This document shows, piece by piece, positions 1 through 64,000 of a DNA stretch of 64,000 nt; the stretch's first letter is position 1, and each line of letters starts with the position of its first letter. Origin of the DNA: Diplonema japonicum (Eukaryota; Protista; Euglenozoa: Diplonemea). The stretch covers positions 1-64,000 of the forward strand of contig OZ025762.1 in NCBI GenBank assembly GCA_964019335.1, written 5' to 3'. A program made the position numbers and the translations under genes. Under the pieces are notes generated by a model. That model did not search any database. It saw only the letters and a program-made list of their open reading frames with translations, and was not told where the DNA came from.

Positions 1-441
1 GGGTTTGCGGTTGCGGGTTTGCGGGTTTGCGGGTTTGCGGGTTTGCGGGTTTGCGGGTTTGCGGGTTTGCGGGTTTGCGGGGTTTGCGGGTTTGCGGGTT
101 TGCGGGTTTGCGGGTTTGCGGGTTGCGGGTTTGCGGGTTTGCGGGTTTGCGGGTTTGCGGGTTTGCGGGTTTGCGGGTTTGCGGGTTTGCGGGTTTGCGG
201 GTTTGCGGGTTTGCGGGTTTGCGGGTTTGCGGGGTTTGCGGGGTTTGCGGGTTTGCGGGTTTGCGGGTTTGCGGGTTTGCGGGTTTGCGGGTTTGCGGGT
301 TTGCGGGTTTGCGGGTTTGCGGGTTTGCGGGTTTGCGGGTTTGCGGGTTTGCGGGTTTGCGGGTTTGCGGGTTTGCGGGTTTGCGGGTTTGCGGGTTTGC
401 GGGTTTGCGGGTTTGCGGGTTTGCGGGTTTGCGGGTTTGCG
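1..441 (+). repeat. Telomere-like 8-bp tandem array (GGGTTTGC)n, runs off the window start
   Basis: About 55 near-perfect units with rare 1-nt indels. The G-rich strand is on +, pointing into the unique sequence. Confidence 0.95.
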
Positions 442-1060
442 AAATATTCCAAAACAGACAATCAAGTTCCAACCTGGGAGGAAGGCATGGGTTTCTCTTT
501 TTCTTTATGGGAGGGAGAGGGGAAGAAGAAGAAGCAACTCCAAATGATAAAAATTCAAAAATAAAAATCTCAAAAAAGGCTTAAAAGAAGAAGAGGCAAA
601 TTCAAAAACATACTAGGGAGGAATGAGTGGGGCAGGGGGTAAAATTTAGGAGGGGGAAAGAGGGAGAATCAAAAAAGGGGAAAGGGGCAGAGTGGCCAAT
701 GTCCATGCGAAAAAGCATAGAGCGGGGGAAGAAGAAAATCAAAAACAGGAAAAACACATCACCACAAAAGAAAAAAGAAAAAAAAAAAAAAAAACGTCGA
801 CCGAGATGGTTCCACTTCAAAAAGAAAAAGAAAAAGAAAAACAGAAAAATAAAAAAAAAAAAAAAAAAAAGGAAAAACAAAAAGAAAAAAAAAAAAAGGA
901 AAAAAAAAAAAAAAATCTAAGTGGTTCTATCTAGCCTGGCCGTTGTAGCACCTGTTCCCTATTCTTTTATTTTTCCCTTTTTTTTTTTTCTCAGAAAAAA
1001 AAAAAAAAGTTTCACATCTTCCTATGGCGGGGGAGAACAGCCCCCCACACCCCCGCTGGC

Positions 1061-4000
1061 CTATCTGGCCAGCGAGCCTTTGGACCTCTTCTTGTGGGGT
1101 ATGGGCCCCACCCGTGCCCTCCCCGACTCGAGCTGCAGCCAAGCCACCGCACTGTTCACCGGGGCCCAGTTCTCCTTGTTGCGCACCTTGACCGCGTCCC
1201 GCACCAGGTCGTCGCTCCCCAGCTCTTCCATCAACCTGTGCTCCGCCAAGAACTTGAACTGGGGCCCGGTCATCCCCTTGAGCTCACCCCTGCATATGTT
1301 GGCTTCGACCACGGTGCCATCCGCCCCCGTACCCTTCAGATAGATGTAGCCACCCTCCACACAATCCGAGTCAGTACTGGCCGATCGGGCCCGGGCCCGC
1401 TTCTTGTCCTTCTTGCTCCACTTCAGCTCTTCCAGGGTGGGGAGGTCCGTGGCAACCACCTCAGGCCGCCTCTCCCTGTCTTCCTCCTTCTTCCGGGCCA
1501 ACAGCCCAAGGTACCTCTCAAAGGAGACGTCCTCGAACAACCCCGGGACCGTCACCACCGCTGACTGCAGGTCGACCTCTTCAACACCCATCTTCCGCAG
1601 ATGGTCCTGGACAGTGCGCCTCGTCTCCTTCTCGCAGGGCCCCCTCCCCTCGTAGACGTCGAGGGTGACCTTCCTTCCATCCCTCACCCACGCCTTCACT
1701 TTGATCAGGTCCTTGACCTTTCCCACTGGGGCCCTTATCCTTGCGTCGCACCTCTCCAAGAACTCACGTAGTGTCACCTTGGTAGCGCCGGCTCCCGCCG
1801 CAATGCCCACTACCCCTTCCTTCCCCGGTGTCGGGTGGTGTCTGCACCCCCGGGTCTGCAACTTGACCACCCCCCATGCCGTTTCCAGAGTCCCCTTGAG
1901 CACGCCACCCTTGAAACGAACAGGTTGCACCGCCGAACACCCACACGCATACGTGATCTGGAAATCCTGGACCGTCCTCGGGAACTCGAACTCGCGGTAT
2001 GTTTCCGACTTCTGCACCTCACAACCCACAATGCGGCTGCGGCGCTCTCCGTCCGACCCACCTTCCAAGCTTGCGAAGTACTGCTTTACCATCATGTATC
2101 CAAGTCCAGCGATACCAATCTGGCCAGCCATAGCCACCTCCAGTGGAACACCCAGCGACTCGGCCTTCGCAAGAAGCATCTCCTCAGTCCTCTCCCTTCC
2201 AGGGTCCGTTCCTTCTTCAAGGATGATCTCCACCCGGCCCTCGAACTGGATGATGAACTTGAGCAGTCGGTCCCCTGGCCTCGCCCTCAGTGGCACCATC
2301 GCTCTCGGAATTGGGATGCCCATCACCACATCAATCGGGTCAAGCTGAACGAAGTCTCCCCCTACTTCCACCTGCTGTTCCCTTTCCGGTGCCCCGACTC
2401 CCATCAGCTGATCTCCCTCCGGCGTCTGGATCCCACCCCTAGGTGTGTCAGGCCCCGACTGGCTGCCTCCGCTCGGTGCGTTCCCGCCCTCTTTGGTCCC
2501 TTCGGGGGCGTCATCCGCCTGCGGCTTCAGAGTCCTCCCACCGCCCTGTCTCTTCGCAGCTTGTTCCCTACAGAATTCGCTCACGGTCATCTTCCTCGTA
2601 GCAGTTGTCGCACTCTGGTCCCCCTTGTTCGAGTCCCTCTGGGCCTCCGTATCCCCCTTAGGACACTGGTCCAAGGTCTGGTTCACCGCAGCGTCAGTCG
2701 CCCCTTGTCTCTTCCCATCTTCCTGGGCCTTCGGGTCAAGCTCCCCTCCCTGCCCAGCCCTCTCGCTGGATCCTGTTCCGACCATCTCCGTGTCTTCTCC
2801 TCCCGGCGAGGCTGCTTCGAGTCCTGCTCCCGCTTTCCCTTGTGTTCCGTGGCAACCACCTCAGGCCGCCTCTCCCTGTCTTCCTCCTTCTTCCGGGCCA
2901 ACAGCCCAAGGTACCTCTCAAAGGAGACGTCCTCGAACAACCCCGGGACCGTCACCACCGCTGACTGCAGGTCGACCTCTTCAACACCCATCTTCCGCAG
3001 ATGGTCCTGGACAGTGTGCCTCGTCTCCTTCTCGCAGGGCCCCCTCCCCTCGTAGACGTCGAGGGTGACCTTCCTTCCATCCCTCACCCACGCCTTCACT
3101 TTGATCAGGTCCTTGACCTTTCCCACTGGGGCCCTTATCCTTGCATCGCACCTCTCCAAGAACTTACATAGTGTCACCTTGGTAGCGCCGGCTCCCGCCG
3201 CAATGCCCACTACCCCTTCCTTCCCCGGTGTTGGGTGGTGTCTGCACCCCCGGGTCTGCAACTTGACCACCCTCCATGCCGTTTCTAGAGTCCCCTTGAG
3301 CACGCCACCCTTGAAACGAACAGGTTGCACCGCCGAACACCCACACGCGTACGTGATCTGGAAATCCTGGACCGTCCTCGGGAACTCGAACTCGCGGTAT
3401 GTTTCCGACTTCTGCACCTCACAACCCACAATGCGGCTGCGGCGCTCTCCGTCCGACCCACCTTCCAAGCTTGCGAAGTACTGCTTTACCATCATGTATC
3501 CAAGTCCAGCGATACCAATCTGGCCAGCCATAGCCACCTCCAGTGGAACACCCAGCGACTCGGCCTTCGCAAGAAGCATCTCCTCAGTCCTCTCCCTTCC
3601 AGGGTCCGTTCCTTCTTCAAGGATGATCTCCACCCGGCCCTCGAACTGGATGATGAACTTGAGCAGTCGGTCCCCTGGCCTCGCCCTCAGTGGCACCATC
3701 GCTCTCGGAATTGGGATGCCCATCACCACATCAATCGGGTCAAGCTGAACGAAGTCTCCCCCTACTTCCACCTGCTGTTCCCTTTCCGGTGCCCTGACTC
3801 CCATCAGCTGATCTCCCTCCGGCGTCTGGATCCCACCCCTAGGTGTGTCAGGCCCCGACTGGCTGCCTCTGCTCGGTGCGTTCCTGCCCTCTTTGGTCCC
3901 TTCGGGGGCGTCATCCGCCTGCGGCTTCAGAGTCCTCCCACTGCCCTGTCTCTTCGCAGCTTGTTCCCTACAGAATTCGCTCATGGTCATCTTCCTCGTA

Positions 4001-6143
4001 GCAGTTGTCGCACTCTGGTCCCCCTTGCTCGAGTCCCTCTGGGCCTCCGTATCCCCCTTAGGACACTGGTCCAAGGTCTGGTTCACCGCAGCATCAGTCG
4101 CCCCTTGTCTCTTCCCATCTTCCTGGGCCTTCGGGTCAAGCTCCCCTCCCTGCCCAGCCCTCTCACTGGATCCTGTTCTGGCCATCTCTGTGTCTTCTCC
4201 TCCCGGCGAGGCTGCTTCGAGTCCTGCTCCCGCTTTCCCTTGTGTTCCACCCTCCACCGGTTCCGCCTTTCGCTGCTGCTGCATTTGGGCGTCCAGGTCC
4301 TTCTTCGTCTGCTCCAGAAGGGCATCCAGCTGGTGGGCCACCGTGATTGGGGGTCCGCCTCCCTGTCCCTTCACTTCCCTCTTGGACGACTCCTCAGCTT
4401 CGGTGGTTTTTTCATTGCCGAAGGAGTCCTCTGTGAGGTCAGTGTTGGATTCAGTGTTGGGTTCGTTGTTCGCTTCCTCATTGTCCTTTTTTTCCTCTTC
4501 GCCGTCCGGTACCGGGGGCCCTGGATCCAACTGTACAGGCCCTTTGACTAACAGCGCCCCTGCTATCGATCTCATCATGGCCGTTGACACCTCTTGGACC
4601 ACACACCTGTGTATCGAGACTCTGTCCCCGTGAGCCCGCGCAGCTATGCTCCTGGACAGTTTCTTCGTGAGGTAGACTGCTGCCTCCCTGAACCCCCCAA
4701 AGGTCTCCATCGCGAAAGGTACAAAGGCCACGCGTGTCTTGGTGAGCTCCGCCTCATACTTCTGGTGCTTGTAGTGTTCCGCCTTTGCTGCTGCATACCC
4801 CACAGTCTTCGCCGCCTGGTTGACACAAGACTCGTTCCTCGGGTGCACGATGACCACGTCCATAGCCATTGGGCGGGAACCCCCCACCCCACCTGGGAAG
4901 AACACGTCCGCCGGGCGCTGGGACGACCCCGGGATCAGCCCCGTCTTCTCCATCGTTGCACTCACCCTGGCCCACTGACAGTGTCTGTGGATGGTCTCCT
5001 TCACCCGGTCGTGCCTCGCAATCCTGGCGTTGCCGCATCCCTGGGCATGGTCACCCCATACGTCCATCCCCTCAGTCTTGCACCTCGGGTCGTGGCAGCT
5101 CTCACCCTGCTTGTAGACTGGAGCCCCCAACCACCACTTGATCAGAGCCCCAAACTCGTTGTCCGACAGCTGGTTGTAGAAGTCAGGCGTCGCCGTCAAC
5201 CACGCCCCTGCATAGTGCATTGACTCCAACATCAACCTCGCTCTCGAGTGTGCATCTGCTTTCGCCAAGAGGTCCTCCAGCGCCTTCTCATCAAGCACCC
5301 TAGAGAGCCACCTCTGGCTGCAGATGTGGGGGGCCTTGGCCACCATGTCGGGTGTAATCTGCATGCCGCCCTTCGTCCTGTTGAACCACTCGAGCCAGCT
5401 CCCCCATACACCCCCTTCCAGCCCATGTTCGTATTTGGGATCCAGCTCCTTGCACAGCTTCATCGTCGACGCCCTCGAAGCCATGTTGGCCGCACGCAGG
5501 TGCTCCTGGCAGCTCCTCATCCCAAGCCCACCGACTTTTACAGACAGTTTCGCCTGCTGCCATTCTTTCAACCCGTTCTCAAACTGCATGCCACACACCT
5601 TCGACATCGTCTTCTGCACCATCTCGTCGAACCTGTGCATGACCCCTCCCACATGCGAGTCTGGGACCACTCTCATGTAAAACACCAGTTTGCTGTATGA
5701 GCTGCAATACCGGAGAAGTGTGTACCCTGTCCCCACCTTGGTCAGCATGTCGAAGTTCTCTTCCAGCGCGTCCAAGCATTTGTTCAGAAAGGCTTGCGTG
5801 TACTCCGGCAATCCTATCGGCGCCCCCAGGAGCATGAAGTTCCTCTCTTTGTGGAAATTCTCTTCTGTCAGGCCATCGAAGCCTGTGTCCTCCACTGTCT
5901 GGGGGAGGTCGCCACTAACCCATATGAGCTCACACTTCTGGGGTTTCACTTTCAGCCCTATCATTCCGCTCAGCTCACACAAGATGTTGTACACCTTTCT
6001 CACTTCATCCACATTCCCCACAAGGACGCCATCGTCCAGGTAGAACTGGAGGATGTCCAGGTTGCAGTCTTCACTTATCTTGTTCACCAGGGGTTGGATG
6101 GCCAGAGAGAACAGCAGTGGTCCCATCGGGTCCCCCTGTTGCT
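1061..6143 (-). mobile_element. 5'-truncated non-LTR retrotransposon with restriction-like endonuclease (CRE/SLACS/MoTeR-like)
   Basis: ORF 2683..6168(-) has RT motifs QQGDPMGPLLFSL and FYLDDG, a CCHC knuckle (CHDPRC...DHAQGC), and RLE motifs RHD, RPAD..MDVVIVHP, KHQKY, FVPFAMETFGG. The C-terminus continues in ORF 1061..2785 after a duplication-induced frameshift. The N-terminal part of the RT is missing. Confidence 0.88.
1446..4248. repeat. Direct tandem duplication of a 1400-bp unit inside the retrotransposon ORF
   Basis: 1446-2845 and 2846-4245 align at offset 1400 with about 19 substitutions. There is TCC microhomology at the junction. 1400 is not a multiple of 3, so the frame shifts. 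Confidence 0.95.
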
Positions 6144-6145
6144 TA

Positions 6146-7367
6146 TTGGTCATCACCAAGCAAACCACACGAGTGCAGAATCTTGGTTACCCAGGGTGCC
6201 CCAGCTAGGGTTGAGCTGAACCCCACACACATTAAGGACACGACATGGAGCACAGAAGAAGCTACAACCCGGCTGTGGTGCACCCCCTGTAATCAAGTAG
6301 ACAGTTCTTGTGCAGGGCACTGCCAACACCAGCCTCCTTTAACTCTTGTATATTATTCCAAAGGTGGTGGGGATAGCATGAAAAAACATCAGATGTGTTG
6401 TTCACTGTTGACCTCCTCATCAGTCATCACCGGTAGCTCCCAAGTGGAAGAACATAATGCAGATGCTTAGGGTGACAAACAGGCAGCAAACTACACCACA
6501 CACATTAAAGACATGACACGGAATGCAGAAGAAGCTACAACTTGGTTGCGGTGCGCCCCTGTAATCAAGCAGACAGTTCTTGTGCAGGGCACCACCAACA
6601 CCGGCCTCTTTTAACTCATATATATATCATTCAGGTGGTGGGGATAACATGGAAATATAAGAAGTACATCAGATGTGTTGTTTGCTGTTGACCTCCATGT
6701 TGGTCATCACCAGTAGTGCCCAAGTGGAGAACATAATGCAGATGCTCAGGGTGATGAATTGGCAGCAAACTGCATGAGTGCAGAATCTTGGTTACCCCAG
6801 GTTGCTATGGCTGGGGTTAAGCTGCACACTGCACACATTAAGAACACAACACAGAACACAGAAGAAGCTACAACTCAGCTGCAGTGCCCCCCTGTATCAA
6901 GTTAACAGTTCTTGTGCAGGCACTGCCAACACGATGAACAGGCATTTCCTCCATCCACTTGGCCGGTCATCACCTGTAGCACCCTGAGTGGAAGAATAAA
7001 TTGCAGATGCTCAGGGTGAGTAAACTACTTAGGGCACCAGCTGGGGTTGAGCTGCACACCACATGCATTAAGGACACGACACGGAATGCAGAAGCGGCCA
7101 AGGTGCACCCCCTGTCACTGGTCTCCTTTACCTCTTTCATGTTATTTGGTGGTGGGGATCACATGGAAATATAAGAAGTACATCAGATGTGTTGTTCGCT
7201 GTTGACCTCCATGTTGGTCATCACCGGTTGTGCCCGAGTGGAGGAACGTATTGCAGATGCTCAGGGTGATGAACTGGCAGCAAACTACACAGGCCCAGAA
7301 TCTTAGTTACCAGGGCTATGGCTGGTGTTGAGCTGCACACTGCACACATTAAGGACACGACACAGAA
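6146..7367 (+). mobile_element. Head-to-tail array of about 5 degenerate copies of the ~330-bp HDV-like-ribozyme retroposon
   Basis: Unit starts GGTGGTGGGGAT at 6363, 6634 and 7148, with partial units at 6146-6352 and ~6960-7135. All match the copies at 39924, 47720 and 57811. Confidence 0.88.
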
Positions 7368-7667
7368 TATTGTGCTGTCAGTGTTGTGGTGATATAGTCA
7401 CCACTTTCAACCTTAATGATGCAAAGAGGAAAAAAAAAGGGGGGGGGGGAAAAAACTAGTTTGACACTCCATTTGTTTGTGCACACGAGTGGAATTTTAC
7501 CTAATAAAATAGCTCATTACGCTGCCATCAACTAGTTTTTAGTCTCGACAATAATATTGTTAAAACAAAAAAAAGGTAAGGAATCCCCTGTTCCACCAAG
7601 TTCTGGTTCTGCCATTCTGCCAAGTTCCAACTTTCAGTTTGGTGGAAGGGAATGGAACGACCCAATC

Positions 7668-7830
7668 CTGCACAAGCAGAATCTTGGTTACCCAGGACAC
7701 CCCGGCTGGGGTTGAGCTGGACACCACACACATTAAGGACACAACACAGAACGCAGAAGAAGCTACAACTCGGCTGTGGTGTACCCCCTGTAATCAAGTA
7801 GTCTTGTGCAGGTCCTTTAACTCATATATC
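7668..7830 (+). mobile_element. 3'-half copy of the ribozyme retroposon
   Basis: CTGCACAAGCAGAATCTTGGTTACC...CCTTTAACTCATATAT matches the consensus 3' half. Confidence 0.85.
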
Positions 7831-9354
7831 TCTCACTGTGGCCGGGTTGTAGCTTCTTCTGTGTTCCACATCAATCACCACAGCCGGGTTGTATTACATC
7901 CAAATACAACATTTCCAGACATTTGTACATACCTGCAGCTGCAGTGCACCAGAGTAGATAGGTGCAAATGGCTTGATGGAGCTGTGCATGTCTGTGGTAT
8001 GAAGAAGAAGAGAAAAAAAAAAAAAAAAAAAAAAAAATCATTGCCCAAAAATATTTGAAAAAAAAGTGTTTGCAGGTGTGTCAAAAATTACAGAAAATTT
8101 TTGAGTCTGGTCAGTCCAGCCAATCCGGTCAGTCTGGTCAGTCTGGTAAAATGGGTACACCGGACCAGACCGGATTCACCCATCACTGCTATCTGAGTCT
8201 CACCCATGGTACTCCTCGCTTTTCCCAAGCAACATACAGGAGGTCACCCTGCTATACCAGGTATATTGGAACCATGATGGGCCCACCCACGGTGCATCAG
8301 GTTGCCCACTTTCAAAATAGTTCAAAGTTTAAACTATTTTTATGCAGTAACCCCTAAACGCCCAGCCTATCTGCAGTACATCTAAATCTCAGAACCATGA
8401 TGGGCTTTAGTGGAAAACGCGATGATGATTTTCTTACACCTGACTGTTTCAGTGTGGAACCCTGTCTGTAGCTTCTCTATGACCCTCTGAATCCAGCAAT
8501 TCCGAAAAACAAATATAAGAAAAGAAGGTTGTAGGTGGCCTGGATCCAGGGTTAACTGATCACCTTTGGGATTGGGTTCTACTTCCCATTCAAGTTTCAA
8601 TGTTTTTCATTATGACTTTTGCACCCTGTTAAAAACCTGCCAAAAACAGGGAAGCAGCTTTTCGGGAAAATAATCCTTTTCTAAGTCGCTTTGATATGCT
8701 CCCTGGGGTTGGCTTTGTGTATCTGGGGGGCATGGGATACGAATATAAGGGTTTTAAGCATGGTTGCATGCTCACCTTTCATTTGACGTCAATTTAAAAA
8801 CCCGATTGTAATTAAAAGCCTGTGGGTGATTGGTTAACCCTGGATACAATGGAACAAGGAAATCAATATATATTGATAGTCATAATGTGTTGTTTATTGC
8901 TAAAATGAGTAGTGGTAGTATTGTTGGGCTTATCCTTTTCATCAGGTTAAACCCCCCCCCCCCCCCCCCCCCGGCTGTGTGCAAACAACAATCAGCCGAA
9001 TCTTTTTTTTTTCAACAGTGAGCACCCCCATTCTTTTTTTTTCTTTTTTTCCTACAACTCCTTGTCAAGTATGCTGTTCACATACCCAAGCAACTCATAT
9101 TGACAACCGGGAGATGAGACACTCACCTAACATAGCATGCCATTCTCTTTTGTGATAGTGAAACTTTTTTTTTTCAAGTCATCTACTACTCTAGCACCCT
9201 CCAAAGGGTTTTTCTTTTGACTTTTTGGGGGAAGGTTCTTTTCTTCTTCTTCTTCTTCTTTATTTCACTTCTGAAGCCTTCACGACAAGCACACAAGGAA
9301 AATAAAAACAAAACCGAGAAGTGTTTGAGGGAAAAGGAACGAAAAGAAAAGAAC

Positions 9355-10704
9355 ATGAATGGCAAGAGAAAGAGATCAGATGAAGAGGTGAACAATATGA
9401 CAGTTTTTGTGAAGACAGGAGGCAGGGTCCATGATGTGGAAGTGTCAAAAAAGGAGACGGTGGGGAGCCTATACAAGAAGGCAGTGTGTGCTGCTGGTTT
9501 ACTCGAATGCAAGTTCAAACTGGTTTGGGAGGGTGAGGTCCTGGAAAGGAACAAGGGTGAAGATCTTCAGGAACTTGGGCTTGTAGAGGGCTCTGTGGTC
9601 CATGTGGAGGCGAAGATGAGAACAGTTAGTCTGGAAGAGCTGAAAGACGAGAACTCAGAAGTGGTTTCGGAACTTGAGGGGCTTGTGGCAGCTGACCCTG
9701 AGCTAGTTCTGGTGGTGGAGGTAGGGGATTCTCCAGGTGTTGAAATGCTGTCCATGAGGAGGAGGGACCTTCCTTCTGGACTTCGGTTCCTCATTGTCAC
9801 CGACCCCACAGGTTGTGTTACAAGTATAGACACTGTGTTTCTTTCAGAGTGCAACCACCTGACGTCCGTTGATCTCATCCTCCCCAATGTTTCTACTATT
9901 GGTTCTTCGTTCTTGTCATGGTGTGCAAAACTAGAAACCATCAACTTGAGTTCAATGACCAATCTTTCTTCCATTGGTGATTACTTCTTGTATGAGTGCA
10001 CCAAACTAGAAGCCATCGACTTGAATGCACTGGCCAATCTTTCTTCCGTTGGTGATTGGTTCTTGGATCGGTGCGAAAAACTAGAAACTATCGACTTGAA
10101 TGTGATGACCAATCTTTCTTCCATTGGTGATGGTTTCTTGTATGGATGCAACAAACTAGAAACCATCGACTTGAATGCACTGACCAATCTTTCTTCTATT
10201 GGCCATAGCTTCTTGTCAGGGTGTGAAAACCTAAAAACCATCGACTTGAATGGGATGACCAATCTTTATTCCATTGATTATTCCTTCTTGGATGGGTGCA
10301 CAAAACTAGAAGCCATCGACTTGAGTTCAATGACTAGTATGTATTCTATTGGTTCTTCGTTCCTGTCAGGGTGCAACAAACTAGAAACCATCGACTTGAG
10401 TTCGATGACCAATCTTTATTCCATTGGTTTTAAGTTCTTGTATGAGTGCAACAAACTAGAAACCATCGACTTGAATGCGATGACCAGTCTTTATTCCATT
10501 GGTAATTGCTTCTTGTCAGGGTGCGAAAACCTAAAAACCATCGACTTGAATGCGATGACCAATCTTTCTTCCATTGGTCATGGCTTCTTGTATGGGTGCA
10601 ACAGACTAGAAACCATTGTTTTTAGAGGAGGCACTGACAGTTTTAACAAGCTCTTAAAGGCTCAGATACCAGCAGATGTAAGTATGGAAATAAAGAAAAA
10701 GTAA
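9355..10704 (+). CDS. Ubiquitin-like domain + leucine-rich repeat (BspA-like) protein
   Basis: UBL-like segment MTVFVKTGGRVHDVEV...LVWEGEVL...LQELGLVEGSVVHV, then about 10 repeats of 25 aa (LETIDLNAMTNLSSIGDxFLxGCxK). First ATG after the A-rich leader chosen as start. Confidence 0.85.
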   Translation: MNGKRKRSDEEVNNMTVFVKTGGRVHDVEVSKKETVGSLYKKAVCAAGLLECKFKLVWEGEVLERNKGEDLQELGLVEGSVVHVEAKMRTVSLEELKDENSEVVSELEGLVAADPELVLVVEVGDSPGVEMLSMRRRDLPSGLRFLIVTDPTGCVTSIDTVFLSECNHLTSVDLILPNVSTIGSSFLSWCAKLETINLSSMTNLSSIGDYFLYECTKLEAIDLNALANLSSVGDWFLDRCEKLETIDLNVMTNLSSIGDGFLYGCNKLETIDLNALTNLSSIGHSFLSGCENLKTIDLNGMTNLYSIDYSFLDGCTKLEAIDLSSMTSMYSIGSSFLSGCNKLETIDLSSMTNLYSIGFKFLYECNKLETIDLNAMTSLYSIGNCFLSGCENLKTIDLNAMTNLSSIGHGFLYGCNRLETIVFRGGTDSFNKLLKAQIPADVSMEIKKK

Positions 10705-11299
10705 TTTTCTTTACTTCAAGGGCTGTCATGGTAGTTTTTTTTTACTTTCTGAGAACAAGTCACTTTTATTCTATCTTATTCGACTTTCTGTTTTTGCATG
10801 CAGTACTTATCTTTCTTTTCCGTGTGAAGTGACTTGTATATCAGCCCTGGATACACCCAGAGCAACATTGAGAGAAACAACTCTTGCAAAGGGCACATAC
10901 AATCCGGAGGTTCCATGGTTTTGGTGAGCAGTGCTTATTCAGTGTGCAGGGTGGCTGTTCTTTTCTCACCGCTAAAGGCCGTTCTTTGAACACAGGGTCC
11001 GAAGTGCTGCAGATATGTGACTTGGCCAACTTTTACGTATTTTCATTTTCAAGACAAAAAAGGAAATAGTGTGAGGATTGAAATATTAAATGGGATGAGC
11101 AGGACAAATAAAGAAGAAGAGAAAGAAAAGAGAACAAGTGTGAAATAAGAGGAGTGCTATGAAGGAAAAAAAAAAAAAAAAAAAAAAAAAAACTATAAAG
11201 AAAAGAAATAGTGAGCAGCAACCTTATTTATCAATACCCGATCCCCCCCCCCCATTTTACCAACAACTACCCCCTGAAGAAAAAAAAGAAAGAAAAAAA

Positions 11300-11471
11300 T
11301 ATAAATATGAGTTAAAGGAGGCCAGTGTTGGTGGCACCCTGCACAAGAACTGTCTACTTGGGGGCGCACTGCGGCCGAGTTGTAGCTTCTTCTGCGTTCC
11401 GTGTCGTGTCCTTAATGTGTGCGGTGTACAGCTCAACCCCAGCCAGGGCGTCGTGGGTAACCAAGATTCTG
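11300..11471 (-). mobile_element. Inverted 3'-half copy of the ribozyme retroposon
   Basis: ATATGAGTTAAAGGAGGCC...GTAACCAAGATTCTGC is the reverse complement of the consensus 3' half. Confidence 0.85.
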
Positions 11472-11840
11472 CCATGCTAGACTTGTGTACCCTTTTTTTC
11501 ACTCCTCTTCTCTTTCACCCACCTGGGCACCCAAGGCCAGGGAGGGAGGAAAAGAAAGGAGAGGGCTTGGCCAGCCAAAAAGGAGGTTTATTTAATTCGA
11601 AACAGGGTACAGGGCGAACACGGGTTTGCGGGTGTTGCCACGTTTCAATCTCTACACGGGTATGTGGTCTGCGTTTTTTGTGTAGTTTGTTGTACCTGTG
11701 ATGCCCACCGACCCCTTTGCTTCTCTTTGTTCTTCTTTAGTAAGTCGTCCCTTCCTGCAAGCCTTTTCCTTTCTTCTTTTTTGTTTGTTTGTTTTGCTTT
11801 ACATTTGAATAACCCCACATTAACAGTTGGTGGGCGAACA

Positions 11841-13952
11841 ATGAAATCGATGTTTGCACATGTAGTGCTGCCGATGGACGACCCGCTAACAGTGTTCGGC
11901 AAGAAGGTAATACTAGTCATGTCAGGGGTGTGTACTGTGTTTTATGGTCTCTCGTTGCTGTTCCCACGTGACGGTGCATCAAATCTCCGGAAGAGTACTA
12001 GTGTGGCAGCGTCTCTGGTGACGTTCTTGCAGCTGATGTTCGAGAAGAAGTTGCGACACTCTGTCATAGTAGCGTGGATGGCCGTTATGGCCGCTGGGCT
12101 TTTGCTGGCAGACCTACTTCATGTGGCGGCGAATAAAGGCAACAGGACATGGGCATACTACATCATTATCATCGACATCTGTCTTGTCTGTCGGTTGCAT
12201 AGCCGTGTTGCCACCAGCTTTGTTGTCAGCTTACTTGTCTGGCTAGTGCTACAGTTCTTTGAGTCCATTTATCGCTTCGGCTTGTATGACCTGTGGTTCC
12301 TTGCCTCTCAAGAGGACCGCCATGCTACTGTTGACTGCTTGCAGCTTCCATGCCCCGTGAAGTTCACCACCGCCTTGCAGGGCTACTTGGCTCAAGCGCT
12401 CGTCTTCTTTCTCGACTACTACTTCACCCGTGGCTTTGCTAACGACCTCCAGGAACAGCATCAGAAGATGAACGAAGTGATCGTGGCTGCAGAAAAGATT
12501 GCAACATCGCTTGCTCACTTCGACCTTTCCTCTGCTGAGACCGTTATAGAGTCAGCATCTCTCCCCCCACCACTCTATGGCGCGTTCAGCAACATTCTTT
12601 CCAATCTAAAAGACTACCGCCCTTTCCTGCCCAACTCCCTTTTCCACGAAGTGCCTGAAGAGGATTCAGCCGATGGACGAAACGTCCCTGTCCCCGGCCT
12701 GCAGTCAAAACAGGCTACTCTTGTATTCACAGACATCCAAGGATCCACAGCAACATGGGAAGAATGCCCTGATGGGATGAAAGAAGGGCTGCAAGTCCAT
12801 AACAAGGCAATCCGCGACTGTATTGCGGAGCACGGTGGGTATGAAGTGAAGACCATTGGGGACGCATTCATGGTGGCTTTCGAGAGCGCCTCTGATGCAG
12901 TGTGGTTTGGCCTGTCTGTGCATGAGAAACTCTTGTTAAGCACGTGGCCTGAGGAACTGCTAGCACTGGAGCACTGTGCCCAAGATGCTGAGAACCTCTG
13001 GTGTGGCTTACGTGTGCGTGTTGGCATGCACTATGGTGAAGTTGATGTGCAGCTGAACACACTTACAGGGCGGTACGACTACTTTGGGAGTACCGTAAAT
13101 AAAGCATCGCGCATGGAGGGTGTGTGTGTGGGCGGTGCTGTCGCTGCAACACCTGAGGTGATGGAAGCAGCAGGCCCCATCGACACCATCACCATTCCCA
13201 TAGGGGAGACTATGCTGAGAGGTGTCAGTGGCACAACCTATCCACACCTTCTCATCTCACGCAACTTGCTTAGGCGAAGGCCGTTCATCGAGCAGCAGCT
13301 GTCGCTGAAGCGAGAAGACAGGAAGCTCACCGCCCGCCAGAAACGCAGACACATGGACTGCAGTGTCGCAACGACCTTCGCTGTGGAGTCTGTGTGGAGC
13401 GACGACGCCAACGAGGCTATCCTCCAGCATTGCACTTCAGCTACTGTTGGGAAGGTGGAGGTAGTAGTGAGCACCTATGAGACTGGCGCTGAGGGCATCA
13501 TCACAAGTGAGATGAACAGTGGGCTTGCGAAACTGGTGACGTGCACCGAGAGAACACACGGTGTCGTGGTATCGCTGCAGGGGAACAGGGTGGCTGTGTG
13601 CTGGAACGGTTTGAAGCCATGTGCGACACACATTGAGAACTCGTTGGCGTTTGTGAAGATACTTGGTTTCGGTGTCACCTCAGGCTTCCATGTTGGGGTC
13701 TCGACCAGCAGCGTGGTGCATGGCACAGTGGGCGACCGCAAGCAGAAGTTTGTAACTGTGCTTGGCACCAGCGTGATCATGAGCAGTGCGTTGTGCAGTG
13801 GTGCCGTAACCAGTGGCGTGCTGTGCTACTATTCTTCTCCATCCCCGCTGCCTGAAATGGAAGGGCTCATAATCACGGACGAAGGTTCTCATGTTGGGGC
13901 CGATGGAGCTTCATTGCACCTGAAACGCGTAGACTTGGAGATGGAAGGGTAA
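11841..13952 (+). CDS. Membrane-bound class III adenylate cyclase with a degenerate second cyclase domain
   Basis: About 6 hydrophobic helices, then LVFTDIQGST, GYEVKTIGDAFMVAF, LRVRVGMHYG, DYFGSTVNKASR (Lys/Asp adenine-specifying residues). The C-terminal cyclase-like region lacks the catalytic Asps. Confidence 0.9.
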   Translation: MKSMFAHVVLPMDDPLTVFGKKVILVMSGVCTVFYGLSLLFPRDGASNLRKSTSVAASLVTFLQLMFEKKLRHSVIVAWMAVMAAGLLLADLLHVAANKGNRTWAYYIIIIDICLVCRLHSRVATSFVVSLLVWLVLQFFESIYRFGLYDLWFLASQEDRHATVDCLQLPCPVKFTTALQGYLAQALVFFLDYYFTRGFANDLQEQHQKMNEVIVAAEKIATSLAHFDLSSAETVIESASLPPPLYGAFSNILSNLKDYRPFLPNSLFHEVPEEDSADGRNVPVPGLQSKQATLVFTDIQGSTATWEECPDGMKEGLQVHNKAIRDCIAEHGGYEVKTIGDAFMVAFESASDAVWFGLSVHEKLLLSTWPEELLALEHCAQDAENLWCGLRVRVGMHYGEVDVQLNTLTGRYDYFGSTVNKASRMEGVCVGGAVAATPEVMEAAGPIDTITIPIGETMLRGVSGTTYPHLLISRNLLRRRPFIEQQLSLKREDRKLTARQKRRHMDCSVATTFAVESVWSDDANEAILQHCTSATVGKVEVVVSTYETGAEGIITSEMNSGLAKLVTCTERTHGVVVSLQGNRVAVCWNGLKPCATHIENSLAFVKILGFGVTSGFHVGVSTSSVVHGTVGDRKQKFVTVLGTSVIMSSALCSGAVTSGVLCYYSSPSPLPEMEGLIITDEGSHVGADGASLHLKRVDLEMEG

Positions 13953-14429
13953 CGATTCAAGTTGAGGATGATATTTTGTCTGTTGTGGTCATTGCTAGGA
14001 CCCGTTTCTATGATTTTTTCTTGTTTCGTCCCCCCCCCCTTTTTTTCTTTTTTTTCTTTATTCATGTAAAGTGATTTAAAAGAATCATTTCTTTTCTTCG
14101 CCCTGAGAGCCAAGCTTACTCTCCTTTCGTCTTTCGTTGGGAAAAAAAAAAAAAAAAAAAAAAAAAAATAGCAGCTGCTTTTTTCACAACGAATGATTCA
14201 TTATGCGTGAATAAGGTGGTGTTTTATTTTTACGCCTCAATTTTACTTCATTCAGTATGAAAATACCCAAAGAGAAAAAAAAAAATTCTTTATGACTATA
14301 TGTCTTTGTTGTTTTTTTTTGATGTTCGCATGAGCAAAAAAAGTTTTTAAAAAGCTGCGAAAGTTTTTTTACTCGGCACAAGTTGCATATAGTTATAAAA
14401 TCATTTTTTGAAAGATAAATATTTGTAAC

Positions 14430-14462
<33 letters not shown>

Positions 14463-15021
14463 GGAAGTGAACACACTCTCACCAAATTTGCAAAAAAGGT
14501 CGCCACCCCACTTCGAACCGAGCTGAAAATCTAAAAAAAAAAAAAAAAATTCAGGTCACAGTTAAAGTGAAGAGTACCACTGGATGAACCCACCACGGTT
14601 TTATTGGGCCGGTATGCCAATTTCTTCGAATAAAATTGGGGGCGCAGTGAATGAAGTAAATTGAGAGTAAAAGAAAAAAAATAAGAAAATAAAATAAAGG
14701 GGAGTTACTTTTATCCAGTCTCGTCTTTCACCAAAGGATCTGGAATAAAACTTACTTTTCTGCCACTGAGCCGTGAAAAATCTCTTCTGTTTACCCTCTT
14801 CTTCTTTTTTCTACCCAACTGAAAAAAGCTATGCTAGGCGATACCCAGGCTTTTTTTTTTTTTTTTTAATCATACAATATTCTATTCTTTCCCTCAAAAG
14901 CTGGAGTTGGACCTTATGAGAAACAGTTTCTTTTGTTATGTAGTCAGCCAGCCCGGTTGTCACAACACAGAGAAGACGGTCCAGCCCAGGTGTGGTGGCC
15001 CTCACAGTTTTTTTTATTTAA

Positions 15022-16829
15022 CCATTAAACCCACATGTCATATATATATGACATAAAAAAAAAAGAAAAAAAAAAAAAAAAAAAAATCTATAGGCCTTTT
15101 GGTCAAATTATGACCTTTCTTTCACTTTTCACGCCATTGTGCGATTTTTTCCACTTTGTTTGGCTAAATGCTGCCCTTTTTCAGCATTATTTTAAGAATT
15201 TGAGAGGTCGAAAATCCGGGGAAAAATGATTTGAGAATGAAGAATACTCGAGTGGAGCAGAGGGCTGGTCGTGAGTGATGAAGAATGCTAAGAAATGTCA
15301 GAAAATGGTAGTTCTGAGTCTAGTAGTACTTGGGGGGAGGAAAGTGGGGAAGAATTGGAGGAAATGGGGTGGAAAGAGGCAGTGTAATTGAACCAGCAGA
15401 CGACCCAACAGGGAAGAGCCCTCTCCAGCTTTTTTATTCGTTTTTTACACCATACACCCTCCGATGCCTGACAGCATTCGCAAACAACCACCTGGAGCGC
15501 CGCAAAATCGACAAAAGAGTCACGGAAGCCGAAATCCGAGCGTTTCTGGGCCTATGGGTGTTAATGGACCTCACCATCTGTCCCAACTCCCGTGACTACT
15601 GGAAAACCGATCCTGACTCCATTATGCATACTCAGGGGTTTGCACACGTCATGTCTGGAAACCGGTTTGAGCTGTTCTTTGGAAACATATATCTGTGCAA
15701 GGACCCATCCCGGGACCCTGATCGAGATGAGATCAGCCCGGCATGACAAACTCTACAAGGCCTGCTGGCTGGCTGCAGCTGCGATGCAGCGTTGGGGAAA
15801 GGCCTCCCGGACTATCAAGGAACGGGGGTAGGTGATGAAAAGGGGAGAGTTCGTGTGTTCCAACGGGCCCGGCATGCACTTCTTTTTTGTGGTGGGGCGG
15901 AAAGCTTGTGCTTCTCCTGAGCGTACCCCCTTTCAAGCCAAAGATGACCGCCACTCGTCAAAGATGGGTCGGCAAGGCAAAGAAAAAGTCCAGGGTCGCC
16001 TTTCCCATTCCAAAGGTCGTTGAAACCTACACCTCCCTTATGGGGGGTGTAGATGGGAACGATGCTGCCACCCAACGCAACACAAAGTAGTCCAAAGCCG
16101 CCGGTGGCAGATGAAAATATTAAGGTTCCTGCTTGACAAAAGCCTCTTCAACTGCTGGGTGCTTGCGAAGAGCATCAATTCCCCCATCAATTTCAATGAA
16201 CTGGAAGAATGCATTGCACACGGCCTCTGTAAATGCATGGGCAGAACCTGCACCATCGAGACCACAAGACTCGAAGGATGTAAGGTCTGACCACATAGAG
16301 AGCATTTTCCTGCAAAAATTAGTATAATAGGTGCATAGTCCATCATTGCATGGGTCCCAGAAGGTCCTCTGGCTATGAATGTTCCACCTGTGGCAAGTGC
16401 CTCTATTCCACACCTTGCTTTTGGCTTTACCACCTGAACGGAGACATCACCGAGGATGATCTTCAGGAGCCCGAAACACCGACAAGTACCGGAAACTCAC
16501 TGATGGACCCCCTCCACTGGCCAGAGAGGCGTGAAACGCAAGCTAAATCTGGGCTAGAATAGTGTCACAAGGGGTTTTTAGTGCATTTTATTATTATTTA
16601 TTTTGCACTTTTTTCTACTCCTCTTCCCCCCCTTACCAAAAAGGGTGTTGGGTCAAAAATCATAAGTTCAAAAGCGAGTTCAGGGGAACCCTGATACCTC
16701 AATGTCTCCAGAAGTCGTTTCTCCATAAAAAGAACACTTTGTATGGTTAAATGCTGCCATTTTTTTGAATTTTTTGGAATCGCCTCAAAAATGGGCTTTT
16801 TTCGGTTTTTTTGCCTGTGGGCTTAATGG
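15022..16829 (+). mobile_element. Degenerate piggyBac-like DNA transposon
   Basis: TIRs CCATTAAACCCACA (15022-15035) and TGTGGGCTTAATGG (16816-16829) match 13/14, each flanked by TTAA. Broken transposase fragments: EIRAFLGLWVLM, RDYWKTD, MSGNRFE, PKVVETYTSLMGGVDGND, and Cys-rich CSTCGKCL..PCFWLYH. Confidence 0.9.
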
Positions 16830-17077
16830 TTAAACAAAAAAACTGGAGCCTTTTTTCACACCACTCTCTCCCACATCCAGTCTTTTTCATGCAAAAATCC
16901 AAACAAAAATATTTATAATCTTCGGGGAGGGGGGGAAGAAAAAGAAAAAGAGTCGATTGATCGTTGTTTGCACCGGGCTTAACCTGAAAAAGAAAAGGGG
17001 TAAACCCAACAATGCCACTGCTACTCTAATTAGCAAAATACTAATTCGTTATCAGTATTATATTGTTTTCTTATTCA

Positions 17078-17119
<42 letters not shown>

Positions 17120-17514
17120 GAAAAAAAAAATGAAACTTCTACATGAGTTTTATCATAGAACCACACTGTTCGAAGCACATCTCTAAATCCCTACTAGGTG
17201 CAGTTAGGCACAACCCAACCTACTTGGACGCGAGTAGGCCCTTGAAAGTGCCTCTTGCCTGATGAGGACAGCACCTGGAGGGGTTGCAAGATGAGTACTG
17301 CTAGAACTACCACGGACTCCTGTCCGAGAGGGTTTAGTTCCTGTGCAGCTCTTACGCAGAGCCAAGACAAGTTTAGAGATATGCAGCATGAACTATTTTC
17401 CACACACACACACCCACACGGGATTTACTGCACCTTTCACACACTCTCTCTCTTTTTCTTTTTTATGTTTTAAAAAAGATTTTTGAAACCTCTGTCTGCG
17501 TTTTTTTTTTTTTT

Positions 17515-17545
<31 letters not shown>

Positions 17546-18388
17546 AAACCTTTCAAGAGTGGCTCTGACAGGTAGGACTTAAGAACACCACACGTGTTAG
17601 GAAGACAGCACTACACTACACGCAGTGTTGGGACCAGTCGCTATCACGGCAGGTGGAATGCACACGCCAAACATTTTATACTTAAATTTAAATTCTTCTT
17701 ACTTTTGCCTCACTTTACTTTTTTGGGGTTTTTGGGTGTGGGTGTCTCCTCCCGGTGCTCGGATGAACAGGGCTAAGGTGGATTATGTACACCCCCCTTT
17801 TCTTTTCTGCCCGTTTCGCTCAGTGTTCCCTACCCCTCTCCTTAGTAACAAGAAAAAAGCTACCACATAGGATAGAAAAAGAAAGGAAGAAATAAAAATC
17901 CATGTTTCATTTCGTTGTAAGTGCGGTAGCGGTATCAATATTAAGTAGCGGCGGCGGGCTTATAACACTGCTAGTGACATTAAGTACCCCCCATTCTCTC
18001 ACTCTCCCCCCTTTTTTTTTAAATAAACTCCTTTTTTTTTGGTTGGCCAGGCGGGTGAAAGAGAAGGAGTGAAAAAAAAAAGGGCACGGTCTAACTTGTC
18101 AACGGACGCTTTGCCCCTCCCCCTCCCCCCTTTTTTTAAAGTGAACTGTTTATTTAGAATGCCAGAAAAAAAAGAGAAAAAAAAGAAGAAAAAAGCTTAA
18201 CTGGAAAACCATCGACTTCACGCTTGTCAATGTTTCTTCCGTTGGTTCTTATTTCTTGTCAAACTAGAAACTTTCGACTTGAGTTCGATGACAAAATGGT
18301 TTTGTTCCTTCAATTTCTTTCTGTACCTAAGCAGTTCAAACATCCACACACAAAAAAAAGGAGGAGCGGGGAGGGGGCCAAAGGGTAT

Positions 18389-18871
18389 ATGAACACTCAC
18401 ACAATCGATTTACCTGATTGTGACGGGAGGGGCTATGCCAGCAGTGGGTACGAAACTCCGGAATGTTACAGTGACACTGCTAGCGAGGGCAGCCAGCAGG
18501 GGTACGTGACTCCGAGTGACGACAATGAAAGCGACGAGGGTGTGAACAAGCTTGTGACAAGCGGAACGGAGGGGTGGATGAAGTGGTTTGTGTGGCATGC
18601 GTTCGGTCGGGTACCTGTGGTAGGCTCTGCTGTGCACTGCATTAGCAGTTTATGGCGTCAGGATCTCCCAGGCGCTGGCTTGAACCTGAGCTTTACTCTC
18701 TATGACATCTTCACATGGTCTGAGCTACAGAAACAACCCACTCTAGAACACCACACCTTGGTTCCCATCTTGAAGCGCCACGTTTCGGGCCACCTTCTTT
18801 TCCTCCACCTCAGTGCGTGGTATAACCAATTCATCTCACGAGCCACAGGGCACATAAAGGAATACCCCTAA
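18389..18871 (+). CDS. Hypothetical protein (~160 aa)
   Basis: GC-richer open frame between homopolymer spacers, with an acidic N-terminus. No recognisable domain. Confidence 0.55.
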   Translation: MNTHTIDLPDCDGRGYASSGYETPECYSDTASEGSQQGYVTPSDDNESDEGVNKLVTSGTEGWMKWFVWHAFGRVPVVGSAVHCISSLWRQDLPGAGLNLSFTLYDIFTWSELQKQPTLEHHTLVPILKRHVSGHLLFLHLSAWYNQFISRATGHIKEYP

Positions 18872-19161
18872 AAAATTGCTTCCATCCCCCCACCAAAAGA
18901 AAAAAGGAGAACAAGTGTACTCGAAAAAAAAAAAAAAAAAAAAAAGAAAAGAATTATAAGGAAAACAATTATATCCATTTCTTGAGCGCCTCTAAACATG
19001 GCGAGCACACCTCCCTCCCCGTGTTTCTTTTCTTTTTCTTCTCGTTCTTCTTTTCTTGTTTCCCTGCTAAATATTCGATCCTTTTTGTTTTTTCTTTTTT
19101 TGCCCCCCCCTTTTCCGGGAAAAAAAGAAAAATAGTACCATCCCAATGGAGGAGGGGGGAA

Positions 19162-22100
19162 ATGGAACTCGACCCTCTGACCAAAGCAGTGCGAGAAGAA
19201 GATATCGACAAGTTCAAAGAACTATGGGAAGAAGCGGACGGAGAGCAGGCCCTGTTGGCGGGGGTACTGATGGGCGGGAAAGTGGAGGATGCAGAAGGGT
19301 ATCAGTACATGCTACGGCGGCTGCTTGATACGGTGGACCCGAATTGGAGAAGCTCGCGCGATGACGGCCTCCTCAGCCTGGGGATCCGATCGGCCGTGCC
19401 TGGAATAGGAGACGGCAGCACACAACAAGCAACCCTTCAAACAGGCGACAACGTCATCACACGATTACCCGACTGCACCTTAGGATCTTTTGGTGACATC
19501 TGGATGCCTGGTGTTATCGTGGATTCTCGCGAGGACACCCTTCGCGTTCACATCCCGTACTCAGGCACGACAAACCAAATCCCTCCAGGCTTCACAAGCG
19601 CTGTTTATGATAGGATCTCGGACATGCAGGAGCTGACCCCTGGGCTGTCGGTTCTTATCCGTGTTCCTGACCTTTCTAGCGCTGCAGAGATCGCATTGTC
19701 CTCGTCAGGCCAACACGGACCTGAAGCACGCTCACACGGGACTTCTTTCACAAAACACCGTCTGCCCTCTTCCCTAGTCGACGTTTGGGTCGAAGCGACG
19801 CTCAGCGCGTACAACAACAGAGGCGGGTACGACGTCATGCTGAAGGATGCCACGGTGCAGCTGAACCGCAGCGCAGAGGACATCCGCGCCCTTGGTAAAG
19901 TAAACACACTGGGGTACGAACCTATTGCAGACTCGTTGATCGCGATTGGCCAGCACGTCCGCGTCATTGAAAAAGGTACCGGTGGATCATGGAAGGGAGT
20001 CATCAAGGGACGGAACGCATCAGGCGGCTACGAGGTTCTCTACCCTGCAGACGGCGACTTTGAGACCGATGTACCTTTATCGGAGCTGTTCGTTCCTATT
20101 GACGAGCCGCACGGTGACGGGGGTGGGAGGGTTGTTGTCACAGAGCTTCTCAAAAGAGACTGTCTTGTGTCGGGTTCGCAAGGGTTGCAGGTTGCGTGCA
20201 AGCGAAACAATCTGCAAGCCGTCACCGCCATCGTTGAGAACACAGCAAATCCGTACCTCGGGGTGTCCTTGAAAATCGTTGAGACGGGCCTTTCAGTTCA
20301 ATTTGTAGACCCATCAGGACCCTCCTCCGGCATACTGAGACAAGGCGACATCGTGACAAAAATCGGTTCTGTTAGAACCGTTGACTTCAGCGAACCATTC
20401 TACCAACCTTACGTGAGGCCGCACGAGGTAGCGACGTTATCGGTTCTTCGAACGACAGGCATCTATGAAGAAGCACAGGTCACGCCAAGGACGAACGATG
20501 TCGATCACAACGAGACGTATTTACGGCAAACCGCAATGGAGCTGACAAGGAGTGAAGATATCGCGAAGCTGCTGATCTCCATCGGGGGGTGGATGGGCGC
20601 ATGCCGGGCCGTGTCAAGAGGGTGGTACGACGCGGGTGTCATGCTGCTGAACGAGACCGAGCAAAACGTCAACGAAATCTACAAGGGAAGCCACGCATTG
20701 GAGATCGCATGCTACGACGGACACATCCCGATGGCGACGCAACTGCTGGAGAAAGGAGCGGACCCGAACTCGTCGTCGTCCCTCGGACACACACCGTTGT
20801 ACAACGCTTGTTGTTGTTCTACATATTCTGCAAGGCTTCGATTAGTTACCATCCTCCTCCACCACGGAGCAGCTCCGCACGGAACGCGTTCAATGGCAGC
20901 TCTGCTTGCGATGCCTGTGGCCGTCTGGAGGTACCCACAACACGTGTTGCAAAACACACCAACAGGGTGGACTGTCTCCAAAGTCATTCAAGCGTCAAAG
21001 ACCACGTACACCCTGCTGGCCGACAACGAGATCACCGAAACCGCGGACCCCGTCACGCTAGCTTCATGGCACCCGACGTGCTCTGTGTTGTACAAAGACA
21101 AGCCGGCTGTTGTGCAACTGTCGTCGATACCCAACTTAACGATCGCTTTGAAAACGGCGAATAGCATCATCGAGTCCCCGTTGTGGGAGGTCACCGACCT
21201 GCGGAAGGACAGTGTTTTGCTGGAAATCTGTAAGATGCTGTGCGGAGATTCCACCGCAACGGACACCGTGACACCGAGGTACCGACCAGTCGATCTGACG
21301 GAACGACATAAGGGAGATTCTGTTTTCGAGCTTGTCGACAGTGAGGAGCTTGCGTTGTACTTGATGCAAACATCGATATCAAGGGGTGCGTCGGCCTCAG
21401 TGCTGTGCAGGGTACATCCTTCGTACGCTGCAGGGAAGGGTTGGCTGAAGGTGTTGGAGGAGCTTCGCAAACTGGACAACCCAAAGGTCGACTGGGACGA
21501 CGTGGACCACTTGGGCATGCCGCCCGTAGCTAATGCGATTGTCTCGTCGCGAATCGATGTTCTGCAGTTCTTATTGAACGCGGGTGCGAATGCCGACAGC
21601 GAGACGTACGATGGAAGGCATTTCACCCTCCTCGCCGTTGAGCTAGGCGACGCAGCGGTCGACTATCTGAAACTCCTGAACTCCTCCACCACACATAAAA
21701 TCCTTCGCAAGCGGGACTCGGGCGCGTTGGGCCTCGCATCAAAAATTGGTTCAGCAGAAGTCGTCAGCTTCCTCCTTGAAAACGGCGCCTCGATCAAATC
21801 CCGGTACGGCAAGCACCTTTCCTACGAGTGGGCATGCATCGAACCCTCGCTTTCTAAAGAGTCCATCTTGCTCAGGTTGATGGAGAAATCCGCGGTGCCC
21901 AACATGGCGGAGGTTGTTGCATCGGGGTACACAACAGCACTGCAATCCATGCTGGAAAAAGGCGGCTCGTCATGGGTGAACCACCGTGCGAGGAGCACTG
22001 GCAACACACCGCTGATCAACGCTTGCATAACGGGGAACATAGATGCCGTGCAGCACCTCATCGAGAAGTCAGATGTCGACGCAACGAACGACGAAGGACG

Positions 22101-25100
22101 GTGCTCTCTGTTCGCAGCATGCGGGCTCTCCGACACCGAGTTGGGAAGCGAGATTGTTGGAAAACTACTGAAAGCGGGGGCGAAAGTTGCTGCCTCTGAG
22201 GCAGTCCCGTACGCCGCATCACTACAGAACACGAAATGTCTCCAGTTGCTCTTGTCAGAAAACACATGCAACCCGAACGAGAAGTTCAATACACTCACCG
22301 CTTTGGACTATTCCATGGAACACCCTTTGACATGCTCCATTCTCGCCACCAACACCGACCTTGAAGTGACAGTTGCCGACCTCGCCTTGCTCGGTTCCGA
22401 GTTTTTCGACCCCTTGGAGGTCGCCATCGCCCACGGCGAGGGAATAGAAATCGACGATATCGATGATGATTTCGGTCGGACCGCTTTGGGGTGGGTTTGC
22501 ATGGAGCGTTGCTCAACAAATCTGATCTCCCTGCACCCCACGGAGGCTTTGTACTGTCAGTCGAATTCATGGAAACCTTGCACCGCAATTCTGCAACCGG
22601 AAGGGCACTCTTGCAGGATCGTGCTGTCGGGTTCAGACGAGAACCTACACGTTCCGATATCCCGTGTCGTCGAGCGCGATGAATACCCACACGCGTTCAA
22701 AGGCGTTTCGGTGTTGGTGTGTGTCGGGGACGAAGCTTGGCAACCGGGCCGCATTGTATCTGTTGAGGGCACCGCTGCCAGGGTTGAGGTTTTTGGGACC
22801 AGCGAGATAGTTGAGGTCGGCCTCGAACGGTTGAACAAAATCCACAACAAAACGCTTTTCGTCGCAAAGCTTCTTCACCAGCATGGTGCCGATGTCAACG
22901 CCGTGGACTCCGTAGGGAAGTCCGTCCTGCACCTGTCCGTCGAGGTGGGTGACGATGAAACCACCGCATGGATAATTGAGAACCACGGTGACGTGAGGTC
23001 GTCCGGAGCTGTCATCGCAGCCGTTCAACGGGGTTCGCGGCCTATTCTTGAGCTGCTCCTCAGCCGGGGCGGTTCACTCGCCGAGCCTTGGCACGGCAAG
23101 TACCCAGCTATGGTCGCAAGCGACCACCACATCATGCAGATGATTGTCGACACTTTGGAAGCGATCCAGTACGATGTGCCGGAGGAAGCGGTCCCATTGG
23201 TAGCAGACTGCACTCGTCAGGGATGGGGGGACATTGTGAAGCAAATCGTTCAAAGCCAACCGGAACTGGCTAGGAAGCCGGGGTCTGGCGGTGTCACGGC
23301 CATAGAGGCCACTTGCAAACGAGGCGACGCAGACATCCTGAAAACCCTGCTCGAGGCAGGGACACGTGTCGAAGAGAGCAACGCGCTGGGCGAGACACCG
23401 TTGTTCACAGCTGCAAGGGCAGGGTTCCGAGACTGCGTCGAGGTTCTGTTGGAAACCTGCCACCCGTACTCGACGAGGGCGCTGCCGGTGGCGGCCGCGT
23501 GTGGGCATTTTGAAATCGTGGAATTGCTGTTCAAGAGAATCGAAGAAGACGACACCGGCAAGAAGCGCGACGCTGCAACAGAGACCTTCAACGGACGCGA
23601 CGCGCTGATGACAGCCGCGACGCAAACCGACGCTCTTCTCCTGCTACAAATCCTACAGGGTTATGCTGATGACACTCATCTTCTCTTTTTTGCGACGTCT
23701 GGTTGGGCAGAGGCTGTCGACGCCCTGCTTTCACACGAAAACGCAATTGTAACCACGGACGGCCTGTGGCGGGTGTCCGACGCCCTCTCACGCCATCTTT
23801 CACTGTGGCCAAAACTCACTCAAGGCGTCGCCAAGAACACCCCAGAGTGTGTCGTCGTCGACCTTCAGACGCAAGAAAAATGGCACGGGACCATAATCTC
23901 ACAACGGGACCACCGCGGGGAGCACGTCTTCACAGTAGAGTACGACGACGCCACCGAAGAGGAGGTCTTCGGGTGCGAGATTTTCCACATCGACGAGCAA
24001 GACGCCGACGCAAAAGGACGCGACAGCTGGTGGGCGATCTTCCGAAAGATTCTGAAATTCTGCTCAGGGCGCAGCATCCAGTACGCCAGAATCCTCCGTA
24101 TCATGGGCACGTCAGACCCCGTCTTGAACCTGGTGCAAAGCCTCCGTGTCACGTCCCGCCATGGCCTGCGGCTCTACGTCGAAGGCGTCCGAGAAGGCTT
24201 GCCCCTCTTGTTCGACCCGTCCTTTGCATCGTTACAACAGAATCTGAAAAAACATCTTTGTGTAAACCCCACGGAACCCGACCGATTGGACCTTTTCATG
24301 ACGTTGTACCGAAAGGGCAAGGGTATTGTGGCGGAATCTGCTCTGTCGCTGGCGTGCAAGCACAGATGGGTCGAGGCTGTGTTTGAGATTCTACGTACTA
24401 ACCCAAAGGTACACTCGGAGCCGAACGCATGCCATTACGTGGTGAATCAAGCCCGAGACGCCTTCACGGCGGCCAGTGAGAGTGTTCTTGCACAACTCTC
24501 AGAGATTCTAGACGGGTTGGTTTTGGCTGGTTTCCCATTCAGAGAAACGGATTTGTTGATGATATACAAGTTGAAACTGGGCCAGCAGGCGCTGGTTGAA
24601 ATGGAACGATCCGTGTCACTACCCCCTGAGTGCCACCAGTTGAGATGGACTGTTGGTGTGCAACGAGAACACATAACCTTGACCGACAAAGGCACCGTTT
24701 TGCAGTCTCAACGAGACGCCCTCTCCTTAGGGCTGCTGCACATCGCGGCTTACCACAACAACGCAGCTTGTATTTTAAGTATTCTTGATGCGACAGGCGG
24801 GCACGGTGCCACGGAGTTTGACAACAATGCTGCGAGCTGCCTTCCTCGCGACTACACTACGTCTATGGAATGCCACGATATCTTACTGTCCGCTGAGCAG
24901 AAAACCGGTCGGATTCCGGAGATTGAAGACATCGACCTCGTGATTGGTGTTGAAATGGGAGATTATGAAATCGACCTTTCAGCCAAGTTGTCGAAGTGGA
25001 TTTCAAATTTACTCGGAGGCAAGAAGACAGCGGAAAAGAAAACCCGGCTCGGAAAAGTCCAAATAAAACGGATGATTGAGGAGCTCGGGGTCGGTGCGTT

Positions 25101-26973
25101 CTTGTGGGAGCCCCCAGGCGGCGAGATCTTCATCATATGCAACGCCTCCGTCATGCGGTTGGAGATTGAAGCAAGACGCTGCTTGCTGGCGTTTTCCAAG
25201 AAATCGACGACTACAGGAATCCGTGAGTTCACATCTGGAGCACGACAATTCTTGGTGGAACATATTCTGAACCACCGATCGGGGAATCTGGAAACATGGC
25301 GTTGCAGCTCCTGCCCCGACGCAGTGAACTCAGTGACGGACGCTCTCTGCACGGATTGCGGAGAGCCTTACGAGTCCAGCAACACGACGGAATACTGGCT
25401 TGAAAGGCTTCAAGCAGACACGTCGATTCAGAAGCTTTTCGGTGTACACGACGCGACCGAGCGGGAAGCCGTGTTCAAGCTGTGGCGGTACCAACCGTTC
25501 TCAACCATCTTGGAGTATCTCTTGGAGCCGAACCAGCTCACCGACGACATGTACCTCCCTGCTAGGGCGTTGAACTCGTACCTCGGGTCGAAGATCACGT
25601 TTTACTTCCTGTTCGCCGCGTTTTACATGTCATGGCTGCTGCCTTTAATAGTCTCCGGGTTGTTCTTCACCTTCTTTCAAATCTACAACAATGAAGTCGA
25701 CAATTCTGTGACGGTTGTCAATGGCGTCTTCGTGATCCTCTGGGCGAGCCTGTGCGTGAAGAGGTGGCGGAGAAAAAGCAGCGAGTATTCGTATTTATTC
25801 CGAACGCGTGACCACGAGAGGCTCGTCACACCGTCGTCGGAGTTCCTTGTGAAGAATGAAGATCTGCCAATAAGACGCCACCCCGTCACAGGGCTGGGTG
25901 AGCCCGACTACACGTGGCTGGACAGGCTGCCGAGGCAAATAGCAAGCTGGCTGGTCACGTTGCTTATGATTTCAATCGTCGGTGTTGTGATGTACGCGAA
26001 CTACCTGTTCAGAACCTATCTGGACAGCGACGGTGAGGACTGGGCGATGCAGATTGTGGCTGGTGTTGAGAACGCCATCAGCGTGATTATCCTCGACGCT
26101 CTTTACAAGCATGTGGTGGAGGCCTTGTGCGACTGGGAGAACCACAGAACGGTTCACGACAAGCAACAGTCATTGACAGCGAAGTGGTTCGGATTTCAGT
26201 TTGTGAACGGGTTCTCCGGGCTGACCTTAACCATGCTGACGGGCACGCCTCGAGAGCTTCTCACACAGCTTGCTTCGCTGCTCCTCACACAAGCCTTCGT
26301 GTCCGTCATCAAGGAAAAGCTTCTCATCGCCGGCATCCTCCGGCTCCGTAACAAACGGGCAAACATACACACTTTCGACGACGACAGGGAGGCCATCATG
26401 GTGGCGGACTCGCAGAAACCAGTTGGCCGCAACTGGCTCTTCGAGGACTACTCAATGATCTGCCTGCAGTTCACATACACCATCTCGTTCGCGTCTGTTC
26501 TCCCATCAGCGCCCGTCTTCGCCTTCATAGCCAGCTTAATCGAACTACAAGGTGATTTGTATAAGTACCTCTACCTGGGGCAACGAACTAGCCCCGAAAA
26601 GGCGTCCGGGATAGGGATATGGTTAGTTGTCTTGGATGCCGTCACGTTGGCTGCGATTCCGTATAACGCACTGGCCATCTTCCGTCAGGGGGAAGCGTGG
26701 AAGAGGCACACGTGGCTGAAGGAGTTGTACACCGAAAGCACAGCGTGTCAGGCCACGGCAGGGTCACTCAGCTTGGTCCTTGCGCTGTTCTTCATTAAGG
26801 TCATGGTCAGCAATTTCATCGAAAGCAACGCACGGTGGGTACACGAAGCCGAGCTTCGGGTCCGATTCATGTCGAGAAACAAAAAGATCACCGCCCCTGA
26901 TGTCCATGGTGCCACCCCCACTCCAAAAGCCTCCGACACTAGGATTATAACGGTGCAAGCTGCAATCCAATAA
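19162..26973 (+). CDS. Giant ankyrin-repeat / PDZ-like / RanBP2-ZnF / anoctamin (TMEM16) fusion protein
   Basis: Multiple ankyrin clusters (GHTPLYNAC, GNTPLINAC, GETPLFTAA), a PDZ-like segment (YLGVSL...GILRQGDIVTKIG), and WRCSSC..VN....CTDCGEP. C-terminal anoctamin motifs: YLGSKITFYF, WENHRT, FQFVN, FEDY..CLQF, IELQGDLYK, ASGIGIW. Confidence 0.88.
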   Translation: MELDPLTKAVREEDIDKFKELWEEADGEQALLAGVLMGGKVEDAEGYQYMLRRLLDTVDPNWRSSRDDGLLSLGIRSAVPGIGDGSTQQATLQTGDNVITRLPDCTLGSFGDIWMPGVIVDSREDTLRVHIPYSGTTNQIPPGFTSAVYDRISDMQELTPGLSVLIRVPDLSSAAEIALSSSGQHGPEARSHGTSFTKHRLPSSLVDVWVEATLSAYNNRGGYDVMLKDATVQLNRSAEDIRALGKVNTLGYEPIADSLIAIGQHVRVIEKGTGGSWKGVIKGRNASGGYEVLYPADGDFETDVPLSELFVPIDEPHGDGGGRVVVTELLKRDCLVSGSQGLQVACKRNNLQAVTAIVENTANPYLGVSLKIVETGLSVQFVDPSGPSSGILRQGDIVTKIGSVRTVDFSEPFYQPYVRPHEVATLSVLRTTGIYEEAQVTPRTNDVDHNETYLRQTAMELTRSEDIAKLLISIGGWMGACRAVSRGWYDAGVMLLNETEQNVNEIYKGSHALEIACYDGHIPMATQLLEKGADPNSSSSLGHTPLYNACCCSTYSARLRLVTILLHHGAAPHGTRSMAALLAMPVAVWRYPQHVLQNTPTGWTVSKVIQASKTTYTLLADNEITETADPVTLASWHPTCSVLYKDKPAVVQLSSIPNLTIALKTANSIIESPLWEVTDLRKDSVLLEICKMLCGDSTATDTVTPRYRPVDLTERHKGDSVFELVDSEELALYLMQTSISRGASASVLCRVHPSYAAGKGWLKVLEELRKLDNPKVDWDDVDHLGMPPVANAIVSSRIDVLQFLLNAGANADSETYDGRHFTLLAVELGDAAVDYLKLLNSSTTHKILRKRDSGALGLASKIGSAEVVSFLLENGASIKSRYGKHLSYEWACIEPSLSKESILLRLMEKSAVPNMAEVVASGYTTALQSMLEKGGSSWVNHRARSTGNTPLINACITGNIDAVQHLIEKSDVDATNDEGRCSLFAACGLSDTELGSEIVGKLLKAGAKVAASEAVPYAASLQNTKCLQLLLSENTCNPNEKFNTLTALDYSMEHPLTCSILATNTDLEVTVADLALLGSEFFDPLEVAIAHGEGIEIDDIDDDFGRTALGWVCMERCSTNLISLHPTEALYCQSNSWKPCTAILQPEGHSCRIVLSGSDENLHVPISRVVERDEYPHAFKGVSVLVCVGDEAWQPGRIVSVEGTAARVEVFGTSEIVEVGLERLNKIHNKTLFVAKLLHQHGADVNAVDSVGKSVLHLSVEVGDDETTAWIIENHGDVRSSGAVIAAVQRGSRPILELLLSRGGSLAEPWHGKYPAMVASDHHIMQMIVDTLEAIQYDVPEEAVPLVADCTRQGWGDIVKQIVQSQPELARKPGSGGVTAIEATCKRGDADILKTLLEAGTRVEESNALGETPLFTAARAGFRDCVEVLLETCHPYSTRALPVAAACGHFEIVELLFKRIEEDDTGKKRDAATETFNGRDALMTAATQTDALLLLQILQGYADDTHLLFFATSGWAEAVDALLSHENAIVTTDGLWRVSDALSRHLSLWPKLTQGVAKNTPECVVVDLQTQEKWHGTIISQRDHRGEHVFTVEYDDATEEEVFGCEIFHIDEQDADAKGRDSWWAIFRKILKFCSGRSIQYARILRIMGTSDPVLNLVQSLRVTSRHGLRLYVEGVREGLPLLFDPSFASLQQNLKKHLCVNPTEPDRLDLFMTLYRKGKGIVAESALSLACKHRWVEAVFEILRTNPKVHSEPNACHYVVNQARDAFTAASESVLAQLSEILDGLVLAGFPFRETDLLMIYKLKLGQQALVEMERSVSLPPECHQLRWTVGVQREHITLTDKGTVLQSQRDALSLGLLHIAAYHNNAACILSILDATGGHGATEFDNNAASCLPRDYTTSMECHDILLSAEQKTGRIPEIEDIDLVIGVEMGDYEIDLSAKLSKWISNLLGGKKTAEKKTRLGKVQIKRMIEELGVGAFLWEPPGGEIFIICNASVMRLEIEARRCLLAFSKKSTTTGIREFTSGARQFLVEHILNHRSGNLETWRCSSCPDAVNSVTDALCTDCGEPYESSNTTEYWLERLQADTSIQKLFGVHDATEREAVFKLWRYQPFSTILEYLLEPNQLTDDMYLPARALNSYLGSKITFYFLFAAFYMSWLLPLIVSGLFFTFFQIYNNEVDNSVTVVNGVFVILWASLCVKRWRRKSSEYSYLFRTRDHERLVTPSSEFLVKNEDLPIRRHPVTGLGEPDYTWLDRLPRQIASWLVTLLMISIVGVVMYANYLFRTYLDSDGEDWAMQIVAGVENAISVIILDALYKHVVEALCDWENHRTVHDKQQSLTAKWFGFQFVNGFSGLTLTMLTGTPRELLTQLASLLLTQAFVSVIKEKLLIAGILRLRNKRANIHTFDDDREAIMVADSQKPVGRNWLFEDYSMICLQFTYTISFASVLPSAPVFAFIASLIELQGDLYKYLYLGQRTSPEKASGIGIWLVVLDAVTLAAIPYNALAIFRQGEAWKRHTWLKELYTESTACQATAGSLSLVLALFFIKVMVSNFIESNARWVHEAELRVRFMSRNKKITAPDVHGATPTPKASDTRIITVQAAIQ

Positions 26974-27403
26974 GTAGGTTTTTTTTTGCGAAGGGGGGGG
27001 GGGGGGGGGGGCGGAATAGAAGCCATCTGTGTTCTTTCTTTCTCCTATTTTTTATTTTAAACTAGAGTCAGTTTTTTTTGAACCCCCCTCTTGTGAAAGA
27101 GATAACACCCCCTCCCCTTTTTTTTCTTCTACTTATTCTTCTTATTCTGTTTTCACTTATTGTACTTTCGCCTTTCGCCGCGGGGAAAAAAAAAAAAAAA
27201 AGAAATCTTTCGTCTTCGTTCTTCCCAGTTTTCTGTTTTTTTTCTTCTTCTCTTTTCGCTTTCTCTTTCTTCACAAGTTCTCATATAAAAAATAAAAAGA
27301 AAAAACAAAAATCCAAAATAAAAAAAAAGCGATTCCACTTGGGGTGCCTAGTCGGTTCCGGAGTTGAGGTGGTAGTGGTGGAGGAGAGTACCGTCACGCA
27401 AGC

Positions 27404-30400
27404 ATGGGGTGTGTAAGCACGAAAACCGAGCGAGTGCACTCAGCAAAAGATCTCGGGAAATCTGTGCACACGGCAGGCAAGTGTTCAGATACGGAGAACA
27501 GCACCTTATCGAGCGCAAGCATGGACACGAAGAAGAAGAAGAAAGGGAAAAAGAAGGGGAAGAAGAAGAACGTGAAGAACGAGACGGCGTCTCCGGAAGC
27601 AACGCTCGCAATCCAAAAAGAAATCGTGGAGAAGTCCTGGAAATGCGTTGCCTCACAGGGGAAGACGGTAGGCCAGCTTCTCCTTGAGAAAATAGTTACG
27701 GAGAAACCAGACCTCGCCGGTCTTTTCGTAAAGTCAAAACGAGCACATGTTGGCACAGCTATGGTGAGATTCCTCTCCCATATAACTGTTAATCTCGCTT
27801 CACGCGATTTCACTGAAGTCTCCGTGGCGCTTGAACAACTGGGTGCACTGCACCACAGGTACACAGTCATACCTGACGAATACCTTTCGGTGTTCAAATC
27901 GGCGGTTTTTTGTTTCGTCGCAAAATACGACCTTACGTGGTGTTCTGAGACAGAATGCGCATGGGAAACCTTCTGGGAGTTGGTCTCAACTCACTTCCTG
28001 ACAGGGTACAGAGACGCTGCTGAGGCAAGCCTCCGGAGAAACCCGTTGAAACGCCCTCCCAACTCCATCGACTTACCGCGGACGTCTTCCTTCAACCGAA
28101 TATGGAACCTTGAAAAGGAGAAGTTGATTCAGAACACGTTGAAACTGCTGATGGAAGGGTGCGAAGAGGCTCGAGGACTTCTCCCGTCGGAGAAGCTCGC
28201 TCCGATGGCGAAAAGGATAGTAGCAAGCTTGGACAGGGTGCTCGCAGGCGAGGACGAGCTAGCCCAAATAGTCACTGCACACAAGACAAATAACATAGCC
28301 GAGGTGATGTTGGACTGTTTCATGCGTTGCTTTCGAGCATCTGTTGGATCCATGGATAAGGCAGACAAGGTTGTCTCGTTTGTGGAATTTACCGTGGACA
28401 GAATCATCCAAGCACAGCGCCATGACGCGTCCTTCCCCCCCCACGCCAACGATATTGTTGCATCGACTTGGAGGCAGACCAAAGAGACCCTCCCGCAGAT
28501 CTTTTTCGAGGAGGTCTTGTCGTCCAGCCCTCCCCTCCGCCCCTTCGCCATCAACCTCAGCTCGATGCTGGTTCCGTTTTGTACCGCAATGGATGAAATT
28601 ATCGAGCTTCTTGGTGATTCGACCGCGCTTCAGATATACCTCACCCGGCTTGTTCTCGGGCATTATTTCCTTGAGATCACAGTGGATGACTTTTCCGCAG
28701 CGGAAATCGTGTTTCACAGAATCATGAAGGAGCTCTTAGGAGAGGAGCACACCCCCGACGTGAAGAAGTCTTGGGAAATGTTGTGGGAGGCGATCATCAA
28801 CGTAACGAAACAGACGAACTTCATCAAACAAGCTCACCTGCAGACCGCGGCTGTGATATGGAAACGTATCGTCGATCACGACAAGCAGCAGCTTTGCATA
28901 GCAACGCTGAGGCATCTCTTCAAAGAGGAGCTACCAGCTGAAAAACTGACGGGCTTGATCTTAAACATGATGACAACGGCTTTACTCGACGAGAGCCCCG
29001 AGATCCCTGCAATGCTGCGGCTCAGCGGGCAGCGACACTCCTCGATTATCTCGATTGAACAACTCGACGATTTCGGCCGTGTCTTCTCAGAGCTCCTTCG
29101 AGAGCAGTCGCAACTGTCCAACAAAGCATGGGTAAGCTGGAACGAAATATTCTCCGGTATCATAGCGACGATCAGAAGCGGGATGGTTCTCCCTGACATG
29201 GACTGGCTTTTCAGCCGGAAAGACGACTTGCAAGCTCTGCTTGAAATATGGGACAAAGACCCGGAGGGGTTCCACACGGGCGACTTCCTAATCCGAGGCC
29301 TGCAGTACTACCCGACGTTCAGAGAAAAGTACCCCGGCATCGTGACGCAGCAGTTTGGCAAAACACTGATGGATTTCTTGAAGGAAACTGTCGAGGCGTT
29401 TGCAGCAGGCGACAGGAATGCGGTCGAATCGTTGCTAAAGAAGCTGCGAAAAATCCATGAGAACATATGGCCCGCCCCTGAGGAACACGACGCGTTTGGA
29501 AAGGTGGTTTTGAACACGCTGACAATGCATTTTGGGGTGCAGCATAGCGAACTTATATGGGGTGTTTTCGCAGTGCTTGGTGATGTGGTGTACAAACCGA
29601 AGGCGGCGAAGGTGGTTGCAAAGGATCACTCCACAGTGGTGCAAAGCTGGGAGAACGAGATACGACCCGCGATTTTAAAGGTTGAGAATGTGAGCCCCGA
29701 GTGCTTGGCGTTCATCGTGGACCAAGTGGAGTCCCCCGACACCGCTGCCGACGCCCCGCCGTTGCCGCCCGCAGAATTCTTCGTATTAACAACAGCCGAT
29801 GTGTTCGATGCAATTTTAATGGAAGACTCCATCGAACTAATGGTTATGAAATGGGGGGTCAGCCAAGCTGCCGGACTCAAAGTACCCAGTGGTGGTGAAA
29901 AAAACGTTTTAGAGGCGGATTGGTCGAAGGTTAAGAACAAGGAAAAAGTGCTTCGGGGTATATTTAAAAAGCTCAACCAGCCTTTCCCCCCTGCCGACAC
30001 GATTATTGAATTCATAGATGTGCTCTGCAAGTGTTCCCTGACGAAGCTGTTGGGGCACTCGAGGAAGGCACGGCTTGTCCCACAGCATGAGAAGCTGCAA
30101 TGGTCGGATTTTAATGCGTTCTTCACGTGTCTCGTCAAAGAGGTGTCGAGCTCTTCCACGCTCCCCATGTGGAAGCCCTGGGCCACCGTTGCGACGCATG
30201 TCATTTCCTTGCACCCGCCGCTCACGCTGCAAGCAGTGTCCCAGCACAACCATCGCGACGATTGCTTCATCGTGGTGAGGAACAGGGTGTACAACGTGAC
30301 GAAGTTCTTGAAGGACCACCCGGCGGGGCAGTCGGCGATTTTGAAACACGCAGGCAAGGATGTCTCGGATATCTTCAAAAGGGTGCATTCCAAGAGTGCT

Positions 30401-30430
30401 TGGAAGCGGTTGGAGGTATTTTTGTTGGAA

Positions 30431-30462
<32 letters not shown>

Positions 30463-30484
30463 CCTAGGAATGGTTTATCGGTGA
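27404..30484 (+). CDS. Multi-globin-domain protein with C-terminal cytochrome b5 domain and N-terminal acylation signal
   Basis: MGC start plus a polybasic patch. At least 4 globin-like repeats have a proximal-His motif (LGALHHRY, LVLGHYF, SGQRHSS, LRKIHEN). The b5 domain reads DCFIVVRNRVYNVTKFLKDHPAG...AGKDVSDIFKRVHS. The exact 3' end is uncertain because of a poly-A run. Confidence 0.82.
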
Positions 30485-30589
30485 CCTTGCAGTTCTTTAG
30501 TGAAGGGGGAGGGGCGGTTTGTCACTGTAATTGTTGTATCGGTTCGGTTTTTTCTCTCTCTTTTTTTTTTTCTTTTTTTTTCTTTACAG

Positions 30590-30900
30590 AAACGATTGAC
30601 ATCGAAAAGAAGGCGATGAGGATCAAGCGGATCCTGGATACGCTGCAAGCGACGTGGTTGATGCACAAGAGGAGGCGCGCTTTTCCGGCGCAGTCATGCA
30701 AGAACGTGAGATCACTACGATCCATTGGCCGCGACCACGTCGTTGGATTTGATGATGGGCCCTGTTTGCATCGGGGCCGACGGCGACCGCTGAAAGGACT
30801 GAGAAAAGATTACCGGAAAGAAAAAATTGGAAGATATAATCATAAGGTAGGCACGCCACCGCGGTGGGCCGTTGCTAACCATGGCACTTCGTTTCCTGTT
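30590..30900 (+). repeat. Dispersed repeat fragment, also at ~45646-46000
   Basis: Shares ACGATTGAC...GATCAAGCGGATCCTGGATACGCTGCAAGCGAC...GCCGTTGCTAACCA with the second copy. Frameshifted coding-like relic of unknown origin. Confidence 0.8.
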
Positions 30901-31174
30901 GTAGTAATTTCTTTTTTTGAGACAACCTTTTTTTTTTTTTAAACTCACGCGATGGCCGTTTCCTATCGTGGTGACTATTCTTCCTCTCTTTTTTTTTTAT
31001 CCGTTATCACTTCTGTCACTGTGATCGAGGAAACACCACGATTGGCACCGACAAAGAGGCGGTGAGGATGAATCTGTTTGCAAAGGGATACGAGGGAAAT
31101 ACAAACTTCAGCTGGGCACTGCCATCATAAAGTAGGAACACACTGCGATGGGCAGTTGCCCCCCCCCCCCCCCC

Positions 31175-31367
31175 AGGGTTATGTTGACAAGGAAACGCGT
31201 TTCCGAGTTTTTTTTTTTTTTTTTTTTTTTTTGAAAACAACGGAACGTTTCCTTATTTCAGGGAAAGGGAACACGTTCCGTCTGAGAAGGAAACATGTTT
31301 CCTTTTGTATCTGAAAAATAAGGAAACGGATACGGAAACGTTTCCCCGTTTCTTGCCAAAAGCCCCA
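31175..31367. repeat. MITE-like element with internal GGAAACGTTTCC palindromes; related end at 41032-41129
   Basis: Left end CAGGGTTATGTTGACAAGGAAACG; the right end reverse-complements to GGGCTTTTGGCAAGAAACG. TAGGGCTATGCTGGCAGGAAACG at 41032 is similar. Confidence 0.55.
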
Positions 31368-32168
31368 TGCAATGGTTTTTCAGTTTTTCCAAAAAACGCT
31401 TTTCTAAGGCCATTTGGCTGTGACGAGGTGCCCTGTGACGAGCAGCCACGTGGTAGGATTTATTCCAGTGCTGCATACCAGCCCGCTGACACGGGTATTC
31501 GTCTTGCTGCACTTGCTCCGCAGCTGTGACATTGGGCCCGAGAGGAGTGGTGTTGCGGAGCATCCTCCTGCATTGGGCCCGAGAGGAGTGGTGTTGTGGA
31601 GCATCCTCCTGCATTGGGCATCAAAGGTCCCCCCACCCTTTTGAGCCGTTCGGGGGCGAGGGGCAACATGGGGTGAAGTTCGAGACAGTGTGCGTCTCTG
31701 TCCCCAACCCCGACCACTGCGATAGGGTTGTTGGTGGCGTGGGGCCGTCGAGGTGGGCGCTCCTCGGGCAAAGCCCAGATCTCGATCAGAACGTGTTTCG
31801 TGGCGGGTTTGGGTCAAAGTATATGGTCAAAATGGCCTTAGAATAGCGTTTTTTTTTCTTTTTTCTTTTGTGGAAAAACTGAAAAAAACCACCTTTGCAT
31901 GGGACTTTAGGGGTTTGATCCCCCCCCCCCCCCCTTCTATTTTGTGTTTACACACAATTTCGTGGGAAGGCTCTTTCTTTTCTGGTTCTTGTTTAAGGAA
32001 GGCAGTGCGAAAGAAGTAGAAAAAAAAAAGATCTCTACTGGGGTTTTTTCTTTTATTCAAATCCCCCCCCCCCCCCCCCCCCCTCATATTATCAAAGCAA
32101 AGAAAAAACGCATACACAAAAAAGGTCCCCCCCCCCCCCCTTTACACAAAAAAGAAGAAAAAAAAATA

Positions 32169-33245
32169 ATGTTAACATGCTGCCTGCAAAACCCTTCAGT
32201 GATGAAGGGAACGCAGACGATGCTAAGCCGGACAGAGTTCAGCAACCCGGACATCCGAGATCTGGGGGAGAAGGACCTGGACGTGGACCTCACATACGAA
32301 ACGCTGCGCATCGTGGCGGACCCGACCAGAATCTTCGACATCAAGCAGTGGGTCGGGAACCTGCATATGTACGAGATGTGGGAGGCAACGGACGTCCGAG
32401 ACGGCAAACGCGTCCTGGTCAAAACGATAGTCAAAGACACGCAAAACGGAGAAAAATGCCTCAGGCAAGAAGACGCTGTCTCAGCGCAGACGGTCTACAA
32501 CCTTGACACCAATGCGTCACCGTTCATTGCCAGTGTGTACGGCCTCTTTGAGCAGTACCCTGTAAGATGCGGGCTGAATTTCTGGGGGACGAAAATCTGG
32601 CTTGTGCAAGAATACCCCGGTGGGACCAGCCTGCTCGACTGGTTAATCCACAAACACCCGCACCAGGAACACACGAGAGTCTCCTCAGGGGTCGGAAACG
32701 AAAGAACCATCGCCAAAATACTAAGGCAGGTCCTGTCCGGTGTGCGTGAAGCCCACGCCGCGCACACCGTCCTCCGCAACGTCTGCACTGCAAACGTTTT
32801 CATCTCGTCATCAGAGTCCGTTAAAATACACGATTTCTGGTACACTGTGGAGCTCCCGGAGACTTCTGACCCTTCACATGCATGCTTCCATTCCACAGTG
32901 TGGGCTGGGTACCCGTCGTGCTTGTCGCCAGAGAGTCTTATTGGGACTTATTACCAAGCAGGGGACATTTGGTCTTGTGGGGTGATGGCGCTTGAGCTTG
33001 GGATGGGGGTGAACCCTTTCACTGCGATAGCCGTGGACTGCTTGCAGGAGGGGATCTCCTTGACGGTGGCGAACAAGCTTCGAAAGTGTATCTCGGAGGC
33101 CGCCGCGAACCTGGAGATATTGCCCAGAGGGGGCGTCGAGTGGTCGCAGAACTACAAGGCGTTCACGAAGATGATGCTGCACCCGAACCACACACTCCGC
33201 CCGACAGCTACCGAGCTGTTGCAACATCCGTTTTTGAAGCAGTGA
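32169..33245 (+). CDS. STE20-like probable pseudokinase
   Basis: VLVK, IWLVQEYPGGTSL, LSPE, DIWSCGVMALELGMG and RPTATELLQHPF are present. HRD is replaced by LRN, DFG by DFW, and there is no Gly-rich loop. Confidence 0.82.
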   Translation: MLTCCLQNPSVMKGTQTMLSRTEFSNPDIRDLGEKDLDVDLTYETLRIVADPTRIFDIKQWVGNLHMYEMWEATDVRDGKRVLVKTIVKDTQNGEKCLRQEDAVSAQTVYNLDTNASPFIASVYGLFEQYPVRCGLNFWGTKIWLVQEYPGGTSLLDWLIHKHPHQEHTRVSSGVGNERTIAKILRQVLSGVREAHAAHTVLRNVCTANVFISSSESVKIHDFWYTVELPETSDPSHACFHSTVWAGYPSCLSPESLIGTYYQAGDIWSCGVMALELGMGVNPFTAIAVDCLQEGISLTVANKLRKCISEAAANLEILPRGGVEWSQNYKAFTKMMLHPNHTLRPTATELLQHPFLKQ

Positions 33246-33266
33246 TTTCTTTTCTTTTTTTTTTTT

Positions 33267-33400
33267 GGTGGGGGTAACATGGATATATAAGAACCAGCGC
33301 CCGAGTGGAAGAACGTATTGCAGGCAGCAAACTGCACGAGCGAAGAATCTTGGTTACCCGGGACGCCCTGGCTAGGGTTGAGTTGCACACCGCATGCAAG
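33267..33400 (+). mobile_element. Internally deleted ribozyme-retroposon copy starting 22 nt after a stop codon
   Basis: GGTGGGGGTAACATGGATATATAAGAA joins directly to AGCGCCCGAGTGG, so the P2/P3 core is missing. Confidence 0.8.
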
Positions 33401-34030
33401 GCAGTCCACGCTACGTTGCATGCTTAACGCCACTTAGTGTTGCAATCAAAGCCCCATTTTTCTTTTCTTTTTTTTTTTGGTGGAAAAGTGGTGATTTTTT
33501 TCTTTCTTTGCATTTTTTTTTTTTTGAATTTCTTTTTCTGAAGGGCAGGGAGGTGTTTTACACGTTTTATTTTTATTTTTATTTGGACTGAAAGTACACG
33601 CCCCCCCCCCCCCCCCCCCCCCCTGCATACATAGCGTGATTTTAACGTTATTATTAGTGGTTGTTTTGGAGAAAAAAAAAAAGAAAACAAAAAAAGGCAC
33701 ACATTTTTGTTAACACACCCCCCCCCCTTTTTTTTCCTCCTTAGAAGTAACGGTTATCGGTGCTGCTATACCGGAAACGTGCTATTTAAAGTTTATTTTT
33801 CTTGTGAGGATGCACTCTGGGGGGGGGGGGGGGGGGGTGCTCCCACCAAAAAATGTGAAACGACTTTTTTTCCAACGACAACCTGAGCGTCTTCTCCTTT
33901 TTTTTTTTCCTCTCCTTTTTTTTTTTTTGATAATTTCTTAGTTTTTCTTTTCTTTTTTTTCTTTACACTCCTTGTCCCCCCCTCCCCTTCTCTTTCAGTG
34001 GTATTTTTTTTTCTTCTCATCTCGTGCACG

Positions 34031-34064
<34 letters not shown>

Positions 34065-34077
34065 CACCCCCAAAGAA

Positions 34078-34632
34078 ATGGACATTTTCCTCCTGAAGTC
34101 TGCTGGATATATCTTTGTGTTTTTTCTGCTGCTCAGCTCTGCAGGTGTCGCTGGTCCGTTGTATAACACTGTAGCAAGGTTGGACGATGGCAGTTTGGGG
34201 GATGTAGAGGTGGGGGTGTTTGGATACACTCTTTGTGTTGGAAAGGAGTGCGGGAGGCGATTCGCGTGTGAGGGGCTTGAAAGGGCTTTCAGTGTGGGGA
34301 GGGGTTTGTACGCCTGGTGCTTAGTCACTACGATAGTAGCGTGTGTGTCGTGGGCCCTGCGTGCAAATGGGACTTTTACGTTGATAATCGAGACCACCTG
34401 CGCTTTATCACTGCTGGCAGCGACAGCACTACTACTCTTTCCGCCCCTTCTCTCTTGGTGTAATTCCGGTGTAGTATTTGAATCTGTAACCTATAAACAG
34501 AGCTCTGCCTGCATCTACTTCTGCCTTCTAGCCTTTGTTCTCATTCTGCGGTTGGGCCACCCTGATCCAGATCCTTCAGATGCTATCCTGTACAAGAGTG
34601 TTGCTGCTGAAGATGATGATGATTCGGTTTGA
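34078..34632 (+). CDS. Small ~4-TM membrane protein (amastin/claudin-like topology)
   Basis: Four hydrophobic segments, a Cys-containing first loop (GVFGYTLCVGKEC), and an acidic tail. Confidence 0.65.
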   Translation: MDIFLLKSAGYIFVFFLLLSSAGVAGPLYNTVARLDDGSLGDVEVGVFGYTLCVGKECGRRFACEGLERAFSVGRGLYAWCLVTTIVACVSWALRANGTFTLIIETTCALSLLAATALLLFPPLLSWCNSGVVFESVTYKQSSACIYFCLLAFVLILRLGHPDPDPSDAILYKSVAAEDDDDSV

Positions 34633-34784
34633 TGAGTTAAAAAAAAAAAAAAAAGAAACTTTTCGCTTTGTGCACAAACAAACAATTTTTTTCTGTGGGG
34701 GGGGGGAAAAAAACACTGTTTACGGTAGGCAAAAAGAAGAATTTCTTTCCCACTAAAAGTGTTCTCCCCCCCCCCCTTTTTTTT

Positions 34785-34871
34785 GGTGGGGATAACATGG
34801 ATATATAAGAAGTACATCAGATGTGTTGTTCGCTGTTGACCTCCTCGTCGGTCATCACCGGTGGCACCCGA
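34785..34871 (+). mobile_element. 5' fragment of the ribozyme retroposon
   Basis: GGTGGGGATAACATGG...GACCTCCTCGTCGGTCATCACCGG, truncated in P4. Confidence 0.85.
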
Positions 34872-35084
34872 TCTCTTATATTCTTTTCTTTCCCTACTTC
34901 TTTTCTTCTTCCGTCATTTACACCACCTAGGATGCCCCCTCCACCCTCTCTTTTTTTTCATTCCTATCCCCCCCCCCTCTTTTTTTCCCTTTTTTACACC
35001 TCATATCTCTAAAACTTCCGATGGATGCCTTGAATGTCAGATTTCTTTTTTTTAAATCTTTTTTTCTCTCTCAGCCGTCTTTTG

Positions 35085-35128
<44 letters not shown>

Positions 35129-35258
35129 CTTTGGAATCATTTCGGAGAAATCCCTCTATGTTATGCATTCCGGACCTTGCTTGACGGGGTTTTAGAGATA
35201 TGAGGCATCTTTTACCCTTTCTTAGTGCGTATTTCCTCGCCGATTTGAAGCAAGGTTC

Positions 35259-35289
<31 letters not shown>

Positions 35290-35311
35290 AGAGCAACACA
35301 GGGGGAGGGGA

Positions 35312-37522
35312 ATGAGGAGAGTGTTGGTTGTGTTGTGCAGCATACCGGCGGCATGGGGGTATTCTGGATACTTCGAAGCGCCAGAAGAAGTAGATGTCTC
35401 AACGTGTTTCAGTACTGCAGGGACGTGCAGCTGCCCGTCGGGCAAGGTGATGACCGGGATACACAAGACATGCCAGTCGCTGTCATGCATCGACAAGTAC
35501 CGCTGTGGGCGGCCTAGCGGGAGTTCCGGGACGGCCAGATGTCAATCTGTCGACGTCAGAAGCACGTTTGGTACAGTCAGAAACATCGACAGCAGCTGCC
35601 CGAGTGGCCTGTACCTCAGTGGCCTCACCAAGTCAGGCACCACCGCACTCTCCCAGATCACTTTCTTCGAGTGCTGCGACTTTACGCACGCAAGTGGGAT
35701 CTTCGTCTCTTTGAACATAAACTTGAATGACTGGGTGCTCGGCTTCGACCCCGATGTTGTGTGGGGGGAGGTCCCTGTCGACAGCTTCCTCGTGGGGTTG
35801 AGGCGTGCGGACACTTCCGACGACCTGAAGGCCATTGACTATGCGAGGTACGTTTATGTTAATTACGTTGTTGCTACCCCTGCACCCGACACGCCAGCAC
35901 CCGATACTTCTGCACCTCTCACACCAGCACCTGCTACGCCAGCACCCGACACGCCAGCGCCTGACACGCCAGCGCCTGACACGCCAGCGCCTGACACGCC
36001 TGCACCCGACACGCCTGCACCCGACACGCCAGCGCCTGACACGCCTGCACCTCTCACACCAGCACCTGCTACGCCAGCACCCGACACGCCAGCGCCTGAC
36101 ACGCCTGCACCCGACACGCCTGCACCTCTCACACCAGCACCTGCCACGCCTGCACCCGACACGCCAGCACCTCAAACGCCTGCCCCTTCCACACCCGCTC
36201 CTCCCACTCCTTCACCAGTGACACTTGTGCCTGACTCGCTTGCTGCTGCTCCTACAACTGCCCCTTCGACGCCACAGCCCGCCACTCCGTCCCCGGCGAC
36301 AGCTGTGCCCACAAATGCCCCAGCGACCCCAGCACCTGTGACGACAGCAGAGGAAACCATCTCCACAACAGGAACAGTCACGTCAGGTGCTGCTGCACTC
36401 GGGGCATCAAGTAGTGCAGGGGCCGCCACGCGTCTGGTGCTGATCTCGGGGAAGTGCCCTGAGAACGTAAAAGACCAGAAGTTTGCATTTGCTCTCCACC
36501 CCACCGGCCTGACTGTCGGGGGATCCGAGGCGGCAGGCGTCGTGCTGGGCAACATGTCGATCATAATCGGCGCTGCGCTGCTCATGAAGGGCGCGCTCGC
36601 TCTAGTGGGCCTAGTGAGGGCGGAAAACCTCCCGTTAGTGGTGGGACTGGACAGGCAGGGATGGCTGAGATTCCCATCGGCAGCACTGTTTGTATTCACA
36701 TGGCTGTATCAAGGAACGGCGTTGGGAGGCATGGTGCTGATGATGCACCCTGAAGGGGTGGGGCAGGCAGCACTGGGAACCAGCGTGCTTGCAGTATGCA
36801 TCGCCGTTCCGGTTTATGTGTACAAAGAAGTGTTGGACAACGTACCAGAGCAGGCCATATACAAAGTGGACGAGTCCTTGGGGAGCACTATCGTGGCGAC
36901 GACGATAGGGGCCGGGGAATGGGTTAGCACAAAGCAGGAGCTCCACTGGGTGAACAGGTACGCTTCCGTCGTGAGGCCCTTCACACAGGAGAAGGCGTGG
37001 TTCGGGGTAGTTGAATACTGCGCATCCTTTTCGCTGGCAGCGATGGGCTCCTTGGGAACCTCATCATGGGTGGGCTGCGGGCATGTTAAGCTCGCCATGT
37101 CCCTAATCTTCATCATGCTCATTGGGCTAGAAGCGGTTTTGTGGCCACACGCCAGGTACCGAGATTGTGTGACAGACTTCACATCGCTTGGGTGTCAGGC
37201 TGCAGGGCTGCTTCTTCGTGCTTATGGGTACTACACTGGCACTGATGCTGGGACTTTGCCACACGTGGTTGCTGACTACCTGTTCGTCTGCACGGGGTTT
37301 ATCCTTCTAGGGAAGGTTGTGCTGGATATCCTCACCGAGCTTTATGTGCTGTTTTCAGGGCGGCGTAAGACGCTTCAGGCGATGGTTTGGGCTACCCGGC
37401 AGCCTGCCACTCTAATGTCCAGTTTTGCTTCTTCTAGCTGTCTCTCCACCCCGACTTGGAGCAGGTGTGCTGTGCTCGAAATGGAGTTCATGCGGCCTGA
37501 TGCGACTTCAGGCGACACTTGA
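35312..37522 (+). CDS. Surface protein: signal peptide, Cys-rich domain, (TPAPD)n stalk, multi-pass TM C-terminus
   Basis: Hydrophobic N-terminus, Cys-rich ectodomain, 15-bp minisatellite encoding TPAP(D/L/A) at ~35876-36210, and about 7-8 TM helices. Confidence 0.85.
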   Translation: MRRVLVVLCSIPAAWGYSGYFEAPEEVDVSTCFSTAGTCSCPSGKVMTGIHKTCQSLSCIDKYRCGRPSGSSGTARCQSVDVRSTFGTVRNIDSSCPSGLYLSGLTKSGTTALSQITFFECCDFTHASGIFVSLNINLNDWVLGFDPDVVWGEVPVDSFLVGLRRADTSDDLKAIDYARYVYVNYVVATPAPDTPAPDTSAPLTPAPATPAPDTPAPDTPAPDTPAPDTPAPDTPAPDTPAPDTPAPLTPAPATPAPDTPAPDTPAPDTPAPLTPAPATPAPDTPAPQTPAPSTPAPPTPSPVTLVPDSLAAAPTTAPSTPQPATPSPATAVPTNAPATPAPVTTAEETISTTGTVTSGAAALGASSSAGAATRLVLISGKCPENVKDQKFAFALHPTGLTVGGSEAAGVVLGNMSIIIGAALLMKGALALVGLVRAENLPLVVGLDRQGWLRFPSAALFVFTWLYQGTALGGMVLMMHPEGVGQAALGTSVLAVCIAVPVYVYKEVLDNVPEQAIYKVDESLGSTIVATTIGAGEWVSTKQELHWVNRYASVVRPFTQEKAWFGVVEYCASFSLAAMGSLGTSSWVGCGHVKLAMSLIFIMLIGLEAVLWPHARYRDCVTDFTSLGCQAAGLLLRAYGYYTGTDAGTLPHVVADYLFVCTGFILLGKVVLDILTELYVLFSGRRKTLQAMVWATRQPATLMSSFASSSCLSTPTWSRCAVLEMEFMRPDATSGDT

Positions 37523-37757
37523 GTTTTTTGTGGTTATCTTGTCATTTTTTTTTTGGGGGGGCGGGTAAAAAACTTAGGTGTAGTTATCAATCCCCACTCC
37601 TCACCCTTTGAAGAAACTTGGATTGTAAGGGGGGGTATGCAGGGCAAAAAAAGAAAAAAAAGAAAATCGTTCGGAAGTTCTATCCCTAGTAGCACGGCAT
37701 CCCCCCTTTTTTTTTGCAGTATCGTTTACCCTCATACCTTTCTTTTCATCTTGAAGC

Positions 37758-37789
<32 letters not shown>

Positions 37790-38172
37790 TTTTTTTCTTT
37801 TTTCTTATTTCATGAACGGTGAACACGCTGAAATTTCGTTCCTTTTTTTCTTCTTTTTATTGATACACTTCTGTCTGTTTGGTTATTGGCATCCCTCATC
37901 CCCCCCCTTTTTTTATTTAAACCCAATAAAGTTCGACAGTTCTACTTAACCCCTTAATTACGAACGGCTTCCGGACCCGAACGTCCCCCCCCCCCCCCCT
38001 CCTCCCCTCCCTCCCCCATTCGAGCTTTATCAATTTTTTCCCGGGTTCAACCACTGCTGCTTCAGTGCGGAAGGACACCCGGCTTACAAATGAAACCAGA
38101 AATGATTTTGAGGCAGGTATTATATTACCCTGGTATTTAAAAAAAAAAAAAAAAAAAAAAAAATAGCTATTT

Positions 38173-39250
38173 TATTAAGTGAAAATAAAATAGCATTATT
38201 TTCACGCGCGGTGGCAAGGGGTATATTAGTTTCACTCGCTTCGCTCGTGGACTAACATCCCGTTTCGCTACGAGTTAAACCTGCCACCACAAGTGGAACA
38301 ATGCTCTTATTTCACTAATACGTTGTTTTATTTAATAAGAGCCGGGTTTGAAAGGGTGGGAGGTTACAGGCATGATCTTCGATGCCACCGCCTTTCCCCC
38401 ATTACCTTCGGCTTCAATTATAAAGAAAAAAAAAAGAAAGCCCCCCTAGGTGAAATTAGGTGCGAGGAGTGAAGAATAAGTAGAAATTAGTAAAAATCTT
38501 ATTTTCACTTTCCACCCTTGAAAACCCGGCTCGAGTTATATAAAAAAGATACTGTAACGCAAAATTTTTCGCTTTACAGTGTATATGTTATTTCTTTGAG
38601 ACTACATGTCGTTACTGTTCGCTACACTCCGGTGTCAGGCACAGAGGCGGGGAGGTAGGTAGGTGATTCACCCCTCTCTCCACCCGCTTTGACAGTCTTG
38701 TGATTCATTTTTACTTTTCTTGCTTTGTTGTTTGCACGAAAGTTGCATATAGTTAATATAATCATTATTTTTGTAGTAAAAAAAAAATAATTAGCTATTT
38801 ATTGCCGACAAATTATGAGTCATAATTTAACTCGAGTTCCCGAACGGTAACGAGTGTTAAATAATGGTTCATTTGGCGGCAAGTAAGTCGTTTTATTTCA
38901 CTCTTCGTCATTTGAGTCACTCACTCTTCACTGCTTTCACTGCTGTTTTTTTTCACGCAGGTAAGCCTTTTTGGGGATTTTCCTAAGGTAATATGGGGTT
39001 GCTATTTCGCCGTGGCATTTAAAGGGGAAGTAAGGCACTTATTCCCACTTTTAAGGGCTGGAATGGCCTCAGATGGCCAAAAATAGTCAAAATACCCGTC
39101 CCCAAAAAAATTTTTCAAAGGGTTGGGTACATTTTTTTCCACGACAAGACCCATTTTTTCACTCTGAAGCCCCATAATTTAACTCCAAAATCTCATAATT
39201 TAACTAGTTACCCCTAGTGAGTGAAGAAAATGACGAAGAGTGAAATAAAA
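38173..39250. repeat. Cluster of nested palindromic/hairpin elements in an ORF-free spacer
   Basis: Imperfect palindrome at 38173-38319, hairpin at 38799-38886, and a perfect 23-bp inverted repeat at 38891-38913 / 39228-39250. Confidence 0.7.
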
Positions 39251-39666
39251 TAAATAAAGGTCGTGTAGCAGGCCGCCGAATCGGGGAGGGCCCTGGTTTG
39301 TACTGTTTCTTCTTTTTGTCTTTTGCCCTGTTCTGAAGGGAACACGAAACGAAGGAGGAGGCCACGCACCCCGGCACAAAGAGTTACTTACGGGTTTATT
39401 ATTTTAAGAATTGTCAACCGACTGGAATGGCATAACTAGGCCCCTCCGGAAAAAAAATGGGGAAAAAAAGAAAAAAAAGAAAAGAAAAGAAAAGTGCCCA
39501 GGTGCGTGTAGTTGCCCCCCCCCCCCCCCCCCCCCCCCTCTTTTTTGATGAACAGAAATACTTGTTGTTTGTAATTAAAAAAGAATTCGTCTTAAAAAAA
39601 AAAAAAAAAAACCAGAGAAATTTTAACTTCGACTAAGGAAGAATGGAATCCTTGTCCCTTTTTTTT

Positions 39667-39872
39667 GGGTGACGAACAGGCAGCAAACTGCACGAGCGCA
39701 GAATCTTGGTTACCCGGGACGCACCGGCTGGGGTTGAGCTGTACACCGCACGCATTAAGGACACGACGCGGAACGCAGAAGAAGCTACAACTCGGCCGCG
39801 GCGCGCCCCCTGTAATCAAGTAGACAGTTCTTGTGCAGGGCGCCGCCAACCGGCCTCCTTTAACTCATATAT
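39667..39872 (+). mobile_element. 5'-truncated ribozyme-retroposon copy
   Basis: Starts at GGGTGACGAACAGGCAGC and ends CCTTTAACTCATATAT. Confidence 0.88.
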
Positions 39873-39923
39873 TTTTTTTTCATGTTTTAAATTGGTATTA
39901 AAAATCTTTTTTTTTTCTCCAAA

Positions 39924-40057
39924 AGTGGTGGGGATAACATGGAAATATGAGAAGTACATCAGATGTGTTGTTCGCTGTTGACCTCCTCGTCGGTCATTAC
40001 CGGTAGCGCCCGAGTGGAAGAACATAAAGCAGATGCTCAGGGTGACGAACAGGCAGC
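39924..40057 (+). ncRNA. HDV-like self-cleaving ribozyme (predicted)
   Basis: P1 39924-30/39995-40001; P2 39974-80/40050-57; P3 ACC/GGT; L3 TCCTCGTC; J1/4 GG; P4 40007-15/40035-44; J4/2 CGAA with putative catalytic C40046. Confidence 0.78.
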
Positions 40058-40250
40058 AAACTGCACGAGCGCAGAATCTTGGTTACCCGGGACGCTCCCT
40101 GGCTGGGGTTGAGCTGTACACCGCACACATTAAGTACACGACACGGAACGCAGAAGAAGCTACAACTCGGCCGCGGTGTGCCCCTTGTAATCAAGTAGAC
40201 AGTTCTTGTGCAGTGGCGCCACCAACACCGGCCTCTTTTAACTCTTATTT
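39924..40250 (+). mobile_element. Full-length ribozyme-retroposon copy
   Basis: Complete unit from (A)GTGGTGGGGATAACATGG to TTTAACTCTTATTT. Confidence 0.9.
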
Positions 40251-40561
40251 ATTTTTTTTCTCTTGCTACAATGGTGTTGGAACCCCGAAAAAAAAGAAGT
40301 AGGGTTCGATATTTTCCAAATAATAATAATAAAAATGAAAAATATTTTCGTGACACATATGGTCAGAAGGTAATCCCCCTCCTCACATTGTAATCATGCG
40401 AGAAAAAAAAAATAAAAAAAAAATAATAATACGAGATTTTAAGCCGGTTAAGAGGCTTAAACGCCTAACCAAATAAAAAAAAAAAAAAAAATGGCGCCGC
40501 TGGGACTGCTCAGATAACGTGCACGTGACCTCGCCAAGCCTAGTTCTTCATGATAAGATAA

Positions 40562-40616
<55 letters not shown>

Positions 40617-41129
40617 ACATGTGCCTCTTCGCACGTCCCAGCGCACATTTCGGTTAAATAATCGGCCATTACCTTCAAGGAAGCCCCCTTTCCTTTTTTT
40701 TTAACTCATATAATTTTATAATTATGTTTTTTTCTTCTTCTTTTTTTTTTCCCCCCCTTCTTTTAATACACACTCTCAATAACTTTTTCTGTAAAAGCAG
40801 ATCATCTCTAGTCTTATATGTGAAGGGCGGGTGAATCTATGAAGGAAACCCTCCCTTTTTTTTCCATGTGAAGGATGGAAAGATGAGCATCTGCTTGACC
40901 GCAAAAAAAAAAAAAAAAAAAAAAAGAAATGAGTCGGTTGATTGTTTGTACATAGCAACATTCATTATCAATATATTGTTTTTCTTGTTCATGCAATGGG
41001 TGCATCCCCCCCCCCCCCCCCCCCCCCCCCCTAGGGCTATGCTGGCAGGAAACGTGGAAACGTTTCCGTTTCCATACTTTTCAAAATTCTTATGGAAACG
41101 GCTTCCTTCTTAAGGAAACATAAGGAACC

Positions 41130-41329
41130 NNNNNNNNNNNNNNNNNNNNNNNNNNNNNNNNNNNNNNNNNNNNNNNNNNNNNNNNNNNNNNNNNNNNNNN
41201 NNNNNNNNNNNNNNNNNNNNNNNNNNNNNNNNNNNNNNNNNNNNNNNNNNNNNNNNNNNNNNNNNNNNNNNNNNNNNNNNNNNNNNNNNNNNNNNNNNNN
41301 NNNNNNNNNNNNNNNNNNNNNNNNNNNNN
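41130..41329. other. Assembly gap (200 N)
   Basis: Run of N. Confidence 0.99.
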
Positions 41330-41739
41330 GAGGATTGTGGCGACAGACAGCCGCTCAACCGACTGTAGCTAGCCTTCGGTTTTACCCCATTTCACAGAAG
41401 AAAAAGCTGCTTGGAAGTAAACAAAAAGAAAGAATATTCCACAGGTGTAAGACTTTAATTTTTTTTTTTTTTAATGGGGCAGCAAGACCTTTGGCCATGT
41501 CTAGGTGCGTAACGACACCTCCCTTAAGCGAGTCATTTCAGGGACGGGAGGGACAGGAATAAAGCAAACCTTGCGGCAAAAGAAAAAGATCCCCCCCCCC
41601 CCCCCCCCCTCCCTGTACTTTATGGTACACTTGGAGCCTGCATCTCTCTCTCTTTTTTTTTTTTGGCTGCAAGTCCACAAGGAGCTTTTTTTTTTTTTTT
41701 TTTTTTTTATCATTTAAATAACACGGCGTGGAATAGTGG

Positions 41740-41781
<42 letters not shown>

Positions 41782-41935
41782 CGGTCGTTCGTGATTTCCC
41801 CCCCCTTCTTTTTTCCTTTTTTTTTTGAAAGAGCTCATCGCCCAAAAAAAAAAGAAAGAAGAAAAAAAAAAGAAAAGAAAAAAAGACCATTTAGGAGGGG
41901 GGTTTTTCCACTGAAGAATTCAATACAGACCCCCC

Positions 41936-41966
<31 letters not shown>

Positions 41967-42344
41967 ACACACGTTTTTTTTTTCTTTTTTGAGAACATGG
42001 GGTGGGGCGGTGGGCGTCTCACAGGAACCTCCAGCTCATTTATGTTTATTAGTTAGAAGCAAAAGAAGAAAGAAAAAAAAAAAAAAAAAAAAAAAAAACA
42101 GAAACAAAAAACTGAGAGAAAAAAAAAAAGGGACATATCTTGAGGATTTGAAGGATTTGTTCCCGAACCCCCCCCCCCCCCCCCCCACCGGATAGCTCTC
42201 CAGTAGAAGTTAAAACAAAGTACCCCCCTTTTGCGTACCCCACACACACCCCTCTTTTTTTTTTTTTTTAAATGTTCAATAATAATAACAACAACAACAG
42301 GATATCCCTCCTTTCTTTTCTTTCCTCTTTTTTTTTTTTTTTCG

Positions 42345-44483
42345 ATGTTAGTGCAAATCTTTCGAACGCAACGTCGCTGGGCGACAATGCGACACAAGGT
42401 AGTGAGCCTGGAGGATGCAGTGTGCGCCGTGCAGTCCGGGGACACCGTGGGCGTAGGAGGCTTCGTGGCACAAAACGCACCAGAAGGCCTTTTAAGAAAA
42501 CTCGGCGAAAGGTACTTAACCACAGGAGAACCAAAGGACCTAACTGTTTTCTTTGGAGGTGGCCCAGGGGACTCAGACACAAAGGGCATATCACACCTCG
42601 GCCACGAGGGTATGGTCAAACGAGCCATTGGCGCACATTACGGACAATGCCCGAAACTAGCAGAACTTGTCTTGCAGAATAAAATAGAAGCGTACAACAT
42701 ACCTCTTGGCGCTGTTGGGAGAATGCTCCGTGCGCAGGCTGCCCACCAACCGGGGTTTTTAACAAGCGTTGGAATTGGGACAATGGTGGACCCTGCCAAC
42801 GGCGGAGGGAAGTTGAACGATCGAACAAAAGACGATATTGTGATCCCTCTTGACGTTGAAGGAAAGCGGCATCTTCTGTACAAATCGCAACCTATAAACG
42901 TGGCGTTCATCAGAGGAACCACCGCCGACGCAAACGGGAACATCAGCATGGAAAAAGAATCGCTTTTCGCCGACAACTTCGCGTTGGCAATGGCGGCGCA
43001 CAACTCGGGGGGTTGCGTCATTGTGCAGGTAGAACGGTTAGCGGAGAGAAACACAATCCCGGCAAGGCGGGTTCACATCCCGGGTTCATTCGTCGATGCT
43101 GTTGTCATATCAAAGCGTCCCGATGAGAACACGCAAAGCTACTTCACCGACTTCAACCCGTTCTGGGCCGGCCAGATCAAAGCACCGCAAGAAGAACTCG
43201 ATAAGCTCCCCATGAACGTTCGTAAGATAATTGCCCGCCGTTCCGCCTCAGAACTTAGAGTCGACGATATAGTTAACCTCGGCATCGGGATGCCCGACGG
43301 TGTCGCCAACGTAGCTTCAGAGGAGAACATCCTCCCTTACATCACATTGACCACCGAACCCGGTATATTCGGCGGTACAGGTGCTGCAGGTAGGGATTTC
43401 GGCCCTGCGAGTAACTATGAAGCCATCATCGATATGTCCGCTCAATTCGATTTCTACAACGGTGGCGGTCTTACCATCGCGTTCCTGGGAATGGCGCAGG
43501 TGTCCCCTGTGGGTGATATCAATGTGACGCGGTTCGGGAACAAATTGACAGGACCTGGTGGGTTCATCGACATTTCACAATGCACCCCAACCGTCGTTTT
43601 CTGCGGTTCATTCACAGCAGGCGGCCTCGAGGTCAAAGTCGACAAGGGCAAGCTCATCATCGTGAAAGAAGGCCGCAACAAAAAATTCGTGAAGACCATC
43701 CAAGAAACATCATTCTCCGCCAAGCAAGCGATCTTCAAGAAACAGCGCGTCCTGTATGTAACAGAAAGATGCGTGTTCGAACTGACACCGAAAGGGCTTG
43801 CTTTGAAAGAAGTCGCACCGGGAATCTCAATCGAAAAACACATTCTCCCGCACATGGACTTCATGCCGGTCAACATTGATCAGGCACGTGAGATGGACCC
43901 TGTGATATTCGACACATCGGGGAAAAGAATGGGGTTGAAGAAGAGGCTGACGGACTTGGACTTTATACACCGCATTAAGTACAGTAGGGAGAAAAATACG
44001 CTGTTGATAGATCTGTCGGGGGTGATCATCACGCACCAATGGCAGATTGATGAGGCTGATGCAGCGTTGACGGAATTCTTCAAAACAGTTGGGAAGAAGG
44101 CACACGTGGTGGCGAATTATGAACGCTTTGACTGCAGAAAATCCCTTGTCGAGAACTGGACCGAAATGGTTCAGCGACACGAAACTGAATCTTACCTCTC
44201 CGCCACACGCTGTGTCAACGGGACCTTCATGCGTGCAAAAGTGTTGAACGGGCTGCAGTTGCATCGTTCCACCGCCATCGAAGCCTTTCAACAACTCGAC
44301 TCCGATCAAACGGGGTACATAGACTGTGAGCAGAGCTACACTCTCTTCAAGAAGATGGGAAGGTTCGTTAAAGACAGGGAAGATTTTAACCGCGCCTTCA
44401 GAACCGTCAGCGTGCGGCACCCTGGGAAGGTTTCCTTCCAAGACATCCAGGAGCTTGACAGAATCCTGCACCGTGCCGAGTGA
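42345..44483 (+). CDS. Family I acetate/propionate CoA-transferase (YdiF/Pct-like) with putative mitochondrial presequence and C-terminal EF-hand
   Basis: VQSGDTVGVGGFV, AFIRGTTADANGN, IVNLGIGMP, catalytic TEPG, GPGGFIDISQ, YVTERCVF. Arg-rich leader MLVQIFRTQRRWAT. EF loop DSDQTGYIDCEQ. Confidence 0.9.
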   Translation: MLVQIFRTQRRWATMRHKVVSLEDAVCAVQSGDTVGVGGFVAQNAPEGLLRKLGERYLTTGEPKDLTVFFGGGPGDSDTKGISHLGHEGMVKRAIGAHYGQCPKLAELVLQNKIEAYNIPLGAVGRMLRAQAAHQPGFLTSVGIGTMVDPANGGGKLNDRTKDDIVIPLDVEGKRHLLYKSQPINVAFIRGTTADANGNISMEKESLFADNFALAMAAHNSGGCVIVQVERLAERNTIPARRVHIPGSFVDAVVISKRPDENTQSYFTDFNPFWAGQIKAPQEELDKLPMNVRKIIARRSASELRVDDIVNLGIGMPDGVANVASEENILPYITLTTEPGIFGGTGAAGRDFGPASNYEAIIDMSAQFDFYNGGGLTIAFLGMAQVSPVGDINVTRFGNKLTGPGGFIDISQCTPTVVFCGSFTAGGLEVKVDKGKLIIVKEGRNKKFVKTIQETSFSAKQAIFKKQRVLYVTERCVFELTPKGLALKEVAPGISIEKHILPHMDFMPVNIDQAREMDPVIFDTSGKRMGLKKRLTDLDFIHRIKYSREKNTLLIDLSGVIITHQWQIDEADAALTEFFKTVGKKAHVVANYERFDCRKSLVENWTEMVQRHETESYLSATRCVNGTFMRAKVLNGLQLHRSTAIEAFQQLDSDQTGYIDCEQSYTLFKKMGRFVKDREDFNRAFRTVSVRHPGKVSFQDIQELDRILHRAE

Positions 44484-45645
44484 GACTACTGGCTTTTTAA
44501 AAGTTAAGTTAGAGAATTCTTAGAGGGACGACGTGGGGGTGATGCTAAAGCAACCTCCCCTTTTTTTTTTAAATTATTATTTCTTTTTTTTTTTTTTTTT
44601 TTTTTTTTCAACAATATTATTGTCGAGACTAAAAAAACTAGTTGATGGCAGGCGTAATGAGCATATTTTATTAGGTAAAATTCCGCTCGTGGCGCACAAA
44701 CAAAATGAAGCGCCAAACTAGATTTTTTTTTTCTTTTCTTTTTTTTTTGGAGAGGAACTTCTCTTTTCGCTCTTTTCCTCTCATCTTTTCTTTATTCTCC
44801 TCTTGCTTTCTCCTTCTTCTTTTTTTCTTCTTCTTCTCGTTGTATTTAGCAAATACTGCTCAGTTTCTTGTAAGAACAAAAAAAAAAAAAGAAAAAAAAA
44901 AAAAAGTGGTAGCCTGTGTGCACAAGTAAGTGCTAAGGACCGACTTCTCTTTAAAAACAGTTTCGTGCAAAGACAAAAGGGAAAAGAAGAAAAAAAAAAG
45001 AACTAACATTTGCCCCTTTTCTTTTTTCCCCTTCCCCCCCTTCTTTTTTTTTTTTTTAAAAGACTGAAGCACTTGTGGCAAGAGCAAGCATACAGGGACC
45101 CCACCCGGAGAGGCTGTGGGATGGGCATAACAACAACGAGGATGCAACGGGCACCCGTGAAACACCCCCATGCACAGGACGGGGATGAAACCGAGGCCCT
45201 TTCTTTTTCTTCTGGTCTTTTCTTCTTCTTTTTTTTTCTTTCTCTTTTTTTTTCCCTTCTTTTTTTTTTTCTCAACATTATACTTCAGCAATAGGTTTTC
45301 TTCGATCATGGCCGAGGATAGAAGAAGAACAAGAAGAAGAAAAAAAAAAATGAGCACCCTGGCGTCTCTCGATTTGAAGCTGCAGCTCAGCACTATTGCT
45401 GATAGCTACCGTCGCGGTTCGTCCCTCTCGTGCATTTACTTCAGGGATGCGAGTTTCTTTCACCATTGGGCACCGTTGCCTCCATTGGCGATTCCTGTCT
45501 TATGCTCTGGATTGCGAACCGTTGACCAGTGCCGTCGAATGCGCTATATTTTATAAGTACATATAACAATCGATTGAAAGAAAAATGGTCGCTGGCGATT
45601 GACTTCGAATGCTACACAAAGAAGACGTTGGGGGTCAACGTCAAC

Positions 45646-46000
45646 ACGACGATTGACGTCGGCAAGAAGGCGGTGAGGATCAAGCGGATCCTGGATACGC
45701 TGCAAGCGACATGGATGAGGGAGAAGAGGAGACGCGCTTTTCCGGCGCAGTCATGCAAGAACGTGAGATCACTACGATCCATTGGCCGCGACCACGTCGT
45801 TGGCTTTGACAGGAGGGCCCTGTTTGCATCGGGGCTGACGGCGACCAAGCTGAAAGGACTGAGAGAAGATTACCGGAAAGAAAAAATTGGAAGATATAAA
45901 CGACAGCTAGGCACTACGGTGGGTAGCAGGGAACGACCCCAAAAGGGGAGCATCATAAGGTAGGCACGCCACCGCAGCGGGCCGTTGCTAACCACTTCGT
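45646..46000 (+). repeat. Second copy of the dispersed repeat at 30590-30900
   Basis: High nucleotide similarity by direct comparison. Confidence 0.8.
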
Positions 46001-46145
46001 TCCTATCATAGTGAATTTTTAAGGCACGTACAAACAACGGCCAGTTCCTCTTTTATAAATACAAATCTCTTTTTCCGAGATCGCATCTTATCCCCCAACA
46101 CAGCCCACCTCTACCTGCACAACAACAACAACAACAACGAAAAGC

Positions 46146-47264
46146 ATGGATCCGTTGGTACTTCAGGAGAAGGAGCAAGGGGAGTGCTTCGTTACGAACA
46201 ACAACAACACCACACCCCTCACAAAAGAGGAAGGGAGGCTTGCCTTGTGGAGTGCTGTCTCAAAAGGGGACCTTGAGGAGATGAGGGATCTTGTTCTGGA
46301 GCGGGGTGTCGACCCTGGTGCAGCGGACAGCGATGGTTTCACAGCCCTGCACCATGCAGCTCGCGAGAACAACTGTGTCGAGGCTGTGGCTGCTCTCGTC
46401 TCTTCTTACCACCAGGACCCTGGTGTCAGAAGCAACAAAGGTTTGACACCGGTTCATGAAGCAGCAGGGAAGGGACACATCGAGATTGTTAAATATCTAG
46501 CTGAAAATTGTGGTCAAGACTGTGGTGTCAAAGACAACAGCGGTTGGACACCGGTTCATCTTGCATCAGAGAACGGCCACCTCGAGACAGTTAAATATCT
46601 CGCCGAGGCTCGCGGTCAAGACTGTGGTGTCAAACTCAACCACGGTTGGACACCACTTCATTTTGCATCACGGCACGGCCACCTCGAGACATTAAAATAT
46701 CTTGTCGAAAACCGTGGTCAAGACTGTGGTGTCAAATGCAACGTGAGTTGGACACTACTTCATCTTGCATCACATTACGGCCACTTTGAAATTGTTAAAT
46801 ATCTCGCCGAAAACCGCGGTCAAGACTGTGGTGTCAAAAGCAACGAGGGTTGTACACCACTTCTTGCAGCAGAGAAGGGACACATCGAGACAGTTAAATA
46901 TCTTGTCGAAAACCGCTGTCAAGACGCAGGTAGCAAAAGCAACGAGGGTTGGACACTGGTTCATGAAGCAGCAGATAATGGCCACCTTGAAATAGTTAAA
47001 TATCTCACCGAAAACCGCGGTCAAGACTGTGGTGTCAAATGCAACGAGGGTTGTACACCACTACATCTTGCAGCAGAGAAGGGACACATCGAGACAGTTA
47101 AATATCTTGTCGAAAACCGCGGTCAAGACTGTGGTGTCAAAAACAACAACGGTTGTACACCGCTTCATGAAGCAACAGCGAAGAGGCACCTCGAGGTAGT
47201 TAAAATTCTTGTTGCATCTTACGGTCTAACCCGTGGTCCGAAGCGTCGAAAGCTGCAACAGTAG
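46146..47264 (+). CDS. Ankyrin-repeat protein (paralog 1)
   Basis: About 10 repeats of 34 aa, GxTPLHLAxxxGHLEIVKYLxENRGQDCGVK. Confidence 0.92.
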   Translation: MDPLVLQEKEQGECFVTNNNNTTPLTKEEGRLALWSAVSKGDLEEMRDLVLERGVDPGAADSDGFTALHHAARENNCVEAVAALVSSYHQDPGVRSNKGLTPVHEAAGKGHIEIVKYLAENCGQDCGVKDNSGWTPVHLASENGHLETVKYLAEARGQDCGVKLNHGWTPLHFASRHGHLETLKYLVENRGQDCGVKCNVSWTLLHLASHYGHFEIVKYLAENRGQDCGVKSNEGCTPLLAAEKGHIETVKYLVENRCQDAGSKSNEGWTLVHEAADNGHLEIVKYLTENRGQDCGVKCNEGCTPLHLAAEKGHIETVKYLVENRGQDCGVKNNNGCTPLHEATAKRHLEVVKILVASYGLTRGPKRRKLQQ

Positions 47265-47719
47265 GAAACTGGATGGTATAAAAACAGCAGTCCTTTATGG
47301 GTTTAGAAAAAGAAGAGAAAAAAAGGAAAGAAAAGAAAAGAACAAGAAACAGGATGTTTGAATACCTACGCCACTCTGAATAGAAAAAGAAAAGAGCGAG
47401 AAAAGGGCGAGATTCTTCTAAAGAATCAGGAAGAGAAAAATATCCGGGTTTTTTTATTTTCTGGGAGTTTGTCACTCCGGCATTTTTCTCCCCCTGAATC
47501 TTTTTTAACTGAGGGGCTTATGGGGAGCACACTATCCTCAAGAAGGGGTCCGCTGCACCCTCGGGACAGCATTCGGCCGTGGGACAGGTTTTCTTTTTTT
47601 TACCACCGAAGAAGGAGAAACCACTGCTGAAAGGGGATAGGTACAGGTAGTGGATGAGAACTTGGGGGCGTCTTACAAAGATTTCCTTTAACTCATATAT
47701 ATTTGTTTTTTTCGCATTG

Positions 47720-48027
47720 GGCGGTGGAATCAACATCAGATGTGTTGTTCGCTGTTGACCTCCTCGTCGGTCATCACCGGTAGCGCCCGGGTGGAAGATC
47801 ATATAGCAGATGCTCAGGGTGACGAACTGGTGGCAAACTGCACGAGCGCAGAATCTTGGTTACCCGGGACGCTCCCTGGCTGGGGTTGAGCTGTACACCG
47901 CACACATTAAGGACACGACACGGAACGCAGAAGAAGCTACAACTCGGCCGCGGTGTGCCCCCTGTAATCAAGTAGACAGTTCTTGTGCAGTGGCGCCGCC
48001 AACACCGGCCTCCTTTAACTCATATAT
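47720..48027 (+). mobile_element. Near full-length ribozyme-retroposon copy with shortened J1/2
   Basis: GGCGGTG...GACCTCCTCGTCGGTCATCACCGG...GGGTGACGAAC (C47823)...AACTCATATAT. It is preceded by the tail of another copy at ~47685-47700. Confidence 0.88.
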
Positions 48028-48151
48028 TTTCTTCTTCTTTTTTAATAAAGTGCCCCCCCCCCTTTTTTTCACCTACTTTTTCGTCTCATCTATCTAAAAC
48101 AGGAAAAGAAAAAAAAAAGAAGAGAATACACGAAAATAAAACTATTGAGAG

Positions 48152-48952
48152 ATGAAAAAGGGAAGAGGTAGAAGAGGTGCTTCCGTGACTACCGGGAAGA
48201 AGGCCGGGCTTACGCTCCCTGTTTCAAGGGTAGCGAAGCGAATGAAGGAGATAGGCAGATGCAGCAGGGTGTCGAAGGAGGCAGCCGTCATAATTTGTGC
48301 AGCCGCACAACATTTCTTAGAAGAGGTACTGGAAGCATCACACCAGCAGAGGCGAGAGACGCTCACACCAAAGCATCTTAAAGAGGCTTTTGAGCACGAT
48401 GCTGATTTGTCGGAGCACTTTTACCAGTCGGAGCCCCACATGATGCGCAGTGGGATGCCAGTGGGCAGCGTAGGAGAGTTTGCTTTGAGGAACTACAAAA
48501 GAAAAAAAATCAAGAAGGTCAAGACGGTTAAAAAGCCAAAAAAAACTGCGAAAAAACCGATGAAGAAAACGGGTGCTGCACCACCTGTAAAACAAGATAC
48601 TGCACAAGAAGACACCGCATGTGCTGCCCCTATGCCCCAGCGCCGTGTCCTAGAAGCTACACCTACCGCAGGAAGACGAGGCACAGGGCACAAATGGCAA
48701 TATGTAGAAAACGATGAAACATGGAGAGACTACAGAGTAGATGCGTCTGCTGTTGTAGAGCAGCATTTCCATGAATGGGAACAGGACGGTAAGGGCAGTG
48801 ACATTGTCGTAAGAGCCGTGAAATCTGGAGATTGGTCTTATGATGTGTGCTTCAAGACGCTGCAGCAAACCAACGTCGATCACCAAAGCCACACCAAAAG
48901 GAGGATCCGCAGGGTAACCCTGAGTGAGCCTGCTGGCGGAAGGGTTTCGTAA
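48152..48952 (+). CDS. Histone H2A-like fold + Lys-rich linker + WWE domain protein
   Basis: KAGLTLPVSRV..RVSKEAAV..EVLE..TPKHL..DADL (H2A pattern), then KRKKIKKVKTVKKPKKTAKK, then KWQY...WRDY...VE...YDVCFKTLQQTN...TKRRIRR (WWE pattern). Confidence 0.82.
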   Translation: MKKGRGRRGASVTTGKKAGLTLPVSRVAKRMKEIGRCSRVSKEAAVIICAAAQHFLEEVLEASHQQRRETLTPKHLKEAFEHDADLSEHFYQSEPHMMRSGMPVGSVGEFALRNYKRKKIKKVKTVKKPKKTAKKPMKKTGAAPPVKQDTAQEDTACAAPMPQRRVLEATPTAGRRGTGHKWQYVENDETWRDYRVDASAVVEQHFHEWEQDGKGSDIVVRAVKSGDWSYDVCFKTLQQTNVDHQSHTKRRIRRVTLSEPAGGRVS

Positions 48953-49613
48953 AAAAAGAAGAAAAAAAAGAAAGCAACGCAAACGTAGTGGAGTGTCGAA
49001 CACACGGGAGGGGGGGGGGGGGGGGGGGGGAGCTTTAGATAATGGAAACGTTTTTTCTTTTTTTTTCTTTTTTTTCTTTTTTTTCTCCCTTCCTCCAATT
49101 CTTTTTTTTTTTTATCCCATGGTTAACTGAGAGGGAGGGGAATATAATTTTCCAACTTTTTCGTCATTATTTTCTTTTTTTGTTTTTGTTTTGTTCTATT
49201 TAAAGCGACGGGGGCTGATTTCGAATGTCGAGATAAGATCTTTGCCATTTGATGCCCCTACCGGCCGAAGCAAGCAAAAAACCGCCAAAAGTGTAAAGTG
49301 TTTCCTTCAGTAAAGGAACACGTCCGACTCCAATACTTGACAAGCACTTTGTTGCCTCCAATCTGGGGACGTCCTTGTAAGGTTTTTTAATACTGCTCCT
49401 TTCGTCTTTCAAGAGGTTTAAAAAAAAAAAAAAAAAAAAAAGCCGGGCAACGCGTGGAGGGAGGGGGGGGGGGGGGGGGGGGGCAGGGGAGCAAGATGAC
49501 GTCTGCAGTGGGGGCATCGATGTTGAAGAGGCAGCACAGGACCAGCAGAAAGCTAAAAGGCTCCACACAGCCCAGCTGGGTGGGGTCGGTCAGGCTAGAC
49601 CAAGATGGGGTGG

Positions 49614-49656
<43 letters not shown>

Positions 49657-50399
49657 AGGCTTGATGACAAGGGGGGTGAATGGCATACCTCAGCTCCAGC
49701 CCGCATTCCGAAACATAGACATCAATCGTGAAAAGCGCTCCGACATCTGGGAGTTCAAATCCGCCTTGAGAGACCAAGGCCTGAAACTATGGGACAGAGA
49801 ACTTGACTCCTGTTCACGTACCACGACCTGACTGCTGCGGTGAAATAGACATAGATGACTTCCTTGCAGAAGGTGTAGAGCAACTCCTTCAAACCATTCT
49901 TCTCAAACTCCGCGCATGCGACAGAGGACCGCGAGCGAACCCACTCCAGCTGCATAGGTCTCTCCAGAATGCTCACAAGATCTGGGGGGCAGAAGGGGGT
50001 CGGGACCCTCTATTACAACGAGTCGCAGTGGTCGACTGTCCTGCATTCCTACAACTAGGAACAATCGGAAACAACCCTACACAATGTAGGAGTGCCGGCC
50101 CGGCGTGCTACGAGGGCGATAGGCTATGCAAGGTTTCACAGACCTCGCACCCTATGGTTTAGTTTCCACCTTTTCCATTTTCTTTCCACTTTTGAAATTT
50201 TTTGAACTTTTTATTCCCCTTTCTTCTTTTTCCTTTTCCCACATGTTTTCGGTCCCGGGTATTACGATAAACTGCGTCCGCCGACGCGTCTGGACCAGCA
50301 CTTCCTGGCGAGGACGTTTTTCGCTTTTTATTCCCACTTGCAATATCATTTCAGCCACCTCTACCTGCACAACATCAAACAACAACAACAACGAAAAGC

Positions 50400-52343
50400 A
50401 TGGATCCGTCGGTACTTCAGGAGAAGGAGCAAGGGGGGTGCTTCGTTACGAACAACAACAACACCACACCCCTCACAAAAGAGGAAGGGAGGCTTGCCTT
50501 GTGGAGTGCTGTCTCAAAAGGGGACCTTGAGGAGATGAGGGATCTTGTTCTGGAGCGGGGTGTCGACCCTGGTGCAGCGGACAGCGATGGTTTCACAGCC
50601 CTGCACCATGCAGCTCGCGAGAACAACTGTGTCGAGGCTGTGGCTGCTCTCGTCTCTTCTTACCACCAGGACCCTGGTGTCAGAAGCAACAAAGGTTTGA
50701 CACCGGTTCATGAAGCAGCAGGGAAGGGACACATCGAGATTGTTAAATATCTAGCTGAAAATTGTGGTCAAGACTGTGGTGTCAAAAGCAACGACGGTAG
50801 GACACCGGTTCATCTTGCATCATTGACCGGCCACCTCATGACATTAAAATATCTTGTCGAAAATCGTGGCCAAGACTGTGGTGTCAAATTCTTGAATGGT
50901 TGGACACCGGTTCATCTTGCATCACAGAACGGCCACCTCGACACATTAAAATACCTTGTCGAAAACCACGGTCAAGACGCAGGTATCAAAACCTCCAGCG
51001 GCAGGACATCAGTTCATCTTGCATCACATTACGGCCACCTCGAGACAGTTAAATATCTTGTCGAAGCTTGCGGTCAAGACTGTGGTCTCAAAAGCAACGA
51101 GGGTTGTACACCGCTTCATGTAGCATCGAAGATGGGACACATCGAGATAGTTAAATATCTCGCCGAAAACCGCGGTCAAGACTGTGGTGTCAAATGCAAC
51201 GACGGTAGGACACCGGTTCATCTTGCATCACTGACCGGCCACCTCATGACATTAAAATATCTTGTCGAAAATCGTGGCCAAGACTGTGGTGTCAAATTCT
51301 TGAATGGTTGGACACCGGTTCATCTTGCATCACATAACGGCCACCTCGAGACATTAAAATACCTTGTCGAAAACCGCGGTCAAGACTGTGGTGTGGAAAG
51401 CAACGACGGTAGTACACCGCTTCATGAAGCAGCAGAGAAGGGACATATCGGGATTGTTAAATATCTCGCCGAAAATTGCGGTCAAGACTGTGGTGTCAAA
51501 AGCTACGACGGTAGGACGCCGGTTCATCTTGCATCGAAGAACGGCCACCTCGAGACATTAAAATATCTTGTTGAAAACCGCGGTCAAGACGCAGGTATCG
51601 AAAGAAACGCAGGTATCAAAAGAAACGTGGGTCGGACACCGCTTCATGACGCAGCAGAGAGCGGCCACCTTGAAATAGTTAAATATCTTACCAAAAACCG
51701 CGGACAAGACAGAGGAATCAAATGCAAAGCCGGTTGTACACCGCTTCATGTCGCAGCATGGAAGGGACGCATCGAGATAGTAAAATATCTTGCCGAAAAC
51801 TGCGGTCAGGACTGTGGTGGCAAACTCAACGACGGTAGTACACCGGTTCATCTTGTATCGAAGAACGGCCACCTCGAGACATTAAAATATCTTGTCGAAA
51901 ATCGCGGCCAGGACTGTGGTGTCAAAAGCAATGGGGGTTGTACACCGCTTCATCAAGCAGCAGGAAGTGGACACATCGAGATAGTGAAATATCTCGCCGA
52001 AAATTGTGGTCAAGACTGTGGTGTCAAAGACAACAGCGGTTGGACATCGGTTCATCTTGCATCACATTACGGCCACCTCGAGACATTAAAATATGTTGTT
52101 GAAAACCGCGGTCAAGACGCAGGTATCAAAAGAAACGACGGTTGTACACCGCTTCATATTGCATCAAGGAAAGGACACATCGAGATGGTTAAATATCTCA
52201 CCGACTGCAGTCAAGACAGTGGTGTCAAAAACAACAACGGTTGTACACCGCTTCATGAAGCGGTAACAGAGAGGCACCTCGAGATAGTAAAATATCTTGT
52301 TGCATCTTACGGTCTAACCCGTGGTCAGAAACTACAACAGTAG
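50400..52343 (+). CDS. Ankyrin-repeat protein (paralog 2, expanded repeat number)
   Basis: The first ~128 aa are nearly identical to 46146..47264; about 18 repeats. Confidence 0.92.
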   Translation: MDPSVLQEKEQGGCFVTNNNNTTPLTKEEGRLALWSAVSKGDLEEMRDLVLERGVDPGAADSDGFTALHHAARENNCVEAVAALVSSYHQDPGVRSNKGLTPVHEAAGKGHIEIVKYLAENCGQDCGVKSNDGRTPVHLASLTGHLMTLKYLVENRGQDCGVKFLNGWTPVHLASQNGHLDTLKYLVENHGQDAGIKTSSGRTSVHLASHYGHLETVKYLVEACGQDCGLKSNEGCTPLHVASKMGHIEIVKYLAENRGQDCGVKCNDGRTPVHLASLTGHLMTLKYLVENRGQDCGVKFLNGWTPVHLASHNGHLETLKYLVENRGQDCGVESNDGSTPLHEAAEKGHIGIVKYLAENCGQDCGVKSYDGRTPVHLASKNGHLETLKYLVENRGQDAGIERNAGIKRNVGRTPLHDAAESGHLEIVKYLTKNRGQDRGIKCKAGCTPLHVAAWKGRIEIVKYLAENCGQDCGGKLNDGSTPVHLVSKNGHLETLKYLVENRGQDCGVKSNGGCTPLHQAAGSGHIEIVKYLAENCGQDCGVKDNSGWTSVHLASHYGHLETLKYVVENRGQDAGIKRNDGCTPLHIASRKGHIEMVKYLTDCSQDSGVKNNNGCTPLHEAVTERHLEIVKYLVASYGLTRGQKLQQ

Positions 52344-52604
52344 GACACCGCAATTCGCATGGGCAGTGGAATCATTTTATTTTTGGTCGGGAAAAATACT
52401 CTCCATACCTGCTGAGACGCTAGTGGAGCCAATGAAGGGTGCTACTTGCCTGGAGAGATTAGCACTTGGAGGAGTCGCAAGATTAGATCGAAACTGAGAG
52501 ATCCCTAGTACTGACCATACCCCCTCCCTTTTTAGGGCATGCGGCTTTCGCTTTAGGAGTTTGCATGTTAATTTGAGTTTTATTTTCAGCGGCAGTACTA
52601 AGGA

Positions 52605-53030
52605 AGCAGGTGGAGAACGACACAGGGGTCCGCTTGCTGTCTTACGCGGACGATGCATACCTCTTGGCACGGCTCGGTGCGGCGTTGCTGCAGAAGGCGA
52701 AGATCATCAGCAGCACGAACCTACCGAGCTGACTCTACGACTGCCCATTCTCACCGCCGAAAACGGGACAAATGGCCACGCTGGTGAAGGAGACCACGGC
52801 ACAGTCTATCCGTGACACTGCCGGGACACACGAGCCACCCACAGATGACAGCTGCATACAGAGCACTTATGCTCCTATACAGAGCCTGCAAGAAGGACGC
52901 AAGCTGTGGACAACCAGCAAAGCTTGTGGGTAGAGAACACCAGTACGGTCATGAGTACCCGGGCAACCGGGTGAGCGTCTCGAGACACCCACCTAGTGGG
53001 TACGGCCTTAGCAAGTCGAAAAGGAAGTGG
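52605..53030 (+). pseudogene. Decayed non-LTR reverse transcriptase fragment
   Basis: A frame not listed in the ORF track reads GVRLLSYADDAYLLAR at ~52625-52675 (YADD motif). The boundaries are approximate. Confidence 0.55.
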
Positions 53031-53064
<34 letters not shown>

Positions 53065-53067
<3 letters not shown>

Positions 53068-53338
53068 GAAAAAGAAAAGAGCGAGAAAAGGGCGAGATTC
53101 TTCTAAAGAATCCGGAAGAGAAAAATATCCGGGGGGTTTTTTTTTTCTGGGAGTTTGTCACTCCGGCATTTTTCTCCCCCTGAATCTTTTTTAACTGAGG
53201 GGCTTATGGGGAGCACACTATCCTCAAGAAGGGGTCCGCTGCACCCTCGGGACAGCATTCGGCCGTGGGACAGGTTTTCTTTTTTTTACCACCGAAGAAG
53301 GAGAAACCACTGCTGAAAGGGGATAGGTACAGGTAGTG
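53065..53338 (+). repeat. ~275-bp segment duplicated from 47379-47652 (3' flank of both ankyrin paralogs)
   Basis: AATAGAAAAAGAAAAGAGCGAG...GGATAGGTACAGGTAGTG is near-identical in both places. Confidence 0.9.
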
Positions 53339-55318
53339 AATCATTTTATTTTCCTCTTGCCCCTTAAATGTTTCTTTTTCTTTTTAGTGTTCTTTTTCCT
53401 CCCCACCCCTTTTATTATTTCCTTTATATCGCCACCCTTTAAAAAAAAAAACGGTTTATTTACCCCTTCCCCCCCATTTTCTTTTTTACCCATCCCTTCC
53501 ACCGGTATATAAAAAAAAAAGAGTGCCTCATTAAGAAGAAAAGAATGTTAAAACGACAAGCTGCGCTCCGTAGTAGTAGCGTCCCTTAAAACAGCCACAC
53601 CGAATGGGACCAGCTGGAGGAAGTCATCGAGGAAGTTGCGTCCCGGAATAGCTCGTCAGCGGTCAAGCCGTCTGGCCCGAAAAACACTGGGAGACAGCGA
53701 GCAAGTCGTGTGGCCTACTACCTTTCTTAATAGATGCTTTACAGCTGCGTTCAACCCAATATCCATCGGTTGAACCATGTAGGTGAGCCCAGGGGGACAA
53801 AAGCAATGTGCACGTTTGCGCCTGCGAACCACTCTACGAACCCATAGGCATAGGTCGTGTGAGAGTTGTGGTCGCCGACAAGCAGCAGAATCGGCCCGTT
53901 CGGCAAAACCATGGGAATCGATGGTTTATAGCAAAAAGGAAGAAACAGCTCCGTAACCCAGATACCGAGTATCATAATTAGCCCAATGATTGGGCGATGC
54001 CGTTAGGCTCCATGCGACGGGGCACGGATAATCCCTGCCGGTTGCGTTTCCGCTTTGCCTTTGTATTTAAGTTGCAACCCATCCAGCCAAGGAAACAGCC
54101 AGCTGTTCGGTTATAGCCGTTTTGTCCCCCAAGCCACGGACTTTTACGACCTTAGCACCCCTTTTCGTTTTAGTTTTTAACCCTGTATTCCAGACCAATT
54201 CCGGCCTTACTTTATGGGTGTCGATTATGGACCTGAATTCCATGGTGCCCTCTCGTTGTCCTTCTCGTTTCCGGGCTTTCCGGAGGTGGCTTGCGGCTTT
54301 TGTCTTTCTTGCTGCAAAGTTTTGTCAGCCTAGTCAGTGGAAAAGGACAGTGCTCCACCAAAGTCTGCCAGGTTTGTCTTTCGGGCTGGATTGGCGCGCA
54401 GCAGCCCTTCTGCATAGGTGTTGTGCTGGGATAAGCTCGCCAAGCCCGTTTTACCTATCGACTCAAGCAAAAACTTTCAGCCCCCGAAGGATGCTAAATC
54501 CCGTATTGGGCGATACGCTGCTATCACGGCGTCGCGGCGGCCAGGGTGTGGTAGGGTGGAATAGCAACGTCCAGTATTTCCGTCTGGAAGAAACTGGGGG
54601 CTCTGTTGAACCTGTTGCTGCCGTCTTCTGACCGAGGCAGAGGCCGCCAAGCTGCTTTCGGGGGTTTGTACTGGCCTTCTCGGCCCGGTGTAAGGAGTTT
54701 ATCTCCTCCACCTCTCGGGGGTGAGCTGGCCGGGGGTGTCAGCACCAAAGTTGGGCCCCTCACAAGCCAGCTGCTCAACGTGCCTTGGGTAGTCGAACTG
54801 GTTAATTTGACGAAAGAAGTACGGGTTTATGAGAAGTTAAAGATCCCGTGGGTGCTGTTTGTTGGTGCATTGAAAGGGGAAGAAAAATTCAAACTGCCAC
54901 GCAGGGTAAACATTTTGGCGCACAAGGAATAAAGCCCTTCCAGGCAACGTGGTGGGAGCTGCTACCCCCCCTTAAGTAAAAAAACTTCTTCCCAGAAAAA
55001 CTCCCGGACGGAAAAATGTCCGGGTTTTTTTGGTGTCCGGGAGTTTTTCTGTCCGAGAATTTTTCCGTCCGACATTATTCGTTTTACAGTATATGATCAA
55101 TGTGTGTTTATAGTAAACCCGTAAATGCAGATGTCGGCACGCCCAGTTGTATCGCTGTGGGCCCCTCGCGGAAAAGTATATGTATAAGAAGTCCAGCATG
55201 CACAACCAGCAGAACTCCGATCAGGCTCGTTGAGGGCGTTAATGAACGCAAAGAACTACGTTACAGCGGGAGAAAAGGACAGGAGCGCAGCGTACGCCTC
55301 AAAGTGGAAGGGAAGAAG

Positions 55319-56839
55319 ATGCTGTTCGACCACGCGTTGTTCCCCTGTGACCTGAAGAGGGTGTGCCGCTACGGTGGATGCGATCTTCGCCTCATGGAGG
55401 GGAGGAAGGGAAGGGAAAACTGCACCTCGTGCCTTGCAACCTTCGGGGCGTCCCTGCCCCTCTTGTCCTGCTGTGTGGGGCACCACTTCCGGCTCTGCAT
55501 GTACTGTGGAGGGCACCCTGAGGTCCTTTCTCTTTCCGTCGGGGAAGTGGTGGTTCCTGGCCCCACCTGGATCCACACGGAAGAAGGGACCCCCGCCACA
55601 CATGGCACCGTGGAAGTGATGACCGACAAAACACTCGGGGTGAGGTGGGTTGACCAGGAGCGCTCCCGCAGACTCACCTTCCTCAGACCACTCCCTTTCT
55701 GTGATGTCGTTCCTGCAGACCTTTCCTGTGCTGAGGGGGATGATGATCCCTTCGTCGACAAGGATTCTTCTGCGAGGGAGGCTGACCGCAGTCACCGGAA
55801 GGCGTACAGGAAAAAGCACTTGTTGGTGGGAGAGTACGAAGGGATCTTCATGAGCACGGGTGAAGGGACGGCTCCTGCAGGCAGGGACCACGTGTCGAGG
55901 TTATTCTTCCCAACAAGAGAGTTGTTTGATGAGCTTTTAGCCCTGCGGTTCTTGGGACAGGAGGTGGACCTGTACGAAGGCATGCAGCAAGGTACCGACA
56001 TGGTAGGTGTTGTGACAAAGATGCATGGGGAACAGGTTCTGTGGGAAGAGGTGTTCCGTCACGTGGATTCTGGGGACAAGCAGTGGTACACTGTGGAGGA
56101 AGAGTACGCATCCGGCAGTCGTTCGTGTGACGAGGAGTGGCACGTTTCCTTGAGGCGTGAGGGGATGCTGAAGGGCCCTCCAAGGACAGCGAGCGCGGAT
56201 GAATGCGAGCAGTCATTATTATTTGACTGGGTGTGTGACAAGGTGATGGAAGAGGCAGGTTGCAATGGCGAAGTGGCCCACGTGACAAGCAGCATGCTGG
56301 TGTTCAAAGTGAAATGCTTCGAGGATGCTCTGAGTGTGTGGCGATCGATGAAGAAAGCCCCCTGCAGCCAAGAGATCACCATACAACTCCCTGACGGGGA
56401 GCGTCAATCCGTCTGGGTGTCGAGCAAGGAGACAGTCGGGTCGTTCCGAAAGAAGGTTGCAAACACCATGTGGACGGATAGCAGCACGATGTACACCATC
56501 GAGGCTCTGGACAGGGAGGACTCTGAGACGGAACTCTTCAGTGCCATCGAAACCGATGAGGTGTCCGTGTCCCTTTCAAAAAGAGAGACCTCCTTCCTAT
56601 TCTTGAAGCAGCTCTACCCCACTTATGTAAACGTGACCATCTCACAGTTCACGAAGCTCCTCGACGAAAACACAGCACACGAGGAGCTCATCACCCTCAT
56701 CGTCGATTCCTACCCACACCTCCTTGAGGAGCAGCACCCCATTACCGGCTTCACACCACTCATCCACTGCGTCGTGCAAGGGGACGTTGCCGGGGTACGT
56801 CATCTCGTAGCTGAACTGTCACCATACACAGAAAGGAAC

Positions 56840-56870
<31 letters not shown>

Positions 56871-57379
56871 CGAACGAAAGAGAAGATCGCGTGTCCGGAG
56901 TCACACCTCTCACGGCCTGCCTTATGAACGGAGGGAGTTTGGACATCTTGAGCCTGCTGCTTGATGCGGGGGAACGTGCTAATGAAGAGCTGGAAGGTAG
57001 AAGGCCGCTGCACATCTGCGCGCACAACGGCATGTCGGACGCCTTCGAACTTCTTGCCGACAGAGGTGCGGACCCAACGACACGGGACACAGATATGAGA
57101 ACACCGCTTGTGGTAGCAGCGATACAGGAACGCCACAAGCTGCTTCGTGCAGTGGCCGGGAGGTGTGTGTCAGGCATGAACATGAGGGACGTGTACGGGA
57201 GGACTGCGCTTCACTATGTTTCGGTGTCGGGCGATGTCCTGACGATGCGGGCACTGGTGGAAAACGGGGCGGACGTGCATGCGAAGGACGACGATGGGTG
57301 CGATCCCATGTGGTTCGCTGTGGAGTACTGCAACGAGGCCGCAATCAGGTACCTCATCTCTCAAGGGGTGGACTGGTAG
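55319..57379 (+). CDS. Protein with Cys-rich N-terminus, central UBL-like segment and C-terminal ankyrin repeats
   Basis: ITIQLPDGERQSVWVSSKETVGSFRKKVA (UBL-like); GFTPLIHC, GRRPLHIC, GRTALHY (ankyrin); (ACA)n poly-Thr tract. Start codon uncertain. Confidence 0.8.
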
Positions 57380-57810
57380 GAGGCTGACACAAACAAAACA
57401 AATATTGTAAGGGGTGGACTGGTAGGAGAATGACACAAACAAAACAAATATTGTACTTAAAACAATTCTATTAATTTCTATCTGCTCTCCAACAACTGAA
57501 GAGGTCAACTTTGCTTATGTCGCCTTCCTCCATTTTTATTTTTTTATTTTTCAGCTTTTTTCAAATCATTCTCACACAGTAGTTTGTGTGGGAAATGAGG
57601 AAAAACGAACCTCGTAAAACAATTCTTCTAGCCCTTTTTATAAATTTGGAGCGGTGACTTGAGCTTTCTTCTTTATTTCTTATTAGAAAGGTAGATAAGA
57701 GAGTCAAGGGGGGGAGGTTCCATAAAAAAAAAAGTGGAACCTTCGTCCTTTTTATCTCATCCCTTTCTTATTACTTATTTTCTCTCTTCCCCCCCCCCCT
57801 CTTTTTTTAA

Positions 57811-58062
57811 GGTGGTGGGGATAACATGGATATATAAGAAGTACATCAGATGTGTTGTTCGCTGTTGACCTCCTCGTCGGTCATCACCGGTAGCGCCCGA
57901 GTGGAAGAACGTAACGCAGTTGAGCTGCACACCGCACGCATTAAGTACACGACGCGGAACGCAGAAGAAGCTACAACTCGGCCGCGGTGCGCCCCCTGTA
58001 ATCAAGTAGATAGTTCTTGTGGAGGGCGCCGCCAACACCGGCCTCCTTCAACTCTTATATAT
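57811..58062 (+). mobile_element. Ribozyme-retroposon copy with perfect P1/P3 but a deletion removing J4/2 and P2'
   Basis: P1 GGTGGTG 57811-17 pairs with CATCACC 57882-88. The sequence jumps from GCAG (57919) to TTGAGCTG. Confidence 0.88.
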
Positions 58063-59353
58063 GGGTCGATTTCAAAAACCCCCCCCAAAAAAAAATGAGG
58101 CCAATTGACACTTTCGTTGCATCTTTGGGCATGCCGCCCCCTTTAAAAAAAATTCTCCATATTTCCCGGCCCATATTAGGAAAGAACCCGGGTCAGAAAT
58201 TGCTCAAGGGTGCTATTTTAACCTATGAAAAATTCAGTTTTAGGGTCAAAATCGGGTTTTGGTAAAGTCAGAGAGTATGCTTTCAATAGCAAGAGATGGC
58301 GGAACTCACTACTAGAAGGTGGCTGAAATGATGTTGGAAGTGGAAACCTTCATTTCCTAGTCTTCTGCAGCTGAGATGTGCTGCCGCATACTATTAGGCC
58401 TTCTACCGCATTTTGGGGGGGTTTAAGAGGCTCATTCGTAGGTGTACTTGTGCTTTGGGCTTGTCATGGGGTGGCGAGTATTTCTTTCTCGTTTTTCAAG
58501 TCCGGGAAGGCTATCAGGAACGTCCTCATACTCATCACAAGATTCATAGACTGGGGGCCTTTTCTCTACCCTGTCTGCATCGAGTTCTTTGATGATGTAC
58601 TTTAGTTCCTTCTAGCTCGTGGATGCGATCAAAGACACCCTCCGTATGCTCCTGAGCTCATATGCTTCTGTAAAATCCGGAAACTCAAGAATCTTCTTTT
58701 TGTACGGGCCAAAGACATTGTTGTGGAACGAGGCACCCAAAGCCAAACACGAGAGAGCACACCAAAGTGGCTGTCCCTGCTGTTTTTGCCGTGTTTCTCC
58801 CCCAGAAACCACAGGGAAAACGTCCGATCAGGATAAACATAACGAAGACCAAAAGAACAAAGTAGCAAAAATTCCTTTGCACGAAAGTGACGCCCACCGT
58901 CAGTCCAGAGTATCCACTCCATTTTTTTCTTTACTACTGTGGAACACGTTTTTTCCAACAGTAAGGCCAGCTGCCCTTATTTCGTCATGTGTGATGTGGT
59001 CAAGCCTCATGCCTCTGACCAATTGGCGCCGTGTGGTGTCTTGTTGGCTACTAAACCAACCAGAAAATGATAGCAGTGCCGCTAAAAGTTCCAACAGCAA
59101 GTTTAAAAGCATCCGTTTTTGTCACCCCCTCTTTTACTGAATTTGTGCAAAGTGAAAAAACCCATTTTTTGCCCCTAGGACTGAATTTTCTGGGTACTAG
59201 TAACACTCACTTTCCCATTTTCTGGGGTGTTTTCTTTCCTAACCTGGGCCGGGAAAGTTGTAGAATTTTTTTTCTTTGGGAAAAAGTACTTAGAGAAATA
59301 TTGAAAGTGTCAATTGGCCTCATTTTGGGGGGGTTTTTTTTTGAAACGATGCC
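58063..59353 (-). mobile_element. Deleted TIR DNA transposon, Sola-like (superfamily tentative)
   Basis: ~55-bp imperfect TIRs sharing ATGAGGCCAATTGACACTTTC, with ATAT on both flanks (58059-62, 59354-57). Minus-strand relic WILWTDGGRHF...FLGEKHGKNSRDSHFG. Confidence 0.75.
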
Positions 59354-59695
59354 ATATATTTTTTTCCTTTCATATCCAGATATCGTGACACTTCCAACCC
59401 ACCTAGTGGGTGCGGCCTTGCATGTCGAAAAAGAAGTGAAATTTAAAAAAAAAGAAACAAAAAAAAAGAAAGTCTATAGTTTGTTTTTGTTTTAAAAAAA
59501 AAAAACAAAGGGGAACGTTTTGCTTAAGGGTTATTGGGTTATTATAAACGTCTCCGAGATTCTTTCTGTAAGGGCTCGGCAGAAAAGAAGTTGTGGAAAG
59601 AAATTATTTTTCATTATACCCCAGACTGTTATTTCATTGTACCCCCAGAATTTTATTCCCACTTGCAATGTCATTTCAGGTACCCCAGAATGCTC

Positions 59696-60347
59696 ATGAC
59701 CGGCATGCCAGAAGACTCTTCTGTGTTCTCTTCCATCACCACAATACCATGGAGTGAGGTCACTAAAGGGGGAAGGCTGGGATCCGTGACGGGAGGAACA
59801 GTGTTCTTGGTGCAGTATTGCGCGAAGGTGAGGAAGGAGATCAAGGGACCGAGGCAGTGAAGATGTACCAACAGAAAAGCCCCCATAGTCGTGACCGAAG
59901 AGGAACACCACAAAGCTTACGAATGTTTGAACAAGATTATCGAAACGGTCCGGAGACTGGTGAATGCGGACATCCCTGATGGCAGCATCTGCACAGAAGA
60001 CTGGATGCCGAACAGCGGTCACACGAAACAAAGAGAAGCTTGCAAATCGGATTCAGAACCAGCGAGCCGGGATGACGAAGCCGATTGTTCAGAACTGTCA
60101 GTGCCCCAGCAACAACATTGTGAACATATATGATGGTGGCGACGGTGATGGATGTCTACGAGAAGAACCTATGGTTGTCTCAGAATAGAAAAAGCGAAGA
60201 AAGTACTTGGAATCGCACTTCATCGAAATCCATGATCAAAACCTCATCCATGGGGGTATCAACACCGACAACATCGTTCTGGACGACAAAGGGAATGCTC
60301 TTGTCAGCGGACTGGGAACAGTGCGAAGCACTTTGTGTGACGAGTCC
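59696..60347 (+). pseudogene. Fragmented partial duplicate of the adjacent kinase gene
   Basis: Patches match 60485-62520 in order, with many deletions and frameshifts. Confidence 0.85.
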
Positions 60348-60484
60348 ATTCGGTCCCGGGTATGACGTTAAACTGCGCCGACGCTTCTGGGAGCCAGCAT
60401 TTCCTGGCGACCAGGCCGTCTTTTTCCTTCCTTCCCTTTTCATTTTTTTCGTGCTGCTATTTTCATTATACCTCAGAATTGCTC

Positions 60485-62824
60485 ATGACCGGTATGCCAG
60501 AAGACTCTTCTGTGTTCTCTTCCATCACCACAATACCATGGAGTGAGGTCACCAAAGGGAAAAAGCTGGGATCCGTGACGGGAGGAACAGTGTTCTTGGC
60601 GAAATGGGAAGACAAGAAGGTAGCAATGAAGGAGATCAAGGGACCGCCAGAGGAATTCCAGCACAAAGCAGTGACGATGTACGAACAGATGGACAACCCC
60701 CACAGTGTGACCCTGTACGGTGTGGTCCCCGAGATGCAAGTGATCGTGATGGAGTACTGCAGTGACGGGGACCTTACAAAATACCTGAAGAGGAACTCCA
60801 TAAAGCTTACGAGACACAAGAAGTACAAACTACTCCTTGATGTGTTCACAGGGCTCCACAAGGCTGGAATAGTTCACGGGGACCTGAAGCCAAACAACAT
60901 TCTGGTGCAGAAGGAGAAGGCAAAGATCAGCGACTACGCCCAGAACAGCTTAACGAATACGAAGTCGGATACAATGTTCACTGCACCAGAGGTATTGGAG
61001 GGGTGCGCAGCCTCCTTCGCAAGCGATGTGTTCACGTGCGGGAGTTTGCTGTTCTACGTTCTACAAGGCAGTCTGGGGTTCAACCCGAATACCCTGAAGA
61101 GGGAGGATTTTAGAGACGAGGCAGCTGACCTCATTTTGAATTGTTGGGCCGAAGAAACAGGGAAGAGACCTGATTTGAACAAGGTTATCGAAACGGTACG
61201 GGGACTGATGCAAGCAGCGGTGTATGCCATCCCTGATGGTTGCACAGAAGACGACTGGATGCCGAACGGGAAGATGTGGAGAGTAACACTCAACGATAAG
61301 AAACGTGCAATGAGGATTCAGAAGTGCAGCGAGCCAGATGACGAAGCGATCTCTCAGATCGTTCAGTGCACCAACGAGAACATTGTGAAGTTATATGAAG
61401 TGAAAAGGCTCGCCGACGGCAGGGTGGCGACGGTGACGGATGTCTACGAGAAGAACCTGACGGCCCTCATCAAGGAGAACGGTCGGCTCGGAACAGAAGA
61501 AGCGAAGGAAGTACTTAAAAAAGCACTGGATGCGCTTAACCACATCCATGATCAAAACCTCATCCATGGGGGTATCAACACCGACAACATCGTTCTGGAC
61601 GACAAAGGGAATGCTCTTATCAGCGGACTGGGAACAGTGCGAAGCACTTTGTGTGACGAGTCCTACTGCGAACCACCCTTCGAAGCACCTGAGGGAGGCA
61701 CCAGCCGAGAAGCAGACTGCTGGGCTTTGGGTGTCACACTGTGCTGTGCATGTCTTGGGATGGAGGAGGGCATGAAGGAAGCGGAGTTGATTCGAAACAA
61801 TCACGAAGAGAGGAAGTTGTTCGAGAAGCTGGAACATGGCAGTGTGGGCAGCTCCTCTCTCGCAGGTATCATCACCAAGCTGCTGCGTCGCGAACTTTCT
61901 AGAAGGACTTCAATTGTTGAATTGTGTGGAATGGTATTTGATACGTCAGTTCTGAACTCGGTGAAGCCAAGTGAGATGGCTGTGAATAGCGTGGGGAGTG
62001 TACAGAGTGAGAAGGAGGATGTCGAGGCCGAGAACTTTGAAAAGGATGCCACCGACATTGTTGCCTGCTGGCCATGCTGGGACGAGCAATACACTCTAAG
62101 CAACTGGATGAAGGGCAGCAAGTTGTGGGTCGGAACAAAAACCGAAGGAGAGGAAAAAAGAAAGCTTGCAATGAGGATTCAGATATGCAGCGAGCCAGAT
62201 GACGAAGCGATCTCCCAGATCATGCAGTGCACCAACAACAACATTGTGAACATATATGAAGTGAAAAGGCTCGCCGACGGCAGGGTGGCGACGGTGACGG
62301 ATGTCTACGAGAAGAACCTGACAACACTCATCAAGGAGGATGGTTGCCTCAGAATAGAAAAAGCGAGGGAAGTACTTTTAGACTCACTTCAGGGCCTTCT
62401 TGAAATCCATAATGAAAACCTCATCCATGGGGGTATCAACACCGACAACATCGTTCTGGACGACAAAGGGAATGCTCTTATCAGCGGACTGGGAACAGTG
62501 CGAAGCACTTTGTGTGACGAGTCCTACTGCGAACCACCCTTCAAAGCACCTGAAGGAGGCACCAGCCAAGAAGCAGACTGCTGGGCTTTGGGTGTCACAC
62601 TGTGCTGTGCATGTCTTGGGATGGAGGAGGGCATGAAGGAAGTAAAGTCGATCCAAGAAGGAAAGTTGTTCGAGAAGCTGCTGGATCGTGGAAGTGCGGG
62701 CAAAACCCTTTCCGACGTTATCTCTGGTCTTCTGTGTGTCAATCCTGTTGGCAGGCTTTCATTTGCTGGCCTGCATGAGCTCATTGAACAAACATCGCTC
62801 TGTTTTGGGCCGCTGTCGATGTAA
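60485..62824 (+). CDS. Protein with three tandem kinase-like domains; domains 2 and 3 are likely pseudokinases
   Basis: Domain 1: VAMK, HGDLKPNN, DYA, APE. Domains 2 and 3 are near-identical, with IHGGINTDN and ISGLG replacing HRD and DFG. Confidence 0.82.
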   Translation: MTGMPEDSSVFSSITTIPWSEVTKGKKLGSVTGGTVFLAKWEDKKVAMKEIKGPPEEFQHKAVTMYEQMDNPHSVTLYGVVPEMQVIVMEYCSDGDLTKYLKRNSIKLTRHKKYKLLLDVFTGLHKAGIVHGDLKPNNILVQKEKAKISDYAQNSLTNTKSDTMFTAPEVLEGCAASFASDVFTCGSLLFYVLQGSLGFNPNTLKREDFRDEAADLILNCWAEETGKRPDLNKVIETVRGLMQAAVYAIPDGCTEDDWMPNGKMWRVTLNDKKRAMRIQKCSEPDDEAISQIVQCTNENIVKLYEVKRLADGRVATVTDVYEKNLTALIKENGRLGTEEAKEVLKKALDALNHIHDQNLIHGGINTDNIVLDDKGNALISGLGTVRSTLCDESYCEPPFEAPEGGTSREADCWALGVTLCCACLGMEEGMKEAELIRNNHEERKLFEKLEHGSVGSSSLAGIITKLLRRELSRRTSIVELCGMVFDTSVLNSVKPSEMAVNSVGSVQSEKEDVEAENFEKDATDIVACWPCWDEQYTLSNWMKGSKLWVGTKTEGEEKRKLAMRIQICSEPDDEAISQIMQCTNNNIVNIYEVKRLADGRVATVTDVYEKNLTTLIKEDGCLRIEKAREVLLDSLQGLLEIHNENLIHGGINTDNIVLDDKGNALISGLGTVRSTLCDESYCEPPFKAPEGGTSQEADCWALGVTLCCACLGMEEGMKEVKSIQEGKLFEKLLDRGSAGKTLSDVISGLLCVNPVGRLSFAGLHELIEQTSLCFGPLSM

Positions 62825-62919
62825 GTTTAAAATAAATTTAAATTTTACAACAAATTAAATTTTAAATCTTTTTCTCTCTATACAGTAATCCGATGCTCCA
62901 GAAAGGGTGTATCTGTCTG

Positions 62920-62973
<54 letters not shown>

Positions 62974-63016
62974 TTTGGCATGAAAATCGTTTCCAGCACC
63001 TTTCGAAGGGAGCATT

Positions 63017-63067
<51 letters not shown>

Positions 63068-63068
63068 C

Positions 63069-63852
63069 CCGGGAGCGAGAGGACGACGAGGAGAGGGGGC
63101 CGCTAGGGGTCTTGCTGAAGAGGTGGCTACCCTTCCTGAACAAGGGGTGGTCCTTCATTGAAGGTTTGCGCGCTCTGGTGCCCAGTGCGAGACGCCATGA
63201 AGTAAGACAGGCGATCAGACCGGCTGTTGCAAAGGAATTGATCCACGGCAGGTCGTCTTTTGCTGGAATGGAAGCGGGTGCATGTCCGTCCACGAACGCC
63301 TGGTGGAGGAAGCTCCAGTCTCGGAGACCGCTGATATCGTACAGACTGCGGCGGATCATCAGCGGTGCAGTGTTCACGGTACACCCTCGAGTGTGGGGGA
63401 AGCAATTGGATGAACGTGAGGGTGTGGAAAGCTCGTCTCTTGCGTGCGACGTCTGCGACCATCGATGCCAGACGACGACAGAAGTCACGGAGCACGCCCT
63501 ATGGGAATGTGCACCAGCGAGAGCTGCCCTGACAAACGAAAGATATGGCGGGATGACGCGAAGTGACCTACCTGCAGTGACCGCCCTCCACGGGATCATT
63601 CCAAGGGGCGCAACGGGGGCTGCGAAGCAACAGGCGGCAGTCGTGCAACGATACCTGTTGGATGTCGTGTCAAGACGAGACGCCAGAGCGGCTGAACGGA
63701 GCACCAGAATCCTCACCACCAACCCGTGGGATGAGATCACAACGGGGAAGCAGCACACTGTGCCCACAGTGGAGCTGTTGAAATCGAACGGAGCGTCGGG
63801 AAAGGTCCTAATGTTCTACATGAAGAGCGTCCTCAGGTGGCTGAAAGCCTAA
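63069..63852 (+). mobile_element. 3' fragment of a LINE ORF2 (RT-associated zinc-binding domain)
   Basis: CDVC...EVTEHALWEC CCHC pattern near the ORF end. The 5' side abuts a long poly-T tract. Confidence 0.6.
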
Positions 63853-64000
63853 GATGGTACGCAGGCAGGAAGTTGACGTCCGTCACGACGATGGAGCTCG
63901 CAGTAGACTATGAGCAGGCCACCCGGCAGTCCTTGGCTGGACCCCTTGACGACCAGGACTGGCTCACAGAGAAGGCTGGAAGGATGCGATACATCTTAGG

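Follow-up and report, generated by a model that had tools for sequence, protein, structure and literature searches.

Can a core histone other than macroH2A carry its own reader of ADP-ribose? In macroH2A, an H2A domain is followed by a basic linker and an ADP-ribose-binding macrodomain. A 64,000-nucleotide stretch of DNA from the marine protist Diplonema japonicum (contig OZ025762.1, positions 1 to 64,000 of the forward strand; referred to here as the window) contains an open reading frame at 48152..48952 (+) with a comparable layout but a different C-terminal module. A first-pass annotation, made from the sequence alone, described it as an H2A-like domain, a lysine-rich linker and a WWE domain, and proposed an independently evolved histone variant that couples nucleosomes to poly(ADP-ribose) (PAR) signaling. 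It also named three outcomes that would overturn this proposal, namely grouping of the N-terminal domain with non-nucleosomal histone folds, failure of the C-terminus in WWE profile searches, and absence of a transcript spanning both domains. None of the three was observed. The analyses described below confirm that the architecture is present as described, whereas the proposed interpretation is supported only in part, because nucleosome incorporation remains an inference and the fusion is not a unique invention.

Architecture and Expression of the Fusion Gene

The open reading frame is complete, encodes 266 amino acids plus a stop codon, and lacks introns. It begins with a basic N-terminal tail (48152..48199 (+), aa 1-16, KKGRGRRG...) that resembles an H2A N-tail and aligns with those of canonical H2A. 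The tail precedes an H2A-type histone fold (48200..48427 (+), aa 17-92) and a docking-like stretch (48428..48487 (+), aa 93-112), which has the right length and ends in KRKK but is predicted to be disordered. A lysine-rich linker resembling an H1 tail follows (48488..48595 (+), aa 113-148), with 17 lysine or arginine residues among its 36 positions and no aspartate or glutamate. This linker is homologous to that of diplonemid WWE proteins lacking a histone fold (P0003 aligns from aa 120). A non-basic spacer (48596..48688 (+), aa 149-179; APMPxRRxLEATPxAGRRGTG), conserved with a paralogue on contig C110, connects the linker to the WWE domain (48689..48919 (+), aa 180-256).

A Trinity transcript of D. 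japonicum encodes the same full-length protein (P0001; co-linear, 99% identity over 266 aa), and hence a transcript spans both domains, although the RNA evidence is a single de novo assembly. In public sequencing runs, the matching sequences were unitigs that also cover the spacers and therefore look like DNA, and no SL or poly(A) ends could be assigned to them.

The gene lies in a block of about 2 kb (48027..49995 (+)) duplicated from C33:371928-369713 with 86-97% identity. The block holds the gene, its upstream pyrimidine-rich spacer and fragments of the downstream EF-hand gene, and a second full-length copy of the gene lies at C33. Because the gene is a recent dispersed duplicate next to a high-copy repeat, its histone fold is under relaxed selection (see below) and its RNA support is limited to a de novo assembly, it could be a young duplicate on its way to becoming a pseudogene, or the long reading frame might not be the translated unit. 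This possibility is very unlikely, given that both copies have intact reading frames (266 and 269 aa), that each has its own Trinity transcript, and that the WWE domain is under constraint.

A Divergent H2A-Type Histone Domain

Pfam searches identified CBFD_NFYB_HMF at residues 21-79 (E 8.7e-8, 32.8 bits) and Histone (PF00125) at residues 18-79 with 25.9 bits, just under the cut-off of 26.4. A six-frame search of the genome gave 29.7 bits for the latter profile, but that match runs through upstream stop codons. All 60 listed phmmer matches among sequences of solved structures are H2A (E 1.7e-8 to 7e-6). The motifs recognized in the first-pass annotation are present (AGLTLPVSR, RVS..AAV, EVLE, TPKHL and DADL), and the H2A signature at the alphaN/alpha1 junction (aa 18-26) carries one conservative change, F25 to L. 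R29, R42 and K74/K75 are retained. The AlphaFold2 (AF2) model predicts a confident fold (pLDDT 83-89) with alpha1 at 24-34, a short alpha2 at 42-63, alpha3 at 73-82 and alphaC at 84-91, and the fold was compared with known structures by using Foldseek and VIA-align. In VIA-align, Z scores are 6.8-7.5 for H2A, macroH2A and H2A.B chains (7.1 for macroH2A and 6.8 for H2A.B), compared to 5.1 or less for TAFs, archaeal histone, NC2 and Dpb3/4, although the superposition on H2A stops at residue 66.

The higher score of the CBFD_NFYB_HMF profile could indicate a non-nucleosomal histone fold of the NF-YC, DRAP1, POLE4 or CHRAC class, and CHRAC-like clusters were among the ESM Atlas matches, all of which scored below 0.9. 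However, bona fide H2A proteins also match this profile, no such factor appears among the 60 listed structure-sequence hits, NC2alpha/DRAP1 and Dpb3/4 reach a Z score of only 4.0, and the H2A-specific AGLxLPVxR and P-K-H-L motifs and an H2A-like N-tail are present. This alternative is therefore strongly disfavored. A word-indexed search with the fold alone returned no hits.

The domain departs from canonical H2A in several respects. Alpha2 is four residues shorter at its C-terminal end, a gap reproduced by HMMER and MAFFT; the first-pass annotation had placed a shortening of about this size in the connection between helices 2 and 3. The L2 minor-groove arginine R77 aligns with T70, and K36 is replaced by glutamate. 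At the acidic-patch positions E56, E61, E64, D90, E91 and E92, the aligned residues are Q, E, E, D, A and D, so that four of six are acidic, one by a conservative change. The docking-like stretch is visible only by eye: the H2A C-terminal profile (Histone_H2A_C, PF16211) gave no match even at E values up to 10, and a local H2A profile aligns only to position 94 of 116.

Selection on the fold also calls for caution. Between the two paralogues, dN/dS is 1.05 in the histone fold (25 nonsynonymous and 7 synonymous changes), indicating no net purifying selection, compared to 0.25 in the WWE domain and 0.25-0.5 in the linker and WWE domain. The copy at C33 has lost P80, gained a proline in alpha2, and no longer matches Pfam Histone. 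One reading of these data is that the linker and WWE domain are the working part, a lysine-rich, H1-tail-like DNA or chromatin binder carrying a WWE reader, and that the recently acquired H2A-like domain is a decaying passenger that no longer pairs with H2B or enters nucleosomes. In support of this view, there is no detectable docking motif, and six of the eight members of the diplonemid WWE clade lack any histone fold, the closest relatives of the linker–WWE half (the C110 paralogue and proteins of D. ambulator and Sulcionema) working without one. On the other hand, both paralogues keep the 5' half open and nearly identical over aa 17-53, which covers the signature, alpha1, L1 and the start of alpha2. 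In addition, the derived copy (C115) kept its reading frame while the co-duplicated neighboring gene decayed, AF2 predicts a confident fold, and the counts behind dN/dS are small. The passenger model is thus considered unlikely, but it is the most serious alternative.

The WWE Domain and Its Predicted Ligand Site

The C-terminal domain matches the Pfam WWE profile (PF02825) at residues 181-254 with 40.3 bits against a cut-off of 21.1 (E 4.1e-10), covering 66 of 67 profile positions. A single-sequence search against structure sequences found nothing, but a profile of the family hit only WWE structures. The AF2 model has pLDDT values above 90 for residues 180-256 and shows the WWE half-beta-barrel plus helix. 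It superposes on the WWE domains of TRIP12 (Z 10.2, rmsd 2.1 A over 71 aa), RNF146 (Z 10.1) and HUWE1 (Z 9.2), with target-normalized TM scores of 0.71-0.79 in Foldseek. W182, W191, E203, Y230 and Q239, the residues named in the first-pass annotation, are at least 90% conserved across the 150 nearest relatives (W191 was measured only in a 14-member set).

Based on the ligand contacts described for WWE domains (PMC11269756), an aromatic residue and a glutamine contact adenine, and a tyrosine and an arginine contact the proximal phosphate. Profile alignment places Y184 (aligned with TRIP12 W771 and RNF146 Y107), Q239, Y230 and R250 at these positions, and the last three are at least 90% conserved in the 150 relatives. 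In contrast, the basic loop for the distal phosphate, which gives iso-ADP-ribose specificity in RNF146 (R110/W114), is acidic here. The loop Y184-VENDET-W191 has the same length, with R110 corresponding to N187, a mapping that rests on spacing rather than on a direct RNF146 alignment. High-affinity iso-ADP-ribose binding is therefore doubtful, whereas binding of ADP-ribose or PAR, inferred from sequence and predicted structure alone, is more likely than not. The D. japonicum genome has more than 30 PARP loci, 5 PARG genes and about 15 WWE reading frames.

Relatives and Origin of the Fusion

The WWE domain belongs to a subfamily that is usually fused to linker histone H1, as described in clandestinovirus (as a 'bifunctional linker histone H1/H5'), the pithovirus-like LCPAC304 and amoebae (Talbert, Armache and Henikoff 2022, PMC9145170). 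These proteins share the same WWE subfamily (WQ[YF]...DVRAVKSG.W.Y.VDF...QTN..H..HT.R.IRRV) on a basic tether behind a chromatin-binding module, and the clandestinovirus protein is the best viral structural match (E 3.4e-9). In the Diplonema protein, the anchor is an H2A-type core-histone fold instead of the H1/H5 winged helix, and Pfam Linker_histone (PF00538) does not match. Of the 150 nearest clusters, 146 have WWE, 44 Linker_histone and 13 core Histone, and a few carry HMG, Chromo, BRCT, WGR, or zf-PARP with DNA ligase. In dinoflagellates, another bulk chromatin protein, DVNP, is fused to WWE and WGR (bioRxiv 10.1101/2024.02.09.579734); the chromatin module and the lineage are different, but WGR also occurs among the nearest relatives found here.

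At least 12 clusters carry this WWE subfamily on H2A, in the Dermamoebida (Paradermamoeba levis and Dermamoeba algensis) and in environmental protists represented by JGI/Logan contigs (P0009-P0015, P0017, P0019, P0057, P0095, P0160 and others). Their three-part architecture is identical, but most have a near-canonical H2A with a full alpha2 and the H2A C-terminal motif; P0010, P0014 and P0019 match PF16211. A profile search with the H2A-WWE alignment was swamped by mispredicted fish H2A tandems, and a metagenome scan returned mostly 1-kb contigs without context, of which one locus, from a human-gut metagenome record, was left out. No paper describing an H2A-WWE protein was found, in agreement with the first-pass annotation, which knew of none.

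The Diplonema WWE domain nests among diplonemid WWE proteins that lack a histone fold. A single clade of all H2A-fused WWE domains is rejected (p-AU 9e-33), although a single origin is only borderline on the H2A domain (p 0.055). The fusion is therefore lineage-specific, and the H2A-WWE junctions arose or were lost several times.

The source of the histone fold is less well resolved. The maximum likelihood tree places it next to an H2B-H2A doublet (P0153) and a divergent singlet (P0126) with support 93/91, and the top structure-sequence hit is the Marseillevirus H2B-H2A doublet. Together with the occurrence of H1-WWE and many other WWE proteins in giant viruses (PMC9145170), and with a GC3 of the gene and its flanking Ank genes that is lower than in housekeeping neighbors, this could suggest that the fold or the whole gene came from a giant virus and serves virus–host conflict rather than host chromatin regulation. 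However, the Marseillevirus score is inflated by the lysine-rich tail, and its structural Z score is 5.6, compared to 7.5 for cellular H2A. P0153 and P0126 are themselves closest to cellular H2A/H2B, and scans of IMG/VR with the family profile, P0126 and P0153 found nothing. The grouping may reflect long-branch attraction, a host origin is not rejected (p-AU 0.19), and the linker–WWE half is clearly diplonemid. A viral origin is thus retained only as a remote possibility, while no close stand-alone source gene for the fold exists in the genome.

Discussion

The data are best explained by a genuine, transcribed, lineage-specific chimeric gene in which a strongly diverged H2A-type fold replaced the N-terminus of an older diplonemid protein consisting of a lysine-rich linker and a WWE domain. 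This explanation is held with moderate confidence. In the proposed mechanism, the histone fold would anchor the protein on chromatin, presumably paired with an H2B, and, if nucleosomal, the protein would behave like a short or destabilizing H2A variant. The basic linker would also bind DNA, and the WWE domain, on a flexible tether of about 90 residues, would bind ADP-ribose units of mono- or poly-ADP-ribosylated chromatin proteins, so that the protein would mark, retain or bridge ADP-ribosylated chromatin. The analysis establishes the reading frame, the domain identities, the paralogues, transcription across both domains (within the limits of the single assembly), membership in a chromatin-tethered WWE subfamily, conservation of the ligand-contact residues, and the independent origin of the fusion. 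H2B pairing, nucleosome incorporation, ADP-ribose or PAR binding and the biological role are inferred, and incorporation into nucleosomes is uncertain, being judged somewhat less likely than not.

The order of parts is the same as in macroH2A: an H2A-type fold, a lysine-rich, H1-like linker and a C-terminal globular domain of a class that reads ADP-ribose. The reader is a WWE domain rather than a macrodomain, for which no match is found in the protein, and none of the macrodomains in the genome lies at a histone locus. The layout is independent of macroH2A, and the protein is an analogue, not a member, of that family. Its histone fold is far more diverged than that of macroH2A, with a short alpha2 and no docking motif, and it represents a young, species-level fusion rather than an ancient variant. 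Short H2A variants (the H2A.B/H2A.Bbd class) likewise have a missing or degenerate docking domain, and their reduced acidic patch may have a counterpart here, where four of six positions are acidic, but there is no sequence kinship beyond H2A, and short H2As have no C-terminal reader domain and keep a full-length alpha2.

A broader reading, which is tentative, would hold that H2A-WWE is a recurrently evolved, bona fide class of nucleosomal histone variant in Amoebozoa (Dermamoebida), Euglenozoa and unidentified environmental protists. Such a class would be functionally convergent with macroH2A, placing an ADP-ribose/PAR reader on the nucleosome through a basic linker, and the Diplonema genes would be a young, fast-evolving instance of it.

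More generally, macroH2A is the textbook case of a core histone that carries a metabolite or ADP-ribose reader and is usually treated as a one-off. On the evidence of the WWE domain, a different reader of this kind appears to have been joined to H2A several times independently, and the same subfamily is also joined to H1, DVNP, HMG and Chromo modules. This suggests a general, repeatedly selected solution, in which ADP-ribosylation is wired directly into bulk chromatin proteins. The H2A-WWE proteins also provide experimentally tractable natural constructs for asking what a nucleosome-tethered PAR reader does, and how far an H2A fold can drift, with a short alpha2 and no docking motif, and still work. 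Diplonemids are abundant marine protists with almost unexplored chromatin, and this genome has an unusually large PARP/PARG/WWE repertoire, the setting in which the protein would most likely act as a chromatin-anchored ADP-ribose reader.

A Single Reading Frame Joins an H2A-Type Fold to a WWE Domain

The first-pass annotation described window 48152-48952 (+) as a fusion of an H2A-type histone, a lysine-rich linker, and a WWE domain, and this description was confirmed in the sequence. The region is an uninterrupted ORF of 266 aa with in-frame stops just upstream of its ATG. The window is polycistronic, with almost all long ORFs between 9 and 62 kb lying on the + strand and separated by homopolymer-rich spacers. 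Three ankyrin-repeat genes flank the H2A–WWE gene (46146-47264, 50400-52343, and 55100-57379), and the two nearest have a GC3 of 0.45, compared to 0.58-0.66 in the kinase, globin, and CoA-transferase neighbors. Two other ORFs in the window have unusual multidomain compositions, a globin plus cytochrome b5 protein of 1026 aa (27404-30484) and a CoA-transferase of 750 aa with a C-terminal EF-hand pair (42231-44483).

The EukProt protein EP01064_Diplonema_japonicum_P025459 (P0001), a Trinity ORF classified as complete, has the same length and is 99% identical to the window protein, which indicates that the organism is Diplonema japonicum or a very close strain and that a transcript spans both domains. 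One of its three differences, E189Q, corresponds to the G>C variant at 48716 seen in a public sequencing run. It is important to note that P0001 derives from a de novo assembly, and that the public runs examined are DNA-like unitigs that give no independent RNA support.

The C-terminal domain is a WWE domain. Pfam places it at aa 181-254 with 40.3 bits against a cut-off of 21.1, and a profile built from this region hits only WWE structures among solved proteins (Deltex, TRIP12, DTX1, PARP11, ZAP, HUWE1, and RNF146). The AlphaFold2 model has pLDDT values above 90 for residues 180-256 and superposes on the WWE domains of TRIP12 (Z 10.2, rmsd 2.1 Å over 71 aa), RNF146 (Z 10.1), and HUWE1 (Z 9.2).

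The N-terminal domain is H2A-derived. Pfam assigns it to CBFD_NFYB_HMF with 32.8 bits and to Histone with 25.9 bits, just under the cut-off of 26.4 for the latter. The CBFD_NFYB_HMF match could suggest a fold of the NF-YC/DRAP1 type, but this reading is not borne out, since all 60 listed sequence hits to solved structures are H2A. In the predicted model, helices α1 (24-34), α2 (42-63), α3 (73-82), and αC (84-91) have pLDDT values of 74-89. A structural search independent of Foldseek gives H2A chains Z scores of 6.8-7.5, including the macroH2A histone domain (7.1) and H2A.B (6.8), in contrast to 5.1 for TAFs, 4.9 for an archaeal histone, and 4.0 for NC2α/DRAP1 and Dpb3/4.

A residue map against canonical H2A shows that the AGLxLPVxR signature (with F25 changed to L), R29, R42, K74/K75 (as R), and P80-K-H82-L83 are kept. 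The acidic-patch positions 56, 61, 64, 90, 91, and 92 are occupied by Q, E, E, D, A, and D, respectively. R77 is replaced by T and K36 by E, and four residues are missing at the C-terminal end of α2; the structural superposition on H2A ends at residue 66. Following αC is a stretch of docking-domain length that ends in KRKK, but it is not significantly similar to the H2A C-terminal motif, as Pfam PF16211 gives no hit and a local H2A HMM aligns only to position 94 of 116. Hence, the domain fails two structural hallmarks of a canonical nucleosomal H2A. Residues 113-148 hold 17 K+R and no acidic residue.

The ordinary Diplonema H2A genes (loci L005:1474-1956 and L062:2675-2172, on genome contigs C86 and C29) carry an acidic insertion of 8-11 residues in the α2-L2 region, so that the length of this region is unusually plastic in this lineage, in both directions. 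Another ORF, of 402 aa (locus L004:2601-1393 (-), corresponding to contig C10 at ~200.6-201.9 kb), combines a ubiquitin-like start, ankyrin repeats, and a C-terminal H2A with a recognizable docking segment. It shares the unusual PVSRVxKxMK α1 motif with the H2A–WWE protein, yet groups with the host H2A clade.

The Gene Is a Dispersed Duplicate with Uneven Constraint

The 62.5-Mb genome contains two full-length copies of the gene, the one described here on contig C115 and a copy encoding 269 aa at C33:370994-371794 (-); the two are 86% identical. A 239-aa paralog on contig C110 consists of a Lys-rich segment and a WWE domain without a histone fold. Only window 48027-49995 is shared with C33. 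This block includes fragments of an EF-hand gene (49,454-50,162) that is broken in the window by homopolymer runs and deletions, whereas the same gene is an intact ORF of 322 aa downstream of the C33 paralog. C33 is therefore the parental locus, and the window copy is a dispersed duplicate of about 2 kb in which the co-duplicated neighbor has decayed. The upstream edge of the duplicated block (48027) coincides with the 3' end of a spacer region at about 47,700-48,040, where unitig depth is 100 to 1000 times that of the flanks in four public runs, with many variant joints, indicating a very high-copy dispersed repeat.

Between the two full-length copies, dN/dS is 1.05 in the histone fold (25 nonsynonymous and 7 synonymous changes), 0.5 in the linker (5 nonsynonymous and 3 synonymous), and 0.25 in the WWE domain (2 nonsynonymous and 2 synonymous). 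The changes cluster from late α2 through α3, while aa 17-53 are nearly identical. The C33 copy is the more eroded one, with P80 changed to S and a proline in α2.

H2A–WWE Fusions Recur in Other Protists

An exhaustive phmmer search over 1.84 billion representatives found 511 relatives. Among the 150 best, 146 have WWE, 44 have Linker_histone, and 13 have a core Histone domain; a few carry HMG-box, Chromo, BRCT, WGR, or zf-PARP plus DNA ligase. True H2A–linker–WWE proteins make up at least 12 clusters at 50% identity (P0009-P0015, P0017, P0019, P0057, P0095, and the query's own cluster), and further clusters at the 90% level are P0160, P0161, P0164, P0166, P0180, P0203, and P0232. They come from the amoebozoans Paradermamoeba levis and Dermamoeba algensis and from JGI/Logan environmental contigs, and none of the listed members comes from NCBI or UniRef; one metagenome locus from a human-gut record (L055) was left out of consideration. 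Several members hit Pfam Histone, Histone_H2A_C, and WWE together, and their H2A is therefore near-canonical. In two of the JGI/Logan proteins, P0011 and P0014, the H2A domain groups with the Diplonema canonical H2A clade (support 92/87), which suggests that other euglenozoans may carry H2A–WWE with a normal H2A.

In phylogenies of the WWE domain, the two Diplonema H2A–WWE copies nest inside a diplonemid clade, with an SH-aLRT support of 98 in a 162-row tree and, in the careful 52-row tree, support of 91/90 for all 8 members and 98/91 for a 7-row subset. The other six members, from Sulcionema specki, D. ambulator, the C110 locus, and three environmental proteins, lack any detectable N-terminal fold. 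Forcing all H2A-fused WWE domains into one clade costs 215 log-likelihood units (p-AU 9e-33). The Diplonema junction is therefore most parsimoniously a recent gain, and H2A–WWE junctions arose, or were lost, several times.

The phylogeny of the histone fold itself does not resolve its source. The fold sits on a branch of 2.3 substitutions per site, next to an H2B–H2A doublet (P0153) and a divergent singlet (P0126) with support of 93/91, a grouping flagged as possible long-branch attraction, and a host origin is not rejected (p-AU 0.19). Although these neighbors might appear viral-like, they are closest to cellular histones and are absent from IMG/VR. P0153, encoded on a 5.2-kb Logan contig, is a natural single-chain H2B–H2A doublet with a long Lys-rich tail, and both of its halves are closest to cellular H2B and H2A (up to 135 bits to engineered H2B–H2A chimeras).

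Predicted Ligand Contacts of the WWE Domain

Conserved WWE–ligand contacts have been defined (PMC11269756) as an aromatic residue stacking on adenine (Trp in HUWE1 and TRIP12; Tyr107 in RNF146, where the hydroxyl also binds the distal ribose and favors iso-ADPr), a Gln that hydrogen-bonds adenine, and a Tyr and an Arg on the proximal phosphate. In the profile alignment to TRIP12, the W-Q-Y of the family aligns with W-Q-W771, identifying Y184 as the equivalent of Tyr107. Y230, Q239, and R250 align with the Tyr, Gln, and Arg, and are at least 90% conserved across 150 relatives. In contrast, the basic RNF146 loop for the distal phosphate (R110) is replaced by an acidic loop of the same length, VENDET, although this mapping rests on spacing rather than on a direct alignment with RNF146. 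The arrangement resembles that described for HUWE1 and TRIP12, which prefer terminal ADP(r). The subfamily has additional near-invariant residues that are not typical of WWE domains in general, namely the DVRAVKSG motif, N241, the H244/H247 pair, and the IRR tail (window 48,881-48,913, aa 244-254, and alignments A3 and A5), hinting at a subfamily-specific ligand or partner surface.

The genome supplies the ligand side, with an ADP-ribosylation toolkit that is strikingly large for a euglenozoan (for example at C24:145.6-147.9 kb, C17:341.8-342.9 kb, C104, and C89). It comprises more than 30 loci with a PARP catalytic domain, several of them in tandem, 5 PARG genes, about 15 WWE-bearing ORFs, some of which are WWE–PARP fusions, including WWE–WWE–PARP proteins, and 7 macrodomain loci. 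None of the macrodomains lies at a histone locus, so there is no macroH2A in this genome.

Relation to Known Chromatin–Reader Fusions

Proteins that join linker histone H1 to WWE have been described in clandestinovirus, LCPAC304, and amoebae (PMC9145170), and the clandestinovirus protein is the best viral structural match to the predicted model of the Diplonema protein. Dinoflagellate DVNPs with WWE and WGR domains have also been described (bioRxiv 10.1101/2024.02.09.579734). No paper mentioning H2A–WWE was found in the literature searched, which was incomplete, so that this is absence of evidence only, and the large chromatin-evolution survey never mentions WWE.

The proposal in the first-pass annotation that the gene encodes an independently evolved histone variant coupling nucleosomes to PAR signaling is supported only in part. 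The reading frame, the identities of its domains, its paralogs, the conservation of the ligand-contact residues, and the independent origin of the fusion are established by the analyses described here, as is a transcript across both domains, within the limits of a de novo assembly; entry into nucleosomes and recognition of ADP-ribose are inferred. The gene is best read as a putative chromatin-anchored ADP-ribose reader built on an H2A-derived fold. Fusions of a histone to a reader domain (macroH2A) and of a chromatin protein to WWE (H1–WWE) are already known, and the Diplonema protein differs from the former in its reader and from the latter in its histone module. That this particular fold, relaxed and truncated, still enters nucleosomes is possible, but on present evidence somewhat less likely than not. 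The near-canonical H2A–WWE proteins of other protists are the stronger candidates for a true macroH2A analog.
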